The position numbers and the translations under genes were made by a program. From NCBI GenBank assembly GCA_965223905.1, contig CBDCXV010000010.1, positions 1,024,001 to 1,088,000 on the forward strand: a DNA stretch of 64,000 nucleotides, written 5' to 3'. Shown piece after piece: positions 1 through 64,000 of this stretch. Positions within the stretch are counted from its first letter, which is position 1. Each line of letters begins with the position of its first letter. The notes under the pieces are model-generated. The model was not told the origin of the DNA. It ran no database searches and saw only the letters and a list, made by a program, of their open reading frames with translations. The DNA comes from Candidatus Latescibacterota bacterium (GTDB taxonomy: Bacteria > Latescibacterota > UBA2968 > UBA8231).

Positions 1-135
1 AGTCATGGTTCTCCTTTACACGGGACAGGTCGCCCAACCAGCGTTGCCGGCCGCTTGCCCGTACCCTCGATAATGGGCTTTGTACAACCCACTCAACCCG
101 CTGCATACACTATCAAATCCCGCCTCAGAAGCCCG

Positions 136-1290
136 ATGAAAATCACCGATATCCGCACGCTCTCGCTCTCGCGCGCCCACGAGCCGGAACGCCAGTGGTA
201 CAGCGCCACCTTCCACGTGCCCAAGGCCGACTGCTCGATCTGCATCATCGAGACCGACGAGGGTTTGCAGGGAATCGCCGAGCCTTGCGCGTACGGAATG
301 CCGCCCGAAATCGCCGCTCGCATCGACGAACTCAAGCCCGGTCTCATCGGCCGCGACCCTCGCGGCGAGGACCTTACACCGCACAACGAAGCGGTGCGCG
401 CCAACGACATCGCCAACGCCGGCCTCAACTGCGCGCTGTGGGATTTGCGCGGCAAGATCGCCGGCAAACCGACCGCCGACCTGCTCTGCGCTCCCGGGCA
501 GGACCCCCTGCGCCGCCTCCGCCTCTACGCCTCCTCGGGCGTGCGCTACGACTGGGACGACCGCCCCGAGTCCGTGATCGAAGAGGCGATCGGCTACGCC
601 GAAGAGGGCTTCACCGCCTACAAGATGCGCCTCGGCACCCACTGGGCCTGGTCGGGCGTCACTGTCGACCGCTTCCTGAAAATAGCGCGCCAGGTTCACG
701 AGGCCGTGGGTGCGCGCATGGACCTGGCCCTCGACGGCAACTGCCGCCTCTCGATGGAGGAGGCGCTGCCCATCGCCGAGGTTCTCGACGGGATGGGCTG
801 GGCCTGGTTCGAAGAGCCGGTCGAACGCGTGCCCGCGGACTACGCCCGGCTAAACGAGGCCGTCTCCATCCCCATCACCGGCGGCGAACCTTTTACCACC
901 TGGGAGCAGTTCGAGCCGTTCATGGAGGCGGGGGGCTTCGGCATCGTCCAGCCCGACGCCGGCGTCTGCGGCATCGACCTCTGCATGGAGGTCGGCGGCA
1001 AGGCTTACTTCGACTACGGCGGCATACCCCTGATTCCGCACAACTGGCACAACGGCCTGATGACGATGGCCAACGCCCACATGGTCGCGGCGCTGCCCGA
1101 TCCGCGCCTGGTCGAGCTGAACATGAAGCAGGGTCCCCTGCAGTGGAAGATCCTGCGCGAGAAACCGCCGATCGAAGACGGCCATCTGGTTCTGCCCGAC
1201 GCCCCGGGCTTCGGCGTCGAACTGGCCGACGATCTCGAGGCGCGCTTTCCGTACATCGAAGGCTCCTGGGGCGATCCCGTAGAACGCTGA
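136..1290 (+). CDS. Mandelate racemase/muconate lactonizing (enolase superfamily) enzyme
   Basis: MKITDI start, ETDEGLQGIAE, ALWDLRGK, KMR (KxK-like), DGN, WFEEP, GGE, QPDAG, PDAPGFGVE motifs. Confidence 0.9.
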   Translation: MKITDIRTLSLSRAHEPERQWYSATFHVPKADCSICIIETDEGLQGIAEPCAYGMPPEIAARIDELKPGLIGRDPRGEDLTPHNEAVRANDIANAGLNCALWDLRGKIAGKPTADLLCAPGQDPLRRLRLYASSGVRYDWDDRPESVIEEAIGYAEEGFTAYKMRLGTHWAWSGVTVDRFLKIARQVHEAVGARMDLALDGNCRLSMEEALPIAEVLDGMGWAWFEEPVERVPADYARLNEAVSIPITGGEPFTTWEQFEPFMEAGGFGIVQPDAGVCGIDLCMEVGGKAYFDYGGIPLIPHNWHNGLMTMANAHMVAALPDPRLVELNMKQGPLQWKILREKPPIEDGHLVLPDAPGFGVELADDLEARFPYIEGSWGDPVER

Positions 1291-1296
1291 GGACTC

Positions 1297-2142
1297 ATGG
1301 TCACCGACCTCGAAAACTATCTCTTCGACCTGCGCGGCTACCTGCACCTGGAGGGAGCGCTGACCGGCGGCGAGGTCAAGGATCTCAACGACTGCCTCGA
1401 CGCCATCCCGCCCCTGGAGCCGGGCGACTGGTACGGCCACGTCCACGCCCATTCCTATCGCACGGTCGACGGCCTCAACCTGCAGCAGATCTACGAGGCG
1501 GGCGAACCCTTCGAGCGCATGATCGACCATCCCGCCTGGATAGAGAAAGTGAAGTGCTTCGTCGGCGGCGAGGGCACCTTCGACTACGCGCACGGGCCGC
1601 TGTTCATCGACGAAAACTTTGCCAACTTCCGCCAGCCCGGGGAGGCCATCGGCCTGCACTCCGGCGGCTACCCGCCCAACATGCGCAACCAGTTCCGCTA
1701 CCACGGCGGACGCTACATGTGCGGCCAGATCAACATCCTCGTGGCGCTCACCGACATCGGCCCGGGGGACGGCGGCACCATGCTGATCCCCGGCAGCCAC
1801 AAGTCCAACTTCTCGCATCCCCACCTGGACCGGCACCGCATGCGGCCCGAAGGCGCCACGGTCGAGGGCATCGCCGGTGCCATCGAGTGCCACATGGCCA
1901 AGGGCGACGCCCTGCTCTTCGTCGACGGCCTCTCGCACGGCTCCGCCCGGCGCGCGAACGAGGGCACCCGCCGGATCTTCGTCTATCGCTACGGGCCCTC
2001 CTGGGGAAACTTCCGCCACGGCTACCATCCTTCGGACGAGCTGCTGGCGCGCCTGACGCCCGATCGGCGGCAGATCGTCTGGCCGCAGAAGCCCCGTCCT
2101 GAAGGACCGCAGAAAAAAGCCGGCAAGCAGGTTCCACAATAG
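1297..2142 (+). CDS. Phytanoyl-CoA dioxygenase (PhyH) family protein
   Basis: YLFDLRGYL, LHSGG, ALTDIGPGDGGTMLIPGSHK, GDALLF..LSHGS motifs. Confidence 0.85.
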   Translation: MVTDLENYLFDLRGYLHLEGALTGGEVKDLNDCLDAIPPLEPGDWYGHVHAHSYRTVDGLNLQQIYEAGEPFERMIDHPAWIEKVKCFVGGEGTFDYAHGPLFIDENFANFRQPGEAIGLHSGGYPPNMRNQFRYHGGRYMCGQINILVALTDIGPGDGGTMLIPGSHKSNFSHPHLDRHRMRPEGATVEGIAGAIECHMAKGDALLFVDGLSHGSARRANEGTRRIFVYRYGPSWGNFRHGYHPSDELLARLTPDRRQIVWPQKPRPEGPQKKAGKQVPQ

Positions 2143-2290
2143 CATCATTTTCGCCGACTCCTTCGGCCGCAGGCGGGCCGCCATCGTTCCGGCGCAGTCC
2201 TTACCCGGGTGCGACTTCGCCGCCGAAGGCGGTGAGTCCTGCGACCCGCTGTGGTTCCGTTCTGACCTGATTCGTGCGTTTTCAGGCTGG

Positions 2291-2325
2291 TGAACCTTTT
2301 GCCGCCGGACTGCGCCCTGTTAGAT
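2291..2325 (+). promoter_or_regulatory. Putative ECF-type autoregulatory promoter
   Basis: TGAACC -35-like box about 50 bp upstream of the ECF gene; -10 not well defined. Confidence 0.35.
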
Positions 2326-2342
2326 GAAGCTCGACAGGCCCG

Positions 2343-3761
2343 ATGGAATCCCTCAGCGATCAGACTCTTTCCCGGCTGGTCCGGAGCGGCGACATGGAAG
2401 CCTTCGCCGCACTGATCCGGCGCTACGAACGATCCCTGGGTGCGCTGATCCGCGATCGCCTGGGGCCATGCGACGCGGTCGAGGACGTGCTCCAGGAGAC
2501 GCTCATGCATGCATGGGCGGGACTGCGGGTTCAAGAGCCGCGGAACGCGCGCGCCTGGCTCTACCAGGTAGCGCGCAACCGCTGCAGCGACTACCTGCGT
2601 TCCACCCAACGGCGGGAGCGCGTCGTCGAGTCCGAGGAGCTCACGATGAGGGCAAACCGCCTGGGGGTGGCCGAGGCGCGCCAGCGCCGGTCCGCGGAGG
2701 ACGTGATCGAAGCGTTCGAGGTCGTGCCCGAAAAGGAACGGCGAGCGCTGATAGCGTTCTACCTGGACGGACTAAGCATTGCGGAGATAGCCGCCCGCCA
2801 TCGCTGTCCGCCCGGAACGGTCAAGCGGCGGCTGTCCCACGGCCGCGACCGGGTGCGCAGAGAATTGGGCATCAACAAGACGAGGAGGGGCACTGCAATG
2901 AGCGTCTACGACAGGGAAGCCGCGAAGCGGCCGTTTCCGGAGCGTCGTCCGGAGATCACGGTCTCCAGGAGCACGGGGCAACCGTTCACCATCGACCTTC
3001 GCGAGATGGCATGGTGGTTCATCGTTCCCGAAATCGGTGACCGTGTGCGGTGGGGGGAGTACGAGCAGACCCGCGACGGTTCGGTGCCGAAGTTGACCGA
3101 GGCTGTCTCGATGGCAGCCCGGCGCCCGGCCATCGTCCACGGACGGGAGTGCGTGGAGATCGAGGTCCACGAGCAGTGGTATCCCGACCGGTCCGGGCTC
3201 GTTCCGAACCAGCATGCGCCGGAGGAGGATGAGTCCCGCACCAGGGTCTGGGGCCGGCTGGACGATGCCGAGGTGCAGTGGGTGGCCGTCGAGTCTGCCC
3301 GGAGGGACGACGGCACGAGTGAGCTCCGGACCTTCCTCGACGAAGGCTGGGAGGATGACTTTGCGGCGTCCCCTCGGCTTGTCGAGGACAAGGGCTGCCT
3401 GACCGAGCGGCCGGACGGAACGATTGATCGGAGAACGAACGCTCCGCAGATATTCTCCCACGGCCTGTTCGACGTCCGCATCGGCGGCCGGGAGTTCGAG
3501 TGCATGCGCGTCTTCGACATCGAGACGGATTCATCCGATTCGGAGGTAATCGTCGTGGCGTACATCAGCCGTGAGGACCGCACCGTCCTGTTCCGGAGGT
3601 ACAACGGCAACCGCTGGGGCAAGCGGGACAAGCCGCCCCATAATTGGGGTGCCGCAATGACATGGGAAGAGGACCTGCCGCACGCCCACCGGCTGGTGAT
3701 CGACGGCGTGACGTACGTGCACCAGTGGGACTACCTGAGGGACGAGGCCTGCGGCCTGTGA
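2343..3761 (+). CDS. ECF sigma factor with ~290-aa C-terminal extension
   Basis: Region 2 (EDVLQETL, AWLYQVARN) and region 4 (GLSIAEIA..GTVKRRLSHGR) in the first ~180 aa. Confidence 0.85.
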   Translation: MESLSDQTLSRLVRSGDMEAFAALIRRYERSLGALIRDRLGPCDAVEDVLQETLMHAWAGLRVQEPRNARAWLYQVARNRCSDYLRSTQRRERVVESEELTMRANRLGVAEARQRRSAEDVIEAFEVVPEKERRALIAFYLDGLSIAEIAARHRCPPGTVKRRLSHGRDRVRRELGINKTRRGTAMSVYDREAAKRPFPERRPEITVSRSTGQPFTIDLREMAWWFIVPEIGDRVRWGEYEQTRDGSVPKLTEAVSMAARRPAIVHGRECVEIEVHEQWYPDRSGLVPNQHAPEEDESRTRVWGRLDDAEVQWVAVESARRDDGTSELRTFLDEGWEDDFAASPRLVEDKGCLTERPDGTIDRRTNAPQIFSHGLFDVRIGGREFECMRVFDIETDSSDSEVIVVAYISREDRTVLFRRYNGNRWGKRDKPPHNWGAAMTWEEDLPHAHRLVIDGVTYVHQWDYLRDEACGL

Positions 3762-3767
3762 CGCCCG

Positions 3768-4568
3768 ATGAACCTCGCTGCACTCACCGGACCAAAGGCG
3801 TTCGGCAGAGCATATCGACGCATGCTCGAAAACGACGCTCATGCCCCGGGGAGCGTCGATCGCGAGCTTTTTGGGAGCATGACAAGACTCTGCGGTGAAA
3901 CTGTGTCCTACCTGTACGGCAGTTTCACAAACCATTCTGTCGGCTATGCACCAGGATCTCGCCCGGACTTGGAGCGCTTCCTTGCCGAGGCTGAATCGTC
4001 GGGAGACGATCCGGTGGATCGGGTCGCCGCCATAGCCGGGCTCACGCGTGGATTGTCTGAGAAGAAGCCGGGCGGCGGACTGTCGGAGATGAGCTTTGGA
4101 GGAACGGAAGAACAGATCATCGAGCGGGGCTCCGATTGGTGCGCGGACGTGGCCCGGGTGGCGTGTGTTCTCTATCAGGTTTCCGGCTTTCCGTGTCGCA
4201 TGGTGTATCTGTTCAATCTCGACGCCGCCTACAGTGGGCACGTGATCGTCGAGGTCCATCGTTCCGGGAAGTGGGGTGCGGTCGACACGAGCTCGGGCGT
4301 TGTCTATCAAAAAGAGGATGGGGTTCCCGCGAGCACCTGGGAGCTCATGAACGATGCCCATCTGGTGAAGCGGCACGCAGGTCCGGAAGCGTGGTATACG
4401 AACCCCGAGCAGTTCATGGCGGCGGGTATTGCCAACTACAACGCGAGCGATTCCGATCTGTATGATTACGAGGTGACTGGATTGAACGACTACACGCGTG
4501 CCGTACTGTCCATGGCCGACCGGGGATGGCCGGGGGGCCTTCGCTGGCTGCACGGCGAACTCAGATAG
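3768..4568 (+). CDS. Transglutaminase-like domain protein
   Basis: Cys-His-Asp triad motifs: DWCADVAR, GHVIVEV, WGAVDT. Confidence 0.75.
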   Translation: MNLAALTGPKAFGRAYRRMLENDAHAPGSVDRELFGSMTRLCGETVSYLYGSFTNHSVGYAPGSRPDLERFLAEAESSGDDPVDRVAAIAGLTRGLSEKKPGGGLSEMSFGGTEEQIIERGSDWCADVARVACVLYQVSGFPCRMVYLFNLDAAYSGHVIVEVHRSGKWGAVDTSSGVVYQKEDGVPASTWELMNDAHLVKRHAGPEAWYTNPEQFMAAGIANYNASDSDLYDYEVTGLNDYTRAVLSMADRGWPGGLRWLHGELR

Positions 4569-4572
4569 GGGC

Positions 4573-5112
4573 ATGTTACCGAGCACATGGTCGGAGGGGC
4601 AGATCGTCATACGGGCGGTCGAGGCAGCGCATACACCGGCGCTGCATGCGGCGTTTCTGGAATGTTCGGACGCCGCCGCGGTCGATCCCACGTTTTCCGA
4701 GGTGCCCGAGAGCGAGATCCGCGAGCTGGTGGAGCGCTCGGCAGCGGCCGAGTCGCAGGAGCGCGGCATCCGCATGCGGAGCATCCACGTCGGTCCGGCC
4801 GGCGAGCTGGCCGGCTATTTCCACCTTACCGAAGACGTTCCCTCCGCGGGGGATGTCTGGCTCTCGATCCTCGCTATCCGGCCGCGATTCCGGCGCAGCG
4901 GCGTCGGCAGGGCAACCATCGAAAGCCTCAAGAGGGTGCTGTCCGCCGAGGGCTTCCGCTTCGCCCTGGGGCGCGTCTATATGGCCAACGTCCCGGCCTT
5001 GCGGTTCTGGGCTCGCCTGGGGTTCACCGAGATCGTTTCCCATCGGGGGGACTACGTCGGCTTCGAGTTGGAAAAACCCTGTATTGTCCTGCGGGCATCG
5101 CTCGACCAGTAG
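4573..5112 (+). CDS. GNAT family acetyltransferase
   Basis: LAIRPRFRRSGVGR acetyl-CoA motif A; NVPALRFWARLGF motif B. Confidence 0.85.
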   Translation: MLPSTWSEGQIVIRAVEAAHTPALHAAFLECSDAAAVDPTFSEVPESEIRELVERSAAAESQERGIRMRSIHVGPAGELAGYFHLTEDVPSAGDVWLSILAIRPRFRRSGVGRATIESLKRVLSAEGFRFALGRVYMANVPALRFWARLGFTEIVSHRGDYVGFELEKPCIVLRASLDQ

Positions 5113-5124
5113 GCGATCCCGCAC

Positions 5125-6248
5125 GGGGCGCGCGCCACTCAGACGATTCCCCAGCTCACCCGCCCCAGCTCGCGCGAACGCTCCCCCTCGTACGCCGGAT
5201 CGATGTCGAACTCGCGATCAAGCCACAGCACCCCGTTGCCCGGGACTCAGCGAATCGAGGGCAGGTGATCCCGCCGTTCCGGCTCTGGTGGGCTATCCGG
5301 GTAGACGCTGGGGGGCGCGATGGCGGAACGGGGGCGTTCAGGCCCGTCTGCGAACCGGCTGCAGGGTTGCCTGCCGTGGGGTTTTCCGGGTCCTCTTTGG
5401 CTCTTTGTGGGGACACGGTGTCGAGCTGGTCTCGGGGCAACCGAGCGAAGGAGGGCACGGGAAAGGTCTGCGTGAGGACCCGGTGCCTCAGTTCGTGCCA
5501 GCGCCCGCACTTGAAGGCGGCGCGCAAATGCATCAGGTCGGCGACGGTTTCGGTGGCCCAGAACGTGCTGGGGGCTTTGAAGCGCAGGTTGATGACCCGG
5601 CGGATGGCGCTCTCCACAGGCCCCGATCCCACCGGCACCTTCCGACGAGTCAGCTTGACGTAGGCCATGCGATGCGTGGTGTCGTTCGAAGTAGTCGATG
5701 GCCGTGTTCATCTTCCGACCCCGCCGGCCGCGCGCTTCGGCTTGGAGGGCTTCGATGACCTTGTGGACGCCGTCCGCATCGCGACGCAGCACGTGACGCA
5801 GCCTTTCGTACTGCTGCCGGCGCTCCGAGGCGTTGCGATCCCGACCCAACTCGATGGCGTCGTGCAGGTGCTCGCTGGCGTGGTAGAAGTCGACCCCCTC
5901 GACCCAGCGCCGGGTGGGGATCTCGGCTTCCTGACGGATCTGGTCGCTGCGCTCCCAGATCCACTCCGCGCCGTCGGCGATGAACACCCCCCTCTGGGCG
6001 TGGGCGGCGCCCAGCAGGCGCAGATAGCCGATGATCAGCGCCCTGGTCGCCTCGGCATCCTCCAGCAGGGTGTCGTACAGAGGCCGCCGTAGCGGGTCGG
6101 CCTGGCCGTTGCGGTCGAGCACGTCGATCAACAGCACGCGCGGTTCCCGCCAGGGCGTGTCGAACCGGTGGCGTCCCTTCTTCGTCCTGCGACCCGGGCG
6201 CGGCGACCGGGTGCGCACCCGCCCTCCGTCGATGCTGACCCGGCGCAG
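5125..6248 (-). pseudogene. ISKra4/ISLre2-like transposase remnant, 5'-truncated and frameshifted near 5670
   Basis: FIADGAEWIW, VDFYHASEHL (ORF 5247..6218) and GSGPVESAIRRVINLRFK (ORF 5156..5668) lie in different frames. Confidence 0.75.
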
Positions 6249-7211
6249 GAGATCAAGGCCCTACGGGCCTATTTGCGGCACCGAGAGCGCCTGGTGGAGT
6301 ATGCCGCCGCCCACATTCAGCATATGCAAAAAGCGCTGATGCAAATGAACATTCAGGTGCACCACGTCCTATCCGACATCACCGGTGCGACCGGGATGGC
6401 CATTCTTCGTGCCCTCGTGGCCGGGAATCACGACCCGAAAAAGGTGGCCCTGTTTCGCGATGTCCGCTGCAAGGCTTCCGCCGAGACCGTCCAGGCAGCG
6501 CTGACGGGTCACTACCGACCGGAACATCTGTTTGCTCTGCGCCAGGCCCTTGAGCGGTACGACAGCTACCAGGCGAAGGTGAAAGAGTGTGATCACGCCA
6601 TCGAGGCTGCCTTACTCGCTCTCCATCAAGACACTGGAGAAGAAGAGTTGCCTCCTGCTCGACATAAGACGCGTCAGGCGAACGAGCCCAACTTCAATGT
6701 GAGAGCAGCCTTGTTTGGCGTGCTGGGCACCGACTTGACCCAGCTGCATGGATTCGGACCCAACACCGCACTCAAGCTCGTGGGTGAGTGTGGCACGGAT
6801 ATGACCCGGTGGCCCACGGCCAAGCATTTCACCTCATGGCTCACCTTGTCACCCGGAAGTAAGAAATCTGGGGGCAAGGTCCTCAGCTCCAAAACCTGCC
6901 CGTCATCAAGCCGCGCGGCCAAAATACTCCGCCTGGCTGCGGTCAATGTGGGCAAGACGAGTACTGCTCTTGGGGCGTTTTATCGCCGATTGGCATCTCG
7001 AATCGGTGAAGCCAAGGCGGTAACCGCGACAGCACGTAAACTGGCCGTACTCTATTACAACGCGCTACGATACGGCATGGCGTACCAGGACCCTGGGGTT
7101 TCGTACTACGAGGAACAGTATCGCCAACGTGTGATCAAGGGGCTCCGCAGACGCGCCAAACAGATGGGATATGAGCTCTCTCAGGTCCACGCTACAGAGG
7201 GAGTTTCTTAG
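6249..7211 (+). pseudogene. IS110 family transposase, N-terminal RuvC-like part missing
   Basis: IQHMQKALMQMNIQ..SDITGATG, GTDMTRWPTAKHFTSWLTLSPG, KAVTATARKLA, ends GVS*; lower GC than flanks. Confidence 0.85.
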
Positions 7212-8322
7212 GAAAGCCTCCGAGATCCTGGGGATCCCCCTGAACCGGCCCGCCAACGGCGACGACGCATGAGCGCGGCAGTCGAACAGTTGGCGGGTAC
7301 CGTCGGGGTAGTCCCGGCGTGCCGCGCCCTGGGGGTGGCCCGCGCTTCGGTCTATCGGCACCGCACCCCCCCGCGGCCACGCCGGGACGCGGCGCGGCGC
7401 CGTTCGCCTCGCGCCTTGGCCCCGGAAGAGCGCGCCCAAGTGCTGGCTACCCTGCACGAAGACCGTTTCGTCGACCAAGCCCCGGCCGCCGTATACGCGA
7501 ATCTCCTGGAGGAAGGACGCTACCTGTGCTCCCAACGCACGATGTATCGTCTGCTTCACGGCGCCGGCGAGGTGCGGGAACGCCGTCGCCAGCGCCGCCA
7601 CCCTCGGGCCGAACCGCCACGGCTGGTGGCCAGGGCCCCCAACCAGGTCTGGACGTGGGACATCACCCGTCTGGCGGGTCCGCGTAAATGGGGGACGTAT
7701 CCGCTCTACGTGGTGCTCGACCTGTTTTCCCGCTACGTCGTCGCCTGGATGGTGGCCACCCGGGAAAGCGCCGGCGGCGCACAGCGCCTGATCCAGGCCG
7801 CCTGCCGCAAGCAAGCCATCGAGCCGGGGCAGCTGACCCTGCACCAGGACCGGGGCGCGCCGATGACGGCCAAGACCTTCTCGCAGCTGCTGGTCGATCT
7901 CGAGATCCTGGCCAGCTACAGCCGGCCGCGAACCGCCGACGACAACCCCTATTCGGAAAGCCAGTTCAAAACCGTCAAATACGCGCCGACGTACCCGGGC
8001 CGCTTTGCCGACCCGGAGCAGGCGCGAACCTATTTGCGCTCGTTCTTTCTGTGGTACAACACCCAGCATCGCCATAGTGGACTGGGACTGCTGACCCCGG
8101 AAGCAGTACATCAGGGGCGCGCCGAGGAGTTCCAGGCTGCGCGTCAACGCATCCTCGAGGATGCCTGCACACGACATCCCGAACGCTTTGTAAAGGGTCC
8201 TCCTGAGGCGCCGAAAATACCGGCCGAAGTGTGGATCAACCCACCTCCGAAAACCGTCGAATGTGCACGGATAAGACAGTAAACTTTCACGCGAAGTGTC
8301 TCATTTACATTGACACGTTCCG
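7212..8322 (+). mobile_element. IS3-family element, orfA truncated by the IS110 junction; orfB transposase 7269..8282
   Basis: orfA tail KASEILGIPL..., orfB DDE core WTWDIT / HQDRG / DNPYSESQFKT; terminal tgtctcatttacattgacacgttccg. Confidence 0.85.
7269..8282 (+). CDS. IS3-family transposase (rve integrase core)
   Basis: PNQVWTWDIT, LDLFSRYVVAW, WYNTQHRHSGLG. Confidence 0.9.
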   Translation: MSAAVEQLAGTVGVVPACRALGVARASVYRHRTPPRPRRDAARRRSPRALAPEERAQVLATLHEDRFVDQAPAAVYANLLEEGRYLCSQRTMYRLLHGAGEVRERRRQRRHPRAEPPRLVARAPNQVWTWDITRLAGPRKWGTYPLYVVLDLFSRYVVAWMVATRESAGGAQRLIQAACRKQAIEPGQLTLHQDRGAPMTAKTFSQLLVDLEILASYSRPRTADDNPYSESQFKTVKYAPTYPGRFADPEQARTYLRSFFLWYNTQHRHSGLGLLTPEAVHQGRAEEFQAARQRILEDACTRHPERFVKGPPEAPKIPAEVWINPPPKTVECARIRQ

Positions 8323-8376
8323 TTTGCCTTGCCCACGCGGTTCCATGTCCCTTGGTCCCCTGACTCTGTTCGCCGG

Positions 8377-8781
8377 CTAATGCCGCTTCCCCCCGTGATG
8401 CCGGCCCGCACCGCGTCTCACCATCCGCTTGTGCCGTTCGAGGTGGCGCCTGAGCCGCCGCCGCTGATCCTCCGTCAGCAGCGGCTCCAACGCGGACTTT
8501 ACTGAATCGAGCTGCGCCCGCCGCTCCTGGTTCCTGGCGATCCGGTTGGCCCGCATGCGCTCGTCGATGCGGCGCAGGACGGCGGCTATTTCCGCGCGCC
8601 GGGTCTCGTCGATCGGGGCGATGGCCCGGCGGATGCCGGCGGTGAAGTGGGCGGGCCGCGCCAGGCTCAGGGCGTCGCGGAAGCGATGGCGCTGGTAGGC
8701 GCCGAATCCCAGCGCCCCCAGCACCATTCCGATCACGAGGGTGGCGATGAGGATGGCGGCGCTCCTGGTTCCGGAGGACAC
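8377..8781 (-). CDS. Membrane-anchored periplasmic helical protein (Spy/CpxP-like)
   Basis: N-terminal TM helix, LLTEDQRRRL motif; third gene of an ECF/anti-sigma operon. Confidence 0.6.
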   Translation of the reverse strand: MSSGTRSAAILIATLVIGMVLGALGFGAYQRHRFRDALSLARPAHFTAGIRRAIAPIDETRRAEIAAVLRRIDERMRANRIARNQERRAQLDSVKSALEPLLTEDQRRRLRRHLERHKRMVRRGAGRHHGGKRH

Positions 8782-8784
8782 GGC

Positions 8785-9204
8785 TCACATCTCCATGATT
8801 TCGGCGGTTTCCACCGAAACCGGCGGCACGGCGAAGGTGATCTCGAGGAAGGAGGACCCGTCGGACATCAGGTCGCGGTCGCGCCAGTTCAGGACCGCCA
8901 GGAAAACAGCCGCGGCAAGGGTGACCGGGACCAGGGGGCGGAAGGCGCGCATCAGGGCGTCGGCGAAGCTGCCCGCCTCGCTGCGCTCGCCGCGGAGGCG
9001 CGCCATGACGCGGGTGGAGAAGAACGGGTCGAAGCTCTCGGCCCGCGTCTCGGAAACCAGGTCCCCGACTTGGCGCATCCGCTCCCACTCGGCCCGGAAG
9101 ATTTCGTCCGACGACAACAGGGCCTCGAAACGCGCCTTCCCGGTTTCATCGAGCTCGCCACCGAGGGCGAGCGCCAGCAGGCGTTCGCGTTCACTCTTCT
9201 TCAT
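8785..9204 (-). CDS. Putative transmembrane anti-sigma factor
   Basis: Overlaps the ECF stop; LGGELD..., FSTRVMARL, single TM helix. Confidence 0.7.
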   Translation of the reverse strand: MKKSERERLLALALGGELDETGKARFEALLSSDEIFRAEWERMRQVGDLVSETRAESFDPFFSTRVMARLRGERSEAGSFADALMRAFRPLVPVTLAAAVFLAVLNWRDRDLMSDGSSFLEITFAVPPVSVETAEIMEM

Positions 9205-9766
9205 GGTCCAATCTCCGCTGCAAAATCCGCTTCAAGTTCGCCATGCCGCGCGACAGGCGCGACAGCACGGTTCCTTCGGGTATGTTCAGGGCCTCCGCGG
9301 TCTCCCGGGTCGAGTACTCCTGGATCATGCGCAGCACCACGACGGCGCGATGACCCGGGTTGAGCTGTTGCAGCGCCCTCTGCACTTCCGCCCTGGTGTC
9401 GGCCCGGTCCCGGAGCGCCGCTCCGTCCGTCGACGGGGCGGGAGCCGGGTCTTCGTCGCTGTCCAGGCTCCAGAATCGCCACCGGGACCGCTGCCGGCTC
9501 TTCGAGGCGTTGAGCGAAAGGTTGATGGCGATCCGGGTAAGATAGGTGCCGAGGGCGGACTCGCCGCGGAAGCGGCCGAGAGCGGCGTGAAAACGGATGA
9601 ACGTCTCCTGGCCCACGTCTTCGGCGTCCGGCCCCGGTCCCAGCATGCCGACCGCGGTCGCGGCGACCAGCGATTCGTAGCGCTCGACCAACATGCGAAA
9701 GGCCTCGTCGTCGCCGTCGCGTGCACGCCTCGTCAGCTCGAGGTCAGACGGCAGTCCCACACCCAT
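9191..9766 (-). CDS. ECF sigma-70 factor (SigW/RpoE-like)
   Basis: DAEDVGQETF, FRGESALGTYLTRIAIN, PEGTVLSRLSRG; GGAAT..GTCCAA immediately upstream suggests a leaderless autoregulated promoter. Confidence 0.9.
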   Translation of the reverse strand: MGVGLPSDLELTRRARDGDDEAFRMLVERYESLVAATAVGMLGPGPDAEDVGQETFIRFHAALGRFRGESALGTYLTRIAINLSLNASKSRQRSRWRFWSLDSDEDPAPAPSTDGAALRDRADTRAEVQRALQQLNPGHRAVVVLRMIQEYSTRETAEALNIPEGTVLSRLSRGMANLKRILQRRLDHEEE

Positions 9767-9956
9767 TGGACAACCGCAGTTCCCGCTTCATTCCGTTTTT
9801 TTTCGTTGGGTGGCAAGTGTCCGGTAATTCAACGGCTTAGGGGGCAATTCCGTGTCCGAAACGCCCGGGCGGTGAAGGAAGGGAGATGGAATTTCGGCCC
9901 CCTCCCCGGCGTGCGGAAGATCACCGGAGGACCTGCCAAGGCCCCGCACCGGACCA

Positions 9957-10916
9957 TCACCCCACCGATTCCTGAATTTTCCGGACCGCCGCGAGGAGGT
10001 CGCCGGGCAGCGGCCCTTTGAGGCCGGCCCGGTAGTTGGCCTCCACTTCCCCGGGGCTCTGCGCCCCGGGAATGACGGTGTGGATGGCGGGATTGGAGAG
10101 GATGTAGCGCAGGCTGAGTTCGTTCATCGGGATGCCGGTCTCCTCGCTGAGCCGGTAGAACCGGCCGATCAGCTCCAGGGCGCGCGAGTCGAGCAGGCTG
10201 CCGGGGACTCCCGGGCTCTTCTTCAGCTCTTCCAGGCGGCCGCGCTGCACCGCGGACAGCATGCCGTTGCAGAAGGGGCCGCCGGCGACGATGCCGATGT
10301 CGTGGGCGCGCGCCGCGGGCAGCAGCCGCTCGGCTATCGGCTGCTGCAGCAGGGTGTAGCCGTTGGCGATCTCGACGACGTCGAAGCGGCCGGTCTCGGC
10401 GAGGCGCGCGGGAAACGGCGCCCGGTTGCTGCCGAGGCCGATGGCGCCGATGACCCCTTCCTCCCGGAGATCCTCCAGCACCCGGAGCACGGGGGCCTCG
10501 AGGTTGTCGTCCCACCCCCAGGACTCCTCCTCCGGCTCGTGGATGAACAGCATGTCGAGGCGGTCCCTGCGTAGCAGCCAGAGGGTGTGGTCGACGACGC
10601 GGCGGATGCAGTCCTCGCTGCGGTACGCCTCGGCCCCGAGGTAGGGGACGATCGACCGCTGCAGCTGCCCGATCTTCGAGCTGATGAAGACCCGGCTTTC
10701 CGGGCGGCGGGCGAGCACCCGGCCGATCAGCTCCTCGCTTTCGCCGCAGCCGTACGACGGGGCGGTGTCGATGTAGTTGATGCCGAGGGCGACGGCGCGG
10801 TCGAGCAGGGCCAGGGCGTCGGCGCGCGGGACGCCGAACTCGCTGGTGAACCGGTAGGTTCCCAGGGCGATGCGCGTGACCTCGTACCCGGTGCGTCCCA
10901 GAATCCGTTTTTCCAT
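9957..10916 (-). CDS. Aldo/keto reductase
   Basis: LGRTG, GINYIDTAPSYG, SEELIG, IGLGSN, VIPGA. Confidence 0.9.
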   Translation of the reverse strand: MEKRILGRTGYEVTRIALGTYRFTSEFGVPRADALALLDRAVALGINYIDTAPSYGCGESEELIGRVLARRPESRVFISSKIGQLQRSIVPYLGAEAYRSEDCIRRVVDHTLWLLRRDRLDMLFIHEPEEESWGWDDNLEAPVLRVLEDLREEGVIGAIGLGSNRAPFPARLAETGRFDVVEIANGYTLLQQPIAERLLPAARAHDIGIVAGGPFCNGMLSAVQRGRLEELKKSPGVPGSLLDSRALELIGRFYRLSEETGIPMNELSLRYILSNPAIHTVIPGAQSPGEVEANYRAGLKGPLPGDLLAAVRKIQESVG

Positions 10917-11176
10917 CTCTTCTTTTCAGCCTCGGGTCGGCCGGCTCGCGTCTCCAGTGCGGGATTACCAGGAGACAATCATGCAAGAAGATACTGCGGT
11001 TCCCCGGCAAAACCGCCGCAGCTTCCCCACCGGCCGGTCAGCTTCTGACACCAGGGATGACCTGCCCTGCGCTCTTGCGGTCGCTCACATCGACCCCCCG
11101 GACCGCGGCCACCCGCGCACCAGCCTCCGGTGAACGGCAGCATTGCCAGAGTAGCCTGGATGCATCTCCACGAGTT

Positions 11177-11198
11177 GTGTATTATATATGTAATACAC
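11177..11198. promoter_or_regulatory. YtrA-type GntR operator palindrome GTGTATTA-N6-TAATACAC
   Basis: Perfect 8-bp inverted repeat 11 bp upstream of the GntR start; AT-rich in a GC-rich background. Confidence 0.8.
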
Positions 11199-11209
11199 TA
11201 ATTCACCTT

Positions 11210-11608
11210 ATGCTGATCGCCATCGACCATCACAGCGGCGTCCCGGTGTTCAGGCAGATCATGGACCAGGTCAAATTCCACATCGCCAGCGGTCTGATCG
11301 GTCCGGATGACGAGTTGCCGTCGACACGCGCCCTGTCCACCGAGCTCGGGCTGAACCCGATGACGGTCAGCAAGGCGTACAGCCTGCTGGAGGCGGAAGG
11401 GGTGGTGGAGCGTCGGCGCGGACGGCCTCTCACCGTGAGGGCCCGGCCCGAGCCGGAAATGAAGGCGAGCAGGATCGAACAGCTGCAGCCCCAACTCAAG
11501 GCCCTGGCAACCAGGGCGCGTCAGTTGGGTCTGAGCAGGAAGCAGGTTATCGAGCTGCTGCGCGACGCCATGCGTGACGCGGAGCAAAAGGAAGGAGAGA
11601 CGGAATGA
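11210..11608 (+). CDS. GntR family regulator, YtrA subfamily (copy 1)
   Basis: PVFRQI, LPSTRALSTELGLNPMTVSKAYSLLE. Confidence 0.9.
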   Translation: MLIAIDHHSGVPVFRQIMDQVKFHIASGLIGPDDELPSTRALSTELGLNPMTVSKAYSLLEAEGVVERRRGRPLTVRARPEPEMKASRIEQLQPQLKALATRARQLGLSRKQVIELLRDAMRDAEQKEGETE

Positions 11609-12495
11609 ATGCGGTCGTTGAAACGGACGGACTCACCAAGACGTTCTCCGGGGCAAGGGCCCTCGATGGCGTTGACCTGTCGCTTCCCCGCCATTCGATC
11701 ATCGGCCTCATCGGCCGCAACGGCAGCGGCAAGACCACGCTCGTCCGTCATATCGTCGGACTCTACCTGCCGACGGCGGGCACCTGCTCGACCCTGGGCA
11801 CGCCCAGCCATCGGCTGGGTCCTTCCGAGTTGTCACGAATCGGCGTGGTGCACCAGGAGAGCCGTCTGCTGGAGTGGATGAAGGTCGGCCAGCACCTGCG
11901 CTACGTCGGCTCCTTCTACGAGCGCTGGGACCGAGAACTCGAGCGGCGCCTGCTAGACGAGCTCGAGCTCGATGCCAGGCAGCGCGTCCGCCATCTGTCC
12001 GGCGGGGACCTGCAGAAGCTGGCCATCATTCTGGCCGTGTGTCATCGGCCGCAGCTGCTCCTGCTCGACGAACCGCTATCCGGCCTCGACCCGATCGTGC
12101 GTGAACAGGTGCTCAACTACCTGGTGGAAACACTGGATGAGAAGACCCATACCATCGTCGTTTCCTCCCACATCCTGCGCGACATCGAGAGGATCGTCGA
12201 CCGCGTCGTCTGTCTCGACCGGGGCAGGTTGAAAGCCCACGCAGCGCTCGATCAGCTGCAGGAGTCGTACGCCGAATGGGAGGTCAGGCCGTCCGAAGGG
12301 GCGCTGCCGGAGCGTTTCGCCGAACCCTACGTGCTCTCCCAGGACTGCAGCCCCCGGCTGGCCCGCCTCGTGGTGCGCCAGCCCTCCTCAAGGGATCTGC
12401 AGGCGTTCGAAGCAAAGCATTCCGCCGAGGTCAGCCGCAAACCCCTCAACCTGGAAGCGCTGTTTCCCCTGCTGTTGGCGGAGGATGAACGATGA
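11605..12495 (+). CDS. ABC transporter ATP-binding protein, YtrB-like (copy 1)
   Basis: GRNGSGKTT, LSGG, LLLDEP, SSH; ATGA overlap. Confidence 0.95.
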   Translation: MNAVVETDGLTKTFSGARALDGVDLSLPRHSIIGLIGRNGSGKTTLVRHIVGLYLPTAGTCSTLGTPSHRLGPSELSRIGVVHQESRLLEWMKVGQHLRYVGSFYERWDRELERRLLDELELDARQRVRHLSGGDLQKLAIILAVCHRPQLLLLDEPLSGLDPIVREQVLNYLVETLDEKTHTIVVSSHILRDIERIVDRVVCLDRGRLKAHAALDQLQESYAEWEVRPSEGALPERFAEPYVLSQDCSPRLARLVVRQPSSRDLQAFEAKHSAEVSRKPLNLEALFPLLLAEDER

Positions 12496-13880
12496 GCTTC
12501 CTGACCAGCTTCTACCTGTTACTGGCAAAGTCCCCCTCGCTCTTATTCCTAGGGATATCCTGCCTCGCATTTGCTTTGCTGGTATTCTCCTCGCATGGCG
12601 AGTTCCCCCCTGGATGGACGTTTTGGTTTTCGTTTTTAATCGGCACTTTTGTGGCGAATGTGTTCTTGGATAAGATGCATTGCTTCTTCACCTGGACGCT
12701 GCCCGGCTGGCGCCGTCGTCTGGCCGGGTGGGTATTGGTCAGCGGAATCGCTGTCGCGTTGCTATCGACGACAGTGGCTACCGGGTTGGGTCTGCCCTGG
12801 ATCCTGTCACCATTGATGCTCCTCTCCTACTTATTAGGTGTCTACCAATACTTAGGTGTCTACCAATTGCCCCGCAACCACCTAAGCAGGCTAGTTTTAT
12901 TTTTTCTTTTCTTACTGATTGTCCTGTTCATTGCAGATGAAGTCGTGGCCTTTTGCCTCCATCACCCTGCTCTGACTCTGGCCGGGACGGTCATCGCCTG
13001 CTCTGCCAATCTGTACTCTGCTCTGAATGTGCGGTCTGCGCCACAGTGGCTTTTCGAGCCGATTGGCCAGGAGCGGCAACGCCGTTGGCGAATGCCGTGG
13101 GGGCGGGATGTCGGCGATGTCTGGAAGGATGAGTTCCTCGGAGAGGGGATCGCGAACTGGCTCAGAGCCGGTCGCTACGAGACGTCCGGTCAGGTGGATA
13201 GGAGGTGGCCGATGGCGAGCTTATTCCTCTCCATGTTCACCATGTTTTTTACCCTCGTGGTTGGCTACATCCTGAGTTCGAAGAGAGGGGATGGCTCATG
13301 GGTCCACAGCCACTTCGCAGTAACGTTGACCGGCTCACCGCCCATGGAGACCGCTCTGCTGATAACGGTATCCTTCATTGTGTGTATGTGCTTCTTCCCA
13401 GGCACAATGTCGTCGTTCTCGCTCCGCCAGGGCTGGCTTTACCCCCTGTCGCGAGTACAGCTGGCCCATCTCACCTACTTTGGCAGCCTGTTACAAGCTC
13501 TGAGCTTCACCCTCATACTGGGGGCCTGTTTCGTCGTTGCAGGAGCGCTGGTCGGCCATCTGATCGGGCGGGGCTATTCTCTGGCCGACTCCAGTAGAAT
13601 ACTGGGCCTGACCGCCTGGGGTCCCGTCTATGCTCCTTTGATGCAATGGGCCCATCACACCATGATGGATTCGAAGCTCCGGCCGAAATCCGGATTGCCG
13701 CTGGCCGTCTATGGTTTGTTCGTCCTCTTGCCCTGGGGTTTTGCCGGCCTCTGCCATCAGTACCTGCTCGCGGCGATCGGGGCCTACACCTTCGCCCTGC
13801 TCGGCGTTCTGTTCGCGGCGCTGCAGGCATGCTATTTCTTCGGCCTGAGGAGATATTACGCACGGGCAGATCTCATCTGA
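12492..13880 (+). CDS. Polytopic membrane protein, putative ABC permease (copy 1)
   Basis: About 12 hydrophobic segments; ATGA-coupled to the ATPase. Confidence 0.8.
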   Translation: MSFLTSFYLLLAKSPSLLFLGISCLAFALLVFSSHGEFPPGWTFWFSFLIGTFVANVFLDKMHCFFTWTLPGWRRRLAGWVLVSGIAVALLSTTVATGLGLPWILSPLMLLSYLLGVYQYLGVYQLPRNHLSRLVLFFLFLLIVLFIADEVVAFCLHHPALTLAGTVIACSANLYSALNVRSAPQWLFEPIGQERQRRWRMPWGRDVGDVWKDEFLGEGIANWLRAGRYETSGQVDRRWPMASLFLSMFTMFFTLVVGYILSSKRGDGSWVHSHFAVTLTGSPPMETALLITVSFIVCMCFFPGTMSSFSLRQGWLYPLSRVQLAHLTYFGSLLQALSFTLILGACFVVAGALVGHLIGRGYSLADSSRILGLTAWGPVYAPLMQWAHHTMMDSKLRPKSGLPLAVYGLFVLLPWGFAGLCHQYLLAAIGAYTFALLGVLFAALQACYFFGLRRYYARADLI

Positions 13881-14059
13881 TTTCCCGAGGTGTTGCACGA
13901 ACGTCGTTACAATTCGCGGATCCTTCACGTGAGTGCATTGCGGGGGTTCCCATCGCTGCTCGGCAGGGTGAGTCGGAGAGGATGGAAATCGGTCTTCCGA
14001 CCACAGAAGTTCATCCCCATGATAGATGAGAACCGAAGCACAGCTTCCGCGCTTTCCGA

Positions 14060-14413
14060 AGCGGCGTGCCGGTGTTCAGGCAGATCATGGACCAGGTCAA
14101 ATTCCACATCGCCAGCGGCTTGATCGGTCCGGATGACGAGTTGCCGTCGACGCGCGCCCTGTCCACCGAGCTCGGGCTGAACCCGATGACGGTCAGCAAG
14201 GCGTACAGCCTGCTGGAGGCGGAAGGGGTGGTGGAGCGTCGGCGCGGACGGCCTCTCACCGTGAGGGCCCGGCCCGAGCCGGAAATGAAGGCGAGCAGGA
14301 TCGAACAGCTGCAGCCCCAGCTCAAGGCCCTGGCAACCAGGGCGCGACAGCTGGGTCTGAGCAGGAAGCAGGTCATCGAGCTGCTGCGCGACGCCATGCG
14401 TGACGCGGAGTAA
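14060..14413 (+). pseudogene. GntR/YtrA copy 2, lacking the first ~7 codons and the operator
   Basis: Near-identical to copy 1 from agcggcgt onward; upstream sequence unrelated; may still start at GTG 14066. Confidence 0.7.
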
Positions 14414-14439
14414 GGAGTAGTAAAGGAAGGAGTGACGGA

Positions 14440-15330
14440 ATGGATGCGGTCGTTGAAACGGACGGACTCACCAAGACGTTCTCCGGGGTCAGGGCCCTGG
14501 ATGAAGTGGACCTGTCGCTTCCCCGCCATTCGATCATCGGCCTCATCGGCCGCAACGGCAGCGGAAAAACCACGCTCGTGCGTCATATCGTCGGACTCTA
14601 CCTGCCGACCGCGGGCACCTGCTCGACCCTGGGCACCCCCAGCCATCGACTGGGGCCTTCCGAGTTGTCACGGATCGGAATGGTGCACCAGGAGAGCCGT
14701 CTGATGGAGTGGATGAAGGTCGGCCAGCACCTGCGTTTTGTCGGCTCCTTCTACGAGCGCTGGGACCGGGATCTCGAGCGGCGCCTGCTCGACGAGCTCG
14801 AGCTTGATGCCGGCAAGCGCGTCGGCCATCTGTCCGGCGGCGACCTGCAGAAGCTGGCCGTCATTCTGGCCGTGTGCCATCGGCCGCAGCTTCTCCTGCT
14901 CGACGAACCGCTCGCCGGCCTCGATCCGATCGCGCGCGAACAGGTGCTCGATTACCTGGTGGAAACACTGGATGAGGAGACCCATACCATCGTGATCTCC
15001 TCCCACATCCTGCGCGACATCGAGAGGATCGTCGACCGCGTCGTCTGTCTCGACCGGGGAAGGTTGAAAGCCCACGCAGCGCTCGATCAGCTGCAGGAGT
15101 CGTACGCGGAATGGGAGGTCCGGGCGTCAAAGGGCGCGCTGCCGGAGCGATTCGCCGAACCCTACGTGCTCTCCCAGGACTGCAGCCCCCGGATGGCGCG
15201 CCTGGTGGTTCGCCGGCCCTCCCGGAGCGACCAGGCGGCGTTCGAAGCGGAGCATTCCGCCGAGGTCAGTCGCAAACCCCTGAACCTGGAAGCGCTCTTT
15301 CCCCTGCTGCTGACGGAGGATGAACGATGA
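14440..15330 (+). CDS. ABC transporter ATP-binding protein (copy 2)
   Basis: Same length (296 aa) as copy 1 and highly similar to it. Confidence 0.95.
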   Translation: MDAVVETDGLTKTFSGVRALDEVDLSLPRHSIIGLIGRNGSGKTTLVRHIVGLYLPTAGTCSTLGTPSHRLGPSELSRIGMVHQESRLMEWMKVGQHLRFVGSFYERWDRDLERRLLDELELDAGKRVGHLSGGDLQKLAVILAVCHRPQLLLLDEPLAGLDPIAREQVLDYLVETLDEETHTIVISSHILRDIERIVDRVVCLDRGRLKAHAALDQLQESYAEWEVRASKGALPERFAEPYVLSQDCSPRMARLVVRRPSRSDQAAFEAEHSAEVSRKPLNLEALFPLLLTEDER

Positions 15331-16771
15331 GCTTCCTGGCATGCTTCTATCTGTTCCTGGGAGTTCGCCCACTCCTGATAGGGGTAATCTGCGGCGCCAT
15401 TCTGTGGCTCCATTTCCCCTTCATGGATGGTGAGTTCGGTTTCGTTGGATTTGCCCTGCATTTTCCGTGGGCGGTCGGCCTGCTGGTGGGAATCGGGGCG
15501 TGGACGATTCAGCCTGGGTGGACGATGCAGCCTGTGTTCATCTGGACGCTGCCCGGCTGGCGCCGTCGGCTGGGCACGGGTGTATTGGTCAGCGGCATCG
15601 CCGTCGCGTCGCTATCCACGGCAGCGGTGCCCTGGTTGGGTCCGCCATGGATCCTGTTTCCGCTTATGATCCTCTTCTACTTCGCAGGCTTCTATCTGGG
15701 CACCCGACAAATTGCGCCGGGAAGGGGGTTCCTCATCGCAGTGGTTTATCTTCTTTTCCCCCTGATTTTCATGGTCTTCGGCGATGAAATCGTGGCCTTC
15801 TGCTTAAATCACCCTGCTCACACCCTGGCCGCGACAGTCGTTGTCTGCCCTGCCATCCTGTACTCTGTCCTGAATGCGGGCTCTGCGCGGAAGCGGCTGT
15901 CCGCTCCGGTCTACAAGCCCGGCCAGGGGGGGCAACGCAGGTTGCGAATGCCGTGGACGCGAAATGTCGGGGATGCCTGGAAGGAGGAGTTCCTCGGAGA
16001 CGGTATCGCGAACTGGCTCAGAGCCGGTGACTACGAGAGGTCCGGAATGGTGGGTGGAGGGTGGCCGAAGGTGAGCTTTACCGTCTCCCTGTTCCTCGTG
16101 CTTGCCGTCTTCCTGCTCGGCTGCTTCATGGATTATATGAGAGGGGATGGCACACTGGCCTGCAGCCACTTCGCACTGACGTTGACCGGTTCACCGCTGA
16201 TGGAGACCGCGGAGACAGCGACGGAGACAGCGGAGGCTCTGTTTCTGTTGATAGTGGTATCCTTCATGGTTTGGTTGGGCTTCTTGGTCTGTTTAATGCC
16301 GTTGTTCTGGCTGCGCAGGGGCGCCCTCTACCCCCTGTCGCGATTGCAGCTTGCTCGCCTCACCTACGCAGGGAGCCTGTTTCAGGCTCTGAGCTTCACC
16401 CTCCTGCTCGGGGCATGCTTCGTCGCGCGGCTGGCGCGCTGGTCGGCCTTTTTTCTGGCGAGGGCTACTCTTTGGAGGACTCGAGCGGGATACTCGGTCT
16501 GATCGCCTGGGGCCCTGTCTATGTTCCGTTGATGCAGTGGTTCTATCACACCATGGTCGACTCGAAGAACCAGTTCAAATCCGGATGGCTGCTCGCCGTT
16601 TATTTCCTGCTCGTCGTTTTACCTTGGGCTTTTGCGGGGATCTACCATCAACATCTGACCGCGGCCATCGGCGCCTACACCTTCGTCCTGCTCGGCGCCC
16701 TGTTCGCAGCTCTGCAGGCCGCATACTACTTCGGCCTGAAGCGATATTACGCACGGGCAGATCTCATCTGA
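15327..16771 (+). pseudogene. ABC permease copy 2, +2 frameshift at ~16425-16429
   Basis: Homology to copy 1 switches from ORF 15327..16502 to ORF 16061..16771; both copies end YYARADLI. Confidence 0.8.
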
Positions 16772-17129
16772 TTCCCGGAGATGTTGCGCCCTCTTCAATT
16801 CGCGGATCCTGCGGGTGACGGCGTTGCCGCATTTTTCGAGTCAGATGGCGCACCGGCACCAGGCGCACCCCGCCTTCGGTGTACCCGATCATCCAAGGCA
16901 GGAGAGCCTACCGCGAGGCACGAGCTCTGGGCGCCAAGATTAAGAGTGACCTCCGGCTGAAAGCGGCGGTTCTGGGTTGCCCATCGGTGGCCGGGCGAGC
17001 GAGTCGAACAAGGATGGACATCGACCTCCCGATCACGGAAGTTGAGACCGACGAATCGATAGATGAGAAACTTAAGAACAACACTGCCCCTTTCTGCACC
17101 CGTTTCCGCAACCGACCCGGAGGCCGACC

Positions 17130-17966
17130 ATGCCGAAGCTCCTCAGTGAAGAGGCGATCGCCCAGTACAGGCGAGACGGGTATTTCTTTCCCGTGCGTAT
17201 GCTCGACGACGGCGAAGTCGCCGCCAACCGGCAGAAGCTCGAGGCCTTCGAGGCTTCCCAGGGTCATCCGATCGAAGGGCCACAGCGCAGCAAGTCCCAT
17301 CTCTTGTTCACCTGGATCGACGACCTGATGCGGCACGATCGCATCCTCGATGCAGTCGAGGACCTGATCGGTCCCGACATCCTGTGCTGGAATACCTTCT
17401 TCTGGATCAAGGAACCCTGGAGCGAAACTTTCGTCTCGTGGCATCAGGACCTCCGCTACTGGGGCCTCGACAGCGGCGACCTGGTGACCGTCTGGTTGGC
17501 TCTTTCGCCGGCGACACCCGAAACCGGCTGCATGCGCGTCCTGCCCGGCAGTCACGTCGGCGACCTCCTGCCCCACAGCGACGAGTACCAGCAGAACAAC
17601 ATGCTCACCCGGGGTCAGGAGATTTCCGTCGACGTGGACGAAGCCAAGGCGGTGGACATGCCGCTGCAACCGGGTGAAATCTCACTCCACAACGTGCGCC
17701 TCGCGCACGCATCGAGCCCCAACCAGTCGCCAGATCGCCGCATCGGCCTGTCGCTGCATTTCATGCCGACGAGCACCAGGCAGATCGTCGGCGAATGGGA
17801 CAGCGCCGCGCTCGTTCGCGGCACCGACCGATACGGTCACTTCAAACATACCCCGCGGCCCGGGACCGACTACGATCCGGCCGCTGTCGAGTTTCACGAG
17901 CAGGCGACCAACGCGGTGCGCGAAATCCTGTTCAAGGACGCCGAGAAGGTCCGTCAGACCCTCTGA
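17130..17966 (+). CDS. Phytanoyl-CoA dioxygenase (PhyH) family protein
   Basis: SWHQD, VWLALS, GCMRVLPGSH, HAS..N..DRRIG. Confidence 0.9.
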   Translation: MPKLLSEEAIAQYRRDGYFFPVRMLDDGEVAANRQKLEAFEASQGHPIEGPQRSKSHLLFTWIDDLMRHDRILDAVEDLIGPDILCWNTFFWIKEPWSETFVSWHQDLRYWGLDSGDLVTVWLALSPATPETGCMRVLPGSHVGDLLPHSDEYQQNNMLTRGQEISVDVDEAKAVDMPLQPGEISLHNVRLAHASSPNQSPDRRIGLSLHFMPTSTRQIVGEWDSAALVRGTDRYGHFKHTPRPGTDYDPAAVEFHEQATNAVREILFKDAEKVRQTL

Positions 17967-18132
17967 TCCCGGTTGGCATGCGGAAGGGCGTTCGAGAACG
18001 GGTGCAGGGTCTCACCGGGATCGCGTTACACGATCCCGCAAGTTCGCCGACCCCGATTTCGTCTCCACTAACCAGGGCCTCCTTGTCCTCGGCCGTGCCT
18101 CCGTTGCAGACCGGGGCATTGCCAAGCCTACA

Positions 18133-18166
18133 TAGTGTCCCGTCGCAGAGATAGATTGATAAAATT
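18133..18166. repeat. Orphan IS630-like terminus
   Basis: tagtgtcccgtcgcagagatagattga resembles the (C)TAGTGTC ends at 54350-54448. Confidence 0.4.
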
Positions 18167-18364
18167 GGGACGCCGTGAGCCGGGATGCAGCGGCGACTGA
18201 ATTCAGGCGGAATTGCGCAAGCAGGCACAAGTTTCCCCTGATGCCCATCTGATCGATCCCGGGGTCGAACGCAAACTTTCCCCTCTCCAGACAGTCGACG
18301 GCGAGTGATGTCACCGAGCCGGCGAAGATTGTCAGCGGCCGGACAGGCTCAGGCAGGCAGCGGG

Positions 18365-20911
18365 TCACAGCCTCGGGTCGACCGGCTCGCTCTCCAGTGC
18401 CAGCACTCCGAAGACGCACTCGTGCACGCGGTAGAGCGGCTCCCCCTCGACGAAGCGGTGCAGGGCCTCCATGCCGAGGGCGAACTCCCGCAGCGCCAGC
18501 GAGCGCTTGACCGACAGGCGGCGCTGGCGCAGGCGCTCGATCTGCCCGGGGAGGGTGTACTCGGGGCCGTAGATGATGCGCAGGTACTCCCGCCCCCGGC
18601 ACTTGAGCGCCGGCTGCGCCGGCCCCCGCCGGCCCCGGGCGAGCCAGTCCAGGGGCTTGACCACCATGCCCTCGCCGCCGCTTTCGGTGAGCTCCAGCCA
18701 CCAGCGGGTTCCCTGCTCCTCGCTGTCCGGATCCCCCGTGTCGACGAGGCGATACCGCGTCTCGAGCAGCAGCTCCGCGTCCGCCCGGCACAGCCCGGCG
18801 AGGGTCTCCATGTGCCAGAGGTGGTCCTGGTCGACGTGGACGCGGCCCTCGGTCGCCAGCAGGTGGAAAGGGGCGACCCGGAGATCCGAGAGGCTGTTGA
18901 CCGGCCAGCAGTAGCGACGGTAGGCGTCGACGTAGCGGGAGATGCAGCCCTGCCGCTGCCGCAGGTGGGCCTCCAACTCTTCGTTGCCGCCTCCTCTTTC
19001 CGCGGCCTGCCCCAGGGCGGCGAGGGCGGCCTCGAAGGCGGCCCCTGCCGCGGACCCCGCCGGGGCGTACTGGCTGCGCAGCAGCTCCTGCGCCTTTTCC
19101 GACCAGGGCATGATCTCGGCGTCGAGGCAGACCCAGTCGCTGTCGAACCGCTGCCAGAGTCCGGCGCCTTCCACCGCCGCGCGCAGTCTCGCCACGACCT
19201 CCGAGCCGCGCTCCGGGTCGCTGAAGAAGGGGCGCCCGGTGCGGGTGAACACCACCCCGGCCTCGCCGCCGCCGGCTCCGAATCTGCGCTGCGCCGCGGC
19301 TTCGTCCCGGCAGAGCAGGATTACGGCCCGCGACCCCATGTGCTTCTCCTGGCAGATCACCCGGGAAATCCCCTGGCCCCGGTAGTGGGCGAAGCTCTCG
19401 CGCGGATGCTCGAGGTATTCCCCTTCCGCGGCGGTGTCGGACGGGGCCATGGTCGGCGGCAGGTAGACGAGCCAGCGCGGGTCGACGGCGAAGCGGCTCA
19501 TCACCTCGAGAGCGGCCGCGGCGTTCTCCTTGCGGATGGCGACGCCGCGGTTCAGTCGCGTGGGGATGAGCCGCTTTCCGAGCACGTCGCCGATGTCGAG
19601 CAGGTCGCCGTAGGGCCGTGACTCTTCCGCCTCTCCGGAGGACGGGAGCGGCCGCACCGGCTCGCAGTAAACCTGCCGCGCCGGGACCTGGACGATCTCC
19701 CTTTCCGGGTAGCGCAGCGCCGTCAGCCTGCCCCCGAAGACGCACCCGGTGTCGATGTTGACGGTGCGGTTCACCCACTCCGGCTCCGGCACCGGGGTGT
19801 GGCCGTACACCACCGTCGCCCTGCCGCGGTAGGCCGCGGCCCAGTCGCAGCGCACCGGCAGCCCGAACTCGTCGGTCTCGCCGGTGGTCTCGCCGTATAG
19901 GGCGAACTCGCGCACCCGGCCGGAGGCCCGTCCCTGGAGGGCCTCCTCGAGGCCGGCGTGGGCGACGACGAGCTCGCCGCCGTCGAGCACGTAATGGCTG
20001 ACCAGGCGGCCGATGAAGGCCGCGGCCTCGGCGGCGAATTCCGCCGGCTCGCGCTCGAGCTGTTCCAGGGTCTCGGCGAGGCCGTGGGAGACCTTCACGT
20101 CCCGCCCCTGCAGCTTGCGCAGCAGCTTGACGTCGTGGTTGCCCGGAATGCAGAGAGCCGTTCCCGCCTCGACCATCCCCATGACCAGGCGCAGCACCTC
20201 CGGAGAGCGGGGGCCGCGGTCGACGAGATCCCCGAGGAAGACGGCCTTGCGCCCTTCCGGGTGGCGCGCCTCCGGCCCCGCGGAACCGGAGCCGACCTCC
20301 CAGCCGAGGGCGAGGAGCAGTTCGGTCAGCTCGTCGTAGCAGCCGTGGACGTCGCCGACGATGTCGAAGGGGCCGCGCTCGCCGCGCCGGTCCGGCCACA
20401 GCGGCTGGCGCTCGATGAAGGCGGCATCCGCTTCTTCCGGGCTGCCGAACACGGTGACGGAGTGGAAGCCCTCCCGCCTGAGGCCGCGCAGGGAGCGGCG
20501 CAGGGAGCGGCTCTGCCGGCGCACCACGTGGAGGTCGATGTCGCGGTCGGCGCGCTCCTCGTTGCGCCGCTGGCAGAGCTGCGGCGGCAGGTCGAAGACG
20601 ATGGCTGCGGCGAGGAGGTGGAACTCGCGGGCCAGGGCGATCAGCCTGGCGCGGTCCTCCGGCTTCACGCTCGTCGCGTCGATCACGGTGAGCCTGCGGC
20701 CGGCGAGCCGTTTGCCGGCGATGTAGTGAAGGAGTTCGAAGGCGTCGCCGGTGGCGGACAGGTCGTTCTCGTCGTCGGCGACGAGGCCGCGGCAGTAGTC
20801 GGAGGAGATCACCTCGGTGGGCCGGAAGTGCCGGCGCGCAAAGGTCGTCTTGCCGCTCCCCGAAGGGCCGGCGAGCACGACCAGCGAGGGCTCGGGAACG
20901 GTCAGCTTCAT
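18365..20911 (-). CDS. pnkp: Polynucleotide kinase-phosphatase-ligase (bacterial Pnkp)
   Basis: Kinase GPSGSGKT; metallophosphoesterase GDVHG, GDLVDRG, GNHD, YGHTP; ligase QEKHMGSR, EGMVVKP, KCRGREYLRIIYG; ends VDPRL. Confidence 0.95.
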   Translation of the reverse strand: MKLTVPEPSLVVLAGPSGSGKTTFARRHFRPTEVISSDYCRGLVADDENDLSATGDAFELLHYIAGKRLAGRRLTVIDATSVKPEDRARLIALAREFHLLAAAIVFDLPPQLCQRRNEERADRDIDLHVVRRQSRSLRRSLRGLRREGFHSVTVFGSPEEADAAFIERQPLWPDRRGERGPFDIVGDVHGCYDELTELLLALGWEVGSGSAGPEARHPEGRKAVFLGDLVDRGPRSPEVLRLVMGMVEAGTALCIPGNHDVKLLRKLQGRDVKVSHGLAETLEQLEREPAEFAAEAAAFIGRLVSHYVLDGGELVVAHAGLEEALQGRASGRVREFALYGETTGETDEFGLPVRCDWAAAYRGRATVVYGHTPVPEPEWVNRTVNIDTGCVFGGRLTALRYPEREIVQVPARQVYCEPVRPLPSSGEAEESRPYGDLLDIGDVLGKRLIPTRLNRGVAIRKENAAAALEVMSRFAVDPRWLVYLPPTMAPSDTAAEGEYLEHPRESFAHYRGQGISRVICQEKHMGSRAVILLCRDEAAAQRRFGAGGGEAGVVFTRTGRPFFSDPERGSEVVARLRAAVEGAGLWQRFDSDWVCLDAEIMPWSEKAQELLRSQYAPAGSAAGAAFEAALAALGQAAERGGGNEELEAHLRQRQGCISRYVDAYRRYCWPVNSLSDLRVAPFHLLATEGRVHVDQDHLWHMETLAGLCRADAELLLETRYRLVDTGDPDSEEQGTRWWLELTESGGEGMVVKPLDWLARGRRGPAQPALKCRGREYLRIIYGPEYTLPGQIERLRQRRLSVKRSLALREFALGMEALHRFVEGEPLYRVHECVFGVLALESEPVDPRL

Positions 20912-22308
20912 AACGAGAACACTGCCATCTGCGTCGGCGGGCCGAGCTCCGGGTCCTCTTCGCCGACCGGCAGGAAGCGGACCGAGTACCCGAAGCGGCC
21001 GGCCGCGGCCTGCGCCCAGTCCCGGAACTGCTTCCGCGTCCATTCGAAGCGGTGGTCGCGGTGGCGGAAGCGGCCCGCGGGAAGGGACTCGAAGCGGCTG
21101 TTGTAGTCGGCGTTCGGCGTGGTCGCGATCACCGTCGCCGGCCGCGCGAACTCGAAGAGGACGCGCTCGAACGCCGGCAGCCGCGGCGGATCGATATGCT
21201 CGATCACCTCCACGGCGCAGGCGGCGGCGTACCCGGAGAGGCGCTCGTCCCGGTAGGTGAGGGAGCCTTGGAAAAGCTCGAGGCGCTGCCGCCGTCCGGC
21301 CGGGAGGCGCTCGAGGCCGAGGCGCTCCCCGGCGATCTCGAGGGCGCGGTGGGAGACGTCCATGCCGGCGATGCGGCCGCACTCCCCGTCGTCGAGCAGG
21401 GCCTTGAGAAGCTTGCCCTCGCCGCAGCCGAGATCGATGACGCTGCGCGCGCCCGCCTCCCGGAGCGCCCCCCTGACCGCTGCGAGGCGCTGGTCGTTCA
21501 GGCTGAGCGCGCGCTCGAGACCCTCCTCCTCCTGCTCATGCGCCGGTTGGCCATCGGCGTCCGGGTCTTCCTCGGCGACGAGCCGGGCCAGCGCCTCGCG
21601 TGCCAGGTAGCGCTGGTGCTTGAGGTAGCGGCGGGCGATCTGCTCCCGCTCAGGGTGCGAAGAAAGCCAGCCTTCCCCCCGGGCCAGCAGCTTGTCGAGC
21701 TCCTCCTGCCCGACCCAGTAATGCTTGTCGTCGTCGAGCACCGGAAGCAGGACGTAGAGGTGGGAGAGGAGGTCGCGGAGCCGGCAGGTTCCGGCCAGCC
21801 GCACCCGGTAGTACGGGCTCTTCCCCCATTCGGGGAAGTTGCTGTCGAGAGGGAGGCGCCGGGCCTCGACCGCGTACCCGAGCGGCTCGAAGAGGCGGCG
21901 CAGGAACGGCTCGCCCCCGCGGCAGGGGAGCACGGCGATCTCTGCCTCTAGGGGAAGCGGCGTGTCTGCGAGCTCGGGCCGGTCCTTGCTGCTGCCCTTT
22001 AGAGCCGAACCGAAGATGCGGGCGATGGCGACGCTGAGGAAGGAGGAGGCGACGTAGGGGCGGTCGTTGACGTACTGCTTCAGAGCCCCGCCGTCGCCGG
22101 GGTTGGCGCCCCGGGGGCCGCGCACCAGACCGACCGGATCGAGGTCGAGCAGCAGCGCCGCTTCGCAGCGGTCCTCGCGCGCCACCGGGTAGAAGACGTG
22201 CGCCTGTCCGAACGGCAGGGGAAACGACTGGCAGCGGGCCGGGTTCTTCACCAGCAGGTACCCGAGGTCGGTCGCCGGCTTTGAAGTGGTCGCGATCGTC
22301 AGCAGCAT
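20908..22308 (-). CDS. hen1: Hen1 3'-terminal RNA 2'-O-methyltransferase
   Basis: PATDLGYLL, YVNDRPY, LDDDKHYW, DLGCGEG, EVIEH, TTPN..YN, RHRDHRFEW; ATGA overlap with pnkp. Confidence 0.95.
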   Translation of the reverse strand: MLLTIATTSKPATDLGYLLVKNPARCQSFPLPFGQAHVFYPVAREDRCEAALLLDLDPVGLVRGPRGANPGDGGALKQYVNDRPYVASSFLSVAIARIFGSALKGSSKDRPELADTPLPLEAEIAVLPCRGGEPFLRRLFEPLGYAVEARRLPLDSNFPEWGKSPYYRVRLAGTCRLRDLLSHLYVLLPVLDDDKHYWVGQEELDKLLARGEGWLSSHPEREQIARRYLKHQRYLAREALARLVAEEDPDADGQPAHEQEEEGLERALSLNDQRLAAVRGALREAGARSVIDLGCGEGKLLKALLDDGECGRIAGMDVSHRALEIAGERLGLERLPAGRRQRLELFQGSLTYRDERLSGYAAACAVEVIEHIDPPRLPAFERVLFEFARPATVIATTPNADYNSRFESLPAGRFRHRDHRFEWTRKQFRDWAQAAAGRFGYSVRFLPVGEEDPELGPPTQMAVFSL

Positions 22309-22324
22309 GGGTCACAGCTTCCGA

Positions 22325-22353
22325 TTGACTTAGCTATCATAGAATGATATCAT
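22325..22353 (+). promoter_or_regulatory. sigma70 promoter of hicAB with operator-like palindromes
   Basis: TTGACT-17bp-TATCAT; TATCAT-aga-ATGATA (22335-22349) and ATGATATCAT (22344-22353). Confidence 0.7.
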
Positions 22354-22359
22354 CAGCGA

Positions 22360-22611
22360 ATGAACCGGCGCCATCGCAGGACGCTCGAGGCGATCTTCGC
22401 CCATCCGCCCGGCGCCGTTCGTTGGCGGGATGTGGAGTTCATGCTCAAGGGGCTTGGCGGGATCGTAAGCGAACGAGCGGGCTCCAGAGTGGCGATTCTG
22501 CTGAACGATCGAGTCGCGGTCTTCCACCGGCCCCATCCGGGCCCCGAGATGAGCAGGGGGGCGGTGAGGGACCTGCGCCGATTCCTGGAGAATGCGGGGG
22601 TTATACCATGA
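22360..22611 (+). CDS. hicA: HicA family toxin
   Basis: 83 aa; ERAGSRV, FHRPHP motifs. Confidence 0.9.
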   Translation: MNRRHRRTLEAIFAHPPGAVRWRDVEFMLKGLGGIVSERAGSRVAILLNDRVAVFHRPHPGPEMSRGAVRDLRRFLENAGVIP

Positions 22612-22937
22612 TCGAGTACAAGGGCTTTCTCGGTGTCTTCGATTTCGAGCCCGATACCAGTTCGTTTCACGGGACCGTGGTCAACACGAACGACGTCATC
22701 TCCTTCTACGGCTCTTCGGTGGTCGAGTTGCGCCGGGAGATGCGTCGATCAGTCGAGGAGTACCTGGCTTTCTGCCGGGAGCAGGATCGTCCGCCGGAGA
22801 AGCCTTTTTCCGGGAAGTTGATGCTGCGCACGACGCACGACCTCCATCGGAGGGTCGCCCTGCAGGCCGCCCGCCATCGGTTGAGCATGAACGCCTATCT
22901 CCAGAGGGTCCTGGAGAGGGCCGTGGCCGAAGACTGA
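22608..22937 (+). CDS. hicB: HicB family antitoxin (RHH C-terminus)
   Basis: MIEYKGF, SVEEYLAFC, KPFSGKLMLR, SMNAY; ATGA overlap. Confidence 0.9.
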   Translation: MIEYKGFLGVFDFEPDTSSFHGTVVNTNDVISFYGSSVVELRREMRRSVEEYLAFCREQDRPPEKPFSGKLMLRTTHDLHRRVALQAARHRLSMNAYLQRVLERAVAED

Positions 22938-22992
22938 CTCTCACCCGAGGTGCGCCGCCTGGCCCGGGCCGCCCATCCCTTCCCTGGAAGAC

Positions 22993-25212
22993 ATGAATCA
23001 GATGAAACAGCCCCGAATATTCAATGTCGCCTTCTTGTTGGCCTGTGTCCTGTTGGTGCGGGATGGCCTCGCCCAGGAATATACCCGCTGGAATCTGCCC
23101 GAAGGGGCTCTCGCCCGTCTGGGCAAAGGCCGCATCGGTAGTGGGGACCGAGCGGTGGCCTATTCCCCCGATGGCACACGGCTGGCCGTGGCAAGTGGCA
23201 TCGGTATCTGGCTCTACAATGCTGGCACCGGTGCTGAAATCGCCTTGTTCACGGGGCATACAAGGTATGTCCGTGCGGTGGCGTTCTCCCCGGATGGGAC
23301 CACTCTGGCCAGTGGTAGTTTCGACTCCACAGTTGTGCTGTGGGATGTGGCCAGCGGACAAAAGAAGGCAGCCCTCCAAGCGCATACGGATGGGGTCCTT
23401 TCGGTGGCGTTTTCGCCGGATGGGGCCACCCTGGCCAGTGGGAGTCGGGACGGCACGGTTGTGTTGTGGGATGTGGCCAGCGGGCAGGAGAAGGCCACTC
23501 TCCGGTATACGGGGAGGGTCCTTCATACGGGGAGGGTCCTTTCGGTGGCGTTCTCCCCGGATGGGACCACTCTGGCCAGTAGTGTAGGTTGGCCGGACTA
23601 TGCGGTTGTGTTGTGGGATGCGGCCAGCGGGCAGGAGAAGGCCACCCTCCAAGAGCATAAGTATAAGTATGAGGTCTATTCGGTGGCGTTCTCGCCGGAC
23701 GGGACCATCTTGGCCAGTGGGAGTCCGGACGGCACGGTTGTGTTGTGGGAGGTGGGCAGCGGGCAGAAGAAGGCCACCCTCCAAGGGAATACGGATGGGG
23801 CCCGTTCGGGGGTGTTCTCGCCGGATGGGACCCGTTCGGTGGCGTTCTCGCCGGATGGGACCACCCTGGCCAGTGGAAGTTGGGACAATACGGTTCGGTT
23901 GTGGGATGTGGCCAGCGGGCAGGAGAAGGCCACCCTCCGAGGGCATACGGGGAGGGTCCACTCGGTGGCGTTCTCGCCGGATGGGATCACCCTGGCCAGT
24001 GCCAGTCGGGGAGGAGAGGTTGTGTTGTGGGAGGTGGCCAGCGGGCAGGAGACGGTCACCCTCCGGCATACGGATCTGGTCTGGTCGGGGGCGTTCTCGC
24101 CGGAGGGCACCACCCTGGCGGGTGCCAAGGCGGACAGCACTGTTGTGTTGTGGGAGGTGCCCAACGGGCAGGAGAAGGCCACCCTCCGGCATACGTCTTG
24201 GGTCAATTCGGTGGCTTTCTCGCCGGATGGGACCACTCTGGCCAGTGCCAGTGACGACAGAACTGTTGTGTTGTGGGAGGTGGCTAGCGGGCAGGAGAAG
24301 GCCGCCCTACAAGGGCATACGTCGTCTGTCGAGTCGGTGGCTTTCTCGCCGGACGGGACCACCCTGGCCAGTGGGAGTCAGGACGGCACTGTTGTGTTGT
24401 GGGAGGTGGCCAGCGGGCAGGAGAAAGCCACCTTCCAAGGGCATACCCATGCGGTCATTTCGGTGGCGTTTTCGCCGGATGGGACCACCTTGGCCAGTGG
24501 AAGTTGGGACGGCACCGTTCTACTGTGGGATATGTCGCCGTACATCACAGATCCACAGGTGCCTACCCCCGATTCGATGCTCCTTGCCCCCACGGAGGTG
24601 GAAGCCAGAGTCCTGGGCGACGCGGTCTCGAGCTTGACGGTCGAGTTTTCCCGCGCCATCGCTGGTCGCCGACCCGACTACGCCTGGAACGCGGTCACCG
24701 ACTCGGCCGGCCGCCTGGCCCTGACCATCACCAGCCCGGTTCGGCCCGGTGTCAGCGGCTTCTACCGCGCCCGGGCCCGCAACGAGGCCGGTGAGATCGT
24801 GACCCAATGGAACAGCATCCCCCTCAACCGCAACCGGCGCCAGATCCTGGAACTGACCTTGGGAGGCGGGGTGCGGATGGTTGCCGTCGAACGGCTGGAC
24901 CCGGCCAAAGAAGTGGCCCCGTCGGAGGAACCAGCCGTCAGTGGCCTGTCGCCCAATTTTCCCAACCCCTTCAACAGCACAACTCAGATCGCCTACCGCC
25001 TGGCCGCTCCCGGCCCGGTGCGGCTGGAGATCTACAATGCCTTGGGCCAGCCTGTGCGCACGCTGATAGATCAAGTCCAGGCCGCTGGCTTCTACCAGGT
25101 CCACTGGGACGCCCTTGACCAGCGGGGGGCCGCGGTGGCGGCAGGGGTCTACCTGATGCGTCTGTACTACCCCGATGGAGTGCAGTCCCGGAAGCTGCTC
25201 TTTCTCAAATAG
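22993..25212 (+). CDS. Secreted WD40-repeat protein with C-terminal FlgD/Ig-like ('PNPFN') domain
   Basis: Signal peptide, LPEGALARLGKG cap, ~10 SVAFSPDG-TLASGS-D-TV-LW repeats, NFPNPFNSTTQI..IYNALGQ tail. Confidence 0.9.
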   Translation: MNQMKQPRIFNVAFLLACVLLVRDGLAQEYTRWNLPEGALARLGKGRIGSGDRAVAYSPDGTRLAVASGIGIWLYNAGTGAEIALFTGHTRYVRAVAFSPDGTTLASGSFDSTVVLWDVASGQKKAALQAHTDGVLSVAFSPDGATLASGSRDGTVVLWDVASGQEKATLRYTGRVLHTGRVLSVAFSPDGTTLASSVGWPDYAVVLWDAASGQEKATLQEHKYKYEVYSVAFSPDGTILASGSPDGTVVLWEVGSGQKKATLQGNTDGARSGVFSPDGTRSVAFSPDGTTLASGSWDNTVRLWDVASGQEKATLRGHTGRVHSVAFSPDGITLASASRGGEVVLWEVASGQETVTLRHTDLVWSGAFSPEGTTLAGAKADSTVVLWEVPNGQEKATLRHTSWVNSVAFSPDGTTLASASDDRTVVLWEVASGQEKAALQGHTSSVESVAFSPDGTTLASGSQDGTVVLWEVASGQEKATFQGHTHAVISVAFSPDGTTLASGSWDGTVLLWDMSPYITDPQVPTPDSMLLAPTEVEARVLGDAVSSLTVEFSRAIAGRRPDYAWNAVTDSAGRLALTITSPVRPGVSGFYRARARNEAGEIVTQWNSIPLNRNRRQILELTLGGGVRMVAVERLDPAKEVAPSEEPAVSGLSPNFPNPFNSTTQIAYRLAAPGPVRLEIYNALGQPVRTLIDQVQAAGFYQVHWDALDQRGAAVAAGVYLMRLYYPDGVQSRKLLFLK
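23250..24535 (+). repeat. Intragenic ~126-bp near-identical WD40 tandem repeats
   Basis: Recurrent ttctcgccggatgggaccaccctggccagtg and gtgttgtgggaggtggccagcgggcaggagaaggcc blocks. Confidence 0.9.
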
Positions 25213-25570
25213 GAGGAAAATGCCAGCGCCGCCCAACGGGGCGGTCGCGATCATCGCTGCGGGGGGTTGCAATGGGGGTACCCCAGGTACCTTCATGCCC
25301 GGGAAAAGCACCGGCTCATCCCTGCCCCTTCTGTTCCGTCTTTCCAGCGCCCCTTCGGGCCCTCACCGCTCATCGGTCCCGGTCAGCCACTCCAGGTTGA
25401 ACCGTGCAAACGCTGATCCGGTCCCGGCCCTTTTCTCGCCGTTGGTGTAAAGGCAGAAGATGGTCCCCCGGGGAATCTCCGGGTGCTCTCCATGCTCGAC
25501 GGGGTCTTACCACCGGGAACGAACCGGGTATTCCCACGCTTCCCCGAGGTTTTGGGACCGCTTCGCCGCA

Positions 25571-28500
25571 TCAGTGATACAGCAGCTCCGCCATAATCGG
25601 CTGCCGCTCGATTTCGGGGCCTGCGATCTCGAGTTCCGGAACCTCCCCGGTCCAGTAGCGCTCGATCAGCCCCGGGACGTTGACGCCGTCGTACTCGAAC
25701 TGCATGTATTCGAGGTACCCCCCGGGGCGGATGTCGGCGAAATAGATCTCGATCGGGTGATACCCCTTCCTCAGGTAGATCGACCAGTTGCCGAGGGCGT
25801 GCCGCCGCGTGCCCGGATACCACTGCTGCAGGGGCGACCCCGGCCCGACCGCGGCCTTTGAACCACCCTCCCACCTGTTCTCGTACCCGAGGCGGACGTC
25901 GAGATCGTACCCGGCCAGCGGCGCGTACCTGATGAACTCCTCCGGGGCGAACAGGGTGTAGATCCCCTCTTCGGGGGCCCTGAAGAACCCCTCGTAGCGA
26001 AAGGCGAAGGCCTGCTTCTCCCTGCCTGAGAGGGGGCTCGTGTCGAATGCGGAAGCAACCGTCCCGGTTTTCGCTGCCTCGGTCAGCGGCGCCCCGAACA
26101 GCAGCTTCGGCCACTTGTCTTCGTAGTAGCTGTACTCGAGGCCGGGTTCGAGTCCGGCCGCAAGTGAATCGGGCAGGGGCTCGTGAGGGGATTCCCTGAC
26201 GTAGACCGCGCGGTAAACGCGGCTCGTCAAGGTGTTTCCCGCCCGGTTCGCCGGCATCTCCGTCAGCCAGTTTCTGAATGCGCGGGCCTTCAGGGTTACG
26301 GATTCCGAAAAGGTGAATCCTCCCGTGTACAGGTCGGACGCGAGGGTGGGGTCGCTGCCGTCGGTGGTGTAGCGGATGTCGACGTTCTCGTCCGGGCAGG
26401 CGATGGTAACGGTCACTTCCTCGGCGAAGGCGGATATGTCCGGGCCTATCGCCAGCTCGCCGATGGCGCGAAGGATGGGGAACCGTTCCTCGGCATGGCC
26501 GTCCCGCGCGAACTCGTAGCTCTCCGCTTCCCCGAGCACCAGGCCGCGTTCGGTTTCCTCCCCCGCCTTGCGCACCGTCAGGCTGGACTCGAGGCCATCG
26601 GCGACGAAATCGATGCGGTCGCCGTTCTCCAATACCACGGAGACTCCCCTGCCGCTGCGGCTCCGCTCGACCCGCAGCTCCTTTTCGGACTGCCCCTGCC
26701 GCCGCGGGTGGATGACGGTGATGAGCTGACTCCTGCCGGGCCCGCTCTCCCAGTCCGCGGCGAGGTGGAGGAACTCCCCTCCCGGCCTGCGGTCGGCGCG
26801 GTACCCCTTGTACCACTCCTCCTGCAGGGTGTAGGTCTTCACCGGGTTGTAGCTCAGGGCCTGCTTCTCGCCGGTTTCCAGCAGCACGGGGCCGGCGTGG
26901 TACATCGACAGGTTCGGTTTTTCTCCGGCATGGGAATGGAACATGCCTCTGCCGGGATCGGCGGAGACCCACTCCTTCTCGTACCCCTCCGGATCCTTCT
27001 CCGTCAGTTTCGGCATCCACCATTGCTGCCGGTAGCTCTGCGCCCGGTCCGCCTCCATGATGTCGAGGAGGAACCAGACCCCCTGTTCCTTCGCGAACTG
27101 GACGACGCGGTGATGGGAGATCTCCCCTTCGAGGGCGCCGGCGAGGATTTGCAGGTTGACGTCGTAGTGGTAGAGCATGGGCTCGTGATCGGGAGAGTCG
27201 CTGTACATCCCGTCGTACTTCCCCTCGGCGAGGTCGAAGGCGGCGCTGTGATGGGTGCGCCAGGGGGAGAGAGGCGCCAGCCCGGGCTGGTGCTCTCCCT
27301 TGCGTCCGTGTCCGGTGATGCCGGCGCGGGCGAACTGGTCCTGGCCGTCGACCTGAATCGGGCTGCGCACGTAGTGGTAGGCGTAGGGGATGCCCTGGAC
27401 GAGCAGCGTCTGGTCGAAGGCGCTGAGGGTGAGGGAGTTGCAGTTCTTGGCCCGCAGGAACAGGCCGCCGTCGAGGCCGCGGCCGCTCGAGTGCAGGAAC
27501 AAGCCGGCCTGGTCTTGGCGCGCGTCCCACCCGGAGCGCATGATGCTGATGTGGTTGTAGGGAAAGCTGATCGAGGTGTAGGGGGGAGGCCCTGAGGCGA
27601 ACAGCCCCCCTTTCAGCAGGGGGTTGTCCGCATCGGTCCAGGTGATTCCGCGCCAGTCGGGAGCGGTCTGGTTACGGAGAATTGTTGCGGCGACGGCCTG
27701 CAGGGAAGGATCCATCAGGGCCCTGGGCTGAAACCGGGCGACGAGGTTCACCCGGGTGCTGAAGCCGGCGTTGCGGCGGTCGGTCGATACGCCGTTCAGC
27801 ACCTCGCCCCCGGCTTCGAAGAGGTTGAGGTACCAGAACACGCGTTCGGCGAGGCGGTCCTCGTACTCCAGCTCCCGGCTGGGGGTGAGCCACTCGGGAT
27901 CGGCTTCCCTGATCCTGTCGAGGTAGACGGAGTTCTCGGTGAGCTCGTGGCGGCTGTACCCGGCCATGCGTCCGTACATCGAGCCGTCCGGCAGGTCGAC
28001 GAGGGCGTTGTAGATTTCGAACTGCCGGCGCGACTCGTTCTCCAGCAGCCTGGCGATCCTGAAGTCGTAGAAGAAATAGCTGAGGAACTGCTGCACGTGG
28101 ACGGCGCCGCAGGAGTGGTTGCCGCTCTGCTCGCGGTTGTAGTAGAGCGACTGCGGCAGCAGGACGGTCAGCTGCCGGACCAGTATGCGCGCCAGGGTCG
28201 TCGAGGGGAAACCCTCCCCTCCGGGAGGCAGCACGCGGGCGATTTCCGAGAGCGCGTGGATGAAATGCTCGCAGTTTCCGTGTCCCTGCTTGCCGTAGTC
28301 GAGGTTGAGGGGGTTGAGGTTTTCCTGGACGCGGCAGTTCATCGTGTAGTCGTCGTAGTACTCGAGGTACTTGTCGAGATACCTGCGGTCCCCGGTGTCG
28401 ACGAACTTCCACCAGAGCGTGCGGAAGTTGTGCTCCGAGGCGAAGTACTCGAACACCAGCGGCGTGTACCAGGGGTTCTGCAGACCCTCGGGCTGCCAGT

Positions 28501-29053
28501 CCCAGCGCAGGGCCCCCATCTCACCGAGGTCCACCGTCTCCTTGGTGGTGCGCGCCTGGTAGGTGTTCTCCATCAGCAGGGTGACGTTGTCCTCGTAGTT
28601 CCGGGTGGCCCAGTCGCGGGCGAAACGCATTTCGAAATCCCTCGAAACCAGGCCCTTCTCGTCGTTCCACAGCAGCAGCACCTTGGCGAAGAAGCAGGCG
28701 CGGAAGGCGTCGAGGGCTTCGCGATACTTCCCTTCCTCGTACAGCTCGACGACCGCGGCCTTGCGCTTGTCGAGGCGCCGCGTAACCGGCAGGGGGCTGC
28801 TGCGCCGCTGCTCCCGGTCCCAGAGCGCGAACAGCCGGTGGGCGAGCTGCTCCGCCTGGTCGGGGGAGTGGCGCCGCGCGAACGCCTCCCTGCGCGCCCC
28901 GGCGTCCTCGGGAGGCGGCAGCCGCGTCACCGGGGCATCGAGATGAACCGTCATCATCTCGAGGTAGGTATTGCCGCCGGCGTTCGACGGTAGGGCGGCG
29001 ATTGCGGAGAGCGCGACAGCGAGCAGGAAGCGGCAGCGGAAGAATGGCGTCAT
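25571..29053 (-). CDS. Large secreted heparinase II/III-like protein with Fn3-associated and PA14-like domains
   Basis: Signal peptide; IMRSGWD, HHRVVQF, IRYTTDGSDPT, GLEYSYYE, FRYEGFFRAPEEGIYT. Confidence 0.65.
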   Translation of the reverse strand: MTPFFRCRFLLAVALSAIAALPSNAGGNTYLEMMTVHLDAPVTRLPPPEDAGARREAFARRHSPDQAEQLAHRLFALWDREQRRSSPLPVTRRLDKRKAAVVELYEEGKYREALDAFRACFFAKVLLLWNDEKGLVSRDFEMRFARDWATRNYEDNVTLLMENTYQARTTKETVDLGEMGALRWDWQPEGLQNPWYTPLVFEYFASEHNFRTLWWKFVDTGDRRYLDKYLEYYDDYTMNCRVQENLNPLNLDYGKQGHGNCEHFIHALSEIARVLPPGGEGFPSTTLARILVRQLTVLLPQSLYYNREQSGNHSCGAVHVQQFLSYFFYDFRIARLLENESRRQFEIYNALVDLPDGSMYGRMAGYSRHELTENSVYLDRIREADPEWLTPSRELEYEDRLAERVFWYLNLFEAGGEVLNGVSTDRRNAGFSTRVNLVARFQPRALMDPSLQAVAATILRNQTAPDWRGITWTDADNPLLKGGLFASGPPPYTSISFPYNHISIMRSGWDARQDQAGLFLHSSGRGLDGGLFLRAKNCNSLTLSAFDQTLLVQGIPYAYHYVRSPIQVDGQDQFARAGITGHGRKGEHQPGLAPLSPWRTHHSAAFDLAEGKYDGMYSDSPDHEPMLYHYDVNLQILAGALEGEISHHRVVQFAKEQGVWFLLDIMEADRAQSYRQQWWMPKLTEKDPEGYEKEWVSADPGRGMFHSHAGEKPNLSMYHAGPVLLETGEKQALSYNPVKTYTLQEEWYKGYRADRRPGGEFLHLAADWESGPGRSQLITVIHPRRQGQSEKELRVERSRSGRGVSVVLENGDRIDFVADGLESSLTVRKAGEETERGLVLGEAESYEFARDGHAEERFPILRAIGELAIGPDISAFAEEVTVTIACPDENVDIRYTTDGSDPTLASDLYTGGFTFSESVTLKARAFRNWLTEMPANRAGNTLTSRVYRAVYVRESPHEPLPDSLAAGLEPGLEYSYYEDKWPKLLFGAPLTEAAKTGTVASAFDTSPLSGREKQAFAFRYEGFFRAPEEGIYTLFAPEEFIRYAPLAGYDLDVRLGYENRWEGGSKAAVGPGSPLQQWYPGTRRHALGNWSIYLRKGYHPIEIYFADIRPGGYLEYMQFEYDGVNVPGLIERYWTGEVPELEIAGPEIERQPIMAELLYH

Positions 29054-29536
29054 GGCAGGGATTCCTGTGGTAACGGGAGGCTGTGCAGGGCCGTCGGGAA
29101 TCTCGAGGACCGCGTTTGGCGGTCGAAGTGACCGGGCGAAGGTACTGTAGAGGGAAACCGCCTTCGAGGCGATAACTCGCATCGCGCCGCGGGTGTGCGG
29201 TCCGCTGCTCTGTTCATCGGACAACCTCCGGCCATCTCACCGCGAACCTTCGCCAAGCCGGGCTTCCATGCCGACCGTAGACCTCTACGGAGCCTTTTTC
29301 GGCAGGCTTGACTGCTCCAAGGACCGCCGGCCTGTGCAGGCGCCACGATCGGCTGCTCATCGCCGATGGGGTGGCCGGTTCCCTGCTCTCCGCGACGGAA
29401 CGAACCTCTTCGCAGCCGCGGTTTCCGCAGGTACTGCGGTCCCATCGGTCCGCAAAACCAGCCCCATCCGGGTTTGACGGCTCGCCACGGTGCCCGATAT
29501 TTCACCATTCTGTCACACGCCGCGACACCCCCCTCC

Positions 29537-30970
29537 ATGGCCGTCACCTCGACCGAGTCATCCCCCAAGGCGATCTGTCTGCGCATCAACGAAAGCTCTC
29601 CGCGCGGGGGGCTTTTCGAGGGCGACCGGTCGAAGCTCCATCCCGACAGCAGGCTGCCGTGGCGTATCTCGCCGGAGCCGTTCTGGCTCACCCGCGGCCA
29701 GCACGAGTTTCTCGAGTCCCTCGGCCCCCAGCTCCTGAAGTTTCAGAAAGCCTGCAACCTGCTGTATCACCAGAGCGTCAAGGGGCTGCAGCCGTCCTGG
29801 CTGCACCGCTACCTCGACCGCGGCAAGCCGGAGCGCGTCGTCGACTTCGGCCGCATGAACCGTTCGCGAACGCAGCTGCCTGTCGTCATCCGCCCGGACC
29901 TCGTCCTCACTGCGGACGGGGTGCGCATAACCGAACTCGACTCCGTTCCCGGCGGAATCGGCTTCACCGGGCAGATCCACGCCCTCTACGCCGGGGAAGG
30001 GTACAATCTCATCGGCGGCCCCGACGGTCTGATCGAGGGATTCTACGAGGCGGTCGCGGCGATGTCGGAACGGGAGGATCCCACCATCGCCGTCGTCGTG
30101 TCGGACGAGTCGGAGGAGTACCGCGAGGAGATGTGCTTTCTCGCCGAGTTCCTGGAGCGCTCCGGCAGGCCGGTGTACTGCTGCCATCCGAGGGAGCTTT
30201 CCGTCGACGACGAGGGGCTGCTGCTCCCCCGTGACGGCGGCGACCGCCGCATCGACGTCATCTACCGGTTTTTCGAGCTGTTCGACCTGCCCAACATCCC
30301 CAAGGCCGAGTTGATCACCTATCACGGCAAGAAGAACGCCGTGCGCATCACTCCGCCCCTGAAGGCCTTCCTCGAAGAGAAGATGTGGATGGCCTTCCTC
30401 CACTATCCCGGCCTCGAGGGGTTCTGGACCCGCGAGCTCGGGGGCGGCGACCACGACACCCTGCGCGAGCTGGTTCCGCGCACCTGGATACTCGACCCGG
30501 CGCCGGTACCTCCGCACGCCTCCGTCTCCGGCATGCAGATCGGGGGCCGCCAGGTCGGCAGCTGGGAGGAGTTGAAGTCGCTGACGAAGAAGGAGCGCGA
30601 GCTGGTCGTGAAACCATCCGGGTTTTCCCCCGACGCCTACGGCAGCCGCGGCGTTTCCATCGGTCACGACCTGCCCGAGGAGGAGTGGTCGGCAGCGGTG
30701 GCCGCGGCGCTCGATCGTTTCGATACGAACCCGTGCATCCTGCAGGAGTTCCACAAGGGGGGGCGGCTCGAGGCGAGCTACTACGACTTCTCAGCCGGCG
30801 AGATCCGCCGCATGCACGGCCGCGTGCTGCTGCGCCCCTACTACTTCGTCACGGGCGTCGAGGAGACGAAGCTGGCCGGCATCCAGGCCCTGGTCTGTCC
30901 CGCCGACAAGAAGGTCCTGCACGGCATGGTCGACGCGGTGCTGGTGCCGTGCGCCGTGCGCGAGGGCTAG
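29537..30970 (+). CDS. ATP-grasp-like amide ligase (GSP-synthase/circularly permuted type)
   Basis: IRPDL, ITELDSVPGG, IDVIYRFF, EEK, LVVKPSG..GSRGV, ILQEF. Confidence 0.65.
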   Translation: MAVTSTESSPKAICLRINESSPRGGLFEGDRSKLHPDSRLPWRISPEPFWLTRGQHEFLESLGPQLLKFQKACNLLYHQSVKGLQPSWLHRYLDRGKPERVVDFGRMNRSRTQLPVVIRPDLVLTADGVRITELDSVPGGIGFTGQIHALYAGEGYNLIGGPDGLIEGFYEAVAAMSEREDPTIAVVVSDESEEYREEMCFLAEFLERSGRPVYCCHPRELSVDDEGLLLPRDGGDRRIDVIYRFFELFDLPNIPKAELITYHGKKNAVRITPPLKAFLEEKMWMAFLHYPGLEGFWTRELGGGDHDTLRELVPRTWILDPAPVPPHASVSGMQIGGRQVGSWEELKSLTKKERELVVKPSGFSPDAYGSRGVSIGHDLPEEEWSAAVAAALDRFDTNPCILQEFHKGGRLEASYYDFSAGEIRRMHGRVLLRPYYFVTGVEETKLAGIQALVCPADKKVLHGMVDAVLVPCAVREG

Positions 30971-31082
30971 CCGTGGAAGTCCACACGGGCCCGCATCGCC
31001 GCCGGTCGCATTGCCCGTCCGCGGCGGCAAGGCGACCTTTCACACCTTGCACAGCCACCGCCGACGATCGGCTGCTTCCGAC

Positions 31083-32153
31083 ATGATCGAGATAGAAAAC
31101 GCCCGCACCATCGAGCAGAAGCAGGAGGCGCTGGAAGCCGTTCTGCGGCCCCTCGGCCGGGTGCTGGTCGGCTATTCCGGCGGCGTCGACAGCGCCGTTC
31201 TCGCCGTCGCCGCGCACCGCGTCCTGGGCGAGAACGCCATCGCGGTGACCGCCGATTCCGAGAGCTACGCCAGCGGAGAGCTCGAGGCCGCCAGCGAGCT
31301 GATGCGCGACCTCGGCATCCGTCACGAGGTGGTGCGCACCGGCGAGCTGCAGAACCCCGACTACGCGAGCAACCCGGTCAACCGCTGCTACTTCTGCAAG
31401 CAGGAGCTCTTCATCCACATGCGGCGCATGGCCGCAGAGCTCGAGGCCGACGCCATTCTCTACGGGCAGAACAGGGACGACGTCGGCGACTTCCGCCCCG
31501 GCGCGCAGGCGGCCCGGGAGTACGGAGTGCGGGCCCCCCTGCAGGAGGCGGGCCTCGGCAAGCAGGACGTCCGCGACCTCGCCAGGGCCTGGGGGCTGCC
31601 GGTCTGGAACCGGCCGGCCATGGCCTGCCTTTCCTCCCGCTTTCCCTACGGCACCCCGGTAACCGCGGAGGGACTGCGCATGGTCGACCGCGCCGAGGCC
31701 TTTCTGCGCGGGCTCGGTTTCGAGCAGCTGCGGGTGCGCCACCACACCGACGTCGCCCGCATCGAGCTGCCCGCGGCCGACCTCGACCGGCTGCTCGCCG
31801 ACGCACAGCTGCGCGGCAGGATTCATGGTTCCCTCACCGGGATCGGCTACCGGTTCGCCGCGGCGGACCTGCGCGGCTTCCGCTCCGGCAGCCTCAACGA
31901 GGTGTTGAAGAAGAAGCCGAACGACCCCGCTGACGGAGAAGGCGGCCTGGCCGAAGCGGCGCAAACGGTCCTGGCGCAGGCCGGTATCGAGGCGGGGCAG
32001 GTTGAAGGACACCGAGAGGTCACCCTGGTGCGCGTGAGCGCTTCCGGGGCCGGTCGCTTCGCCGCGGAGAACACGCGCTCCGCCGTTGTCGAGCCGCTCG
32101 AGGCAGCCGGAGGCCGCTACGTCTCCGTCGACCTCGATCCCCTCCCCGAGTGA
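31083..32153 (+). CDS. larE: LarE-like PP-loop sulfur transferase with C-terminal extension
   Basis: YSGGVDS, NRCYFCK, DDVGDFRPG, ACLSSRFPYG, RVRHH, DLRGFRSGSLN. Confidence 0.85.
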   Translation: MIEIENARTIEQKQEALEAVLRPLGRVLVGYSGGVDSAVLAVAAHRVLGENAIAVTADSESYASGELEAASELMRDLGIRHEVVRTGELQNPDYASNPVNRCYFCKQELFIHMRRMAAELEADAILYGQNRDDVGDFRPGAQAAREYGVRAPLQEAGLGKQDVRDLARAWGLPVWNRPAMACLSSRFPYGTPVTAEGLRMVDRAEAFLRGLGFEQLRVRHHTDVARIELPAADLDRLLADAQLRGRIHGSLTGIGYRFAAADLRGFRSGSLNEVLKKKPNDPADGEGGLAEAAQTVLAQAGIEAGQVEGHREVTLVRVSASGAGRFAAENTRSAVVEPLEAAGGRYVSVDLDPLPE

Positions 32154-32686
32154 AGCGCGAGATCGTCAAGTTCGGCGCCAGGGTCCTGCGCCGCGCCGCG
32201 GCCCCGGTCGCCGCGGTCGACAGCGAGGTCGCCGGCCTCGTCGACGACCTGTTCGATACGCTTGCAGAAGCGGAAGGGGTCGGGCTGGCCGCCCCGCAGA
32301 TCGGGGTTTCGAGGCGCGTGATCGTCGTCGACGTCTCCGCGGTGGAGGCGGACAAGCCCCCCCTGGCGCTGATCAACCCCGCTATCGTGAAGGCCTCCGG
32401 CGAGGATGTCGCCGAGGAGGGATGCCTGAGCATACCGGAGCTCTACGGCGACGTTTCCCGGTACACCGAGGTCGAGATCGACAGCATCGACGTCAACGGC
32501 GAGCCTTACCGGTTCGCCGCCGAGGGGTTCTACGCGCGCGTGCTGCAACACGAGATTGACCACCTCGACGGCAAGCTGTTCATCGACTACCTGCCGGCGC
32601 TCAAACGCAACCTCCTGCGCGGGGCCCTGAAGCGGATCAGGAAGGAAGGGGAGGCGTGGGACCGGGAGCACGCGGCAGGCGGTTGA
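32150..32686 (+). CDS. def: Peptide deformylase
   Basis: GVGLAAPQIG, EGCLS, QHEIDHLDG. Confidence 0.97.
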   Translation: MKREIVKFGARVLRRAAAPVAAVDSEVAGLVDDLFDTLAEAEGVGLAAPQIGVSRRVIVVDVSAVEADKPPLALINPAIVKASGEDVAEEGCLSIPELYGDVSRYTEVEIDSIDVNGEPYRFAAEGFYARVLQHEIDHLDGKLFIDYLPALKRNLLRGALKRIRKEGEAWDREHAAGG

Positions 32687-32692
32687 GCGAAA

Positions 32693-32721
32693 TTGACAAC
32701 CTCCGACCCCTCCCGTAGGTT
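32693..32721 (+). promoter_or_regulatory. sigma70 promoter of tRNA-Asp
   Basis: TTGACA-17bp-TAGGTT. Confidence 0.7.
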
Positions 32722-32745
32722 TCGGAGGTCACGCAGGAATTTATC

Positions 32746-32824
32746 GGGATCGTAGTTCAGTTTGGTTTAGAACGCCGGCCTGTCACGCCGGAGGTCGCGG
32801 GTTCGAGTCCCGTCGATCCCGCCA
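32746..32824 (+). tRNA. tRNA-Asp(GTC)
   Basis: Acceptor gggatcg/cgatccc, anticodon arm ccggc-ctGTCac-gccgg, ggttcgagtcc T-arm, encoded CCA. Confidence 0.97.
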
Positions 32825-32830
32825 GTTTCG

Positions 32831-32862
32831 AGGAGGTCCTTTCAAGGGCCTCCTTTCTTTTT
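32831..32862 (+). terminator. Intrinsic terminator after tRNA-Asp
   Basis: aggaggtcct-ttca-agggcctcct followed by a T-run. Confidence 0.8.
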
Positions 32863-33289
32863 GTACCCAATGGGTCCACAGGCGGCCGCTGACCGCGGGT
32901 TCCTTCAGGAGCGAGGCGCTGTTCCCCAAGGGCCGAAAACGATTTCGGGCGGATTGACGCCTGGGCTGGCGGGATCAGAAGCAGTGCGGCCTGCCCAACT
33001 TTTCCTGCGGGCAAACCTGAGCGTCATCGGCGCCAAGGGCCGAATCGACCGGAGCGTGGACTACGACGAGGATTTTTTTCCCCGGGGTCCGCTCCTTTGT
33101 GCGGATGTTCCCCACCGGCAGGACCGACGACCATGGAAGGCATGCTGGTTCCGGTGGCCGTTCTGGAGGCGCTGAAATCCATCGGCACCGGGGGCAGGGT
33201 CAGGGTGTCCTCAGGAGACCGGCAGGTATAGCGTGCGCCAGGTAGTCCCTCGTTCCCCCAAACAAGGCAAGAATTCAGGCAGCTAAAAC

Positions 33290-34168
33290 ATGGAACTCAT
33301 CGCGGTGGCGCTGGCACTGGCGTCGGCGTTTCTTCACGCCCTGCGGAACCTCCTGGTAAAGCGGGCGATCGACAAGCAGATCTTCGCCTGGCTGGGACTT
33401 CTCGTCGGCCTGACTCTTTACCTTCCGGTCGCGGCGTACGTATCGATCGGCACCGAGGTCGACGTCGCCGCGGTCCTGTTCTACGGCACCCTCTCCGGTG
33501 TCATCCACTTCTTCTACGTCATCTTCTACACCAAGGCGTACGAAGGGGGCGACTTTTCCCAGGTCTACCCCGTCATGCGCTCGGCCCCGGCGCTCGTCCT
33601 GCTGGTCGCCATCCTCTTCCTCGGGGAATACGTCTCCTGGCGGGGAGGGATCGGCATCGCCCTGGTGGTGCTGGGAGCGTACTCGATCAACTTGAAGGGG
33701 GTCGGTCCTGCTGCCTTCATCGAGCCCGTTGCTGCGCACTGGAAGGAGAGACACCTGCAGCTGGCGGTTCTGACGATGCTGACCGTCGCCGCCTATTCCA
33801 TCGTCGACAAGCTCGCAGTGGCCTTGATCCACCCGGTGCTTTTCCTCTGGAGCTACACCCTGGTCACGGTCCTGATGCTGGGCGGGTACCTTGCCCTCAC
33901 CAGGGACAGCAGCGCCATCCGGAACGAGTGGCGCGAGAACCGGCGGGCCGTGCTTCTCAACGGCGTTTTCGGGCTGACCAGCTACGTGCTCATCCTCTAC
34001 GCCTTTCAGCTGGAACGGGTCAGCTACATCGTCGGCCTCAGGCAGATCAGCGTCGTGATGGCCGTGGTCATGGGCGGGCAGCTGCTCGGCGAGGGATTCC
34101 AGGGCATCCGCCTGACGGCGTCGATCGTCATCTTCGCCGGCGCCATGCTGATCGCCACGGCGCAGTAA
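33290..34168 (+). CDS. DMT/EamA family transporter
   Basis: About 10 TM helices; GDFSQVYPVMRS, AYSIVDK, LRQISV. Confidence 0.9.
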   Translation: MELIAVALALASAFLHALRNLLVKRAIDKQIFAWLGLLVGLTLYLPVAAYVSIGTEVDVAAVLFYGTLSGVIHFFYVIFYTKAYEGGDFSQVYPVMRSAPALVLLVAILFLGEYVSWRGGIGIALVVLGAYSINLKGVGPAAFIEPVAAHWKERHLQLAVLTMLTVAAYSIVDKLAVALIHPVLFLWSYTLVTVLMLGGYLALTRDSSAIRNEWRENRRAVLLNGVFGLTSYVLILYAFQLERVSYIVGLRQISVVMAVVMGGQLLGEGFQGIRLTASIVIFAGAMLIATAQ

Positions 34169-34216
34169 CGCTCATCCGTTGATGCCCCGGTAACCCATCC
34201 CCTTTATCTGCCAGCG

Positions 34217-35629
34217 ATGCCGGCTCCGATGGAAATGCGATTCGACAAACCCTCCGCGACGCTTGTTCTCGACGTGGGCAAGACCAACGTCAAGCTCCTG
34301 GCGATGGCCAAGGGCGGGGAGATTCTCGCGGTGGAGCGGCTCGAAAACCGCAGTATCGACGGTCCGCCCTATCCCCACCTCGACACCGAAAAGGTCTGGA
34401 GCTGGCTGTTGCAGGCCGCGGCCGGGTTCTCGGCGAGCTACGAGATCGACGCCATCGTGCCGACGACCCACGGCTGCACCGCCGCCCTCATGGGAGGGGA
34501 CCGGCTCGCCCTGCCCATACTCGACTACGAGGCCGAGCCGCCGCAGGAGACCGCCGAGGCCTTCGCCGTGGCCGCTCCCGCGTTCGCCGAGACCTGCTGC
34601 CCGACCCTGCCGGCGGGGATGAACCTCGGCCGCCAGCTGTTCTGGCTGCAGGGCGATTTCCCACGGGAGTTCGCCCGCGCCGACCGCGTCCTCGCCTACC
34701 CGCAGTACTGGTCCTGGCGGCTGTCCGGGGTTTCGGCGAGCGAGCTGACCTCTATCGGCTGCCACGGCCACCTGTGGAATCCCCGGGAGCGGCGCTATTC
34801 CTCCCTCGTGCAGCGGCAGGGATGGGAGAGGCTGTTTCCCCCCATCCGGCCGGCGCACGCCTCCCTGGGGCCGATTCGCCCCGGGATCGCGCGGCGCACC
34901 GGATTGCCGGCGCACTGCCGCGTCCACTGCGGCATCCACGACAGCAACGCCGCCTACAGCCTGTACCTGCGCGGCCATCCCCGGCCCTTCAGCCTGGTCT
35001 CGACCGGAACCTGGGTGGTGATGTTCAGCCCGCGCCTGCCCCTGGACAGGCTGGACGAAGAGCGCGACACCCTCGCCTTCGTCGACCTGATGGGGCGCCC
35101 GGTGCCGGCGGCCCGCTACATGGGGGGCCGCGAGTTCGAGATCCTGAGCGCCGCGGCCGGGAGCAGGTCCTGCACCGAGGCCCACCTGCGCAGGGTGCTC
35201 GCCGGGGGGAGCTTTCTGCTGCCCTCGTTCGCGCCGGGGGGCCCGTTCATGGGGCGCGCCGGTACGACCTCGGGACCGGAGCCGCAGACGGACGGCGAGA
35301 TCATCGCGCGGGCGACCCTGTACGCGGCGCTGATGACGGCGACCAGCCTGGGCATTCTGGAGGCGGACGGAGACCTCGTCATCGACGGCGGCTTCGTCAA
35401 CAACGAGCTCTACTGCCGCCTGCTCGCCGCCCTGGCAGGCTGCGAAAGCTGCTTCGCCAACCACCAGACCGAGGGCACCGCGGTCGGCGCCGGCATGCTC
35501 GCTGTCTGGGAGGAGGAAACCGCGGCGTGGCCGTTGAGCTTGGTCCGCGTCGACCCCTTCGACGATCCCGCCCTCGGGCCGTACGCCGGGCGCTGGAACA
35601 CCCTTCTCGGGGAGTCCGCACCCCCCTGA
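34217..35629 (+). CDS. FGGY-family sugar kinase (rhamnulokinase/fuculokinase-like)
   Basis: LDVGKTNVK, TTHG, GIHDSNA, STGTW, RYMGGRE; start codon uncertain. Confidence 0.85.
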   Translation: MPAPMEMRFDKPSATLVLDVGKTNVKLLAMAKGGEILAVERLENRSIDGPPYPHLDTEKVWSWLLQAAAGFSASYEIDAIVPTTHGCTAALMGGDRLALPILDYEAEPPQETAEAFAVAAPAFAETCCPTLPAGMNLGRQLFWLQGDFPREFARADRVLAYPQYWSWRLSGVSASELTSIGCHGHLWNPRERRYSSLVQRQGWERLFPPIRPAHASLGPIRPGIARRTGLPAHCRVHCGIHDSNAAYSLYLRGHPRPFSLVSTGTWVVMFSPRLPLDRLDEERDTLAFVDLMGRPVPAARYMGGREFEILSAAAGSRSCTEAHLRRVLAGGSFLLPSFAPGGPFMGRAGTTSGPEPQTDGEIIARATLYAALMTATSLGILEADGDLVIDGGFVNNELYCRLLAALAGCESCFANHQTEGTAVGAGMLAVWEEETAAWPLSLVRVDPFDDPALGPYAGRWNTLLGESAPP

Positions 35630-36090
35630 TAGCAAACCGCCGGCCATCGCGGAGCCCCCCCGGGGAATTACACGAATGACAACCGGGCCGTGCTGCGGGT
35701 TTGCCGGGTGCGTCCCTCGCTGCGGAAAGGGTCGCGGGTGTCGAGGCCGGGTTTGGAAAGGCCGGACCTGCGGCAGGGCCGTCAGCGGCGTGGGAGAGAG
35801 CCGAGAATCGACCGGGAGCAGCCAGGCGGTCCAGTTCGTTGCGGAGTCCGCCCGTAGTCTGCGGGTGAGAGTGTTGCGGGGGCTGCTATGAGGGCGAATT
35901 GCATCGCAGCCGACCCCCAGGCGCGGAGCCGGGCCTCGGTGGCCGAGGGTGTGGCGGATTTTGCGGCGCGCCAACAGGGCGGAGGTCCGGCCTGCCGGTG
36001 TGAAAGGGGTGGCTGCTGTATGTCGGTGGCTTGCGCCGGACTGCGGAAGGCCGCTCCGCCGGAGGACGGGGTTGCGGAAATGCGGGGAAG

Positions 36091-36354
36091 CTATCTCCGC
36101 CGGCCGCGGCGGCGAAACCCCCTCTTGCCGCCAGGCTTATGCGCTTCCGCCACCTCGATTTCGAAGCCGAGCAGGTTCTGGCCGTTGAGACCGGAGATGG
36201 CCTCCTTGCCCGCGGATTTGCTCGGCATCTCGACGAAAGCCCGTCCCTGGGTCTTGCGGATCTCCACCGAGGAAACGCGGCCGAAAATCTCGAAGAGGGT
36301 GCGCAGGTCCTCTTCGTGCGCCTCGGAGGCGAGGTTGTTGACGGTTATCCGCAT
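36091..36354 (-). CDS. Single-RRM RNA-binding protein
   Basis: RNP2-like ITVNNL, RNP1-like GRAFVEM, AISGLNG, Arg/Gly tail. Confidence 0.85.
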   Translation of the reverse strand: MRITVNNLASEAHEEDLRTLFEIFGRVSSVEIRKTQGRAFVEMPSKSAGKEAISGLNGQNLLGFEIEVAEAHKPGGKRGFRRRGRRR

Positions 36355-36583
36355 CAGGATTGCCTGCAGGGGAAGCGGGTGGGGGGGGTGGAGGTGCGTG
36401 AAGGCGCCAATATAGCCACGGCCCCGGTTTACCGCCAAACCGGGGCCCCGGCGAGTCCGGGCTATCGGGCGCCCCGCAGGACTGCTACGAGTGGGCCTGA
36501 ATCTTCGAGTTCCGGGAGAGGAGCCGGACCGCCAGGCGGCCTGGGGAAACCAGGTACCGGAACGCCTCCGGAGGGGTGGATAC

Positions 36584-36612
36584 AAAAAAGCCCCGGGTGG
36601 CATCGGGGCTTT
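36584..36612 (-). terminator. Intrinsic terminator-like hairpin
   Basis: Minus strand aaagccccgatgccacccggggctttttt. Confidence 0.7.
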
Positions 36613-36647
36613 CAAATCGTGGAATCCAATGTACTGCCGAAGCCTGC

Positions 36648-36716
36648 ACAATGTCAAGAAAAAAATGCGTAACTCGTTGTAGTTTAACATGTTATGAATT
36701 TTTTTATTGACATTGT
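36648..36716. promoter_or_regulatory. 26-bp inverted repeat forming back-to-back TTGACA promoters
   Basis: Arms 36648-36673 and 36691-36716 match at 23/26. Confidence 0.65.
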
Positions 36717-36786
36717 TACACCTTCCCCGGTAGCGTAGTCCCGTCCGCAGGAAACGTTGTCCGCCAGCCAGGAGGGAATCGCCGGC

Positions 36787-37539
36787 ATGGAGAATCCGGA
36801 TCGGGAAACCCTTGCAGTCCGCGAAGGCCGGGTTGTGGTCGGCGATTGGTCAGCCGACGTCGGCGAGGTTGTCGCCGTGTCGGCGCGGCTGCGCCGACTG
36901 CTCGGCGACGGCCGCCTCTCGCAGGCGCGGAAGATGCTGAGGTCGCTCTCCCGGGAGGAGTTGGTCGCCGTGGTGGCGGTGGACGCCGAACCGGAGGAGA
37001 TCCTGTCGCTGACGGCGATGGATGAAGAGGGCCGCCCCGGGTACCTGGCCGAAGTGGTGGACAGACTGCCCTCCTCCCTGCTGACCGAGCTGCTGGTTCC
37101 CCGCGACGCCAAATGGGACCGATTCAATACCGGGCTGCTCGCGTCGATGTCGGAAACGACCTTCCGGCGAACGGTGGCCGACACCCTGGATCCGGTCTAC
37201 TTCCACGGCCATCGCGGCGCCGTATCCTGGGAATGGCTCGAGATCGTCGCCGCCCTGCCGGACGTCGACCGGATCGCCTCTCTGCTCGACTTCGTGGACG
37301 AGGAGGTCCTCGAGGACGCGCTGCTTCCCCACATCGACCGCTTTGCCATGAACGAAGCGGTCTTCCCCGGATTTCCCGCTTTCAGAACCGTTTCCGAATC
37401 GGGCGGGGGTCTGATGCTGCCGGCGATGGACGACCCCGAAAAAGAAGAGGTGATTCACGCTCTCCACGCCGCGGCGCCGGAGCTGCTGGCCCGCGTCATC
37501 CGCAACGCCTGGGAACGGGCCGGGGGGATGCAGCCGTGA
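36787..37539 (+). CDS. Hypothetical helical protein (possibly DUF6178 N-terminal-like)
   Basis: RBS ggaggga, GC3-biased ORF, GTGA overlap with the next gene. Confidence 0.65.
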   Translation: MENPDRETLAVREGRVVVGDWSADVGEVVAVSARLRRLLGDGRLSQARKMLRSLSREELVAVVAVDAEPEEILSLTAMDEEGRPGYLAEVVDRLPSSLLTELLVPRDAKWDRFNTGLLASMSETTFRRTVADTLDPVYFHGHRGAVSWEWLEIVAALPDVDRIASLLDFVDEEVLEDALLPHIDRFAMNEAVFPGFPAFRTVSESGGGLMLPAMDDPEKEEVIHALHAAAPELLARVIRNAWERAGGMQP

Positions 37540-38699
37540 CCCAGCTCGCCCACCCCGACCTCAACGCCCTGCTGCAGGATCGCACCTGTTTCGCCGCCCG
37601 CGCCATCGAGTTGGGGTTGCGGTTCGGCCGCCTGCCGGGGCGTTTCGCCGATACCCTCGCCGCCTTCCTGCGCCTGCGCAGCATGGAGTTCGCAGGGCGC
37701 CACCGCACCGGTATCTCCCTCGGACGGGATGGGATCCGCAAGGGCATCGAGCACGCATTCACCTGCTTCGACCTCGGGCTGGAGCAGGAGTCGGGCGCCG
37801 ATGTCGAGCGCGCCGTCGAGCTGCTCGCGGAACCCGACTTTCCGGGGCTCTGCCGGAAGGGGTACGAAGCCGCCTTTCAGCGCTTGCGGGAGATGCGCCG
37901 CGAGTCCGAGGCCCTGTGCCGCCTGCCGCACTGGGAGCTGCTCCCGGAGTTCGCGGCGCGGCTCGAGACCTGGAAACGGATCACACCCGAAACCTTTGTC
38001 TCGTCAGATGTCGACGGGTGCGCGGTCGGCGTCGACCCGCGCGTGGATTACGCCCTCTTCGAGGAAACCGCCGCCCGCCTGCGGTTCGTCTGCTCGCTGC
38101 CGCAAGCGGCCCTGCAATCGGCGCGGGCGCAAGACCTCGCCGGTTTCGACCACATCCTCAGGCGGCTGGTAGCGGCTGTCGCCATGTCCGCGGAAACCCT
38201 GGAGATGGACAGGGCGGCCTTGCGGCGTTTCCGCAAGCGGCACTTCTCCGGGGGAGAAATGCTGGCCGAGTCACGGCTCCTGGTGGAACGGGAAATCGAG
38301 GCCCATCTCGAAAGCAATGCCCCCGGGGCGCGCGGGTTCCTGCTGGGCGAGGTGGCGGCAATCATCGCCGACCTCGAGGCGGCGTCCGGAGAAGAGGAAC
38401 GGTTCGCAGCCGCGGTCAGGGGCGGCCTGATCCCGGAGTCGAAATTGGCCGCGAAATCCGCGTTGGCCGACATCGCAGCAACCTCAGGTCCTGAATCACC
38501 GCACCGATGGAGCGAAAGGATGAAGCCAGTCAGTGTCGAGGATCTCGAAAGAGTCGCGCGTCTGTACAAGTCCAACAAGGAGGCGAGCGCCGCCCTCGGA
38601 ATTCACCCGCGCTCCTTCGCCCGCCTGTGCCGCCAACACGGCATCCCGACCCCCTACGTCCGCATGAGAAGGGCCCGGGCCGACTGTCGCCGCGGCTGA
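37536..38699 (+). CDS. Hypothetical protein with a C-terminal small HTH module (38520..38699)
   Basis: GTG overlap start; tail SNKEASAALGIHPRSFARLCRQHGI is HTH-like. Confidence 0.6.
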   Translation: MTQLAHPDLNALLQDRTCFAARAIELGLRFGRLPGRFADTLAAFLRLRSMEFAGRHRTGISLGRDGIRKGIEHAFTCFDLGLEQESGADVERAVELLAEPDFPGLCRKGYEAAFQRLREMRRESEALCRLPHWELLPEFAARLETWKRITPETFVSSDVDGCAVGVDPRVDYALFEETAARLRFVCSLPQAALQSARAQDLAGFDHILRRLVAAVAMSAETLEMDRAALRRFRKRHFSGGEMLAESRLLVEREIEAHLESNAPGARGFLLGEVAAIIADLEAASGEEERFAAAVRGGLIPESKLAAKSALADIAATSGPESPHRWSERMKPVSVEDLERVARLYKSNKEASAALGIHPRSFARLCRQHGIPTPYVRMRRARADCRRG

Positions 38700-38865
38700 T
38701 CGTTCAGCTCCGTGGCGCGGCTTCAGCGTCCGGACATCGTAGCGGTCGACAGCGAGGTCGCCGGCCTCGTTCGAGGCCTGTTCGACATGCTTGGGAAGCG
38801 GAAGGCGTCGGGCTGGCGGCCCCCAGGATCCGGGGTCGGATGCAGCCGTACTGGAAATGTCTGGT
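38697..38865 (+). pseudogene. Degenerate 5' copy of def
   Basis: gcggtcgacagcgaggtcgccggcctcgt is identical to 32213-32241; similarity continues with a frameshift through the GVGLAAP motif. Confidence 0.8.
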
Positions 38866-38926
38866 TCGATGCCCCCGGTGACGGAGCGATCCCCTCTGCC
38901 CCGAACGCCCGCCCACAAACCCGAGG

Positions 38927-39376
38927 TTAAACCCTCCGGCCGGCGTACTCCCCGGTGAAGCGGCCGGCCGGCTCCCCCCGGCAGCGGATGTCTGCGGTCA
39001 GGTCGAGGCGCCCCTTGCCTTCTTCCGCCAGCGCCGCGAGGAAACGGCTCCAGCTCTCCTGGTCGGGGGCTGGGGCGAAGGCTTCGAAGTCGGCCGGCAG
39101 GGGGGCGAAGTACTCGACGGAGTTGCGCCTGATCACGAGCGCCGTCTCACAGGGGAGGCTGCGCAGCCGCAGGTGGATGAGGGTCCAGCCGGCGATCATC
39201 GCCAGGGCCGAGGCGCTGCCGCCGAAAACGGTGCCGCGGTGATTGACGTTGGGGGCCAGCGGCGCCGCCAGGAGCACACCGGTCTCGTCGATGGAAACGA
39301 CGGAAACCTGCATGCTCTTCGAGAGCGGAATCCGCTCGTGCAGGTAGCGCTCAGTTTCGATTGACAGGGTTTCCAC
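38927..39376 (-). CDS. YiiD C-terminal-like hotdog-fold thioesterase
   Basis: IPLSKSM, APLAPNVNHRGTVFGGS, GW. Confidence 0.85.
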   Translation of the reverse strand: METLSIETERYLHERIPLSKSMQVSVVSIDETGVLLAAPLAPNVNHRGTVFGGSASALAMIAGWTLIHLRLRSLPCETALVIRRNSVEYFAPLPADFEAFAPAPDQESWSRFLAALAEEGKGRLDLTADIRCRGEPAGRFTGEYAGRRV

Positions 39377-39591
39377 TCAGCGCCCGGGTGCGCAATTCCG
39401 CGTTCGTTCGCCCGCCGGCCTCGTTACGTACGACTCGTTCAGGAGCCTTGCCTGCCCGGCGCATCCTCGCCTCGATCCCTTCCCGGACTTGCGCGCAGGG
39501 CACTGGTGCTCCGTCCCCCGATTGCGATGGAATTCTTTCACCAGCTACCCCCCGTGCGGCCTTGTCCTTCGGCACCCTGTCCCCCGGCCGC

Positions 39592-39990
39592 CTACTCGTC
39601 CTTGACGATCAGGCCGACCAGGAGGCCGGCGACGATGAATTCGACCAGGGTGCCGAGAAACCATCCCAGGGCCAGCGCGTAGGGCAGGGGCATTACGGCA
39701 TAGGTGCCGTAGCCCATTCCGACCCCCCATGCCAGGCCGATGAAGAACCCGTACCTGAGCCCGTTCCCGAGGTTTTTTTCAGCGAAGAAGCGGGCGTACA
39801 CGTAAACGAAGACGACCGCGGCGATCCCTGTCGCCAGATAAATCAGGGAGAGCTTCATCTCTTCCTGGGGACGCCAGAGATCCGCAGTCGAGGCGTAGGC
39901 ATCCATGAGGATGAGATTGTGGATGATGAAGTCGATGATCGTAAAGGCCACGAACACGGCGACCATGCCGATCAAGGCGCGTTTGTCCAT
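39592..39990 (-). CDS. Four-TM membrane protein (DUF1761-like)
   Basis: Four hydrophobic helices, RBS aggaag. Confidence 0.7.
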   Translation of the reverse strand: MDKRALIGMVAVFVAFTIIDFIIHNLILMDAYASTADLWRPQEEMKLSLIYLATGIAAVVFVYVYARFFAEKNLGNGLRYGFFIGLAWGVGMGYGTYAVMPLPYALALGWFLGTLVEFIVAGLLVGLIVKDE

Positions 39991-40151
39991 CCTGCTTCCT
40001 CCTGGTGAGAGTGCCGCTCCCGCTCACGGTCGACCTGCCGGTCCCAGGGAGCCCATTAGCCGGACGGAAGGTAGGGGATGAGAAAAGCAGCCGACAGCGG
40101 GGCCGCGGTCGTTTGAGATCGGCCACTGCCTGGAATATATTCGGCGCCCTC

Positions 40152-41336
40152 GTGAAACGGCCCGCCTCACACATTCTGCAATCGAAAACGCTGCTGTTCT
40201 GCCTTGCCTTGGCCGCGGCCAAGGCCTGGGGACAGGAGCCGGAGCCGATCCGCATCGGGGCGCTCTACCCGACCTCGGGAAGCGCCGCGGTGTTCGGCTC
40301 GCCGGCGCTGGACGGCCACGAGATGGCCGTCGAGGAGATCAACGCCGCCGGGGGAGTGCTCGGCCGCCGGCTCGAAACTGAGGCTCGCGACACCAAGCTC
40401 AAGCCGGCGGCCGCGGTGGCCGCGGCCAAGGAGTTGATCACCAAGGAGGGGGTCAGCATTCTCCTAGGTTCCCTGAGCTCGGCGGTCGGACTGGCGCTCG
40501 CCGAGGTCGCCCGCAGGGAGAAGGTGATCTTCGTCGCCACGATCGCCAAGACGATCCAGCTTTCCACCACAAGGAAACACGACTACGTCTTTCGCACCGC
40601 GGCCAACACCGACAGCGAAGGGCGCGGCATCGCCCGCGTCCTCGGCATGGTGGGCGCCCGGCGGGTCTGCCACCTGCAGTTCGACTACGCCTACGGCCAC
40701 GACCTGGGGGCGGGGGTGATGAAGGCGCTGCCGCAGGAAGCCCCCGGCGCCGAGATCGTCCTCGATCTCAAGATCAAGCTGGGGACCACCGACTTCAATT
40801 CCTATATCGCCCAGGTGATCGGTTCCGGATGCGACTGCGTCGCCAGCGGGCTGTGGGGATCGTCCTTCATCAACATCGCCCAGCAGGGCAGGCCGTTCGG
40901 ACTGTTCGAGCAGGTGAAGTACGTGTCGGGCGGCGAGATCGCCTCCCCGGAGATCGCCGCCGAGCTGAAAGGGGACTATCCCGACAACGTCTGGAGCAAC
41001 GCCTACGAGCTGTGGTACCACCACAACTCGCCGCTGCACGAGGCCTACCAGCAGAAGCTGGCCGAGCGCTTCGGCACCCCGCACACCCCGAGCTGGCCGG
41101 CCCTCGGGTACGTCGGCGTCAAGTTCGCCGCAGCGGCCATCGAAAAGGCGGGCTCGACCGATCCGGACGCGCTGTCGGCGGCGTTCAAGGGTCTCGCCAT
41201 AGAGACGCCGTTGGGGCCCCGCCGGATCGATCCGGAGACCCACCAGGCCGACACCGGGCAGTTCTGGGGGCCCATGAAGCAATCGGAGCACGGTTTCCGG
41301 ATGATGGACCCGGTCACCTACATCCACGGCAACTGA
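40152..41336 (+). CDS. Liv-type ABC substrate-binding protein
   Basis: IRIGALYPTSG, AVEEINAAGGVLGR, DYAYG; start codon uncertain. Confidence 0.9.
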   Translation: MKRPASHILQSKTLLFCLALAAAKAWGQEPEPIRIGALYPTSGSAAVFGSPALDGHEMAVEEINAAGGVLGRRLETEARDTKLKPAAAVAAAKELITKEGVSILLGSLSSAVGLALAEVARREKVIFVATIAKTIQLSTTRKHDYVFRTAANTDSEGRGIARVLGMVGARRVCHLQFDYAYGHDLGAGVMKALPQEAPGAEIVLDLKIKLGTTDFNSYIAQVIGSGCDCVASGLWGSSFINIAQQGRPFGLFEQVKYVSGGEIASPEIAAELKGDYPDNVWSNAYELWYHHNSPLHEAYQQKLAERFGTPHTPSWPALGYVGVKFAAAAIEKAGSTDPDALSAAFKGLAIETPLGPRRIDPETHQADTGQFWGPMKQSEHGFRMMDPVTYIHGN

Positions 41337-41352
41337 GCTCACGGCTGCCGGG

Positions 41353-42246
41353 ATGCTCACGAACCCCGCCTTCCTGCTGATCCAGCTTCTCAACTCCCTG
41401 TCCCTGGGGATGAATCTGTTCATCATCGCCTCGGGACTGTCGCTGATCTTCGGCGTGCTGCGGATCGTCAACTTCGCCCACGGCGCCTTTTTCATGGTCG
41501 GGGCCTACGTCTGCTACGCCGTGGTTGCGCAGACCGCCTCGACGCCGGGCGCTTTCTGGATCGGGGTCGCCGCCGCGGCCGCGGTGCTGGGGCTGCTGGC
41601 GGTTGCCGTCGAACGCCTGCTGCTGCGCCATCTCTACGGGCGCGAGCCGCTGATGCAGCTGCTGTTCACCTTCGCCCTGGTGCTGCTCGCCGGCGACGCC
41701 GTCAAGATGATCTGGGGCACCGATCAGCACAGCGTCTCGTATCCGCCAGGCCTGGACGGGGCCGTCGACCTCGGCATCACCCGCTACCCGTCGTACCTGC
41801 TCTTCCTGTGCGCGGCGGGGCCGGCGGTGGCCGGGATGCTGTGGCTGCTGGTCGAGCGCAGCCCCTGGGGCCGGCTGATCAAGGCCGCGGCCCACGACCG
41901 CGAGATGCTGTCCGCCCTGGGCGTCAACGTGCCCCTCGTGTACACCCTGGTGTTCGCCGCAGGCTCGGCGCTGGCCGGGATCGGCGGGGCCCTTGCCGCC
42001 CCCCGGATCGCCGTCGCCCCGGGCATGGAAGCGACCCTGATCGTCGAGTGCTTCATCATCGTCATCATCGGCGGGCTGGGTTCGCTCAGGGGCAGCTTCA
42101 TCGGCGCCCTCGTCCTCGGTTTCGTCATCTCCTTCGGGTCCGTGGTCGCCCCCGAGGTCGAGCTGGTGCTCCCCTACGTGCTGATGCTGGGGATCCTGCT
42201 GTGGCGGCCGCACGGGCTCTTCGGCAGGCCGGAGGAAGGCGGATGA
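41353..42246 (+). CDS. livH: Branched-chain amino acid ABC permease (LivH-like)
   Basis: GLSLIFGVLRIVNFAHG, IGGLGS. Confidence 0.9.
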   Translation: MLTNPAFLLIQLLNSLSLGMNLFIIASGLSLIFGVLRIVNFAHGAFFMVGAYVCYAVVAQTASTPGAFWIGVAAAAAVLGLLAVAVERLLLRHLYGREPLMQLLFTFALVLLAGDAVKMIWGTDQHSVSYPPGLDGAVDLGITRYPSYLLFLCAAGPAVAGMLWLLVERSPWGRLIKAAAHDREMLSALGVNVPLVYTLVFAAGSALAGIGGALAAPRIAVAPGMEATLIVECFIIVIIGGLGSLRGSFIGALVLGFVISFGSVVAPEVELVLPYVLMLGILLWRPHGLFGRPEEGG

Positions 42247-43160
42247 GACGCGCCCTCCTGCTCGTCGCGGGGGCGCTGGCGCTCGCCGGCGTCCCCCTGG
42301 CCGGGTCAAACTACCTGGTCGACCTGACCACGGAAATCGCCATTTACGTTCTCTTCGCCACCAGCCTGAACGTGCTCGTGGGGTACGCCGGCAACGTCTC
42401 CTTCGGCCACGCCGCCTACTTCGCCCTCGGCGGCTACAGCTGTGCCATCCTGCTGACCACCTGCGACTGGCCTCTCTACGTCAGCCTGCCTGCCGCGATC
42501 CTGTTCTGCGCCATCTGCGCCGCTGCGGTCGGGTTCTTCTGCGTGAGGCTCACCGACATCTACTTCGCCATGCTGACCCTGGCCTTCGCCATGCTGGTCT
42601 GGTCGGTCGCCTTCAAGTGGCGCTCGCTGACCGGCGGGGACGACGGCTTCGTCGGCGTCACCCTGCCCGATGCCCTGACCTCGCGGACCCTCTTCTACTA
42701 CTTCTGCCAGCTCCTGGTCTGGGGGTCGATCGCCGCCCTGTGGGGGATCTGCCGCTCGCCGTTCGGGCGCGTGCTGACGGCGATCCGCGAGAACCGCGGC
42801 CGCGCCGAGTTCCTCGGCGTCGACACCCGCCTGATGAGGTGGGCCGCCTTCGTCGTGGCTGGGACCTTCGCCGGCCTGGCCGGGGCCCTGTTCGCGATGT
42901 ACAACCGCGGCATGTACGTCGAGTCGGCGTTCTGGCCGGAGTCGGCGCAGGTACTGATCATGGTGCTGCTGGGCGGCATGTACTCCTTCTTCGGGCCGGC
43001 CCTCGGGGCCGCGGTCCTCTACCTGCTCGAGCAGTTCGCCAACCAGGTCACCGAGTACTGGCCCGCGGTTCTCGGGGTCATTCTGCTCGCGGTCGTGCTC
43101 GCCGCCCCCGAGGGGCTCGCCGGCCTGGCGCGCCGCCGGCGCCGCCGCGGAGGAGACTGA
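42243..43160 (+). CDS. livM: Branched-chain amino acid ABC permease (LivM-like)
   Basis: GYAGNVSFGHAAYF, YFAMLTLAF, SPFGRVLTAIREN. Confidence 0.9.
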   Translation: MRRALLLVAGALALAGVPLAGSNYLVDLTTEIAIYVLFATSLNVLVGYAGNVSFGHAAYFALGGYSCAILLTTCDWPLYVSLPAAILFCAICAAAVGFFCVRLTDIYFAMLTLAFAMLVWSVAFKWRSLTGGDDGFVGVTLPDALTSRTLFYYFCQLLVWGSIAALWGICRSPFGRVLTAIRENRGRAEFLGVDTRLMRWAAFVVAGTFAGLAGALFAMYNRGMYVESAFWPESAQVLIMVLLGGMYSFFGPALGAAVLYLLEQFANQVTEYWPAVLGVILLAVVLAAPEGLAGLARRRRRRGGD

Positions 43161-43164
43161 AGCG

Positions 43165-43899
43165 GTGCTCGAGATCGAGAACCTCCACAAGAGCTTCGAC
43201 GGCTTCGCCGCGGTCGGGGAGGTCAGCCTGACGGTCGCGCCGCGGGAAACCCACGCCGTCATCGGACCGAACGGAGCCGGCAAGACGACGCTGTTCAACC
43301 TCGTCACCGGCCACCTGAAACCGGACCGGGGCAGGGTGAGCTTCTACGGGCAGCCGCTCACCGGACTGCCCCCTCACGAGATCGTGCGCCTCGGCGTCGC
43401 GCGTTCGTTTCAGCGCATCAACATCTTTCCGCGGCTGACGGTCGCCGCCAACGTCGAGGCCGCGGTGATCGCGCAGCAGCGCCGCCAGCTGCGCCTGTTC
43501 GGGACCAGGAGAAAGGCTGGAGCCCTCGCCGAGGAGCTGCTGTCGGTCGTGGGCCTGGGAGGCGAAAGCGGCCGCGTCGCCGGGGAGCTTGCCTACGGAC
43601 AGCAGAAGCAGCTCGAGCTGGCCCTCGCCCTCGCCCTGGAGCCGCACCTGCTGCTGCTCGACGAGCCGACGGCCGGCATGTCCGCGGAGGAGACGAGGCG
43701 GACTACCGGGCTGATCAAGCGCATCCAGGAGGCGCGCGGGCTCAGCCTGCTGTTCACCGAGCACGACATGGAGGTGGTGTTCGGCATCGCCGACCGCATA
43801 TCGGTGCTGCACCACGGCGAGCTGATCGCCTCGGGCACGCCGCGGGAGATCCGGGGCAATCCGAAGGTCAGGCAGGTGTACCTGGGAGAAGAAGAGTGA
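43165..43899 (+). CDS. livG: ABC ATP-binding protein (LivG-like)
   Basis: GPNGAGKTT, LLLDEPTAGM, EHDM, YLG. Confidence 0.92.
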   Translation: MLEIENLHKSFDGFAAVGEVSLTVAPRETHAVIGPNGAGKTTLFNLVTGHLKPDRGRVSFYGQPLTGLPPHEIVRLGVARSFQRINIFPRLTVAANVEAAVIAQQRRQLRLFGTRRKAGALAEELLSVVGLGGESGRVAGELAYGQQKQLELALALALEPHLLLLDEPTAGMSAEETRRTTGLIKRIQEARGLSLLFTEHDMEVVFGIADRISVLHHGELIASGTPREIRGNPKVRQVYLGEEE

Positions 43900-44594
43900 C
43901 CCGGCTCCAGGTAACCGACCTGCATGTCTCCTACGGCCTCAGCCGCGTTCTGTCGGGGGTGAGCTTCGAAGTCGGCGAAGGGGAAGTGGTGGCCCTGATG
44001 GGGCGCAACGGCGCCGGGAAGACCACGACCCTGCGCGGTATCATGGGCCTGACCCCGGCGCGCCGCGGCCGGGTCGAGTGGAACGGCAGGGACATCACCG
44101 CGGCCCCGACTCACAGGATCGCGCGCCTGGGGATCGGCTACGTGCCGGAAGAGCGGCGGATATTCCCGGGACTGAGCGTGGAGGAGAACCTGCAGATCGC
44201 GAAAAGGCCCGGGAAAAGGCAACGGGACCCGAATTCGGTGTACGAGCTGTTTCCGGATTTGCGCGAGATCGCCGGGCGGCCCGGCGGCGTGCTGAGCGGC
44301 GGGCAGCAGCAGCTGCTGGCGATCGCCCGCAGCCTCGTCGGGAGCCCGAAGCTGCTGCTGCTCGACGAGCCGTCGGAGGGGTTGGCGCCGATGGTCGTCA
44401 AGGCGATGCAGGAACAGCTCGCCGCACTGAGACAGACCGAGCTTTCCGTGCTGCTGGCGGAGCAGAACCCGCAGTTCGCGCTGGCCCTGAGCGACCGGGT
44501 GCACGTGATGGAGCGGGGCGAGATCCGCTATTCGGCGACGGCTGGGGAGCTCGAGAAGGACGACTCCCGGTTGAGGGAGTACCTGGCGGTCTAG
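43896..44594 (+). CDS. livF: ABC ATP-binding protein (LivF-like)
   Basis: GRNGAGKTT, VPEERRIF, LSGGQQQ, DEPSEGLAP, EQN. Confidence 0.92.
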   Translation: MTRLQVTDLHVSYGLSRVLSGVSFEVGEGEVVALMGRNGAGKTTTLRGIMGLTPARRGRVEWNGRDITAAPTHRIARLGIGYVPEERRIFPGLSVEENLQIAKRPGKRQRDPNSVYELFPDLREIAGRPGGVLSGGQQQLLAIARSLVGSPKLLLLDEPSEGLAPMVVKAMQEQLAALRQTELSVLLAEQNPQFALALSDRVHVMERGEIRYSATAGELEKDDSRLREYLAV

Positions 44595-44757
44595 TCTCCT
44601 GTCCGGAAAAAGATTGCCAAAATCCGGTCGTTGAGGCACCCGGCTCGCAAGGCGGCTGAGCGAATCGTACCGAGGGTGTACGGCGAGCGATGGCAACGCC
44701 GCGAGCCGGAGTGAATCGGCGCCCGAATGGCAAGATATCCATGGGACAGGGCACTAG
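44591..44757. mobile_element. 167-bp CTAG-ended MITE
   Basis: Terminal IR ctagtctcctgtcc / ggacagggcactag; core is shared with 56040-56103. Confidence 0.7.
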
Positions 44758-46157
44758 AAACCGGTGGTTGGTTCGGGGCCGACGTCGACGGATAGGGCGA
44801 GCCTGTTGAAGCTGGCGAGCATCAGCTCCCCCTTGACGCCGGCGAGCCGCGGATCGTCCCAGCGGTTGTCGAACTCATCCGGATCCTCCAGCAGGTCGTA
44901 GAGGCGGCCGCTGTTGCGGTTGTGGTGCACGATCAGCTTGTAACGCCTGTCGCGGATCATGGTAGCGTAGCTGCCCTCGAAGGTGGGACGCAGGTGCGGC
45001 GACAGGGTCTGGTCGCGGAAGTACTCGCAGTGCACCCGGTCGCGGTGTTCGGCGGCGGTCCCTTCGAGCAGCCCGTTCAGCGAGATCCCCTGCATGCGCG
45101 GGGGCCGCGCCACCCCGGCGTGGTCGAGCAAGGTCGGGGCCAGGTCGATCAGCTCGACCAGGGCGTCGCTGACCCGGCCGCCGTCAAAGCGCCCCGGCCA
45201 GGAGAGGATCAGCGGCACGCGCACCGAGGCTTCGAAGAAGGCGCACCCCTTGTTGGTGTGGAAGCCGTGGTCGCCGAGAAGCTCGCCGTGGTCCGAGGTG
45301 AAGATGACGATGGTGTCGTCGCGCTGGCCGGCGGCCTCGAGGGCGTCCAGCAGGCGCCCGACGTTGTGGTCGATCAGCTCGATCATGGCGTAGTAGGCCG
45401 CCTTGATCTGCCGGCCTCCCAGCTCCGCGAGCGGAAGCGGCGGTCCGGCGAATCCGTCCACCCCGGCGAACGGACGGTGGGCGTCGACGTCGGAATCCCG
45501 CCACAGCGGCTGCGGCAGGCTGTCTGGATCGTAGCGGCGCAGGTACTCCCCCGGCGGGTCGAACGGCGGGTGCGGGTCGAAGGGGTTGACGCTCAACAGC
45601 CACGGCCCGTCCCGCTCTTCCCGGATGAAATCGATGGCCCTGTCGGCGCACCACGCCGTCTGGTGCAGCTCCGGGGGCATGGTCTCCGGAGCGTCGTTGA
45701 AGGCGCCGAGGTCGTGCCCCTGCTGTTTCAGCCAGTCGGCGTACTCGTGGCCTTCCTCCCAGCGGTCGATGGAGTCGTGGCTCCAGTGGAACACGCGGTA
45801 GCCGTCGTCGCCGCGGGGCTCGATACGCCCCTGGGCGCCGGCGAGGTGGAGCTTTCCCGAGAGGCCGCAGTCGTAGCCGGCGTCGGCGAGCAGCCTGGGC
45901 AGTAGCGGCGCGGCGTCTGCCCAGTAGTCGTTGCCGTTCATGCAGGCGCGCACGCTTCCCGGGTACATGCCGGTGAGAAAGCTGGCGCGGCTCGGGGTGC
46001 AGACCGGGCACTGGGCGAAGGCGTGGGTGAAGGCGACTCCTTCGGCGGCAAGGCGGTCGATGTTGGGGGTGTTGATCCTGTCGTTGTCTAGGCAGTGAAT
46101 GGTGTCCCAGCGCTGCTGGTCGGTGCAGATCCACAGGATGTTGGGTCGATCCGGCAT
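44754..46157 (-). CDS. Formylglycine-dependent sulfatase
   Basis: PNILWICTDQ, CTPSRASFLTG, GKLHL, TSDHGE, YDLLEDPDE. Confidence 0.93.
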   Translation of the reverse strand: MPDRPNILWICTDQQRWDTIHCLDNDRINTPNIDRLAAEGVAFTHAFAQCPVCTPSRASFLTGMYPGSVRACMNGNDYWADAAPLLPRLLADAGYDCGLSGKLHLAGAQGRIEPRGDDGYRVFHWSHDSIDRWEEGHEYADWLKQQGHDLGAFNDAPETMPPELHQTAWCADRAIDFIREERDGPWLLSVNPFDPHPPFDPPGEYLRRYDPDSLPQPLWRDSDVDAHRPFAGVDGFAGPPLPLAELGGRQIKAAYYAMIELIDHNVGRLLDALEAAGQRDDTIVIFTSDHGELLGDHGFHTNKGCAFFEASVRVPLILSWPGRFDGGRVSDALVELIDLAPTLLDHAGVARPPRMQGISLNGLLEGTAAEHRDRVHCEYFRDQTLSPHLRPTFEGSYATMIRDRRYKLIVHHNRNSGRLYDLLEDPDEFDNRWDDPRLAGVKGELMLASFNRLALSVDVGPEPTTGF

Positions 46158-46606
46158 GAAGGGGGTTTGCTCCCGGATTTCGCGGCTTGGATTTACCCGC
46201 ACGTTCCTACCTTACAGCCGCTTTCCGGCGAGGTCCAACCCTTGCCGGAAAATCGGCCAGTCGAGATTGGCGGGTCTACCAGCGAGCAAGCCACTGCCGC
46301 GGGCCCTTTGTCGCGACGCCGGATCCCGCCCCTTGGCACGGCATTGGATTCGTGCCCACCGGACCGGGCGCGGGATACATTCCCCCCAACGCAATCCGCG
46401 TTTGCGATGCTGAAAGGATCGGCTGAAATTCGCCGGAAGCAGACGCCCACATGCAGACATCGAGTCGATGCTCGACCTGCAGATCCCGTGCGGACCGGCT
46501 TCGACCCAACACGGTCCGGCCAGTCTCGGTACGCCCGGAAAAAGCCCATGGCTGAGCTGCTCGGTACGCAGGCCGGCAACCCAAAGACCATACCCTGGAG
46601 AGAGAA

Positions 46607-47455
46607 ATGGCCACTTCGAAATCCCGCAGCAAGGGAAGGAAACCGCAGCTGATCCTGTTGTCCCCGGCCAAATCGCTCGACTTCGAGACTCCTGCCCCTA
46701 CCGGAAAGGCCGGGGTCCCGCACTTCCTGACGCAGCAGACCGCGGAGCTGGCAGGCCTGCTGAAGGAGAAATCCGCGGTCGAGCTCGCGGACCTGATGAG
46801 CCTGAGCGGGAGGCTGTCGGAGCTGAACTTCCAGCGCTACCAGAGCTTCGATGCCGCCGTTATCGAGAAGCAGGCAAGCCAGAAAGCCGGCAAGGAAGCC
46901 TCCCCGTTGCCGGCCAAGCAGGCGCTGTGGGCCTTCACCGGAGACGTGTACCAGGGGTTCGATGCCGGGTCCCTCAAGCCAAAGGAGATCGGCCGCGCCC
47001 AGGAACGAATCCGCATCCTGTCCGGACTGTACGGGTTTCTCAAGCCTCTCGACCTGATGCTTCCCTACCGGCTCGAGATGGGCACGAAGCTCGAGACCCC
47101 GAAGGGCAGGGACCTGTACCAGTTCTGGGGCGGCGCCATCACCGAGGGGCTCGCCGAGGAGGATCCCGCCTGGGTCTGCAACCTGGCCAGCCAGGAGTAC
47201 TACCGGTCGGTGCGCGAGAAGGAACTGCCCTGTCCGGTGGTGCACCCGGTCTTCAAGGACGAGTCGAAGGGGGAGTTCAAGGTCCTGGGGATGTTCGCCA
47301 AGTACGCGCGCGGACTGATGGCGCGCTGGCTCGTCGACAACGACGTGAGAAAGGCGGAGGACCTGAGGAACTTCGACGCCGGCGGGTACGAGTTCAGCGA
47401 GCCGGAGTCGACCACTGCGAAGCCGGTGTTCAAGCGCGCGGCCGCGGCGAGGTGA
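46607..47455 (+). CDS. yaaA: Peroxide stress protein YaaA (DUF328)
   Basis: LSPAKSLD, FTGDVY, LSGLYG, PYRLEMGT, NLASQEY, AKYARG. Confidence 0.93.
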   Translation: MATSKSRSKGRKPQLILLSPAKSLDFETPAPTGKAGVPHFLTQQTAELAGLLKEKSAVELADLMSLSGRLSELNFQRYQSFDAAVIEKQASQKAGKEASPLPAKQALWAFTGDVYQGFDAGSLKPKEIGRAQERIRILSGLYGFLKPLDLMLPYRLEMGTKLETPKGRDLYQFWGGAITEGLAEEDPAWVCNLASQEYYRSVREKELPCPVVHPVFKDESKGEFKVLGMFAKYARGLMARWLVDNDVRKAEDLRNFDAGGYEFSEPESTTAKPVFKRAAAAR

Positions 47456-47552
47456 GGACGAAGGGGTGAACTTACCGCCGCTCGTCGCCGGACGCCCTGT
47501 TCGCTGGCATGCGTTTTCCCCGCCGCCTCACCAGACCCTTGGATAAACAGAA

Positions 47553-48644
47553 ATGACAGCAAGCGCTCCAAAGGATGCCGTTCCCGGGGGAGTCCCGCAC
47601 CAGGAAGGGGACGACACGATGTTTCTCGCCGGCGCCCGACCGGCGCCCGCGGACGTCGCCGCGGTGCGCACGGTGGTCCGGGACGGCTGGTACAACATGC
47701 CCACCGACCTGGCCCGGTGGCGCGGCTACTACTGGCTCTCGTACCGGCGCGGCACCGGGCACAGCTGCGTCCGCGGCAACAGCTCGGTCATCCTGCTGCG
47801 CTCGAACGACCTGCGCCGCTGGCAACGGGTGCAGCGCTTCGAGCCCCCGGGCGGCATCGTCGACGGCCGCGGCATCGCCGCCGGGCACTTCACCCAGGAC
47901 GAGGACCGACTCTACCTGTTCTTCCCGGTGCAGTTCCCCGGCGACAGCGGCAAGCCGTCGCGCATCTACATGTCCCACACCGAGGACGGGCAGAGCTGGT
48001 CGCCCCCCGAAGTGCTGCGGCTCGGGGACTACTACCCGTACACGTGGCGCGTGCGCCTGCACGGGGGCCGGTTCTACTCGGCGATCTGCTACCTCGAGCA
48101 GGACGAAGGCCCCTTCGACCTGATCGCCAGCGACGACGGGGTGGACTGGCACCGCCATGCGCGCATAGCTGCCGGCCATCCCCGCCGCTTCACCGAGGAG
48201 TCCGACCTGTACTGGTCTCCCGGCGGCGAGTGCTGGTGCATTGTGCGCTCCCACGGGCCGGCCTTGATGTACTGGTCTCACCCTCCATACGAGAGCTGGG
48301 AGGGAAACGTCGATCTCGGGGTGCGCTGCGACGCCCCGGCGATCTGCGCATCGGGGGACCAGGTCTACCTGGCGGGCCGCGTCGCCGCGGAGGGGAATCC
48401 CCACGGCACCACCGGGGTGTACCGGCTGGAGCGCGGGCGGGCGCAGCTGGTGCTCTCGATGCCTGCCGGCGGGGACAGCTCCTATCCAGGGCTGATATCC
48501 CTCGCCCCGGATCGCCTTGCCCTGTCCTACTACTCAGACGTCGCCTACTGGTCGGGGATGGTCGCTCCGAGGCACTTCGAGGCCTACCTGCGCAAGCGCT
48601 CCGAGTGCGACATCTACCTGGCCGAATTCAGGGTGAGTTCCTGA
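47553..48644 (+). CDS. Sialidase/BNR-like beta-propeller hypothetical protein
   Basis: YNMPTDL, TEDGQSW, SDDGVDW Asp-box-like motifs, GDSSYPG. Confidence 0.65.
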   Translation: MTASAPKDAVPGGVPHQEGDDTMFLAGARPAPADVAAVRTVVRDGWYNMPTDLARWRGYYWLSYRRGTGHSCVRGNSSVILLRSNDLRRWQRVQRFEPPGGIVDGRGIAAGHFTQDEDRLYLFFPVQFPGDSGKPSRIYMSHTEDGQSWSPPEVLRLGDYYPYTWRVRLHGGRFYSAICYLEQDEGPFDLIASDDGVDWHRHARIAAGHPRRFTEESDLYWSPGGECWCIVRSHGPALMYWSHPPYESWEGNVDLGVRCDAPAICASGDQVYLAGRVAAEGNPHGTTGVYRLERGRAQLVLSMPAGGDSSYPGLISLAPDRLALSYYSDVAYWSGMVAPRHFEAYLRKRSECDIYLAEFRVSS

Positions 48645-48842
48645 CCATTACGGGCCTGGAGAGAGGATACCGGCGGCTGAGGCAGCACCGGTTTGCCCGA
48701 AACGGCATTCGGACCCCGGGGGCCCATTCCACTACAAATGCCCTGCGGCCTCCACCTGCGCATATGCCAACCGAAGCAGTTGCAGGGAAACCGGCGAGCC
48801 ATTGCGCGATTGACGCGGTGTAATGACAGGAGGGAGGCAAGG

Positions 48843-49724
48843 ATGACCGAGGCGATCGAGAAACCGGATCCCGGGTACCGGTACGAGTTCTCAATCGGGG
48901 AGCTCGACCTGGTGTCGGCCTGCCTGGAAGCGCACGGCTTCGCGATCATCAAGGATGCGCTGCCCGACGACATCGTCGCCGGACTCGGGAAGGCCGTGTG
49001 GGAAGGCACGGACCCGGACCGCACCCTGGGGCCCGGGGAGTCGCGGACGCGCCACGCCTGGATCGAGTCGGGACCGGGGGCGTGGTCGCTGCTCGAGTAC
49101 GAGCCGTTCATGGAGATCCACCGCCACCTGATCGGCACGGACGAGCTGGCCGTTCACCGCTCCGCTGCCATAATCCGCATGCCGGGGTCGGCGCCGGTAA
49201 ACTGGCACACCGACTGGTGCGGGTTCGCAGGGGGGTCGCCGAAGAACTCAGGCGAGGTCCTCAACCGCGGGTTGTGGCCGTCGGGGAAGTGGTTCTACAT
49301 CACCGGGTCGCGGCCAGTGCACGGAGGTCTCTGCGTCATCGAGGATTCCCACCTCGAGGGCTGGGAGGGCCCGGAAGGGTTCGCCCTGACCGGCGACCGC
49401 CGCTCCTTCTACCCGGAAGGAGAAGAGGAAGCGAACTACGACGGCTTCGAGCTCCCCGGGCTCGTTCCCCTGTTCACGGATCCGGGGGACATGATCGTCT
49501 TCGCCCACCGCACCTATCACGGTGCCTTCGCCAACGACCTCGATGAAGTCCGGCTGTCCTGTGCCATCGGTTTCCGCGACCGCAATCACCGCATCGACGT
49601 CCCCTGGGAAATACCGGAGAGCGGGCAGCGGTTTCTCGCCGACCTTCCGGCGCACCTGCACCGATACGTGGACGGGTACACCAGCATCGATCTCGCGTGG
49701 AGGGGGGAGCAGCCTTCGCGCTGA
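48843..49724 (+). CDS. Phytanoyl-CoA dioxygenase (PhyH) family protein
   Basis: WHTD, GGLCVIEDSH, PGDMIVFAHRTYHG. Confidence 0.8.
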   Translation: MTEAIEKPDPGYRYEFSIGELDLVSACLEAHGFAIIKDALPDDIVAGLGKAVWEGTDPDRTLGPGESRTRHAWIESGPGAWSLLEYEPFMEIHRHLIGTDELAVHRSAAIIRMPGSAPVNWHTDWCGFAGGSPKNSGEVLNRGLWPSGKWFYITGSRPVHGGLCVIEDSHLEGWEGPEGFALTGDRRSFYPEGEEEANYDGFELPGLVPLFTDPGDMIVFAHRTYHGAFANDLDEVRLSCAIGFRDRNHRIDVPWEIPESGQRFLADLPAHLHRYVDGYTSIDLAWRGEQPSR

Positions 49725-50042
49725 GTCCGGCAGACGAGGGGCGCGGCCGCGGGGCCTTCAGATGGCCGCCGGGGCGGTACCACTTCGAAGGAGCCCCTGC
49801 CGGTCCAGGCCGTGATCGGGCACAGGTACGCCCCCGGGCCGCAGCTCGCGCGGCTGGAGGCCCCCCGGACCCACAGCGTGGCCGGCCATGACGTTCAACT
49901 CCATCCAGTCGCGCCAGGATTCCCCGGGGCGTCCCCCGAACGCCCCGGCAGGGGAGCAGCGCTCCGGGGCTCCCACCAGGACGGCGGCGTGGTTGCGAAT
50001 ACGCGGCCCGCGGCGATTCAAGGTGACGAACAGGTGGAAGGG

Positions 50043-50662
50043 CTAGGCCTCCGCCCGCCCGGCCTGGTAGGAGTAGTTCTCCGCCCCGGTGACCGTGCCG
50101 TCGGGCGTGAAGGTGCGCGCCTCGATCGCGGGAGTCTCCCCTTGCGAGATGCGCTCGAGCACCTCGGTCACGCGCGGCACCACGATCTCGATGGCGCGCC
50201 TCCCCTTCTCCTCGGTGGCGAGCTGGGTGTCGGCGTCGTCGATGTCCTCGACGTGGACGCGCTCCGGGAAGGCGGCGAGGGCAAAGGAGGTTTCGAACTC
50301 GTTGGCGTGTCCGGGAAGGCGCTTGCTGTCCATGAGCGAGTGCGCCTCCTCTTCCGTGTACAGGTCCCAGTAGGAGATGCAGACCACGTTCGCCCTCAGG
50401 AGCTGGCGGTAGCGGATCATCTCCTTGCCCAGGGCGTGCATGTGGCCGCCGTGGCCGTTGAGGACGAGAACGTTGCGGATGCCGGCGCGGGTTATGCTTT
50501 CGCAGATGTCGAATACGTAGTCGAGAAAGGTGCCGACGCGGGTCGTCAGGGTTCCCGGGTGGGGCATGTGATGCTCGGACACCCCGACTTGCACCGTAGG
50601 CGCCACCACTACCTTCGGGTGCAGGGCGAGGGCGGCCTCGTGCGCCACGTGGGTGACCTGTA
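50043..50662 (-). pseudogene. Creatininase-family gene, N-terminus missing
   Basis: GVSEHHMPHPGT, LNGHGGH, GHANEFETS present; the GS.EQHG.HLP..TD N-terminal motif is absent. Confidence 0.75.
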
Positions 50663-50892
50663 GCCGCCCTTGCCGGCAGCGGTCTCTTCGCGCGAGCACT
50701 TGCAGATCACCTGGCGCGGCCCCCAGGTCAGGCCCTGGTCGCTGCTGCGCCTGACGACGACGCGCGAGAAAGGGCGCTGGCTGTGGCACATGCTCTCGCG
50801 ATAGGTGCAGACCAGGGTGCCGTCGGCCGCCCGGGCGACGTCGGCGAAGGCCTCGTAGATGTCGTCGTTTCGGGAGACGGTGATTTCTGCAT
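50663..50892 (-). pseudogene. 5' fragment of a sialidase/BNR-type gene
   Basis: ITVSRNDDIYEAFADV..LVCTYRE..RSSDQGLTW; the ATG at 50892 is out of frame. Confidence 0.65.
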
Positions 50893-51049
50893 AGTTTGGT
50901 CGCCGTCGGGGAAGGGTTGGAGTGGGCAGGTCGCAGTAGATCGAGCTCGTTGCCGACCTTCGCGCAGGAGGGAAGAGACAAGATGGCTTGCCGTCCCACC
51001 CCCCGGCAACGAGTGGGATGCGTCTCAATCGAAAAAGGACACGGGAACC

Positions 51050-52642
51050 ATGGCGAAACCGCGCATCATGTTCGACCACGACGGGCGGCACCCCCTCATC
51101 TACATGTACGAGCCGCCGATACGGAAAGAGGAGCTGGAGGCCGCGGTCGACGAGCTGGTCGGCACTCCAGTAGAAGCGCTGATGCTGACCCTGGGGGACA
51201 TCCGCAGCCTCCTCTACGATTCGCAAGCCGGGGAGCTCTGGGGCAGGGACGTCGAGAAGTGGCCGCACCTGATCTGGCGGAGGGCCAACCAGAACTTCAC
51301 ATCCCTGATCGCCGGGGGGAACGATCCCTTGCGGGTGCTGTGCGAACGGGCGCACGCCAAGGGGATGCAGCTCTACGCAACCCTGCTGGTTCAGCAGGGG
51401 CCCAGGGAGCGCATGCTGAAGAGTTGGGAGGAGGAGGACTTCTCCGCCGACGACTGGCAGTTCAGGCTGCATCCGCTCGACATAGGCTCCAAAGGCGGGG
51501 TAGACCGCGATTGGCCGGGGTATCGCTGCCCGGACTTCGCACACCCCGAGGTTCGCTTTCGCACCCTGGCCGTTATCGAGGAGGTCATGGCCAACTACCC
51601 GGTAGACGGCTTCGAGCTGCAGCTGAACTACACTCCCTGGTACTTCCACCCGGACGAAACGGATGAGGGAAGGCCGATCATGACGGAGTGGATCGGACAG
51701 GTGCGCGAAGCGGTCAAGGCCGGCGGCGGCGATCGGGAGCTGGCCGTGCACGTGCCCGCGGACATCGAAAGGGGGAACGCCGTCGGCCTCGAGCCGCTGG
51801 AGTGGATGCGCCGGGGAATCGTCGATGCCGTGATCCCCGAGGCCTCCGGCATGGCGGACCCGTCCGCGGATTTCACTCCCTTCGTCGAAGCGGCGCGCGG
51901 CACCTCCTGCCGGGTGATCGCCGCCATCCAGAACCAGGTGAATTCCGACCGCATAGGCGAGGGCACGATCGCGATGATGAGGGCGGGGGCCTGCAACTTC
52001 TGGGCCCAGGGGATCGACGGACTCTACCTGGCGCACTGGTTCGGGAGCTGGCCGTACGAGGCGGAGTTCTACGAGAAGCTGCGCGAGATCGCCGACCCCG
52101 AGGTGATGGCGCCCAAGGACAAGTTCTACCGCATACCGGCGGCGATCGCAGCGCCGCCGAAGCCGGTGGTGCCGCCGCGGACTCCAGACCCGTTGCCCGC
52201 GGTGCTGCGGGAAGGGGCGCCCGTGCGGCTGGAGCTCGCCGCGAGCGACGACCTGCCGCGCTGGGACCGCGCCGGCAGGGTGCACGAGGTGCTCCTGCGG
52301 GTGCGGGTGGCGCAGGCGACGGAGCTGGACCGCATCCAGTTCGCGCTCAACGGCAGCGTCCTGCCGGAGGGGCTGCTGCGCCGGCTGAACCAGATGTACG
52401 TCATGTCGGCGCCGCGGTACCGGGCGACCGGGTACTGGTTCATTTTCCGGCTCGACCGGGAGCATTGGCCGCTCCGGGGCAGGAACGTCCTGGAAGTGAC
52501 CCTGGTGCGCCGCGACCCGGGGGTGATACCGGAAGCGAGCGTCCGCGACGTCGAGATGGAAGTCAAGTACCTGCAGGGGAAGAGCTTCCATCGGGACTTC
52601 GTCGACGCCGATCTCGGCCCCTGGGAGCGCAAGGTCACCTGA
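51050..52642 (+). CDS. Glycoside hydrolase-like (GHL10-type TIM barrel) protein
   Basis: HDG, DPLRVLCERAHAKGM, DFAHPEVR, YPVDGFEL, GIDGLYL. Confidence 0.65.
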   Translation: MAKPRIMFDHDGRHPLIYMYEPPIRKEELEAAVDELVGTPVEALMLTLGDIRSLLYDSQAGELWGRDVEKWPHLIWRRANQNFTSLIAGGNDPLRVLCERAHAKGMQLYATLLVQQGPRERMLKSWEEEDFSADDWQFRLHPLDIGSKGGVDRDWPGYRCPDFAHPEVRFRTLAVIEEVMANYPVDGFELQLNYTPWYFHPDETDEGRPIMTEWIGQVREAVKAGGGDRELAVHVPADIERGNAVGLEPLEWMRRGIVDAVIPEASGMADPSADFTPFVEAARGTSCRVIAAIQNQVNSDRIGEGTIAMMRAGACNFWAQGIDGLYLAHWFGSWPYEAEFYEKLREIADPEVMAPKDKFYRIPAAIAAPPKPVVPPRTPDPLPAVLREGAPVRLELAASDDLPRWDRAGRVHEVLLRVRVAQATELDRIQFALNGSVLPEGLLRRLNQMYVMSAPRYRATGYWFIFRLDREHWPLRGRNVLEVTLVRRDPGVIPEASVRDVEMEVKYLQGKSFHRDFVDADLGPWERKVT

Positions 52643-52715
52643 GGACCTCACCGGGCCGCCCCTATGGCCGGCGACCTGCAAAACCAGCAGAGATACCGAT
52701 CGAGGGAAGTCGACC

Positions 52716-54086
52716 ATGAAGCTGTGGATGGATGTAATGCGCGATCTCGAAAGCGTGATGAACGATCACGAACGCATACTCGATGCCTGGGCGGAGGGAG
52801 GCGTCGACGGGGTCGTGTTCGGTCCGCTGGTGTTCGGCACTTCGAAAATGTCGAAGGATGCAGTTTCCGCTCCCACCGGCGACGCCGTCGCGGAGGCGTA
52901 CGATCCGAACCCGGCTGTGTACGCGCGGCTCGGAGTCGAGCCGCCGCGGCCGCCGGAGCACAAGCTGCCGGAGAAACGGGTCCTGCTCGAAAAGACGATG
53001 AACGCCGCCAGGGACCGCGGCATGCAGGTCTACTGCATGTACGCCGACGGGGGCGCCGGCCCGGGGGGTCAGGGCCACCACCTGCACGACGACAGGACGC
53101 TGGCGTCGCGGGTGGCGCGCATGGTCGACACCCTCGAGCACTTCCCGATGGCGGACGGTGCCGTGATGGACGGGCCGGAGTGGGGGTACGAAATCGCTCC
53201 CCATCACATGAATCACCGCTCCTACTTCTTTCACGACCTGCCGGAATCCGCAGCGCCGATGGCCGCCGATCTGGGGTACGACTACGAGGCCATGGTGGCG
53301 GCGAAAGACAGGCTCCTGTCCCTGTTCCACAACCTCGACCCGGTGCGCATTCGCGGCCACGCGCGCGGCGGCCTGGTCGGAGCCCACCGCATGCTGGGAG
53401 CCGACCCCGACCTGATGGCCTGGCTGTCGTTCCGGGCAGACTCGCTGACGCGCTATTTCCGGCGCATCCGCGAAGGCGTCGCCGCCGAGCTGGAGCGCCC
53501 GGTACGCCTGGGATGCGGCCCCCGCTCTGCCGCCTTCGCCCCTTTGTGCGGGTACGACTTCGTCGACCTTGCACGGTTCATGGATTTCCTCCTGCCGAAG
53601 CACTACTTCTTCCAGCGCGGCTTCGATGGCTTCCTCGGCACGGTATATCGCTACTCGCAGACCCTGCTGGAGTGGAATCCGGGGATCTGCGTGGCCGACA
53701 CCCTCGATGTCGTTGAGGCTCTCTTCGGTATCGTCCTGCCGGGCGTAGGCGATGACATGCTGGACTTCGAGAGCGCCCTCAATCCGGAGTTTTTCGAGCA
53801 GGTGGTAACGCAGGAGACGCGACGGGCGCTGGCATCGGTCGACGATCCGGAGCGCATCGTGCCCTGGCTGGACACCGGCCGCTTTCCCCACGACGGCGAC
53901 CCGATGTCGGCGCGCGACCTCAAGATGTTGCTCGACGCCGCGGAGGCCGCCGGGCTCAGGCGCTTCAACTACCACCACCAGGGCAATCTCAGCCCGGGGG
54001 AATGGGTGGTAATCAGCGACAGATGCGGAACCCGATGGGACCCGCGCAAGAGCGACTACGAGCCCCCGGACGAGCTGGTGTTGTAA
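52716..54086 (+). CDS. Hypothetical protein (possible TIM barrel)
   Basis: 456-aa GC3-biased ORF with RBS; no confident family. Confidence 0.7.
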   Translation: MKLWMDVMRDLESVMNDHERILDAWAEGGVDGVVFGPLVFGTSKMSKDAVSAPTGDAVAEAYDPNPAVYARLGVEPPRPPEHKLPEKRVLLEKTMNAARDRGMQVYCMYADGGAGPGGQGHHLHDDRTLASRVARMVDTLEHFPMADGAVMDGPEWGYEIAPHHMNHRSYFFHDLPESAAPMAADLGYDYEAMVAAKDRLLSLFHNLDPVRIRGHARGGLVGAHRMLGADPDLMAWLSFRADSLTRYFRRIREGVAAELERPVRLGCGPRSAAFAPLCGYDFVDLARFMDFLLPKHYFFQRGFDGFLGTVYRYSQTLLEWNPGICVADTLDVVEALFGIVLPGVGDDMLDFESALNPEFFEQVVTQETRRALASVDDPERIVPWLDTGRFPHDGDPMSARDLKMLLDAAEAAGLRRFNYHHQGNLSPGEWVVISDRCGTRWDPRKSDYEPPDELVL

Positions 54087-54349
54087 GGGGCTGCTCCTCC
54101 TTGGCTCGCCGCCGTGACGGGCGACGCGCGCAACTCGCCGCAGGATCCCGACGTGGCCGGCGTGATGTCAACGTCCGCTTGGACCAGCGAGATTACCGTC
54201 GCATCGAAGCATTTCTGATCAGCTTCAACGGAAGCTTCGAAAAGTCAGACCGAAAGCGTCAGGCGGAGACCGGCGGCCTGTCGTTTGGCAACATTGTATG
54301 CCAGGTATGCCAGTTTTCGGTATGCCAGTTTTCGGTGATTGCGAAGATG

Positions 54350-54448
54350 CTGGTGTCGCGCCCCACGGATAACCAGATAGAATCCCGGCTTTGAGACGGG
54401 ATGGGTCGGCGTCGGAAATTGCAAGGTCTTCCCGGGACGCGACACTAG
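54350..54448. mobile_element. ~99-bp IS630-like MITE
   Basis: IR ctggtgtcgcgcccc / gggacgcgacactag (13/15). Confidence 0.6.
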
Positions 54449-54823
54449 CAGTCGGTAACCCCCCAGGGAACGCTTGCCCGTTTCTGACGGCCGGTGCTAT
54501 ATTCCAACATCTTGTAACATCTTATAAATTCTGAATTTGCCCGATGGCAGGCGCCCCTTTCGAGCGCCGCCGACTGCGCCCAACCCCCAAGGGCGCCGGA
54601 TTTCCCCTCCCCCTCTCCACAGACTCTCCACCCTGCAACGGGTGCGGCGGCTACGCTCGCCGCGAAAGGTGACGTCACGCCGGGAAGAACCCGTCTTGCG
54701 GGTTGCCGCGCAGGAGGCAGGCAGGATGTGCCTGCACGCCGGGGGTCCGGTGATGAGAGCAATCATCGCCAACTCGTTCGAAAGCAGAATAATCTGGAAG
54801 AGAATACAACTGAAAGACCGGTC

Positions 54824-55954
54824 ATGATTCTGGATATACGACATCTGCAATTGGCTCCGGACGCCGAGGATCCACCGGAGGCCGGACAGGAGAAAGCGGA
54901 ACCGCAGGCGGCTGAGAACCCCAAGGCTCCGGAGTCGTCTTGCAGCCCCGATCTGGAGGATCTGCTGAATGCGGCATGCAGCGAAGACGCCGGCGAGCGA
55001 GCGGAGGCGATCGCGCAGCTGCGGGCCCTCGTCCCCAGCAGGGAAGGGGCCGATTACCTGGGCGGAATCGTCGAGGACGCGGCCGATACGCGACGGCTGA
55101 CCGCGGCTCAATTGCTCGGGTTCCACCGCGGCTGGCTGGCCGCCCGGTCGGGGGCGGAGCGGTTGACCGGGTGGGTCCGGAACGAAACCGACCCCGAAGT
55201 GGGCCGCGCCCTCGTCTGGGCCCTGCGCGGCAGGACTGAGGTGAGGGAGTTTCTCCTCCACCGCGTCCCCGGAATTGCCCGCGAAGCGGCCCTGGGACTG
55301 CCGGTCAGAAAGGAGACGGCGCCGGCCCTGGTCTCGGCCGTGCTGGCCGGCTGTGCCCGCGATGTCGAAACCATCCTGCTCGACAAGCTGAGGACGGCAC
55401 CGGGCTCGTTGGCTGCGACGATATCGGAACTGGTCGTCGAGTGGGTGGGATCGGCCAGCGAGGAGGCGATTCTCGCCCTGGTCGCCTGCCTGCCGCAGGT
55501 GGAAATCTTCGAGCATTTCGTCGAAAAACGAGGCGTGCCGACCTTCGATCCGCGGGCCGGCGAAGAGGCGACCGAAATGCTGCGAAGATGGCATCGACTG
55601 GCCAGGATGGTGGAGACGGCGATGCTGGAAGAGCCGTCGGCAGAGCTGGTGCGCCATCTTGTCGGACGCTGCGCCCGCGACGACGCCTTTGCCCGCCGGC
55701 ATGCTTCGTTCCTCACCGCGGCGATCGCCAACACCGGGGCGACGTTCGGCAGCGAGCTGCTCAGGGATCTCGAGCGCCTCGCGATCGCGGCGAGCGAGGA
55801 GCGACTGGTGAAGATGGCGGGGATGCTGCTCGAGCTGAAGGCCCGGCTCGACAGGCGGGCGGAACCGGAGGCCGAGGAGTTGCTCGAGGGGTGGAAGGGA
55901 AGATCGCCGGCGCTAAAGCTCAAGATCTATCACATGCAGCAAGGTCTCGACTAG
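54824..55954 (+). CDS. HEAT-repeat-like hypothetical protein
   Basis: Alpha-helical repeats (RLTAAQLLG, ETDPEVGRALVWAL, AREAALGL). Confidence 0.65.
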   Translation: MILDIRHLQLAPDAEDPPEAGQEKAEPQAAENPKAPESSCSPDLEDLLNAACSEDAGERAEAIAQLRALVPSREGADYLGGIVEDAADTRRLTAAQLLGFHRGWLAARSGAERLTGWVRNETDPEVGRALVWALRGRTEVREFLLHRVPGIAREAALGLPVRKETAPALVSAVLAGCARDVETILLDKLRTAPGSLAATISELVVEWVGSASEEAILALVACLPQVEIFEHFVEKRGVPTFDPRAGEEATEMLRRWHRLARMVETAMLEEPSAELVRHLVGRCARDDAFARRHASFLTAAIANTGATFGSELLRDLERLAIAASEERLVKMAGMLLELKARLDRRAEPEAEELLEGWKGRSPALKLKIYHMQQGLD

Positions 55955-56127
55955 TGCCTGCTAGTGCCTGCGCGCGTAACGCGCGTAAGTAGACGTACGA
56001 ACGAGGGCGAGGACCAACTACGTCCTTGCGCCGATGCGCCCGGCTCGCAAGGCGCCCTGAGCGAGTCGTACCGGGGGTGTACGGCGAGCGAAGGCAACGC
56101 CGCTGTCGGGAACAGTGGAAAAAATGA
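55951..56127. repeat. Truncated CTAG-ended MITE, related to 44591..44757
   Basis: ctagtgcctg x2, then the shared core cggctcgcaaggcg...gtgtacggcgagcga.ggcaacgccgc. Confidence 0.65.
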
Positions 56128-57570
56128 GGCTCGTCAGTAGAATTGGTGGGTGAATTGGGGTTCGGGTAAATCGCCAAGCTGATGAAATGAAGCGATTTGG
56201 AGTGCCTTGAAGGTGCGGAATCCGAAGGCTTTTCTCACCGTCAGATTCCATTTCAGGTTCAAGCCCTCGACCATGCCGTTGTTGAACTGCTTGTGAGCCC
56301 GGAACCAATTGAGGAGGAGCTCTTGATGGCGGCGCAGCATCTTGGCGACGTCTTTCATCGGTTCGATGGTGCTTCGCATCGTGCGGAAACACCAGCGGTG
56401 GAGGAAGTTCTCTGCCCAGGCGGGGTAGGTGTAGTCCCAAAAGCGCTGGAAGTCCTCCTTCAGCAGGTAAGCTTTGACGGTGCGCAGGTTCATCTTCAAG
56501 AGCTCGGACAGCTTCAAGTCCTGGGTGTCGGTGAGGTTCTCCTTGCGCTTGAGGAAGCACCAGCGGCTCTTGCACAGGACGGGATCCTGGCCCTCCTCTT
56601 TGAGTCTGCGGGTCTCTTCGGCACGGACTTTGTCGAGGGCCTTGCTGAAGTGCTGCATGAGGTGAAAGCGGTCGAGAATGTGGACCGCCGCCGGGAGCCG
56701 ATTGCCGATGACGGTGAGGTAGGCTTTCCAGATATCTGAGCAGATGACGGCGATCTGGCCCAGGAAACTGGTCGGCTCCTTCTCGCCGGCCGCTTCTTGC
56801 TTGCGCTGGTGCTCTTGCTCCAGTTCGGTAAAGCCGTCGTCCAAGGTCTGCTTCGTCCGCTTTTGGCCCATCCACAACAACCGGCGGCGGTGCGTGTCGA
56901 TCTGGTACAGCAGGGTCAGATAATGATGGCCCTTACCAAACTGAATTTCATCCACGCCGAGGGCGGTGACTTGGTCGAGGCGGCGATGGGTGAGCCCATA
57001 GTCCACGACGTACTGGACGGAATGGTAGACCTTGTCCCAGCTGGTCCGGAAGGAGCGCGCCACCTCCGTCCACGACAGCTTTTTGGCCCACCGCGCCAGG
57101 AAACACCGGTAGATGTCGGTCAGGTGGTGCTTGCCCGTGCTCCAGGGGACCTTCTCGACGACCACCCGGCCGCAGCCTTTGCAGGCAACCCGGCGCATCC
57201 GATACACCAGAAAGACCGGGAATCCCCACAGCGGAACAAACTCGAACCGCCGTGCAGCGGTGGCCGTGTCATAGGTCGGGGACAACTGACCGCAGCCGCT
57301 GCACTGGGCCCTGGAGTTCTTTCGGGGCCTCAGGCGCACCATGATCCTTCCGTGCTCGTCAAAGCCACTCTCTTCAAACACAAACCGCTTGAATTTCGTG
57401 CACCGGTTCAGTACCGTGATCAGGCGCATCATTCCCACCAGGGTAAGTCGGGATCGGTCTTCGGCGACTGTCCCAACATACCGGGGATGATGCGCCTGGG
57501 CTATCCTCGGCTTCCTCTATGCCCATCAGCGCTCGCGGGCCCTTTCACCCACAGATTCTGCGGAGGAGCC
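56128..57570 (-). mobile_element. ISL3 family insertion sequence
   Basis: Ends ggctcgtcagtagaattggtgggtgaa / ttcacccacagattctgcggaggagcc are imperfect IRs. Confidence 0.9.
56134..57438 (-). CDS. ISL3 transposase
   Basis: CSGC..CKGC Zn finger, LGVDEI, CSDIW, DRFH, NGMVEGLN, AFGFR. Confidence 0.95.
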   Translation of the reverse strand: MGMMRLITVLNRCTKFKRFVFEESGFDEHGRIMVRLRPRKNSRAQCSGCGQLSPTYDTATAARRFEFVPLWGFPVFLVYRMRRVACKGCGRVVVEKVPWSTGKHHLTDIYRCFLARWAKKLSWTEVARSFRTSWDKVYHSVQYVVDYGLTHRRLDQVTALGVDEIQFGKGHHYLTLLYQIDTHRRRLLWMGQKRTKQTLDDGFTELEQEHQRKQEAAGEKEPTSFLGQIAVICSDIWKAYLTVIGNRLPAAVHILDRFHLMQHFSKALDKVRAEETRRLKEEGQDPVLCKSRWCFLKRKENLTDTQDLKLSELLKMNLRTVKAYLLKEDFQRFWDYTYPAWAENFLHRWCFRTMRSTIEPMKDVAKMLRRHQELLLNWFRAHKQFNNGMVEGLNLKWNLTVRKAFGFRTFKALQIASFHQLGDLPEPQFTHQFY

Positions 57571-58162
57571 AAAAATTGAATAAGGCACCTCTGCTCTTCT
57601 TGATTTTATCAGGCTTAGGTTCTTTTGCACGAGCATAGGCTTTGAGGATGATGTCCACTGGAAATTTCCTGCAGTAATTCTTGTAAAGACGAAGATTCTT
57701 CATGTCATCCAATCCATCCGCGATTCGGTATGCCAGCTGATTCTCTGGGGTAGATGACTCGGTGTCCCCATTCTTGCTGTGGACATCCCTGCGATCGCTA
57801 TCGCCAGTATATAAATCAGGAGAAGAAGAATAGCTATCGTAGGGAATTGGTACAGCGATTTTTGCGACAGCGATTTCCGTTGGGGACAACGATTCCCCTG
57901 TGTTTTTCGGGATTTCATAGATGGACAAGCGTGATTGATTGAAACCTCGGCGATACCCAATCTTACCCTGCTTTGTCAAGCTCAACACAGCCCTGTTCGT
58001 GGTGTTCACCGAGAGCCTGCAGTGCTGGGCAAGTTTGCGCATGGACAGCATGAACCTGCCGCCAGCTCCTCCGCACAGGCTTTCCAAGGTCCAATACACC
58101 ACTGCTTCTGATGGACGTTCAAAGTGCGGCAATGCTTTGGATTGTGATTGCGATTGCTTCAT
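57571..58162 (-). CDS. wHTH replication-initiator-like protein, extreme C-terminus cut by ISL3
   Basis: SMRKLAQHCRLSVNTTNRAVLSL HTH; C-terminal KIKKSRGALFNF runs into the IS end. Confidence 0.55.
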
Positions 58163-58461
58163 GCTGAATGAGATGAATGCTCGTCTTGGCGCTTCTGGAA
58201 CAGCTCCACGCGCCTGCGGCCCACTGGGTCATAGATTTCATCAAACAAGCGCGGATAAATATCCCTGATTGGCCGTTGCAAAGCTGCCTCCAGCTTTATC
58301 ACGGTCTTGATGGATGGCAGTTTGCGGCCTGCCTCCATATGAGAAAGAGAGCTGACGCTTTCGTAGCCCATAATGCGCGCCAGTTCCCGCTGTTTCAGTC
58401 CCTTTTCCTTGCGTAATTGCCGAATTCGGTTTGGGTACCGAGTAGATGATGATCCCTCCAT
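58159..58461 (-). CDS. XRE-family HTH regulator
   Basis: NRIRQLRKEKGLKQRELARIMG..SLSHMEAGRKLPS. Confidence 0.9.
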   Translation of the reverse strand: MEGSSSTRYPNRIRQLRKEKGLKQRELARIMGYESVSSLSHMEAGRKLPSIKTVIKLEAALQRPIRDIYPRLFDEIYDPVGRRRVELFQKRQDEHSSHSA

Positions 58462-58749
58462 AGGATTATTGTATCGTGAGAATACGATTACTGCTGATAC
58501 GCTTTACAATACCAAACCCACCACCCTATCCAAGCGGGGCTGAGTTGTTTCAGGAGATACATTAGAGGAAACATGAATTCCAGATAAATAAGAGATGAAA
58601 TAGTCTTCAAGAGAGAGATGCCAAGTTGTGATTGATATACCCGCAGTTTCCTGTGAGCCTATCAATCGATATCACCCTGGTTGTCCACAGTTATTGATGC
58701 GGTTGAGCGAAAGCCGAGCTGTAAAGGTCATCTATTGCGGCTCTGCGCG

Positions 58750-59463
58750 TCATACGACAACACTACCTTCATATACTTTCAACGTGCATCCGATGTCTTT
58801 GGCAATAGAGGACGCCAACTTTTCATACTGTCTTGGGACTACTATGAAGTCTATATCTTCATTGGAAAATCTCAACGCGTAACAGATGTCCTTAGCATGG
58901 CCGGAAACATTGTCAAGAGTAATATCTCCCACTTTGGCATCATTCAGTTTGAAATTATCTCCCTTCATTCTCACATCAATAGGCAAACGCCATTCGCGCT
59001 GGTCGTAATTAGGAATTTCGTTACCGCACGTGTCCGTGTGGCTATACTCCTGTAGAAGAGCGAGTGCAAGTAAGAGAGCGTTCACTTGGTCTGCAGTGAT
59101 ATCTGTTTCATTCCACCCTGAATCCACTTCCTTGTCGTGCATTTACGCCGCAACTTTAAGCAGTGGATTGAAAACATCTTTAAGAGCCGCACAACTCACG
59201 TATGCGACTGGACGGACACCGTATTTGTACAGAGTTTCACGATTGAAACCGATTCCTATTTTGCCAAATTTCTGACAGATGAAACGGCAATCCTGCAGCG
59301 GTATCTCCGTGAAACACACCATGCGTATTTTGTACTTCGGATTCCCTCTGAAACGGTCTGCGTACGTGAGGCGCAATAAACGCGACTTGCATATGTTTCG
59401 GAGAACGTCAAGGGCTTCTGCTTCGGTTTTCCCGCGACCTGTCCAGTGAATCAATTGTCCCAT
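58750..59463 (-). pseudogene. AbiGi-like abortive-infection protein split by an in-frame TAA (59143-59145)
   Basis: LIHWT, MVCFTEIPL, FGKIGIGF, GVRPVAY in the first ORF; YDQREWR in the contiguous same-frame second ORF. Confidence 0.7.
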
Positions 59464-59564
59464 GATTTCGGCTCCGAGTTTGTGGTTTAATTAGTCTAAT
59501 AGAGTGTCCCTTCTGGCAACATCACCCCCATTGCCCGCACCCGCCCGCCCGATATCATAAAGGC

Positions 59565-59759
59565 ATGCAGCTTACCCAAGAAGCGCTCAACGAATTCAAA
59601 CAGATCTACCGCGAAGACCTCGGCATCAACCTTACCAATGAGGAGACGCTGGGCCTGGCCACTTCCTTTTTCAATCTCATGCAAGCCGTCTACCGTCCCC
59701 TTCCAGACGACGAATCCTATAGCGAAGATTGCACCCCCGACCAAGACGTGGTAGACTGA
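59565..59759 (+). CDS. Small helical protein upstream of the serine recombinase
   Basis: MQLTQEALNEFKQIYREDLGINLTNEE..LMQAVYRP; upstream TTGCCC..TATCAT promoter-like sequence. Confidence 0.65.
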   Translation: MQLTQEALNEFKQIYREDLGINLTNEETLGLATSFFNLMQAVYRPLPDDESYSEDCTPDQDVVD

Positions 59760-59930
59760 CCCCGTTGACCCGTCCACAGAGCAACCCGTAAGATTTTTGG
59801 TTCGCATTGCTGGCCCCAAAGGGGCGGTCTGCCAACAATACAACTCCTTACGGGGCGCGTGGGTTGGGTCAACCAGGCGCTCCTTTTGGTTTACCGTCCG
59901 AAGCTTCAGCAAGGACGGCTCCTCATCACT

Positions 59931-61712
59931 ATGAACCCACCATCATCAACCCCAATCAAATACCTCATCTACGCGCGCAAATCCGCGGAAAGCGAAGACA
60001 AGCAAGTCGCATCCATTGATTCCCAGATAAAGGAGCTGCAAGACATAGCCCAGCGTGACAATCTGGAGATAATTGACGTTCTCTCCGAATCCAAGTCTGC
60101 CAAGGCCCCGGGCAGGCCAGTATTTGGAGGCCTCATTGCCCGTGTTTCACGGGGCGATGCAAACGGTATCCTGTGCTGGAAGCTGGACAGGTTAGCCCGC
60201 AACCCGGTTGACGGCGGCAATATCAGCTGGATGCTCCAGCAAGGTCTGATTCAGCACCTCCAGACCCATGAGCGCGGCTACTATCCCACGGACAATGTGC
60301 TCATGATGGCCGTGGAACTTGGAATGGCCAATCAGTTCATCCGCGATTTGAGTGAGAATACCAAACGAGGACTACGCGCCAAAGTTGAGCAGGGCTGGTA
60401 TCCGGGTGTTGCCAAACCTGGATACTTGAATGAGTTCCATCGCCAGAAAGGCGAACGCACCACTCCAAAAGATCCAATCCTCTTCCGGCTGCTTAGGCGC
60501 GCCTTCAATCTCATCCTCGCCGGCCAGGCTCCATCGCAGATATTAGACAAGCTCAACAATGAGTGGGGATTTCGCACGCTCAAACGGAGAAAACTCGGCA
60601 ACAAGCCCCTTGCCCGTAGCACCTTGTATCGGATTCTCGCGGACCCCTTTTATTACGGCCGCTTTGAGTATCCAGAGGGCTCAGGCAACTGGTATCAGGG
60701 CAAGCATACGCCCATGATTACGGAGGATGAATTCTGGCACATGCAAGAGCTCTTGGGCAAAGAGGGCAGGCCTCGCCCCCAAAAGCGCACCTTTGCGTTT
60801 ACTGGGTTGATGTCCTGTGGCGAATGCAATGCTGCCATCACTGCTCATGCCAAAGAACAAGTCATCTGCTCGGTCTGCAAACGCAAGTTCGCCTGCAAGA
60901 ATCGCTCAGCTTGTCCAGCCTGCAATACCAACATCGCCGAAATGCGCGCGCCTAAACACTTACACTACGAATACTACCATTGCACCAAGCGCAAGATTCC
61001 CTCGTGCTCCCAGGGAGCCTTGGAAGTCAAGAAGCTTGAAGCCCAAGTCAGTGAACTTCTCGCGTCCCTCACCATCCCGGAGCGCCTCAAAGACTGGTAC
61101 CTGAAGCAAATAGAAAACGCAGCAGAAACAGAGATTGATGAACAGACCGCCGTCCGAAACTCCCTTCAGGATGCGATTGATGATTCCAAGAAGCGCGTCA
61201 ACAACCTACTGGCGCTCAAAATATCATCCCAAAATTCCAACGGCGACCTTTTGAGCGACGAAGAATTCGCTGCCCAGAGGACAGCGTTGACCCGTGAGAT
61301 GAACCAGCTCAAACAAAAAATGGCCAGCATAGAAAAACATGCCGACCACTGGAGAGACGCCTGTGCAAAGACCTTTAACTTCGCCTGTTGCGCCGAAGGC
61401 CACTTCAAAAATGGCTCACCAGAGACCAAACGAGCCATTCTCGCTGCCCTTGGTTTGAACCTAACTCTTATGAACAAAAAACCCCGAATTTCCTTGCACA
61501 AACACTTCATCTTGATGCAGAAAATCCACCAGGGAGTCAAAGCCCAAAACGGTAGGTTTGAACCTTAAAATTTCCGCCAACCTAAAGGAAAAAACAGGGT
61601 TCTTGACCCTGCTTTTTCCACATGGCTCCGAGGGTGGGACGAAGTTAGAACCCATTTCATGAAATCCACAACAAGTATCCGCATCCCCGACCTCACACCA
61701 CCAAATCCGTAG
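59931..61712 (+). CDS. Large serine recombinase; probable premature TAA at 61566-61568, frame continues to 61712
   Basis: YARKS, WKLDRLARN, recombinase domain, Zn ribbon with a CxxC insert, coiled coil. Confidence 0.9.
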
Positions 61713-61874
61713 ATCACCTCGCCTTATTGTAACGACCTGCAGACAATTGGTAAATCCACCGAACACCTCAATTGCCGCCGCATCCGACCATACGGCGACC
61801 TATTGCGAGAATTCCACGATTCCATTATACTGCCCATATAAGCACTATTAAGAAGCGGTACTATCACGGAGGCT

Positions 61875-62925
61875 ATGAACATGAACGATCCTAAAATCAC
61901 GTACTTTCCCGTCGGCAATGGAGACACCAGCCTGATTCGCCTCTCCGACGAGACCGACATCATTATTGACTGTAACATCACCGAGGAATCCCAGGACGAT
62001 TCGGAGAGCGCCCGCTACGATGTTCGCAGTCATTTGCTGAAATCCCTCAAGAAGAGGGATGGGGTCTCGTATGCAGACGCTTTTGTCCTAACTCACCCAG
62101 ACCAAGACCACTGCCGTGGATTTGCGGAGACCTTCTATACTGGCAATCCCGCCCAGTACAGCGATTCTCATAAACGGGATGGTCTCATTCTCATTGATGA
62201 ATTGTGGTTTTCGCCGCGCATTTTTTCTCCGCACGAGGATGAGCTGAGCGAACCTGCCAAGGCGTTCCACAAAGAGGCCAAGCGGAGAATGAAGCTCTAT
62301 CAGGACGGAGCGTCAGAGCGGAGCAACTCTGGCAACCGGCTCCGCATTATCGGCTACTCGGACAACCCTGAGCTTGAAGGCTTGGAAGCTATCATTACCG
62401 CGCCTGGCAACTATATCAATCTCATCAACGACAGCGTTAAGGATGACTTCTCGTTCTTTGTGCATGCTCCCTTCCGCAAGGATACTGATTCAAAATGGGG
62501 CGAGCGCAACGATACCAGCGTAGTCCTGCACACCCAATTTGAAGTAGATGGTGACGAGCGAGCTGGTTTAGCATTCTTCGGCGGTGACGCTGGATGCTCC
62601 ATATGGGAAGAGATCCTTGAAAAAAGTGATGACGATACTTTAGAGTGGGATTTGTTTATGGCGCCGCATCACTGCTCCTGGACTTTTTTCAGTGAAGAGC
62701 CTTACAAAGACAACCAAGTGCCGAGCGAGAAATCTTTGGAAATCCTCGGGAAGAAGCGCGAGGGGGCCCTTGTGGTGGCCCCCTGCAAGCCCATCAAAGA
62801 CGATGACGACAACCCGCCCCACTACGCCGCCGCCGAAGAGTATAAGGAAGTTGTCGGAGAGGAAAATTTTCTCGCCACGATGGAACACCCTGACGAGGAA
62901 CATCTGCTCCCAATTGAGTTTGAAA
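61875..62925 (+). pseudogene. ComEC/Rec2-like metallo-beta-lactamase-fold hydrolase, truncated by IS1380
   Basis: FPVGNGD, THPDQDH, NDTSVV, GGDA, APHHCS. Confidence 0.8.
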
Positions 62926-64000
62926 CCCTAACGTTGCATAAATCGGGCTTGGAACGTGTGCTTGCCGTCAAGCCGCCTTGTGAAGCGCGTCGATGAAATG
63001 CAACAAGTCGTTTTCGACCATGGGATTGGGGGTGAGCGTTAGCGTCAAGTTTCCCTGGGGCTGCGTGAGACGACCAGCGCGCTGGATGAAGCGGTGACGG
63101 AGGGTGTCCAGCGTCTGGAATAACCAGGCGGCCGGGCGCTTGGCACGGGAGTAAGTGGAACGCGGATGGGCCAGCATTTGTATCTCTCGTCCCAGGTTAT
63201 GCGCCATCATCGCACACAGCGTGACCATCTGGTTGCCGACCAACCGCCGGGTGGGGATCAAATCAAGGCCGGCGTGCTGCCTGGCCTCAGCGAAAATGCC
63301 TTCCTGAGAGCCGCGGCCATGGTGGAAGAGGAGCACGCTGCGAGCTGAGCCCATCTTGTTGGTGACGACGACGCGGTAGTCGTAGTCGACGACGCGGGGC
63401 TCGAACAGATCCAGTTGCAGGGGGCCCTTCACCTGGCGTCGCACCTGGTGTCGCACAAACAGGAAGCGGTATGTAGCCGGCCACGATTTCGGCTTCCAGT
63501 CGCTTTCGAAGTAGCAGCGCTCGCCATCCAGATGACGCCAGCGACGCCGCGACTCGATCATCTGCTTGAGCACGGCAAAGCGTTCGAAAGGGACGCTGAC
63601 TGTGCACTCGACGCCATACAGGTCCATGAGGGTCAGCGTCTTCTGGTTGAAGAAGGCACTATCCATGCGGGATTCGAGCACGACCTTGGGGAAGGCGGCA
63701 CGGACGCGGTCGAAGTTGACTATCATGAATTCATGCGCCCCCTTGCTGTCATGGACATTGCCGGATCGGTGAAGGACATCGAGAAACTGTCCGGTCTGAG
63801 CCACGGTGGCAAACAGGTTGTAGTAACTGCGGGCGCCCTTCTTCTTGGTGTTGTATCCGACGGCGGTGCCTTCGGCGTGTCCCTGCGTAGACACCACCGA
63901 GCCATCGAAGTCCAGGGTCAAGCGGGCCAGCTGTTCCCGCTCCAGGCCCTCGACCACCAGCGCTGAAGAAAGCGCGCGCACCTGCTCGACACTCTTTCGA
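62926..64000 (-). mobile_element. IS1380 family element; transposase 62968..>64000 runs off the window
   Basis: [27 protein letters not shown]; end ccctaacgttgcat. Confidence 0.9.

Follow-up and report, generated by a model that had tools for sequence, protein, structure and literature searches.

A block of low-GC DNA at the right-hand end of the bacterial sequence analysed here (the window, 64,000 nucleotides in length) is probably the horizontally acquired, inactivated remnant of a small, defence-carrying element mobilised by a large serine recombinase (LSR). We regard the island as foreign because its GC content is 0.50 (IS1380-type element excluded) compared with 0.64 genome-wide, because the LSR is missing from two genomes of the same genus, and because in the same-genus genome G103 the left-flank gene is directly joined to the homolog of C10:1143895 onward. 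The island forms the leftmost part of a 64-kb segment that is missing at that site in the same-genus genome and that is bracketed by ISL3 copies.

Extent and integrity of the island

GC content drops from 0.61-0.71 left of window position 57500 to 0.44-0.55 over 57500-63000, and the lower-GC block of the original prediction is therefore real, with every named feature present at its place (Table 1). The predicted gene order was also recovered in full, with rep-like, XRE and AbiGi-like genes pointing left and a 64-aa ORF, the LSR and an MBL gene pointing right, cut by ISL3 and IS1380. All of the quoted peptide motifs occur in the translations, and those of the LSR coincide with conserved blocks of the family consensus. 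The block had been thought to end at 62925, but low-GC DNA actually continues to approximately C10:1093440, 5.4 kb past the window end, giving an island of about 10.3 kb without the IS1380-type element and 11.9 kb with it. The host was correctly judged not to belong to the CPR (Patescibacteria), its genome being 7.9 Mb in size with contigs of 2 Mb.

Table 1. Features of the island, in window coordinates
Feature	Position	Strand	Remarks
ISL3-family insertion sequence	56128-57570	-	left edge of low-GC block; cuts short wHTH gene
ISL3 transposase	56134-57438	-	Pfam DDE_Tnp_ISL3 E=5e-66
wHTH protein gene ('rep-like')	57571-58162 (ORF from 57545)	-	205 aa; ISL3 sequence replaces 3' end after ...ALFNF
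XRE-family repressor-like gene	58159-58461	-	HTH_3 E=4e-15; PHROG transcriptional repressors
AbiGi-like pseudogene	58750-59463	-	split by in-frame TAA at 59143-59145
64-aa ORF	59565-59759	+	conserved small partner of LSR
LSR	59859-61568 (545 aa as read from 59931)	+	Resolvase, Recombinase and Zn_ribbon_recom domains; premature TAA
Displaced LSR tail	61569-61712	+	47 codons in frame past TAA, ...WLRGWDEVRT...; matches tails of relatives
6A-MBL MBL-fold enzyme gene	61875-62925 (ORF to 62996)	+	first 350 codons; NCBIfam NF058524 389 bits (cut-off 220)
IS1380-type insertion sequence	62926-64476 (window end 64000)	-	inside MBL gene; transposase from 62968

ISL3 is multi-copy and short-read contigs break within it, such that the block might be an assembly chimera joined at insertion sequence copies. 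The ISL3 element has 27-nt terminal inverted repeats (56128-56154 and 57544-57570) and flanks, AAAAATGA and AAAAATTG, that are similar but not identical; a second full copy, 89% identical, lies at C10:1009743-1011185, with fragments at other genome sites. We consider a chimera very unlikely. Specifically, a 5741-nt contig of public run X3 covers L002 1474-7214 and another of 12,697 nt extends over L002 7817-16000 and onward into host genes, both with 0 differences, and the island has the same depth as the flank in this run. A second study (run X5) yields these pieces too, with 7 differences in one and 4 in the other, although the best-matching public run may be the assembly's own source sample. 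Contigs of two studies thus span the path from the ISL3 end through the island to IS1380, and from IS1380 through the island to host genes, and since they bridge the island to the right host flank there is no chimera on that side. The window also lies mid-way in a 2.18-Mb contig, and two recorded contigs encode this same LSR protein. A chimera at ISL3, the concern raised originally, is thus countered on the right by contigs running from the ISL3 end to IS1380 and from IS1380 to host genes, whereas the left junction, from host flank into ISL3, is covered by short contigs only.

A conserved recombinase core

The core consists of four genes, in which wHTH and XRE genes are divergent from a 64-aa ORF and LSR pair. 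The same genes in the same order are present in the related loci L084 and L088, where no gene separates the LSR from a tRNA gene that follows it and cargo lies on the other side; XRE homologs, 61-73% identical, occupy the same position in L084, L087 and L088. The LSR, which is single-copy in the host genome, matches the PHROG integrase family with E=3e-59. Most relatives that share 60-72% identity with it have 590-596 aa, and the profile match of the island copy extends through one TAA to C10:1085697. Among 2.9 million viral contigs, the search recovered just 5 relatives.

The 64-aa ORF was correctly singled out as a signature. Its profile matches in 130/160 LSR loci, it is present in 110 of the 115 loci that have >3 kb of DNA upstream of the LSR, and 123 of the 130 matches lie upstream of the LSR on the same strand. 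A structure model of the protein (pLDDT 83.7) predicts a two-helix hairpin (residues 5-19 and 25-42) with an acidic tail, and searches of Pfam, PHROG, NCBIfam, PDB and BFVD gave no match. Its linkage to the recombinase suggests that it is an LSR cofactor, perhaps one that sets direction.

The 'rep-like' label given to the wHTH protein was not supported. The predicted structure comprises a winged helix (residues 17-83), a disordered linker and a four-helix C-terminal domain, and lacks an informative match: HTH_36 scores 22.4 bits, under its cut-off of 25, and a Foldseek search of the PDB gave 0 matches at E<=0.001. Only 56 homologs were found, mostly of 190-290 aa; the one in L084 has 218 aa and extends about 20 residues further past FNF.

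The displaced tail of the LSR gene holds a conserved palindrome at ~61587-61619, and DNA homology to L084, L085 and L088 stops at 61628-61699. In 73 of 112 informative loci a tRNA gene follows the LSR within 300 nt, mostly with tRNA-antisense tails on the LSR, and 16 of the 112 have an intact ..VRT.. tail without a tRNA gene. The island copy, whose LSR adjoins no tRNA gene, falls in the latter class. We presume that the tail region is the attachment site of the LSR family, here of the unrecombined type.

The cargo is a named anti-phage system

Judged by its genes, the island cargo is the named anti-phage system 6A-MBL. The MBL-fold gene is followed by an E2-E1-JAB fusion gene (NCBIfam NF058523 541 bits, cut-off 320) that is also matched by the PADLOC E1-E2 and JAB models (E=1e-27 and 1e-25). 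Because both genes pass the NCBIfam equivalog cut-offs of the named system, the cargo is not a new one, and the proposal that the block holds an undescribed system must be withdrawn. The last 34 codons of the MBL gene lie beyond IS1380, at C10:1088482-1088585, and its two pieces sum to 1155 nt, or 384 aa, where listed homologs are mostly 380-387 aa long. Homologs end in ...YG in 58/120 cases, and most others in YG plus one or two residues. Beyond 6A-MBL lie a 239-aa membrane protein gene that has no family match and overlaps the end of the E2-E1-JAB gene, a second wHTH/HTH_3 pair, a 220-aa PD-(D/E)xK-like ORF and, at the right edge, tyrosine-recombinase fragments (L002 13478-13936(+) and 14028-14555(-)).

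The AbiGi gene scores 32.7 bits (N half) and 19.5 bits (C half) against Pfam AbiGi, the second being under the cut-off of 22.4, and E=2.5e-8 against PADLOC AbiGi. It occurs in 0/160 related LSR loci and is an insert peculiar to this island copy. The MBL and E2-E1-JAB genes are likewise found in 0/160. The notion of a compact defence-carrying element thus stands in so far as the relatives are compact and carry defence genes, but not for the specific cargo seen here. Upstream cargo in other LSR relatives includes restriction-modification, Gabija-like and ABC-3C genes.

Searches of the island for a repeat of the LSR tail site or of a tRNA end found none, nor is there an inverted spare copy; the limits of the island are thus undefined, and it is unproven that core and 6A-MBL form one element. 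Two unrelated neighbouring islands might lie side by side, namely a truncated LSR core (57571 to ~61712) and an independent 6A-MBL island brought in by a tyrosine recombinase now in fragments. DNA homology to LSR relatives stops at 61628-61699, where the elements in L084 and L088 terminate, the recombinase fragments offer an alternative vehicle, and a separate wHTH/HTH_3 pair is present in the right part. Nevertheless, we find this arrangement doubtful. Core and cargo have the same GC content (0.501 and 0.495), while the recombinase fragments are at 0.57-0.62 and a 128-nt piece of them is also found elsewhere in the host genome. Furthermore, 7 of the 10 intact-tail loci that we examined (L021, L023, L039, L060, L065, L149 and L158) have genes of defence-system kinds directly after the LSR, among these genes STAND NTPases, PHP-ATPases, UvrD, NYN and an E2/E1 operon. 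L085, the nearest intact-tail relative, has a large Ig-repeat surface protein after the LSR and no defence genes.

Relationship to the CPR

The CPR link drawn in the original prediction is well supported for the LSR. At a presence threshold of E<=1e-80 for the profile match, the family was detected in 81/301 sampled Patescibacteria genomes, compared with 5/301 Verrucomicrobiota and 3/168 host-phylum genomes (the latter two counts including the seed genome and G000), and by record title CPR contributed 44 of the best 80 genome_contigs LSR loci. Given this enrichment and the 110/115 linkage noted above, the link holds for the LSR and the 64-aa ORF; it fails for the supposed rep protein and the cargo.

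Whether the element arrived recently from a CPR episymbiont into its host lineage is a separate question, and we think it unlikely. Sampled Patescibacteria genomes have the LSR family about 20 times as often as the comparison genomes do, and the sole named member of the island LSR's own clade, alongside 20 metagenome proteins without a taxon name, is a partial Peregrinibacteria protein. The 64-aa ORF and LSR of L019 (Paceibacterota, on an 813-kb contig) and L025 (Verrucomicrobia) share 80% nucleotide identity over 1991 nt, so the core does cross the CPR/non-CPR boundary, but the L019 element has a higher GC content than the DNA around it, as fits movement into the CPR genome. The loci closest to the island LSR have contig GC contents of 0.51-0.64 and mixed labels, while most CPR loci are at 0.30-0.45, and a CPR donor is therefore not established. 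Among 301 CPR genomes the wHTH gene has a single, weak match, and the sole homolog with a name belongs to a Latescibacteria MAG. Moreover, the intact-tail/no-tRNA class is more a non-CPR trait (6/23 loci vs 2/36 CPR loci), named cargo homologs come from methanogens, Actinobacteria, Bradyrhizobium and Methylomirabilota, and a cargo homolog is present in 284 plasmid records.

Decay

In its present state the island is dead. ISL3 has deleted the end of the wHTH gene and anything further left, and nonsense TAA codons truncate AbiGi and the LSR, the latter losing its conserved 47-residue tail. The AbiGi TAA is identical in public contigs of runs X3 and X5. IS1380 has parted most of the MBL gene from the codons for the ...TYG tail and from the downstream E2-E1-JAB gene. 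This element carries a full-length 458-aa transposase (DDE_Tnp_1_4 E=1.4e-39), is flanked on both sides by a duplicated TGAAA, and is the sole full copy in the genome, with a 74%-identical relative on C9; a 1552-nt public contig of run X7 matches the unit exactly (L002 6926-8477).

It is extremely improbable that the in-frame TAA codons stem from a donor in which TAA encodes an amino acid. They are the island's only TAA codons at ORF ends, and the 10 other stops checked (9 from genes and one from the displaced LSR tail) are all TGA or TAG. Yet in the close relatives L084 and L088 TAA terminates several genes, the XRE homolog included, and it is also the stop codon of 25/50 members of the 64-aa family.

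Proposed working of the intact element

We propose that the intact core paired the wHTH protein and an XRE repressor with a divergent 64-aa ORF/LSR operon, that the LSR 3' tail overlapped the presumed attachment site, and that AbiGi, between XRE and the 64-aa ORF, and 6A-MBL, downstream of the LSR, were the cargo. XRE would repress the operon. On expression, the LSR would recombine its tail-borne site with a target, which in most relatives appears to be the 3' end of a tRNA gene, and the 64-aa protein would assist. By analogy with type II CBASS and from the literature, the E2-E1 part of 6A-MBL may activate the MBL enzyme at its C-terminal glycine and conjugate the enzyme to a target, the JAB part may trim or reverse this conjugation, and the MBL fold would be the effector.

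Comparison with known systems

The three-domain architecture of the LSR is that of large serine recombinases of integrative elements and phages, such as CcrA/B/C of SCC elements, XisF, and those of phiC31, Bxb1, TP901-1 and SPbeta (SprA). The recombinases of TP901-1 and SPbeta have small directionality factors, and a small partner gene also adjoins the island recombinase. However, XisF, the best named NCBIfam model, scores only 78 bits against a cut-off of 375, and the island LSR family differs from known LSRs in having its presumed attachment site in the tail of its own gene. The AbiGi-domain gene recalls the abortive-infection system AbiG (AbiGi plus AbiGii), but a stop codon interrupts it, and the neighbouring ORFs scanned include no AbiGii partner.

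The 6A-MBL operon corresponds to type 6a of Iyer, Burroughs and Aravind 2006 (PMC1779556), and later sources name it as anti-phage (PMC13276650, 10.1101/2025.09.30.679545) and state that the MBL enzyme is conjugated (10.1101/2024.11.21.623953). As in that family, the island has an MBL-fold gene followed by a single E2-E1-JAB fusion gene, and an enzyme C-terminus of ...TYG. Gene order is the same as on the Clostridium perfringens plasmid NC_011412.1, where the MBL stop codon likewise overlaps the start codon of the next gene. The island differs in that its MBL gene holds the IS1380-type element 34 codons before the end, and its 6A-MBL is therefore very probably inactive. A parallel, stated in 10.1101/2024.11.21.623953, is Cap2/Cap3 of type II CBASS, where an E2-E1 fusion and a JAB peptidase likewise target the C-terminus of an enzyme belonging to the system itself. 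6A-MBL has neither a CD-NTase nor a cyclic-nucleotide effector; instead, E2-E1 and JAB form one fusion protein, partnered by an MBL-fold protein.

Extent and gene content of the low-GC island

The window (C10:1024001-1088000) belongs to a host genome (G000; 7.92 Mb in 11 contigs) with a GC content of 0.64, and at window position 57500 this value falls to 0.44-0.55. All of the genes named in the original prediction, and the peptide motifs quoted in it, were found in our gene calls and translations. The low-GC block itself is real, but the end proposed for it did not hold: low GC continues past the window to approximately C10:1093440, such that an extension of 5.4 kb is required, along with correction for two nonsense codons. 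We therefore describe the block with the help of a second stretch, L002 (C10:1080001-1100000), whose coordinates become window coordinates when 56000 is added (Table). Beyond the tyrosine-recombinase fragments that mark its right edge lie host-like genes, including an erythromycin-esterase-family gene and ABC transporters.

Features of the island, of its extension beyond the window and of one shared module in other genomes
Feature	Position	Remarks
ISL3	window 56128-57570	27-nt inverted repeats at ends
IS1380-type element	window 62926-64476 (L002 6926-8477)	TGAAA at both sides; a 1552-nt public contig equals the unit
E2-E1-JAB protein, 781 aa	L002 8578-10923, after IS1380	Pfam domains Prok-E2_A, ThiF and Prok-JAB, in that order
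Membrane-like ORF, 239 aa	L002 10880-11599(+)	overlaps end of E2-E1-JAB gene; no family match
HTH_36 protein, 90 aa	after 239-aa ORF	opposite strand
HTH_3 protein, 186 aa	after 90-aa HTH_36 protein	
220-aa ORF	after HTH_3 protein	PD-(D/E)xK-like motif, by eye only
Two tyrosine-recombinase fragments	L002 13478-13936(+), 14028-14555(-)	opposite orientation; right edge of low-GC block, GC 0.57-0.62
Shared small ORF and recombinase gene	L019 9703-11686; L025 9732-11704	80% nucleotide identity

Several smaller observations complete the inventory. A 128-nt piece of the tyrosine-recombinase fragments (L002 14205-14331) is repeated at five other places in the genome with 77-78% identity. The AbiGi gene is present, in split form, and a PADLOC scan of seven island proteins returned no AbiGii partner. 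No credible RNA emerged from an Rfam scan of window 57400-63000. The stretch L002 13400-13434, which has a 35-nt match in one contig of the public sequencing run X3, was rejected as an attachment site: it has no second genome copy and lies inside the 220-aa ORF. The protein originally called 'rep' scored below the cut-off for HTH_36 and matched no PHROG or NCBIfam family, and searches against PDB profiles and with Foldseek yielded only generic winged-helix regulators plus one initiator N-domain (E=0.02-0.03). We refer to it as the wHTH protein.

A catalogued defence operon interrupted by an insertion sequence

The island had been put forward as the best candidate for an undescribed system, and this proposal does not survive inspection of its cargo, which is the already named 6A-MBL system. 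Specifically, the MBL protein matches NCBIfam NF058524 ('6A-MBL_enzyme') with 389.2 bits against a cut-off of 220, over profile positions 1-341 of 346, and the E2-E1-JAB fusion, whose frame is open throughout from its ATG, matches NF058523 ('6A-MBL_cap2_3') with 541.1 bits against a cut-off of 320. This two-gene operon corresponds to type 6a of Iyer, Burroughs and Aravind 2006 (PMC1779556), and 6A-MBL has since been named and counted among the defence systems active against phages (PMC13276650; 10.1101/2025.09.30.679545). A preprint describes fused E2-E1 proteins that conjugate their own enzymes to unknown targets in type II CBASS, Pycsar and MBL pathways (10.1101/2024.11.21.623953).

A search with the enzyme gave 1366 homologs among 3945 scored candidates, and those that carry names come from methanogens, Actinobacteria, Bradyrhizobium and Methylomirabilota. 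Among the 120 best homologs, 58 end in ...YG, and most of the rest have one or two further residues behind the YG. By tblastn, the gene was located in 284 plasmid records; on plasmid NC_011412.1 it overlaps a 760-aa 'ThiF family' gene, in the same order as in the island. This order, with MBL first, is kept in the island, but adjacency is lost, because 1551 nt of IS1380-type DNA follow MBL codon 350. The MBL frame departs from the family sequence straight after ...LPIEFE and enters the IS, and the remaining 34 codons (...TPQTYG) lie just beyond it at L002 8482-8585, where the MBL stop codon and the E2-E1-JAB start codon (ATG) overlap. Together the two halves encode 384 aa, and the homologs listed are mostly 380-387 aa in length. 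Unlike the 6A-MBL enzyme with its flexible ...TYG tail, the present island ORF ends in IS-derived residues, and the tail is encoded separately. The insertion has therefore cost the enzyme its conjugation handle and broken the coupling between the two genes. Judged from its sequence, this copy of 6A-MBL has very probably been inactivated by IS1380, and it offers a natural case in which an IS has struck exactly the conjugation tail of the enzyme.

The split MBL gene is one of four lesions. In addition, ISL3 stands in place of the final ~20 wHTH residues (relative to the 218-aa homolog of the related locus L084), one TAA codon divides AbiGi into 106 and 130 codons, and another takes away the tail of the large serine recombinase (LSR). 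The other 10 island stop codons checked are TGA or TAG. We considered whether TAA might be recoded, and rejected this explanation given that TAA serves as a terminator in the relatives L084 and L088; the two TAA codons of the island are therefore nonsense mutations rather than signs of another genetic code.

Assembly and genomic setting

The suspicion that the block might be a chimeric assembly can be set aside for its right side, whereas on the left the junction is interrupted by ISL3, a repeated element. In X3, a 5741-nt contig equals L002 1474-7214, and a second, 12,697 nt long, spans L002 7817-16000 and continues past it; neither contig shows any difference, and depth is 13-15 on island and flank alike. 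The same two pieces occur in X5, a run from another study with a different organism code, with seven and four differences. Thus, two data sets connect the island to host DNA at its right end, although X3, the run that best covers the pieces, may be the assembly's own source. Two further runs, X7 and X8, hold IS copies only and no island. The IS1380-type unit is nearly identical there, and its presence in two other organisms that lack the island indicates that this IS circulates more widely than the island does.

A genome of the same genus (G103) provides a view of the site. There, 84 nt separate the counterpart of the left-flank gene (88% nucleotide identity) from the homolog of C10:1143895-1159087, and thus, at this site, a 63.9-kb segment (C10:1079955-1143894, from window 55955; GC 0.58) is missing from G103. 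The left end of the segment is the full ISL3 copy, and its right end is a truncated ISL3 with an internal deletion and the same orientation (C10:1143381-1143888). Outside the island, its remaining 50 kb contain ordinary genes for metabolism and the cell surface, the latter with T9SS signals, and a probe gene cluster from this region gave only paralog-level matches in G103 and in a second same-genus genome, G104. The esterase-like gene of the right flank was not found in four relatives and is therefore unusable for defining an empty site. Just to the left of ISL3, a repeat of ~75 nt (window 56028-56103) has at least 12 further copies on contigs C1, C8 and C11 with 89-97% identity; it is a dispersed host repeat of REP- or MITE-like type.

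The recombinase and its 64-aa partner

The LSR carries the Pfam domains PF00239 (67.7 bits) and PF07508 (37 bits), both above their cut-offs, with PF13408 (23.4 bits) just below its cut-off of 25.3, and in our alignment of the family the R-K-S of its YARKS block hardly varies. A protein search gave 4559 matches among 8000 scored candidates; the top non-self matches are metagenome proteins without taxon names, mostly 590-596 aa long and 60-72% identical. We also scanned genomes with an LSR profile, using one genome per species, and metagenomes, and examined the best 80 of at least 576 relatives (among at least 600 matched stretches) from the former and 80 of 111 relatives (among 411 matched stretches) from the latter. 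Of the 80 genome loci, 44 are labelled by record title as Patescibacteria (CPR), 30 as other phyla and 6 bear no label, and their identity to the window LSR is 35-49%, except for partial matches at L050 and L064 (55-60%). A viral contig collection held only five relatives.

A tree of 105 rows was built from the window LSR, 24 homologous proteins (P0002-P0025), five named proteins and 75 of the 80 loci, with five short or interrupted rows left out. It places the window LSR in a fully supported clade of 21 members, 20 unlabelled and one a partial Peregrinibacteria protein, and CPR and non-CPR labels are intermixed throughout. Two metagenome loci, L084 and L088, match the core of the island in all four genes and in their order (wHTH, XRE, small ORF, LSR); L087 shows XRE, the small ORF and the LSR, and L086 the small ORF and the LSR, each on a contig of less than 2.5 kb. 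The contigs of the closest loci have a GC content of 0.51-0.64. AbiGi, MBL and E2-E1-JAB were found at none of the 160 loci, these being the 80 examined from each scan. In L084, the closest full relative, a divergent RuvC-like gene (1-462(-); Pfam RuvC 28.4 bits) adjoins the wHTH gene and may be element cargo, and an attempt to place the host of this locus through its endonuclease IV gene in a protein atlas gave mixed, uninformative taxa.

The most constant companion of the LSR is the 64-aa ORF, which in the window lies 100 nt upstream on the same strand. A profile of this protein matches 130 of the 160 loci, of which 37 match by construction because the profile was built from them, and 123 of the 130 matches are upstream on the same strand, at 5 to 4170 nt from the LSR. 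Where more than 3 kb of upstream sequence is present, the ORF occurs at 110 of 115 loci (35 of 36 in CPR, 20 of 21 in other phyla and 55 of 58 unlabelled). None of the libraries tried contained a match to the protein (best PDB profile E=0.041; no BFVD match at E<=0.001). It is predicted to fold as a hairpin of two helices with an acidic tail that is disordered (pLDDT 83.7), and this shape, together with the linkage, suggests that it may act as a cofactor of the LSR, perhaps in directionality.

How far the link to Patescibacteria extends

The original prediction held that the island is of a type found in CPR genomes. For the LSR and its small partner this link stands. At E<=1e-80, the LSR profile matches 81 of 301 Patescibacteria genomes, versus 5 of 301 in Verrucomicrobiota (seed genome counted) and 3 of 168 in the host's phylum (G000 counted), although many Patescibacteria matches span only the first 310 profile positions and the counts therefore describe a broad family. 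Both same-genus genomes lack the LSR at this threshold. The two other matches in the host's phylum, in G030 and G093, fall in low-GC stretches (GC 0.47 and 0.40) with 49% and 39% identity, the former on a contig of 2.4 kb, and may represent binning noise. The small ORF and LSR of a Paceibacterota locus (L019, on an 813-kb contig) and of a Verrucomicrobia locus (L025) share 80% nucleotide identity over 1991 nt (Table). In L019 the same stretch forms a higher-GC patch, 0.44-0.55 against the 0.30-0.40 background of its CPR genome.

The link is not supported for the cargo or for the 'rep' protein, whose 'KIKKSRGALFN' tail had been read as a CPR signature. The 301 Patescibacteria genomes gave a single weak match to this protein (E=6.7e-5, C-terminal part only), and a large protein collection contained only 56 homologs, of which the sole named one is from Latescibacteria; several of the 56 lie on contigs equal in length to those of LSR matches near the window's clade. 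The association of the LSR and small ORF with CPR does not establish a CPR donor for the island.

The recombinase tail as a presumed attachment site

The window LSR is not full length. A TAA codon follows straight after ...GRFEP, and behind it are 47 conserved in-frame codons that resemble the tails of longer relatives; the profile match from the genome search extends to C10:1085697 with one TAA within it. A tRNA-like stretch after the LSR was rejected as a tRNA by ARAGORN and is the coding tail of the recombinase. Among the 112 loci with enough sequence, sorted by a regular expression of our own, 73 have an opposite-strand tRNA gene no more than 300 nt past the LSR, mostly with tRNA-antisense tails, 16 have an intact ..VRT.. 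tail and no tRNA, and 23 belong to neither class. The respective numbers are 25, 2 and 9 for CPR and 8, 6 and 9 for other phyla. The tails of the window and of its relative L085 are of the intact type, and since L002 contains no tRNA gene, the island is not located at a tRNA 3' end.

A stretch of 16-23 nt from the tRNA end is repeated 6-10 kb upstream in six of the tRNA-linked loci, which gives the sizes of these elements. In five intact-tail loci (L023, L149, L158, L065 and L126), 31-92 nt of the tail region are directly repeated 1.5-8.4 kb downstream of the LSR. Genes of the kinds known from defence systems lie between these repeats, which are possible cassette boundaries. No second copy of the tail site occurs within L002 1-14600.

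The genes straight after the LSR are of defence-type kinds in 7 of the 10 intact-tail loci examined, and comprise STAND NTPases with a phosphoesterase domain, PHP-ATPase proteins, a UvrD helicase, an NYN protein and an E2/E1/DUF6527 operon. The last of these, in a Limisphaerales locus (L039 11961-14076(-)), consists of DUF6527, ThiF and Prok-E2_E genes right behind the LSR, and presents another ubiquitin-like conjugation module as cargo of the family. The downstream position of 6A-MBL is thus ordinary for the intact-tail class. Given this, and because core and cargo are equal in GC content, we prefer to view the core and 6A-MBL as one element rather than two, which is a preference and not a proof.

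Taken alone, the locus carries little weight, as it is a decayed mobile island whose catalogued defence system has very probably been disabled by an IS. We anticipate that the wider interest lies in the recombinase family and its 64-aa partner, best studied in intact relatives, and our literature search found no paper on either. A recombinase and small-ORF module common in CPR is also present in large genomes from other phyla, where its layout ('intact tail') is distinct, and the present analysis adds counts for the CPR enrichment of the LSR and for its linkage to the small ORF. One broader interpretation, which we offer tentatively and consider rather unlikely, is that the 64-aa protein would be a cofactor dedicated to a serine-recombinase family of very large size and cross-phylum range, whose site lies in the recombinase 3' tail, that the intact-tail form would collect defence cassettes behind this site, and that the window would hold a dead non-CPR example. 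If true, this would amount to cassette capture by a serine recombinase, with a second direct copy of the site bounding the cassettes in five relatives. Such a system would be somewhat like integrons, in which cassettes are captured by a tyrosine recombinase, except that here a serine recombinase would perform this task.

Follow-up and report, generated by a model that had tools for sequence, protein, structure and literature searches.

A probable tRNA-mimicking attachment site within the 3' end of a large serine recombinase gene from a Latescibacterota chromosome

Why does the reading frame of a large serine recombinase (LSR) gene stay open past its stop codon, and why does the DNA at that place resemble the end of a tRNA gene? 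Both questions are raised by positions 61560-61712 of a 64,000-nt stretch of DNA (the window) from a Candidatus Latescibacterota bacterium, in which an earlier note had suspected an unrecombined attP site inside the integrase gene. The comparisons described here make it probable that this stretch is at once the 3' end of the LSR gene and the element's own unrecombined attP, which mimics the 3' end of tRNA-Asn and targets tRNA genes.

The identity of the gene and the nature of its stop can be read directly. The LSR gene occupies 59931..61712 on the plus strand (593 codons and a TAG), and when TAA is translated as X, positions 59931-61711 form a single open frame of 593 residues whose sole stop is codon 546, the TAA at 61566-61568. 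Pfam recognizes a Resolvase domain (PF00239, 1.4e-18, residues 13-155), a Recombinase domain after this catalytic domain (PF07508, 4e-09, 37.1 bits against a cut-off of 21.1), and a Zn_ribbon_recom domain (PF13408, 6.9e-05) that scores 23.6 bits, just below its cut-off of 25.3. The latter domain is annotated on many of the homologs in a precomputed list, and Cys296, 299, 313, 316, 328, 331, 351 and 359 are invariant in a 29-row alignment, as are R16 and S18, the conserved arginine and the serine nucleophile. Homologs at 60-72% identity measure 577-645 aa, mostly 590-593, and mostly have Lys or Glu at the position of the TAA. Judged by this alignment, the TAA at 61566..61568 is a premature nonsense codon, and the natural end of the gene lies 47 codons further on; the frame is open past it, as had been noticed before, and the read-through product of 593 aa continues with NFRQPKGKNRVLDPAFSTWLRGWDEVRTHFMKSTTSIRIPDLTPPNP up to the TAG at 61710-61712. 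A contig of sequencing run X3, from another study, has A for T at 61566 and thus a sense codon, and represents a related population; runs X1 and X2, which derive from one sample that is probably the source of the assembly, keep the T. The open frame past the stop is thereby explained, and the inactivation of the integrase is dated as recent. The orphaned tail (61569..61709, the last 47 codons), here called free-form, shares WL...D.VRT.F and a terminal [ILVM]P[DE]L with 22/28 aligned homologs, and DNA homology between the window and the attP-form relative L085 extends to about 61699. The terminal [ILVM]P[DE]L is conserved as protein, so that part of the conservation of the tail is at the level of the protein and not of the attachment site.

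Read in the other direction, the same DNA appears to mimic the downstream half of a tRNA-Asn gene, with a T-arm look-alike that has gained five bases, a 17-nt tRNA 3' end and a terminator hairpin. The reverse complement of 61623-61652 agrees with the sequence in the earlier note, and its resemblance to a tRNA 3' end holds: among the junction tRNAs of 80 family loci, the best match to the 14 nt from the discriminator inward is tRNA-Asn(GTT), with 13/14 identities, and each of the 12 top-ranking matches is a tRNA-Asn, which places the resemblance beyond chance. By the geometry read from the sequence, the 17 nt at 61623..61639 (minus strand) comprise the last base of the T-loop, the 3' strands of the T-stem and the acceptor, a discriminator G, and CCA. 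The adjoining segment had been taken for a non-tRNA T-loop half; it does not belong to a true tRNA, but alignment, the offset of the T-loop core and folding identify it as a look-alike of the T-loop and T-stem 5' strand (61645..61655), situated in the P' arm and encoding VRT in the recombinase. Alignment with L088, joined to tRNA-Gln, and L084, joined to tRNA-Leu, shows that five extra bases (61640..61644) shift this T-loop box outward relative to a real tRNA, and the loop of the T-arm look-alike has 12 nt in place of 7. Most of the P arm is taken up by a terminator-like hairpin with a T-run (61587..61619, minus strand), 4 nt past the tRNA-like CCA, in which a terminator scan finds 14 pairs, a loop of 5 and a T-rich tail (fold z-score -3.0); a corresponding hairpin is found repeatedly across family members (mean z -1.84, with z < -2 in 36/76 distinct sequences). 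No tRNA gene is present on the minus strand of 61623-61700 according to ARAGORN, or according to Rfam at E up to 10. Neither a second, inverted attP within 57400-63000 nor a second copy of 61570-61720 anywhere in the genome was found, and a direct repeat of 61639-61667 at 62017-62045 (76% over 29 nt) is compatible with chance by a rough estimate.

The meaning of this resemblance becomes apparent from the relatives. Among 160 family loci that were fetched, 125 contain the end of the gene and at least 135 nt of 3' sequence. ARAGORN detects an antisense tRNA gene in 80 of these 125, and in 77 of the 80 it starts 57-60 nt past the conserved FEP codons, which directly precede the TAA in the window. 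The junction tRNAs of the 80 loci are Asn (37), Tyr (12), His (9), Gln (6), Gly (6), Trp (4), Leu (2) and four others found once each, and at least 13 tRNA species are targeted across the family. A further 23 of 29 loci classed as "other" have antisense T-arm sequence at the same offset, and 16/125 keep the attP form. The relatives are thus joined to antisense tRNA genes at exactly the point where the earlier note had placed the attP, the tRNA-joined forms are the majority, and homologs run past FEP. The proposed exchange of the integrase C-terminus upon integration is also borne out, in that 22 of 28 aligned homologs end in an xRT tail like that of the window, and in 4 others a tail of the DSN type, translated from antisense tRNA, begins at that very column. 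Free and integrated forms of the same element can be compared as well: between the attP forms L102/L104 and the tRNA-joined L106/L107, homology ends 64 nt past FEP, equivalent to window position 61629, and the forms differ only from there onward, breaking exactly at the tip of the tRNA. L102 and L104 close no circle, and terminal repeats were seen in 0/7 small attP-form contigs. A plain coding tail whose likeness to a tRNA is coincidental, with the att site elsewhere, would fit the conservation of the tail's end as protein, but it would have to produce 77 loci with a tRNA at one fixed distance where the background tRNA density predicts about 0.015, tails that switch at a single alignment column, and same-element pairs that break there, and this explanation is hardly credible. 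The junctions, the same-element pairs and the 5-bp shift discussed below support the core of the earlier proposal, namely an attP of the element's own within the gene, a tRNA target and an exchanged C-terminus.

The distance between the FEP codons and the T-loop core separates the two forms. This offset is 77 nt in 72 of the 80 tRNA-joined loci, whereas the window and 12 of the 16 attP forms have 82 nt; the other 4 attP forms escape the regular-expression scan at 82 because of a false match ahead of the box, offsets in the alignment or a variant of the box. These numbers bear on the possibility that the element did integrate at a tRNA-Asn gene whose body has since mutated, acquiring among other changes the 5-nt insertion in the T-loop. 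The tRNA-exact 17-nt 3' end and the remaining T-arm-like hairpin are what one would expect of such a relic. Against it stand the identical 5-nt offset in 12 independent attP-form loci, the homology of DNA and protein with attP-form relatives that continues about 60 nt past the box as far as the terminal [ILVM]P[DE]L, the absence of any Rfam tRNA match at E up to 10, and the attP form of the sole family member among the viral contigs searched, and decay of a former junction is accordingly very unlikely.

A shift of 5 bp between attP and attB has a precedent. According to Rutherford et al. (2013, PMC3783163), the zinc-ribbon-domain (ZD) motif of the Listeria A118 (LI) integrase occupies positions 16-24 in attP and 11-19 in attB, a recognition box 5 bp farther from the centre in attP, as in this clade. 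If the centre of the site in the window lies at 61628/61629, the T-loop box falls at half-site positions 16-24, and at 11-19 in a tRNA attB, and at the level of sequence the shift matches the published rule for serine integrases. By analogy, the shifted T-loop box would be the ZD motif, and its outward displacement could let the enzyme discriminate attP from attB. The left (P) arm has only a degenerate mirror of the box, which is not at a symmetric distance, and the centre is therefore uncertain by a few bases. A rule that was proposed from one crystal structure is now seen across dozens of independent natural sites.

The crossover itself probably takes place at 61627..61629, corresponding to tRNA positions 72-70. 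It is transferred from relatives with LSRs of only 43-46% identity to that of the window: the attL/attR repeat of L105 starts at the equivalent of 61627, and the same-element pairs diverge at that of 61629. attL/attR repeats of 23 and 16 nt bound elements of 7.5 and 10.4 kb, and a scan of the tRNA-joined loci for flanking direct repeats of at least 12 nt yielded only two convincing cases, L096 and L105. From these data the integrases of the clade would recombine attP with the 3' end of a tRNA gene, within about the last 7 nt of the tRNA. With a crossover so close to the end, the element would restore only the extreme 3' end and the terminator; the host would keep nearly the whole of its tRNA, and the integrase frame would run into the antisense strand of the tRNA and acquire a new short tail. 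The earlier note had it that integration restores the tRNA; with a crossover here and not in the T-loop, the part that the element supplies is probably confined to this tip and the terminator.

The copy in the window is found in the free (attP) configuration within a 7.9-Mb chromosome of 64% G+C, and no tRNA adjoins it. The only tRNA of the window is a tRNA-Asp at 32746-32824; the 19 kb to the right of the copy contain neither a tRNA nor a fragment of one, and Rfam gives no tRNA match at E up to 10 there or in 55500-64000. A search of the host tRNAs, as had been suggested, did not produce the expected partner: 0/57 carry the 17-mer, and the tRNA-Asn agrees with it at 14 of 17 positions, among them the last 7 nt. 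A search that allowed up to 2 mismatches returned only the site itself and two non-tRNA places, one of which (L002) lies in a long open frame and is a chance match. The single tRNA-Asn gene of the host is on another contig and its site is unoccupied. The contigs of four sequencing runs, a form of data that drops rare variants, show no alternative joint at 61620-61650.

How an unused attP came to lie in a chromosome can be approached from its surroundings. To the left, the low-GC DNA begins with an ISL3-family insertion sequence (56127..57573, minus strand; Pfam DDE_Tnp_ISL3, 5e-66), as is also supported by its terminal inverted repeats and by comparison with a second copy. Its right end, at 57573, falls inside the last 28 nt of an ORF for an HTH_36 protein (205 aa), which is thereby cut at its 3' end and which together with an XRE-type regulator (100 aa) occupies 57545..58461 on the minus strand (Pfam); this module is conserved and syntenic in L084, L087 and L088. 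Beyond the ISL3 element to the left, the DNA has no homology to family loci, and 5 ORFs have no Pfam match. To the right, the first gene past the attP (61875..62996, plus strand) encodes an MBL-fold protein of the 6A-MBL anti-phage system, regarded as cargo (it scores 389 bits with NCBIfam NF058524, whose cut-off is 220), and its E2/E1/JAB partner lies beyond an IS4-like insertion, outside the window. The right flank matched same-genus genomes only in dispersed repeats. An erythromycin-esterase-like gene of the island is not called a resistance gene because it scores 42 bits against an EreB cut-off of 750. The LSR copy lies at the edge of a segment of about 64 kb that is missing from the same-genus genome G005 and has ISL3 copies on both sides. 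Arrival by way of insertion sequences, as the earlier note had supposed, agrees with this bracketing, but a clean target duplication was not found around the ISL3 element or the segment, where only imperfect matches occur. The copy has probably left its attP unused in this genome, where it lies at the margin of a large accessory segment bracketed by IS copies, and the nonsense codon is a recent addition. A point against this reading is that attP-form copies are also present on long chromosomal contigs of other organisms, L014 (112 kb) and L040 (467 kb), with no tRNA within 19 kb, so that an unused attP in a chromosome is recurrent.

An attP-like site would also be left in the chromosome if a later, related element had integrated into the restored tRNA, so that the P arm of the present element abuts the P' arm of the newcomer, and the DNA to the right, from the 6A-MBL defence genes onward, is a second element. 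The same layout is seen in the relative L165 (G003:C4), where an integrated LSR2 overlaps a tRNA-Asn, with an LSR1 that has an attP-form tail about 6.7 kb farther on. Such an array would require the loss of a second integrase and of the tRNA, given that the genome has only this one LSR of the family. The 19 kb to the right without a tRNA or fragment, the lack of a second att copy, and the unoccupied single tRNA-Asn on another contig argue in the same direction, and the origin of the site as a junction between two such elements is unlikely. An unrecombined attP remains the preferred reading of the site.

Like the phage-type large serine integrases (Listeria A118/LI, Bxb1, phiC31), the recombinase of the window has resolvase and recombinase domains, a putative zinc-ribbon domain, and short att sites. 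Unlike these, the clade targets the 3' tip of a tRNA and not a protein-coding gene, its attP lies inside its own frame with a P' arm that imitates the target tRNA, and two extra T-loop-like DNA boxes are conserved inside the gene. An attP within the integrase coding sequence, with a new 3' end after integration, is known from IntP of the Myxococcus phage Mx8 and from the fusellovirus SSV type, and integration is said to change and not abolish the activity of the Mx8 enzyme (PMC6070905, PMC4383910). Both, however, are tyrosine recombinases, whereas the window has serine recombinase domains only, with another chemistry and site logic; moreover, SSV-type integration splits the gene in two, whereas this clade exchanges only the last ~25-47 codons. 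As in the tDNA islands of the Islander and TIGER class, a copy of the tRNA 3' end on the element keeps the tRNA gene whole after integration, and tRNA-Asn is a favoured target. The clade differs from them in that the copied part that matters is the last few bases, the enzyme is serine-type, and most direct repeats at the flanks are too short to be detected. The module has no recombinase other than the serine-type one, and the ORFs scanned in the island contain no other integrase; an intact tRNA at one end with a displaced fragment at the other, by which Islander recognizes islands, is found in the relatives and not in this copy.

According to the Islander authors, no integrases outside the tyrosine family were known to target tDNAs (PMC4383910), and the searchable papers likewise ascribe the use of tRNA genes to tyrosine integrases. 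In a review of integrative mobilizable elements, serine recombinases are described as integrating within genes, and one source contains a passing prediction of a serine-recombinase phage at tRNA-Met. Searchable full texts contained no description of a tRNA-targeting LSR clade, and no biochemical test of any of its members was found in the literature searched; within that literature, the clade is apparently undescribed. It would represent a widespread group of serine integrases that dock on the very end of tRNA genes, in which natural free and integrated forms can be compared, and it offers compact attP/attB pairs that are predictable from sequence at conserved tRNA ends and are of interest for genome engineering.

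The conservation of DNA within the gene extends beyond the attP. The codons for FEP themselves (61557..61565) constitute a T-loop-like motif that is kept at the nucleotide level, with TTCGAACCT in 37/84 loci and TTAGAACCT in 27/84; this is the third most conserved 9-mer of the gene, and some relatives read the same DNA in another frame as (A/V)RTS. A second such motif, the GSN box (61452..61461; GLN in the window), lies 103 nt upstream and is the most nucleotide-conserved 9-mer of the gene, present as GGTTCGAAC in 88/147 loci where the background codon product is about 1.5%. The spacing of the two boxes is exactly 103 nt in L084, L085 and L088. A small ORF of 64 aa (59565..59759, plus strand), upstream of the recombinase, is a candidate partner or directionality factor; a homolog precedes the recombinase in the same orientation in at least 35 distinct family loci, and the protein belongs to no Pfam or PHROG family and receives weak support as a complex partner from a predicted complex.

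It is conceivable, if doubtful, that these features together make the overlap of attP and integrase a built-in state switch, with the 3' end of the gene serving as a DNA-recognition array. The free element would then make the full-length enzyme, whose tail ending in [ILVM]P[DE]L would be needed for integration or regulate it, and integration would remove this tail, with an effect on directionality or stability in which the small upstream protein might take part. The T-loop-like boxes, at about -60 and -163 nt from the tip of the tRNA, could be extra binding sites of the integrase that help to build or regulate the synapse; to our knowledge, the published serine-integrase model includes no such accessory sites. 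If such recognition exists, a T-arm box that is nearly universal among tRNAs would explain how relatives that are 63-68% identical have moved between tRNA-Asn, tRNA-Gln and tRNA-Leu.

The large serine recombinase (LSR) gene of the window runs on the plus strand from the ATG at 59931 to the TAG at 61710-61712 and encodes 593 residues when the in-frame TAA at 61566-61568 is counted as X; an earlier note had held that the frame stays open beyond this TAA, and it does, with the tail described there. Pfam finds Resolvase (1.4e-18) and Recombinase (4e-09) domains in the product, along with a zinc-ribbon match below threshold, and by domain content the enzyme falls within the large serine recombinases. 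A protein search gave 4379 relatives among 8000 scored candidates, the best of which, at 60-72% identity, mostly have 590-593 aa, the read-through length of the window LSR. Aligned with the read-through protein, 28 of 120 listed homologs run on past the conserved Phe-Glu-Pro codons (FEP, 61557-61565), mostly with Lys or Glu at the column of the window stop. Public-run contigs were compared with window 57400-63000: T stands at 61566 in X1 and X2, two sequencing runs of one sample that is probably the source of the window, and A, giving a sense codon, in a 5741-nt contig of X3, a run from another study labelled as another organism, this being one of 7 differences over 5527 nt (57474-63000). The T in the source runs and the sense codon in X3 show a stop that is real in the source sample and recent in evolution.

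A tail pattern WL...D.(V/I/A/L)RT.F, closing in [ILVM]P[DE]L, is found in 22/28 aligned homologs, whereas 4/28 diverge from this common tail at the Asp column and switch to DSN-type residues, the coding product of the antisense of a tRNA T-loop; both kinds of tail had been foreseen in the earlier note. Family loci numbering 160 were fetched (80 each from metagenomes and from species genomes, the latter mainly Patescibacteria), and the 125 that extend 135 nt or more past the end of the gene were scored for tRNAs. ARAGORN found an opposite-strand tRNA in 80/125, its 3' end lying 57-60 nt past the FEP codons in 77 of the 80 (isotypes: Asn 37, Tyr 12, His 9, Gln 6, Gly 6, Trp 4, Leu 2, and Lys, Ile, Met and Ser 1 each). 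The chance expectation, estimated from how densely other minus-strand tRNAs occur in this set, is 0.015 such loci. T-arm antisense occurs at the same offset in 23/29 unclassified loci, on which ARAGORN is silent because the tRNA homology stops at the anticodon loop. The window-type tail, termed here the free form, is present in 16/125 loci, and the sole relative found among the viral contigs searched is a free form.

Several side observations concern these loci. In the 23 half-tRNA loci, which are mostly Asn-like, the recombinase abuts a tRNA 3' half only (loci such as L007, L020, L033, L036, L047, L051, L055, L057-L059, L065 and L067). The half-tRNA looks like a displaced fragment, the trace of a different type of element that inserts by way of that tRNA's anticodon loop, which would make these tRNA genes multi-element hot spots. 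Free-form tails occur in 17/19 of the nearest protein homologs, and tRNA-joined forms prevail in Patescibacteria loci. Targets also differ among close relatives whose LSRs are 63-68% identical to that of the window: the attP is of Asn type in the window and L085, the tRNA is Gln in L088 and Leu(TAA) in L084, and target switching within the clade is therefore fast.

The anatomy of the attP was read from an alignment of the window with L085 (free form, LSR 68% identical), L088 (tRNA-Gln joined) and L084 (tRNA-Leu joined), all four of which have the coding sequence and a hairpin in common. Read on the minus strand, 61623-61652 does resemble a tRNA 3' end, with the sequence as the earlier note gave it. 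The att core stretch, TGGCTCCGAGGGTGGGACGAAGTTAGAACCCAT (61623-61655), consists of the antisense of CCA, a discriminator G, a 7-nt acceptor strand, a 5-nt T-stem strand and one loop base (61623-61639), then five bases without counterpart in real tRNAs (61640-61644), and finally a look-alike of the T-loop and the other T-stem strand (61645-61655); the whole folds into a T-arm with a 12-nt loop, where a tRNA has 7. Consistent with these five bases, the T-loop core lies 77 nt past FEP in 72/80 tRNA-joined loci and 82 nt past FEP in 12/16 free forms and the window; the other 4/16 gave differing values because of a false hit ahead of the core, offsets in the alignment or a variant of the box. The free-form tail, set against the tRNA-joined relatives, supports the proposal of an unrecombined attP within the integrase gene. 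A terminator scan placed a 14-pair hairpin with a T-run 4 nt beyond the CCA on the tRNA strand; comparable hairpins in the family have a mean z of -1.84, with z < -2 in 36/76 distinct sequences, and the hairpin may serve the rebuilt tRNA as a terminator supplied by the element.

Where strands are exchanged can be narrowed down by comparing free and joined forms. For one element, L102 and L104 (free) are collinear with L106 and L107 (tRNA-joined) to 64 nt past FEP, equivalent to window 61629, and unrelated after it; in three more such comparisons the homology likewise ends after ...GCTCC or the sequence equivalent to it. A 16-nt repeat common to both ends of a 10.4-kb element (L105) starts at the equivalent of 61627, and a 23-nt repeat in L096 starts at the CCA. 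If the geometry is uniform, and if the position can be transferred from these relatives to the window, the exchanged dinucleotide would lie within 61627-61629, tRNA positions 72-70. On integration the element would then swap only the tip of the tRNA, which would account for flanking repeats being, as a rule, too short to detect. The predicted exchange of the integrase C-terminus is seen in the DSN-type tails, and the predicted restoration of the tRNA would, by this putative crossover, concern the tip only. If 61628/61629 is taken as the centre, the T-loop box falls at half-site positions 16-24 for attP and 11-19 for a tRNA attB; the zinc-ribbon-domain motif of LI integrase is reported at identical positions, with the same 5-bp shift toward the centre in attB (Rutherford et al., PMC3783163), and by this analogy the T-loop box may be the zinc-ribbon-domain motif. 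The observation of the earlier note is confirmed, and its core interpretation is supported and sharpened.

Unlike known large serine recombinases, this clade targets tRNA tips, carries attP inside its own reading frame and has a P' arm (one of the two halves of attP) that imitates the target. Tyrosine integrases with attP inside their own gene are on record from Mx8 and SSV (PMC6070905, PMC4383910); a review describes serine-recombinase elements inserting within genes, a serine-recombinase phage located at tRNA-Met has been predicted in one paper, and the main text of the LSR survey of Durrant et al. has a count of zero for the term "tRNA". A search of full-text literature found no description of the clade, which appears undescribed in print. 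The value of the window copy is that it shows a free attP next to many integrated relatives.

Compared over 14 nt inward from the discriminator, the attP matches tRNA-Asn best (13/14 with L105; the top 12 matches are all Asn). The 17-mer (61623-61639) sought among host tRNAs is in none of the 57 of the ARAGORN set; the single host tRNA-Asn, on contig C11, is alike at 14/17 positions, the last 7 nt included, and has its own terminator and no element alongside. The whole genome holds one LSR of the family and one copy of the att region; 57400-63000 contains no spare attP in inverted orientation. A free-form tail could alternatively arise in a tandem array, from an element's own P arm and the P' arm of a later element. 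This is what L165 displays, where an integrated LSR overlaps a tRNA-Asn and, ~6.7 kb on, an older LSR has a free-form tail that combines its own P arm with the P' arm of the newcomer; in the window the same history would demand loss of the second integrase and the tRNA. Long contigs of two other genomes also have free-form copies with no tRNA within 19 kb, making the unused chromosomal attP a general question. The window copy is a recently inactivated, unintegrated member of the clade.

The surrounding island, which spans about 57.5 kb to 71 kb or more when counted in window coordinates and so extends past the window's end at 64,000, has 44-57% G+C, against 64-70% to the left. Its module of HTH_36, XRE, 64-aa ORF and LSR genes is conserved and syntenic in L084, L087 and L088. 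An AbiGi-like gene on the minus strand (58750-59463) occupies the interval from the XRE gene to the 64-aa ORF, which in L084 is no more than a short gap. It is split into two adjacent ORFs (130 + 106 aa) with matches to the C-terminal and N-terminal portions of its Pfam model, and is probably one more cargo gene in decay. Cargo past the attP is a 6A-MBL anti-phage system, comprising an MBL-fold protein (61875-62996; NF058524, 389 bits) and an E2/E1/JAB fusion of 797 aa right of the window (L164 2530-4923, contig 1,088,530-1,090,923; Pfam Prok-E2_A, ThiF and Prok-JAB, PADLOC E1-E2 and JAB), the pair being split by an IS4-like insertion. The HTH_36 ORF is broken within its last 28 nt by an ISL3 element (56127-57573). 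In the same-genus genome G005, the one relative compared, no more than ~84 nt lie between the left flank (54457-55954) and the homolog of contig position 1,143,895, so that the window genome has ~64 kb extra (contig 1,079,955-1,143,895, window 55955 onward). Part of this segment has host-like G+C, and it may therefore be a mosaic. It is flanked by the intact ISL3 on one side and, on the far side, by a co-oriented ISL3 remnant that carries an internal deletion and is truncated on the right. Such bracketing fits some IS-linked history; no clean target duplication and no donor-site duplication was found around the ISL3 or the segment. A pair of short repeats, about 70-120 nt and about 170 nt long (window 55980-56100, L164 14484-14655), are dispersed in many copies through host, same-genus and same-family genomes and are REP- or MITE-like; one abuts the left end of the ISL3.

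Further T-loop-like DNA lies within the LSR gene. When 9-mers were scored at every three-codon position covered by at least 60 loci, the most conserved nucleotide 9-mer was GGTTCGAAC (Gly-Ser-Asn; 88/147 loci), followed by its one-codon shift (70/146) and by TTCGAACCT (Phe-Glu-Pro; 37/84, plus 27 further loci with TTAGAACCT); 26% is the highest value at any other position, and the background codon product for GGT-TCG-AAC is ~1.5%. The GSN box (61452-61461) and the FEP box (61557-61565) are thus conserved as nucleotides despite degenerate codons (family loci L004-L163), and some relatives have the FEP DNA in another frame, as (A/V)RTS. They lie about 163 and 60 nt ahead of the tRNA tip, respectively, with a spacing of exactly 103 nt in three relatives, and may be additional binding sites for the integrase or remnants of tRNA ends captured earlier.

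The 64-aa ORF upstream of the LSR on the same strand (59565-59759) is conserved in at least 35 distinct family loci, with a core LS.EAI.EFKEIYR...G..LSD.EA...A..L..L...YRPIP, and matches no Pfam or PHROG family. Complex prediction with LSR residues 285-545 gave 0.57 (runs 0.56-0.58; best control 0.00), weak support; the mark, reached by 116/157 solved complexes and 2/215 mismatched pairs, is reached at 0.60 or below by only 18/157 solved complexes and by both passing mismatches. Partner pLDDT is at least 68 and the runs agree in at least 75% of contacts; the ORF is a candidate partner or directionality factor of the LSR.
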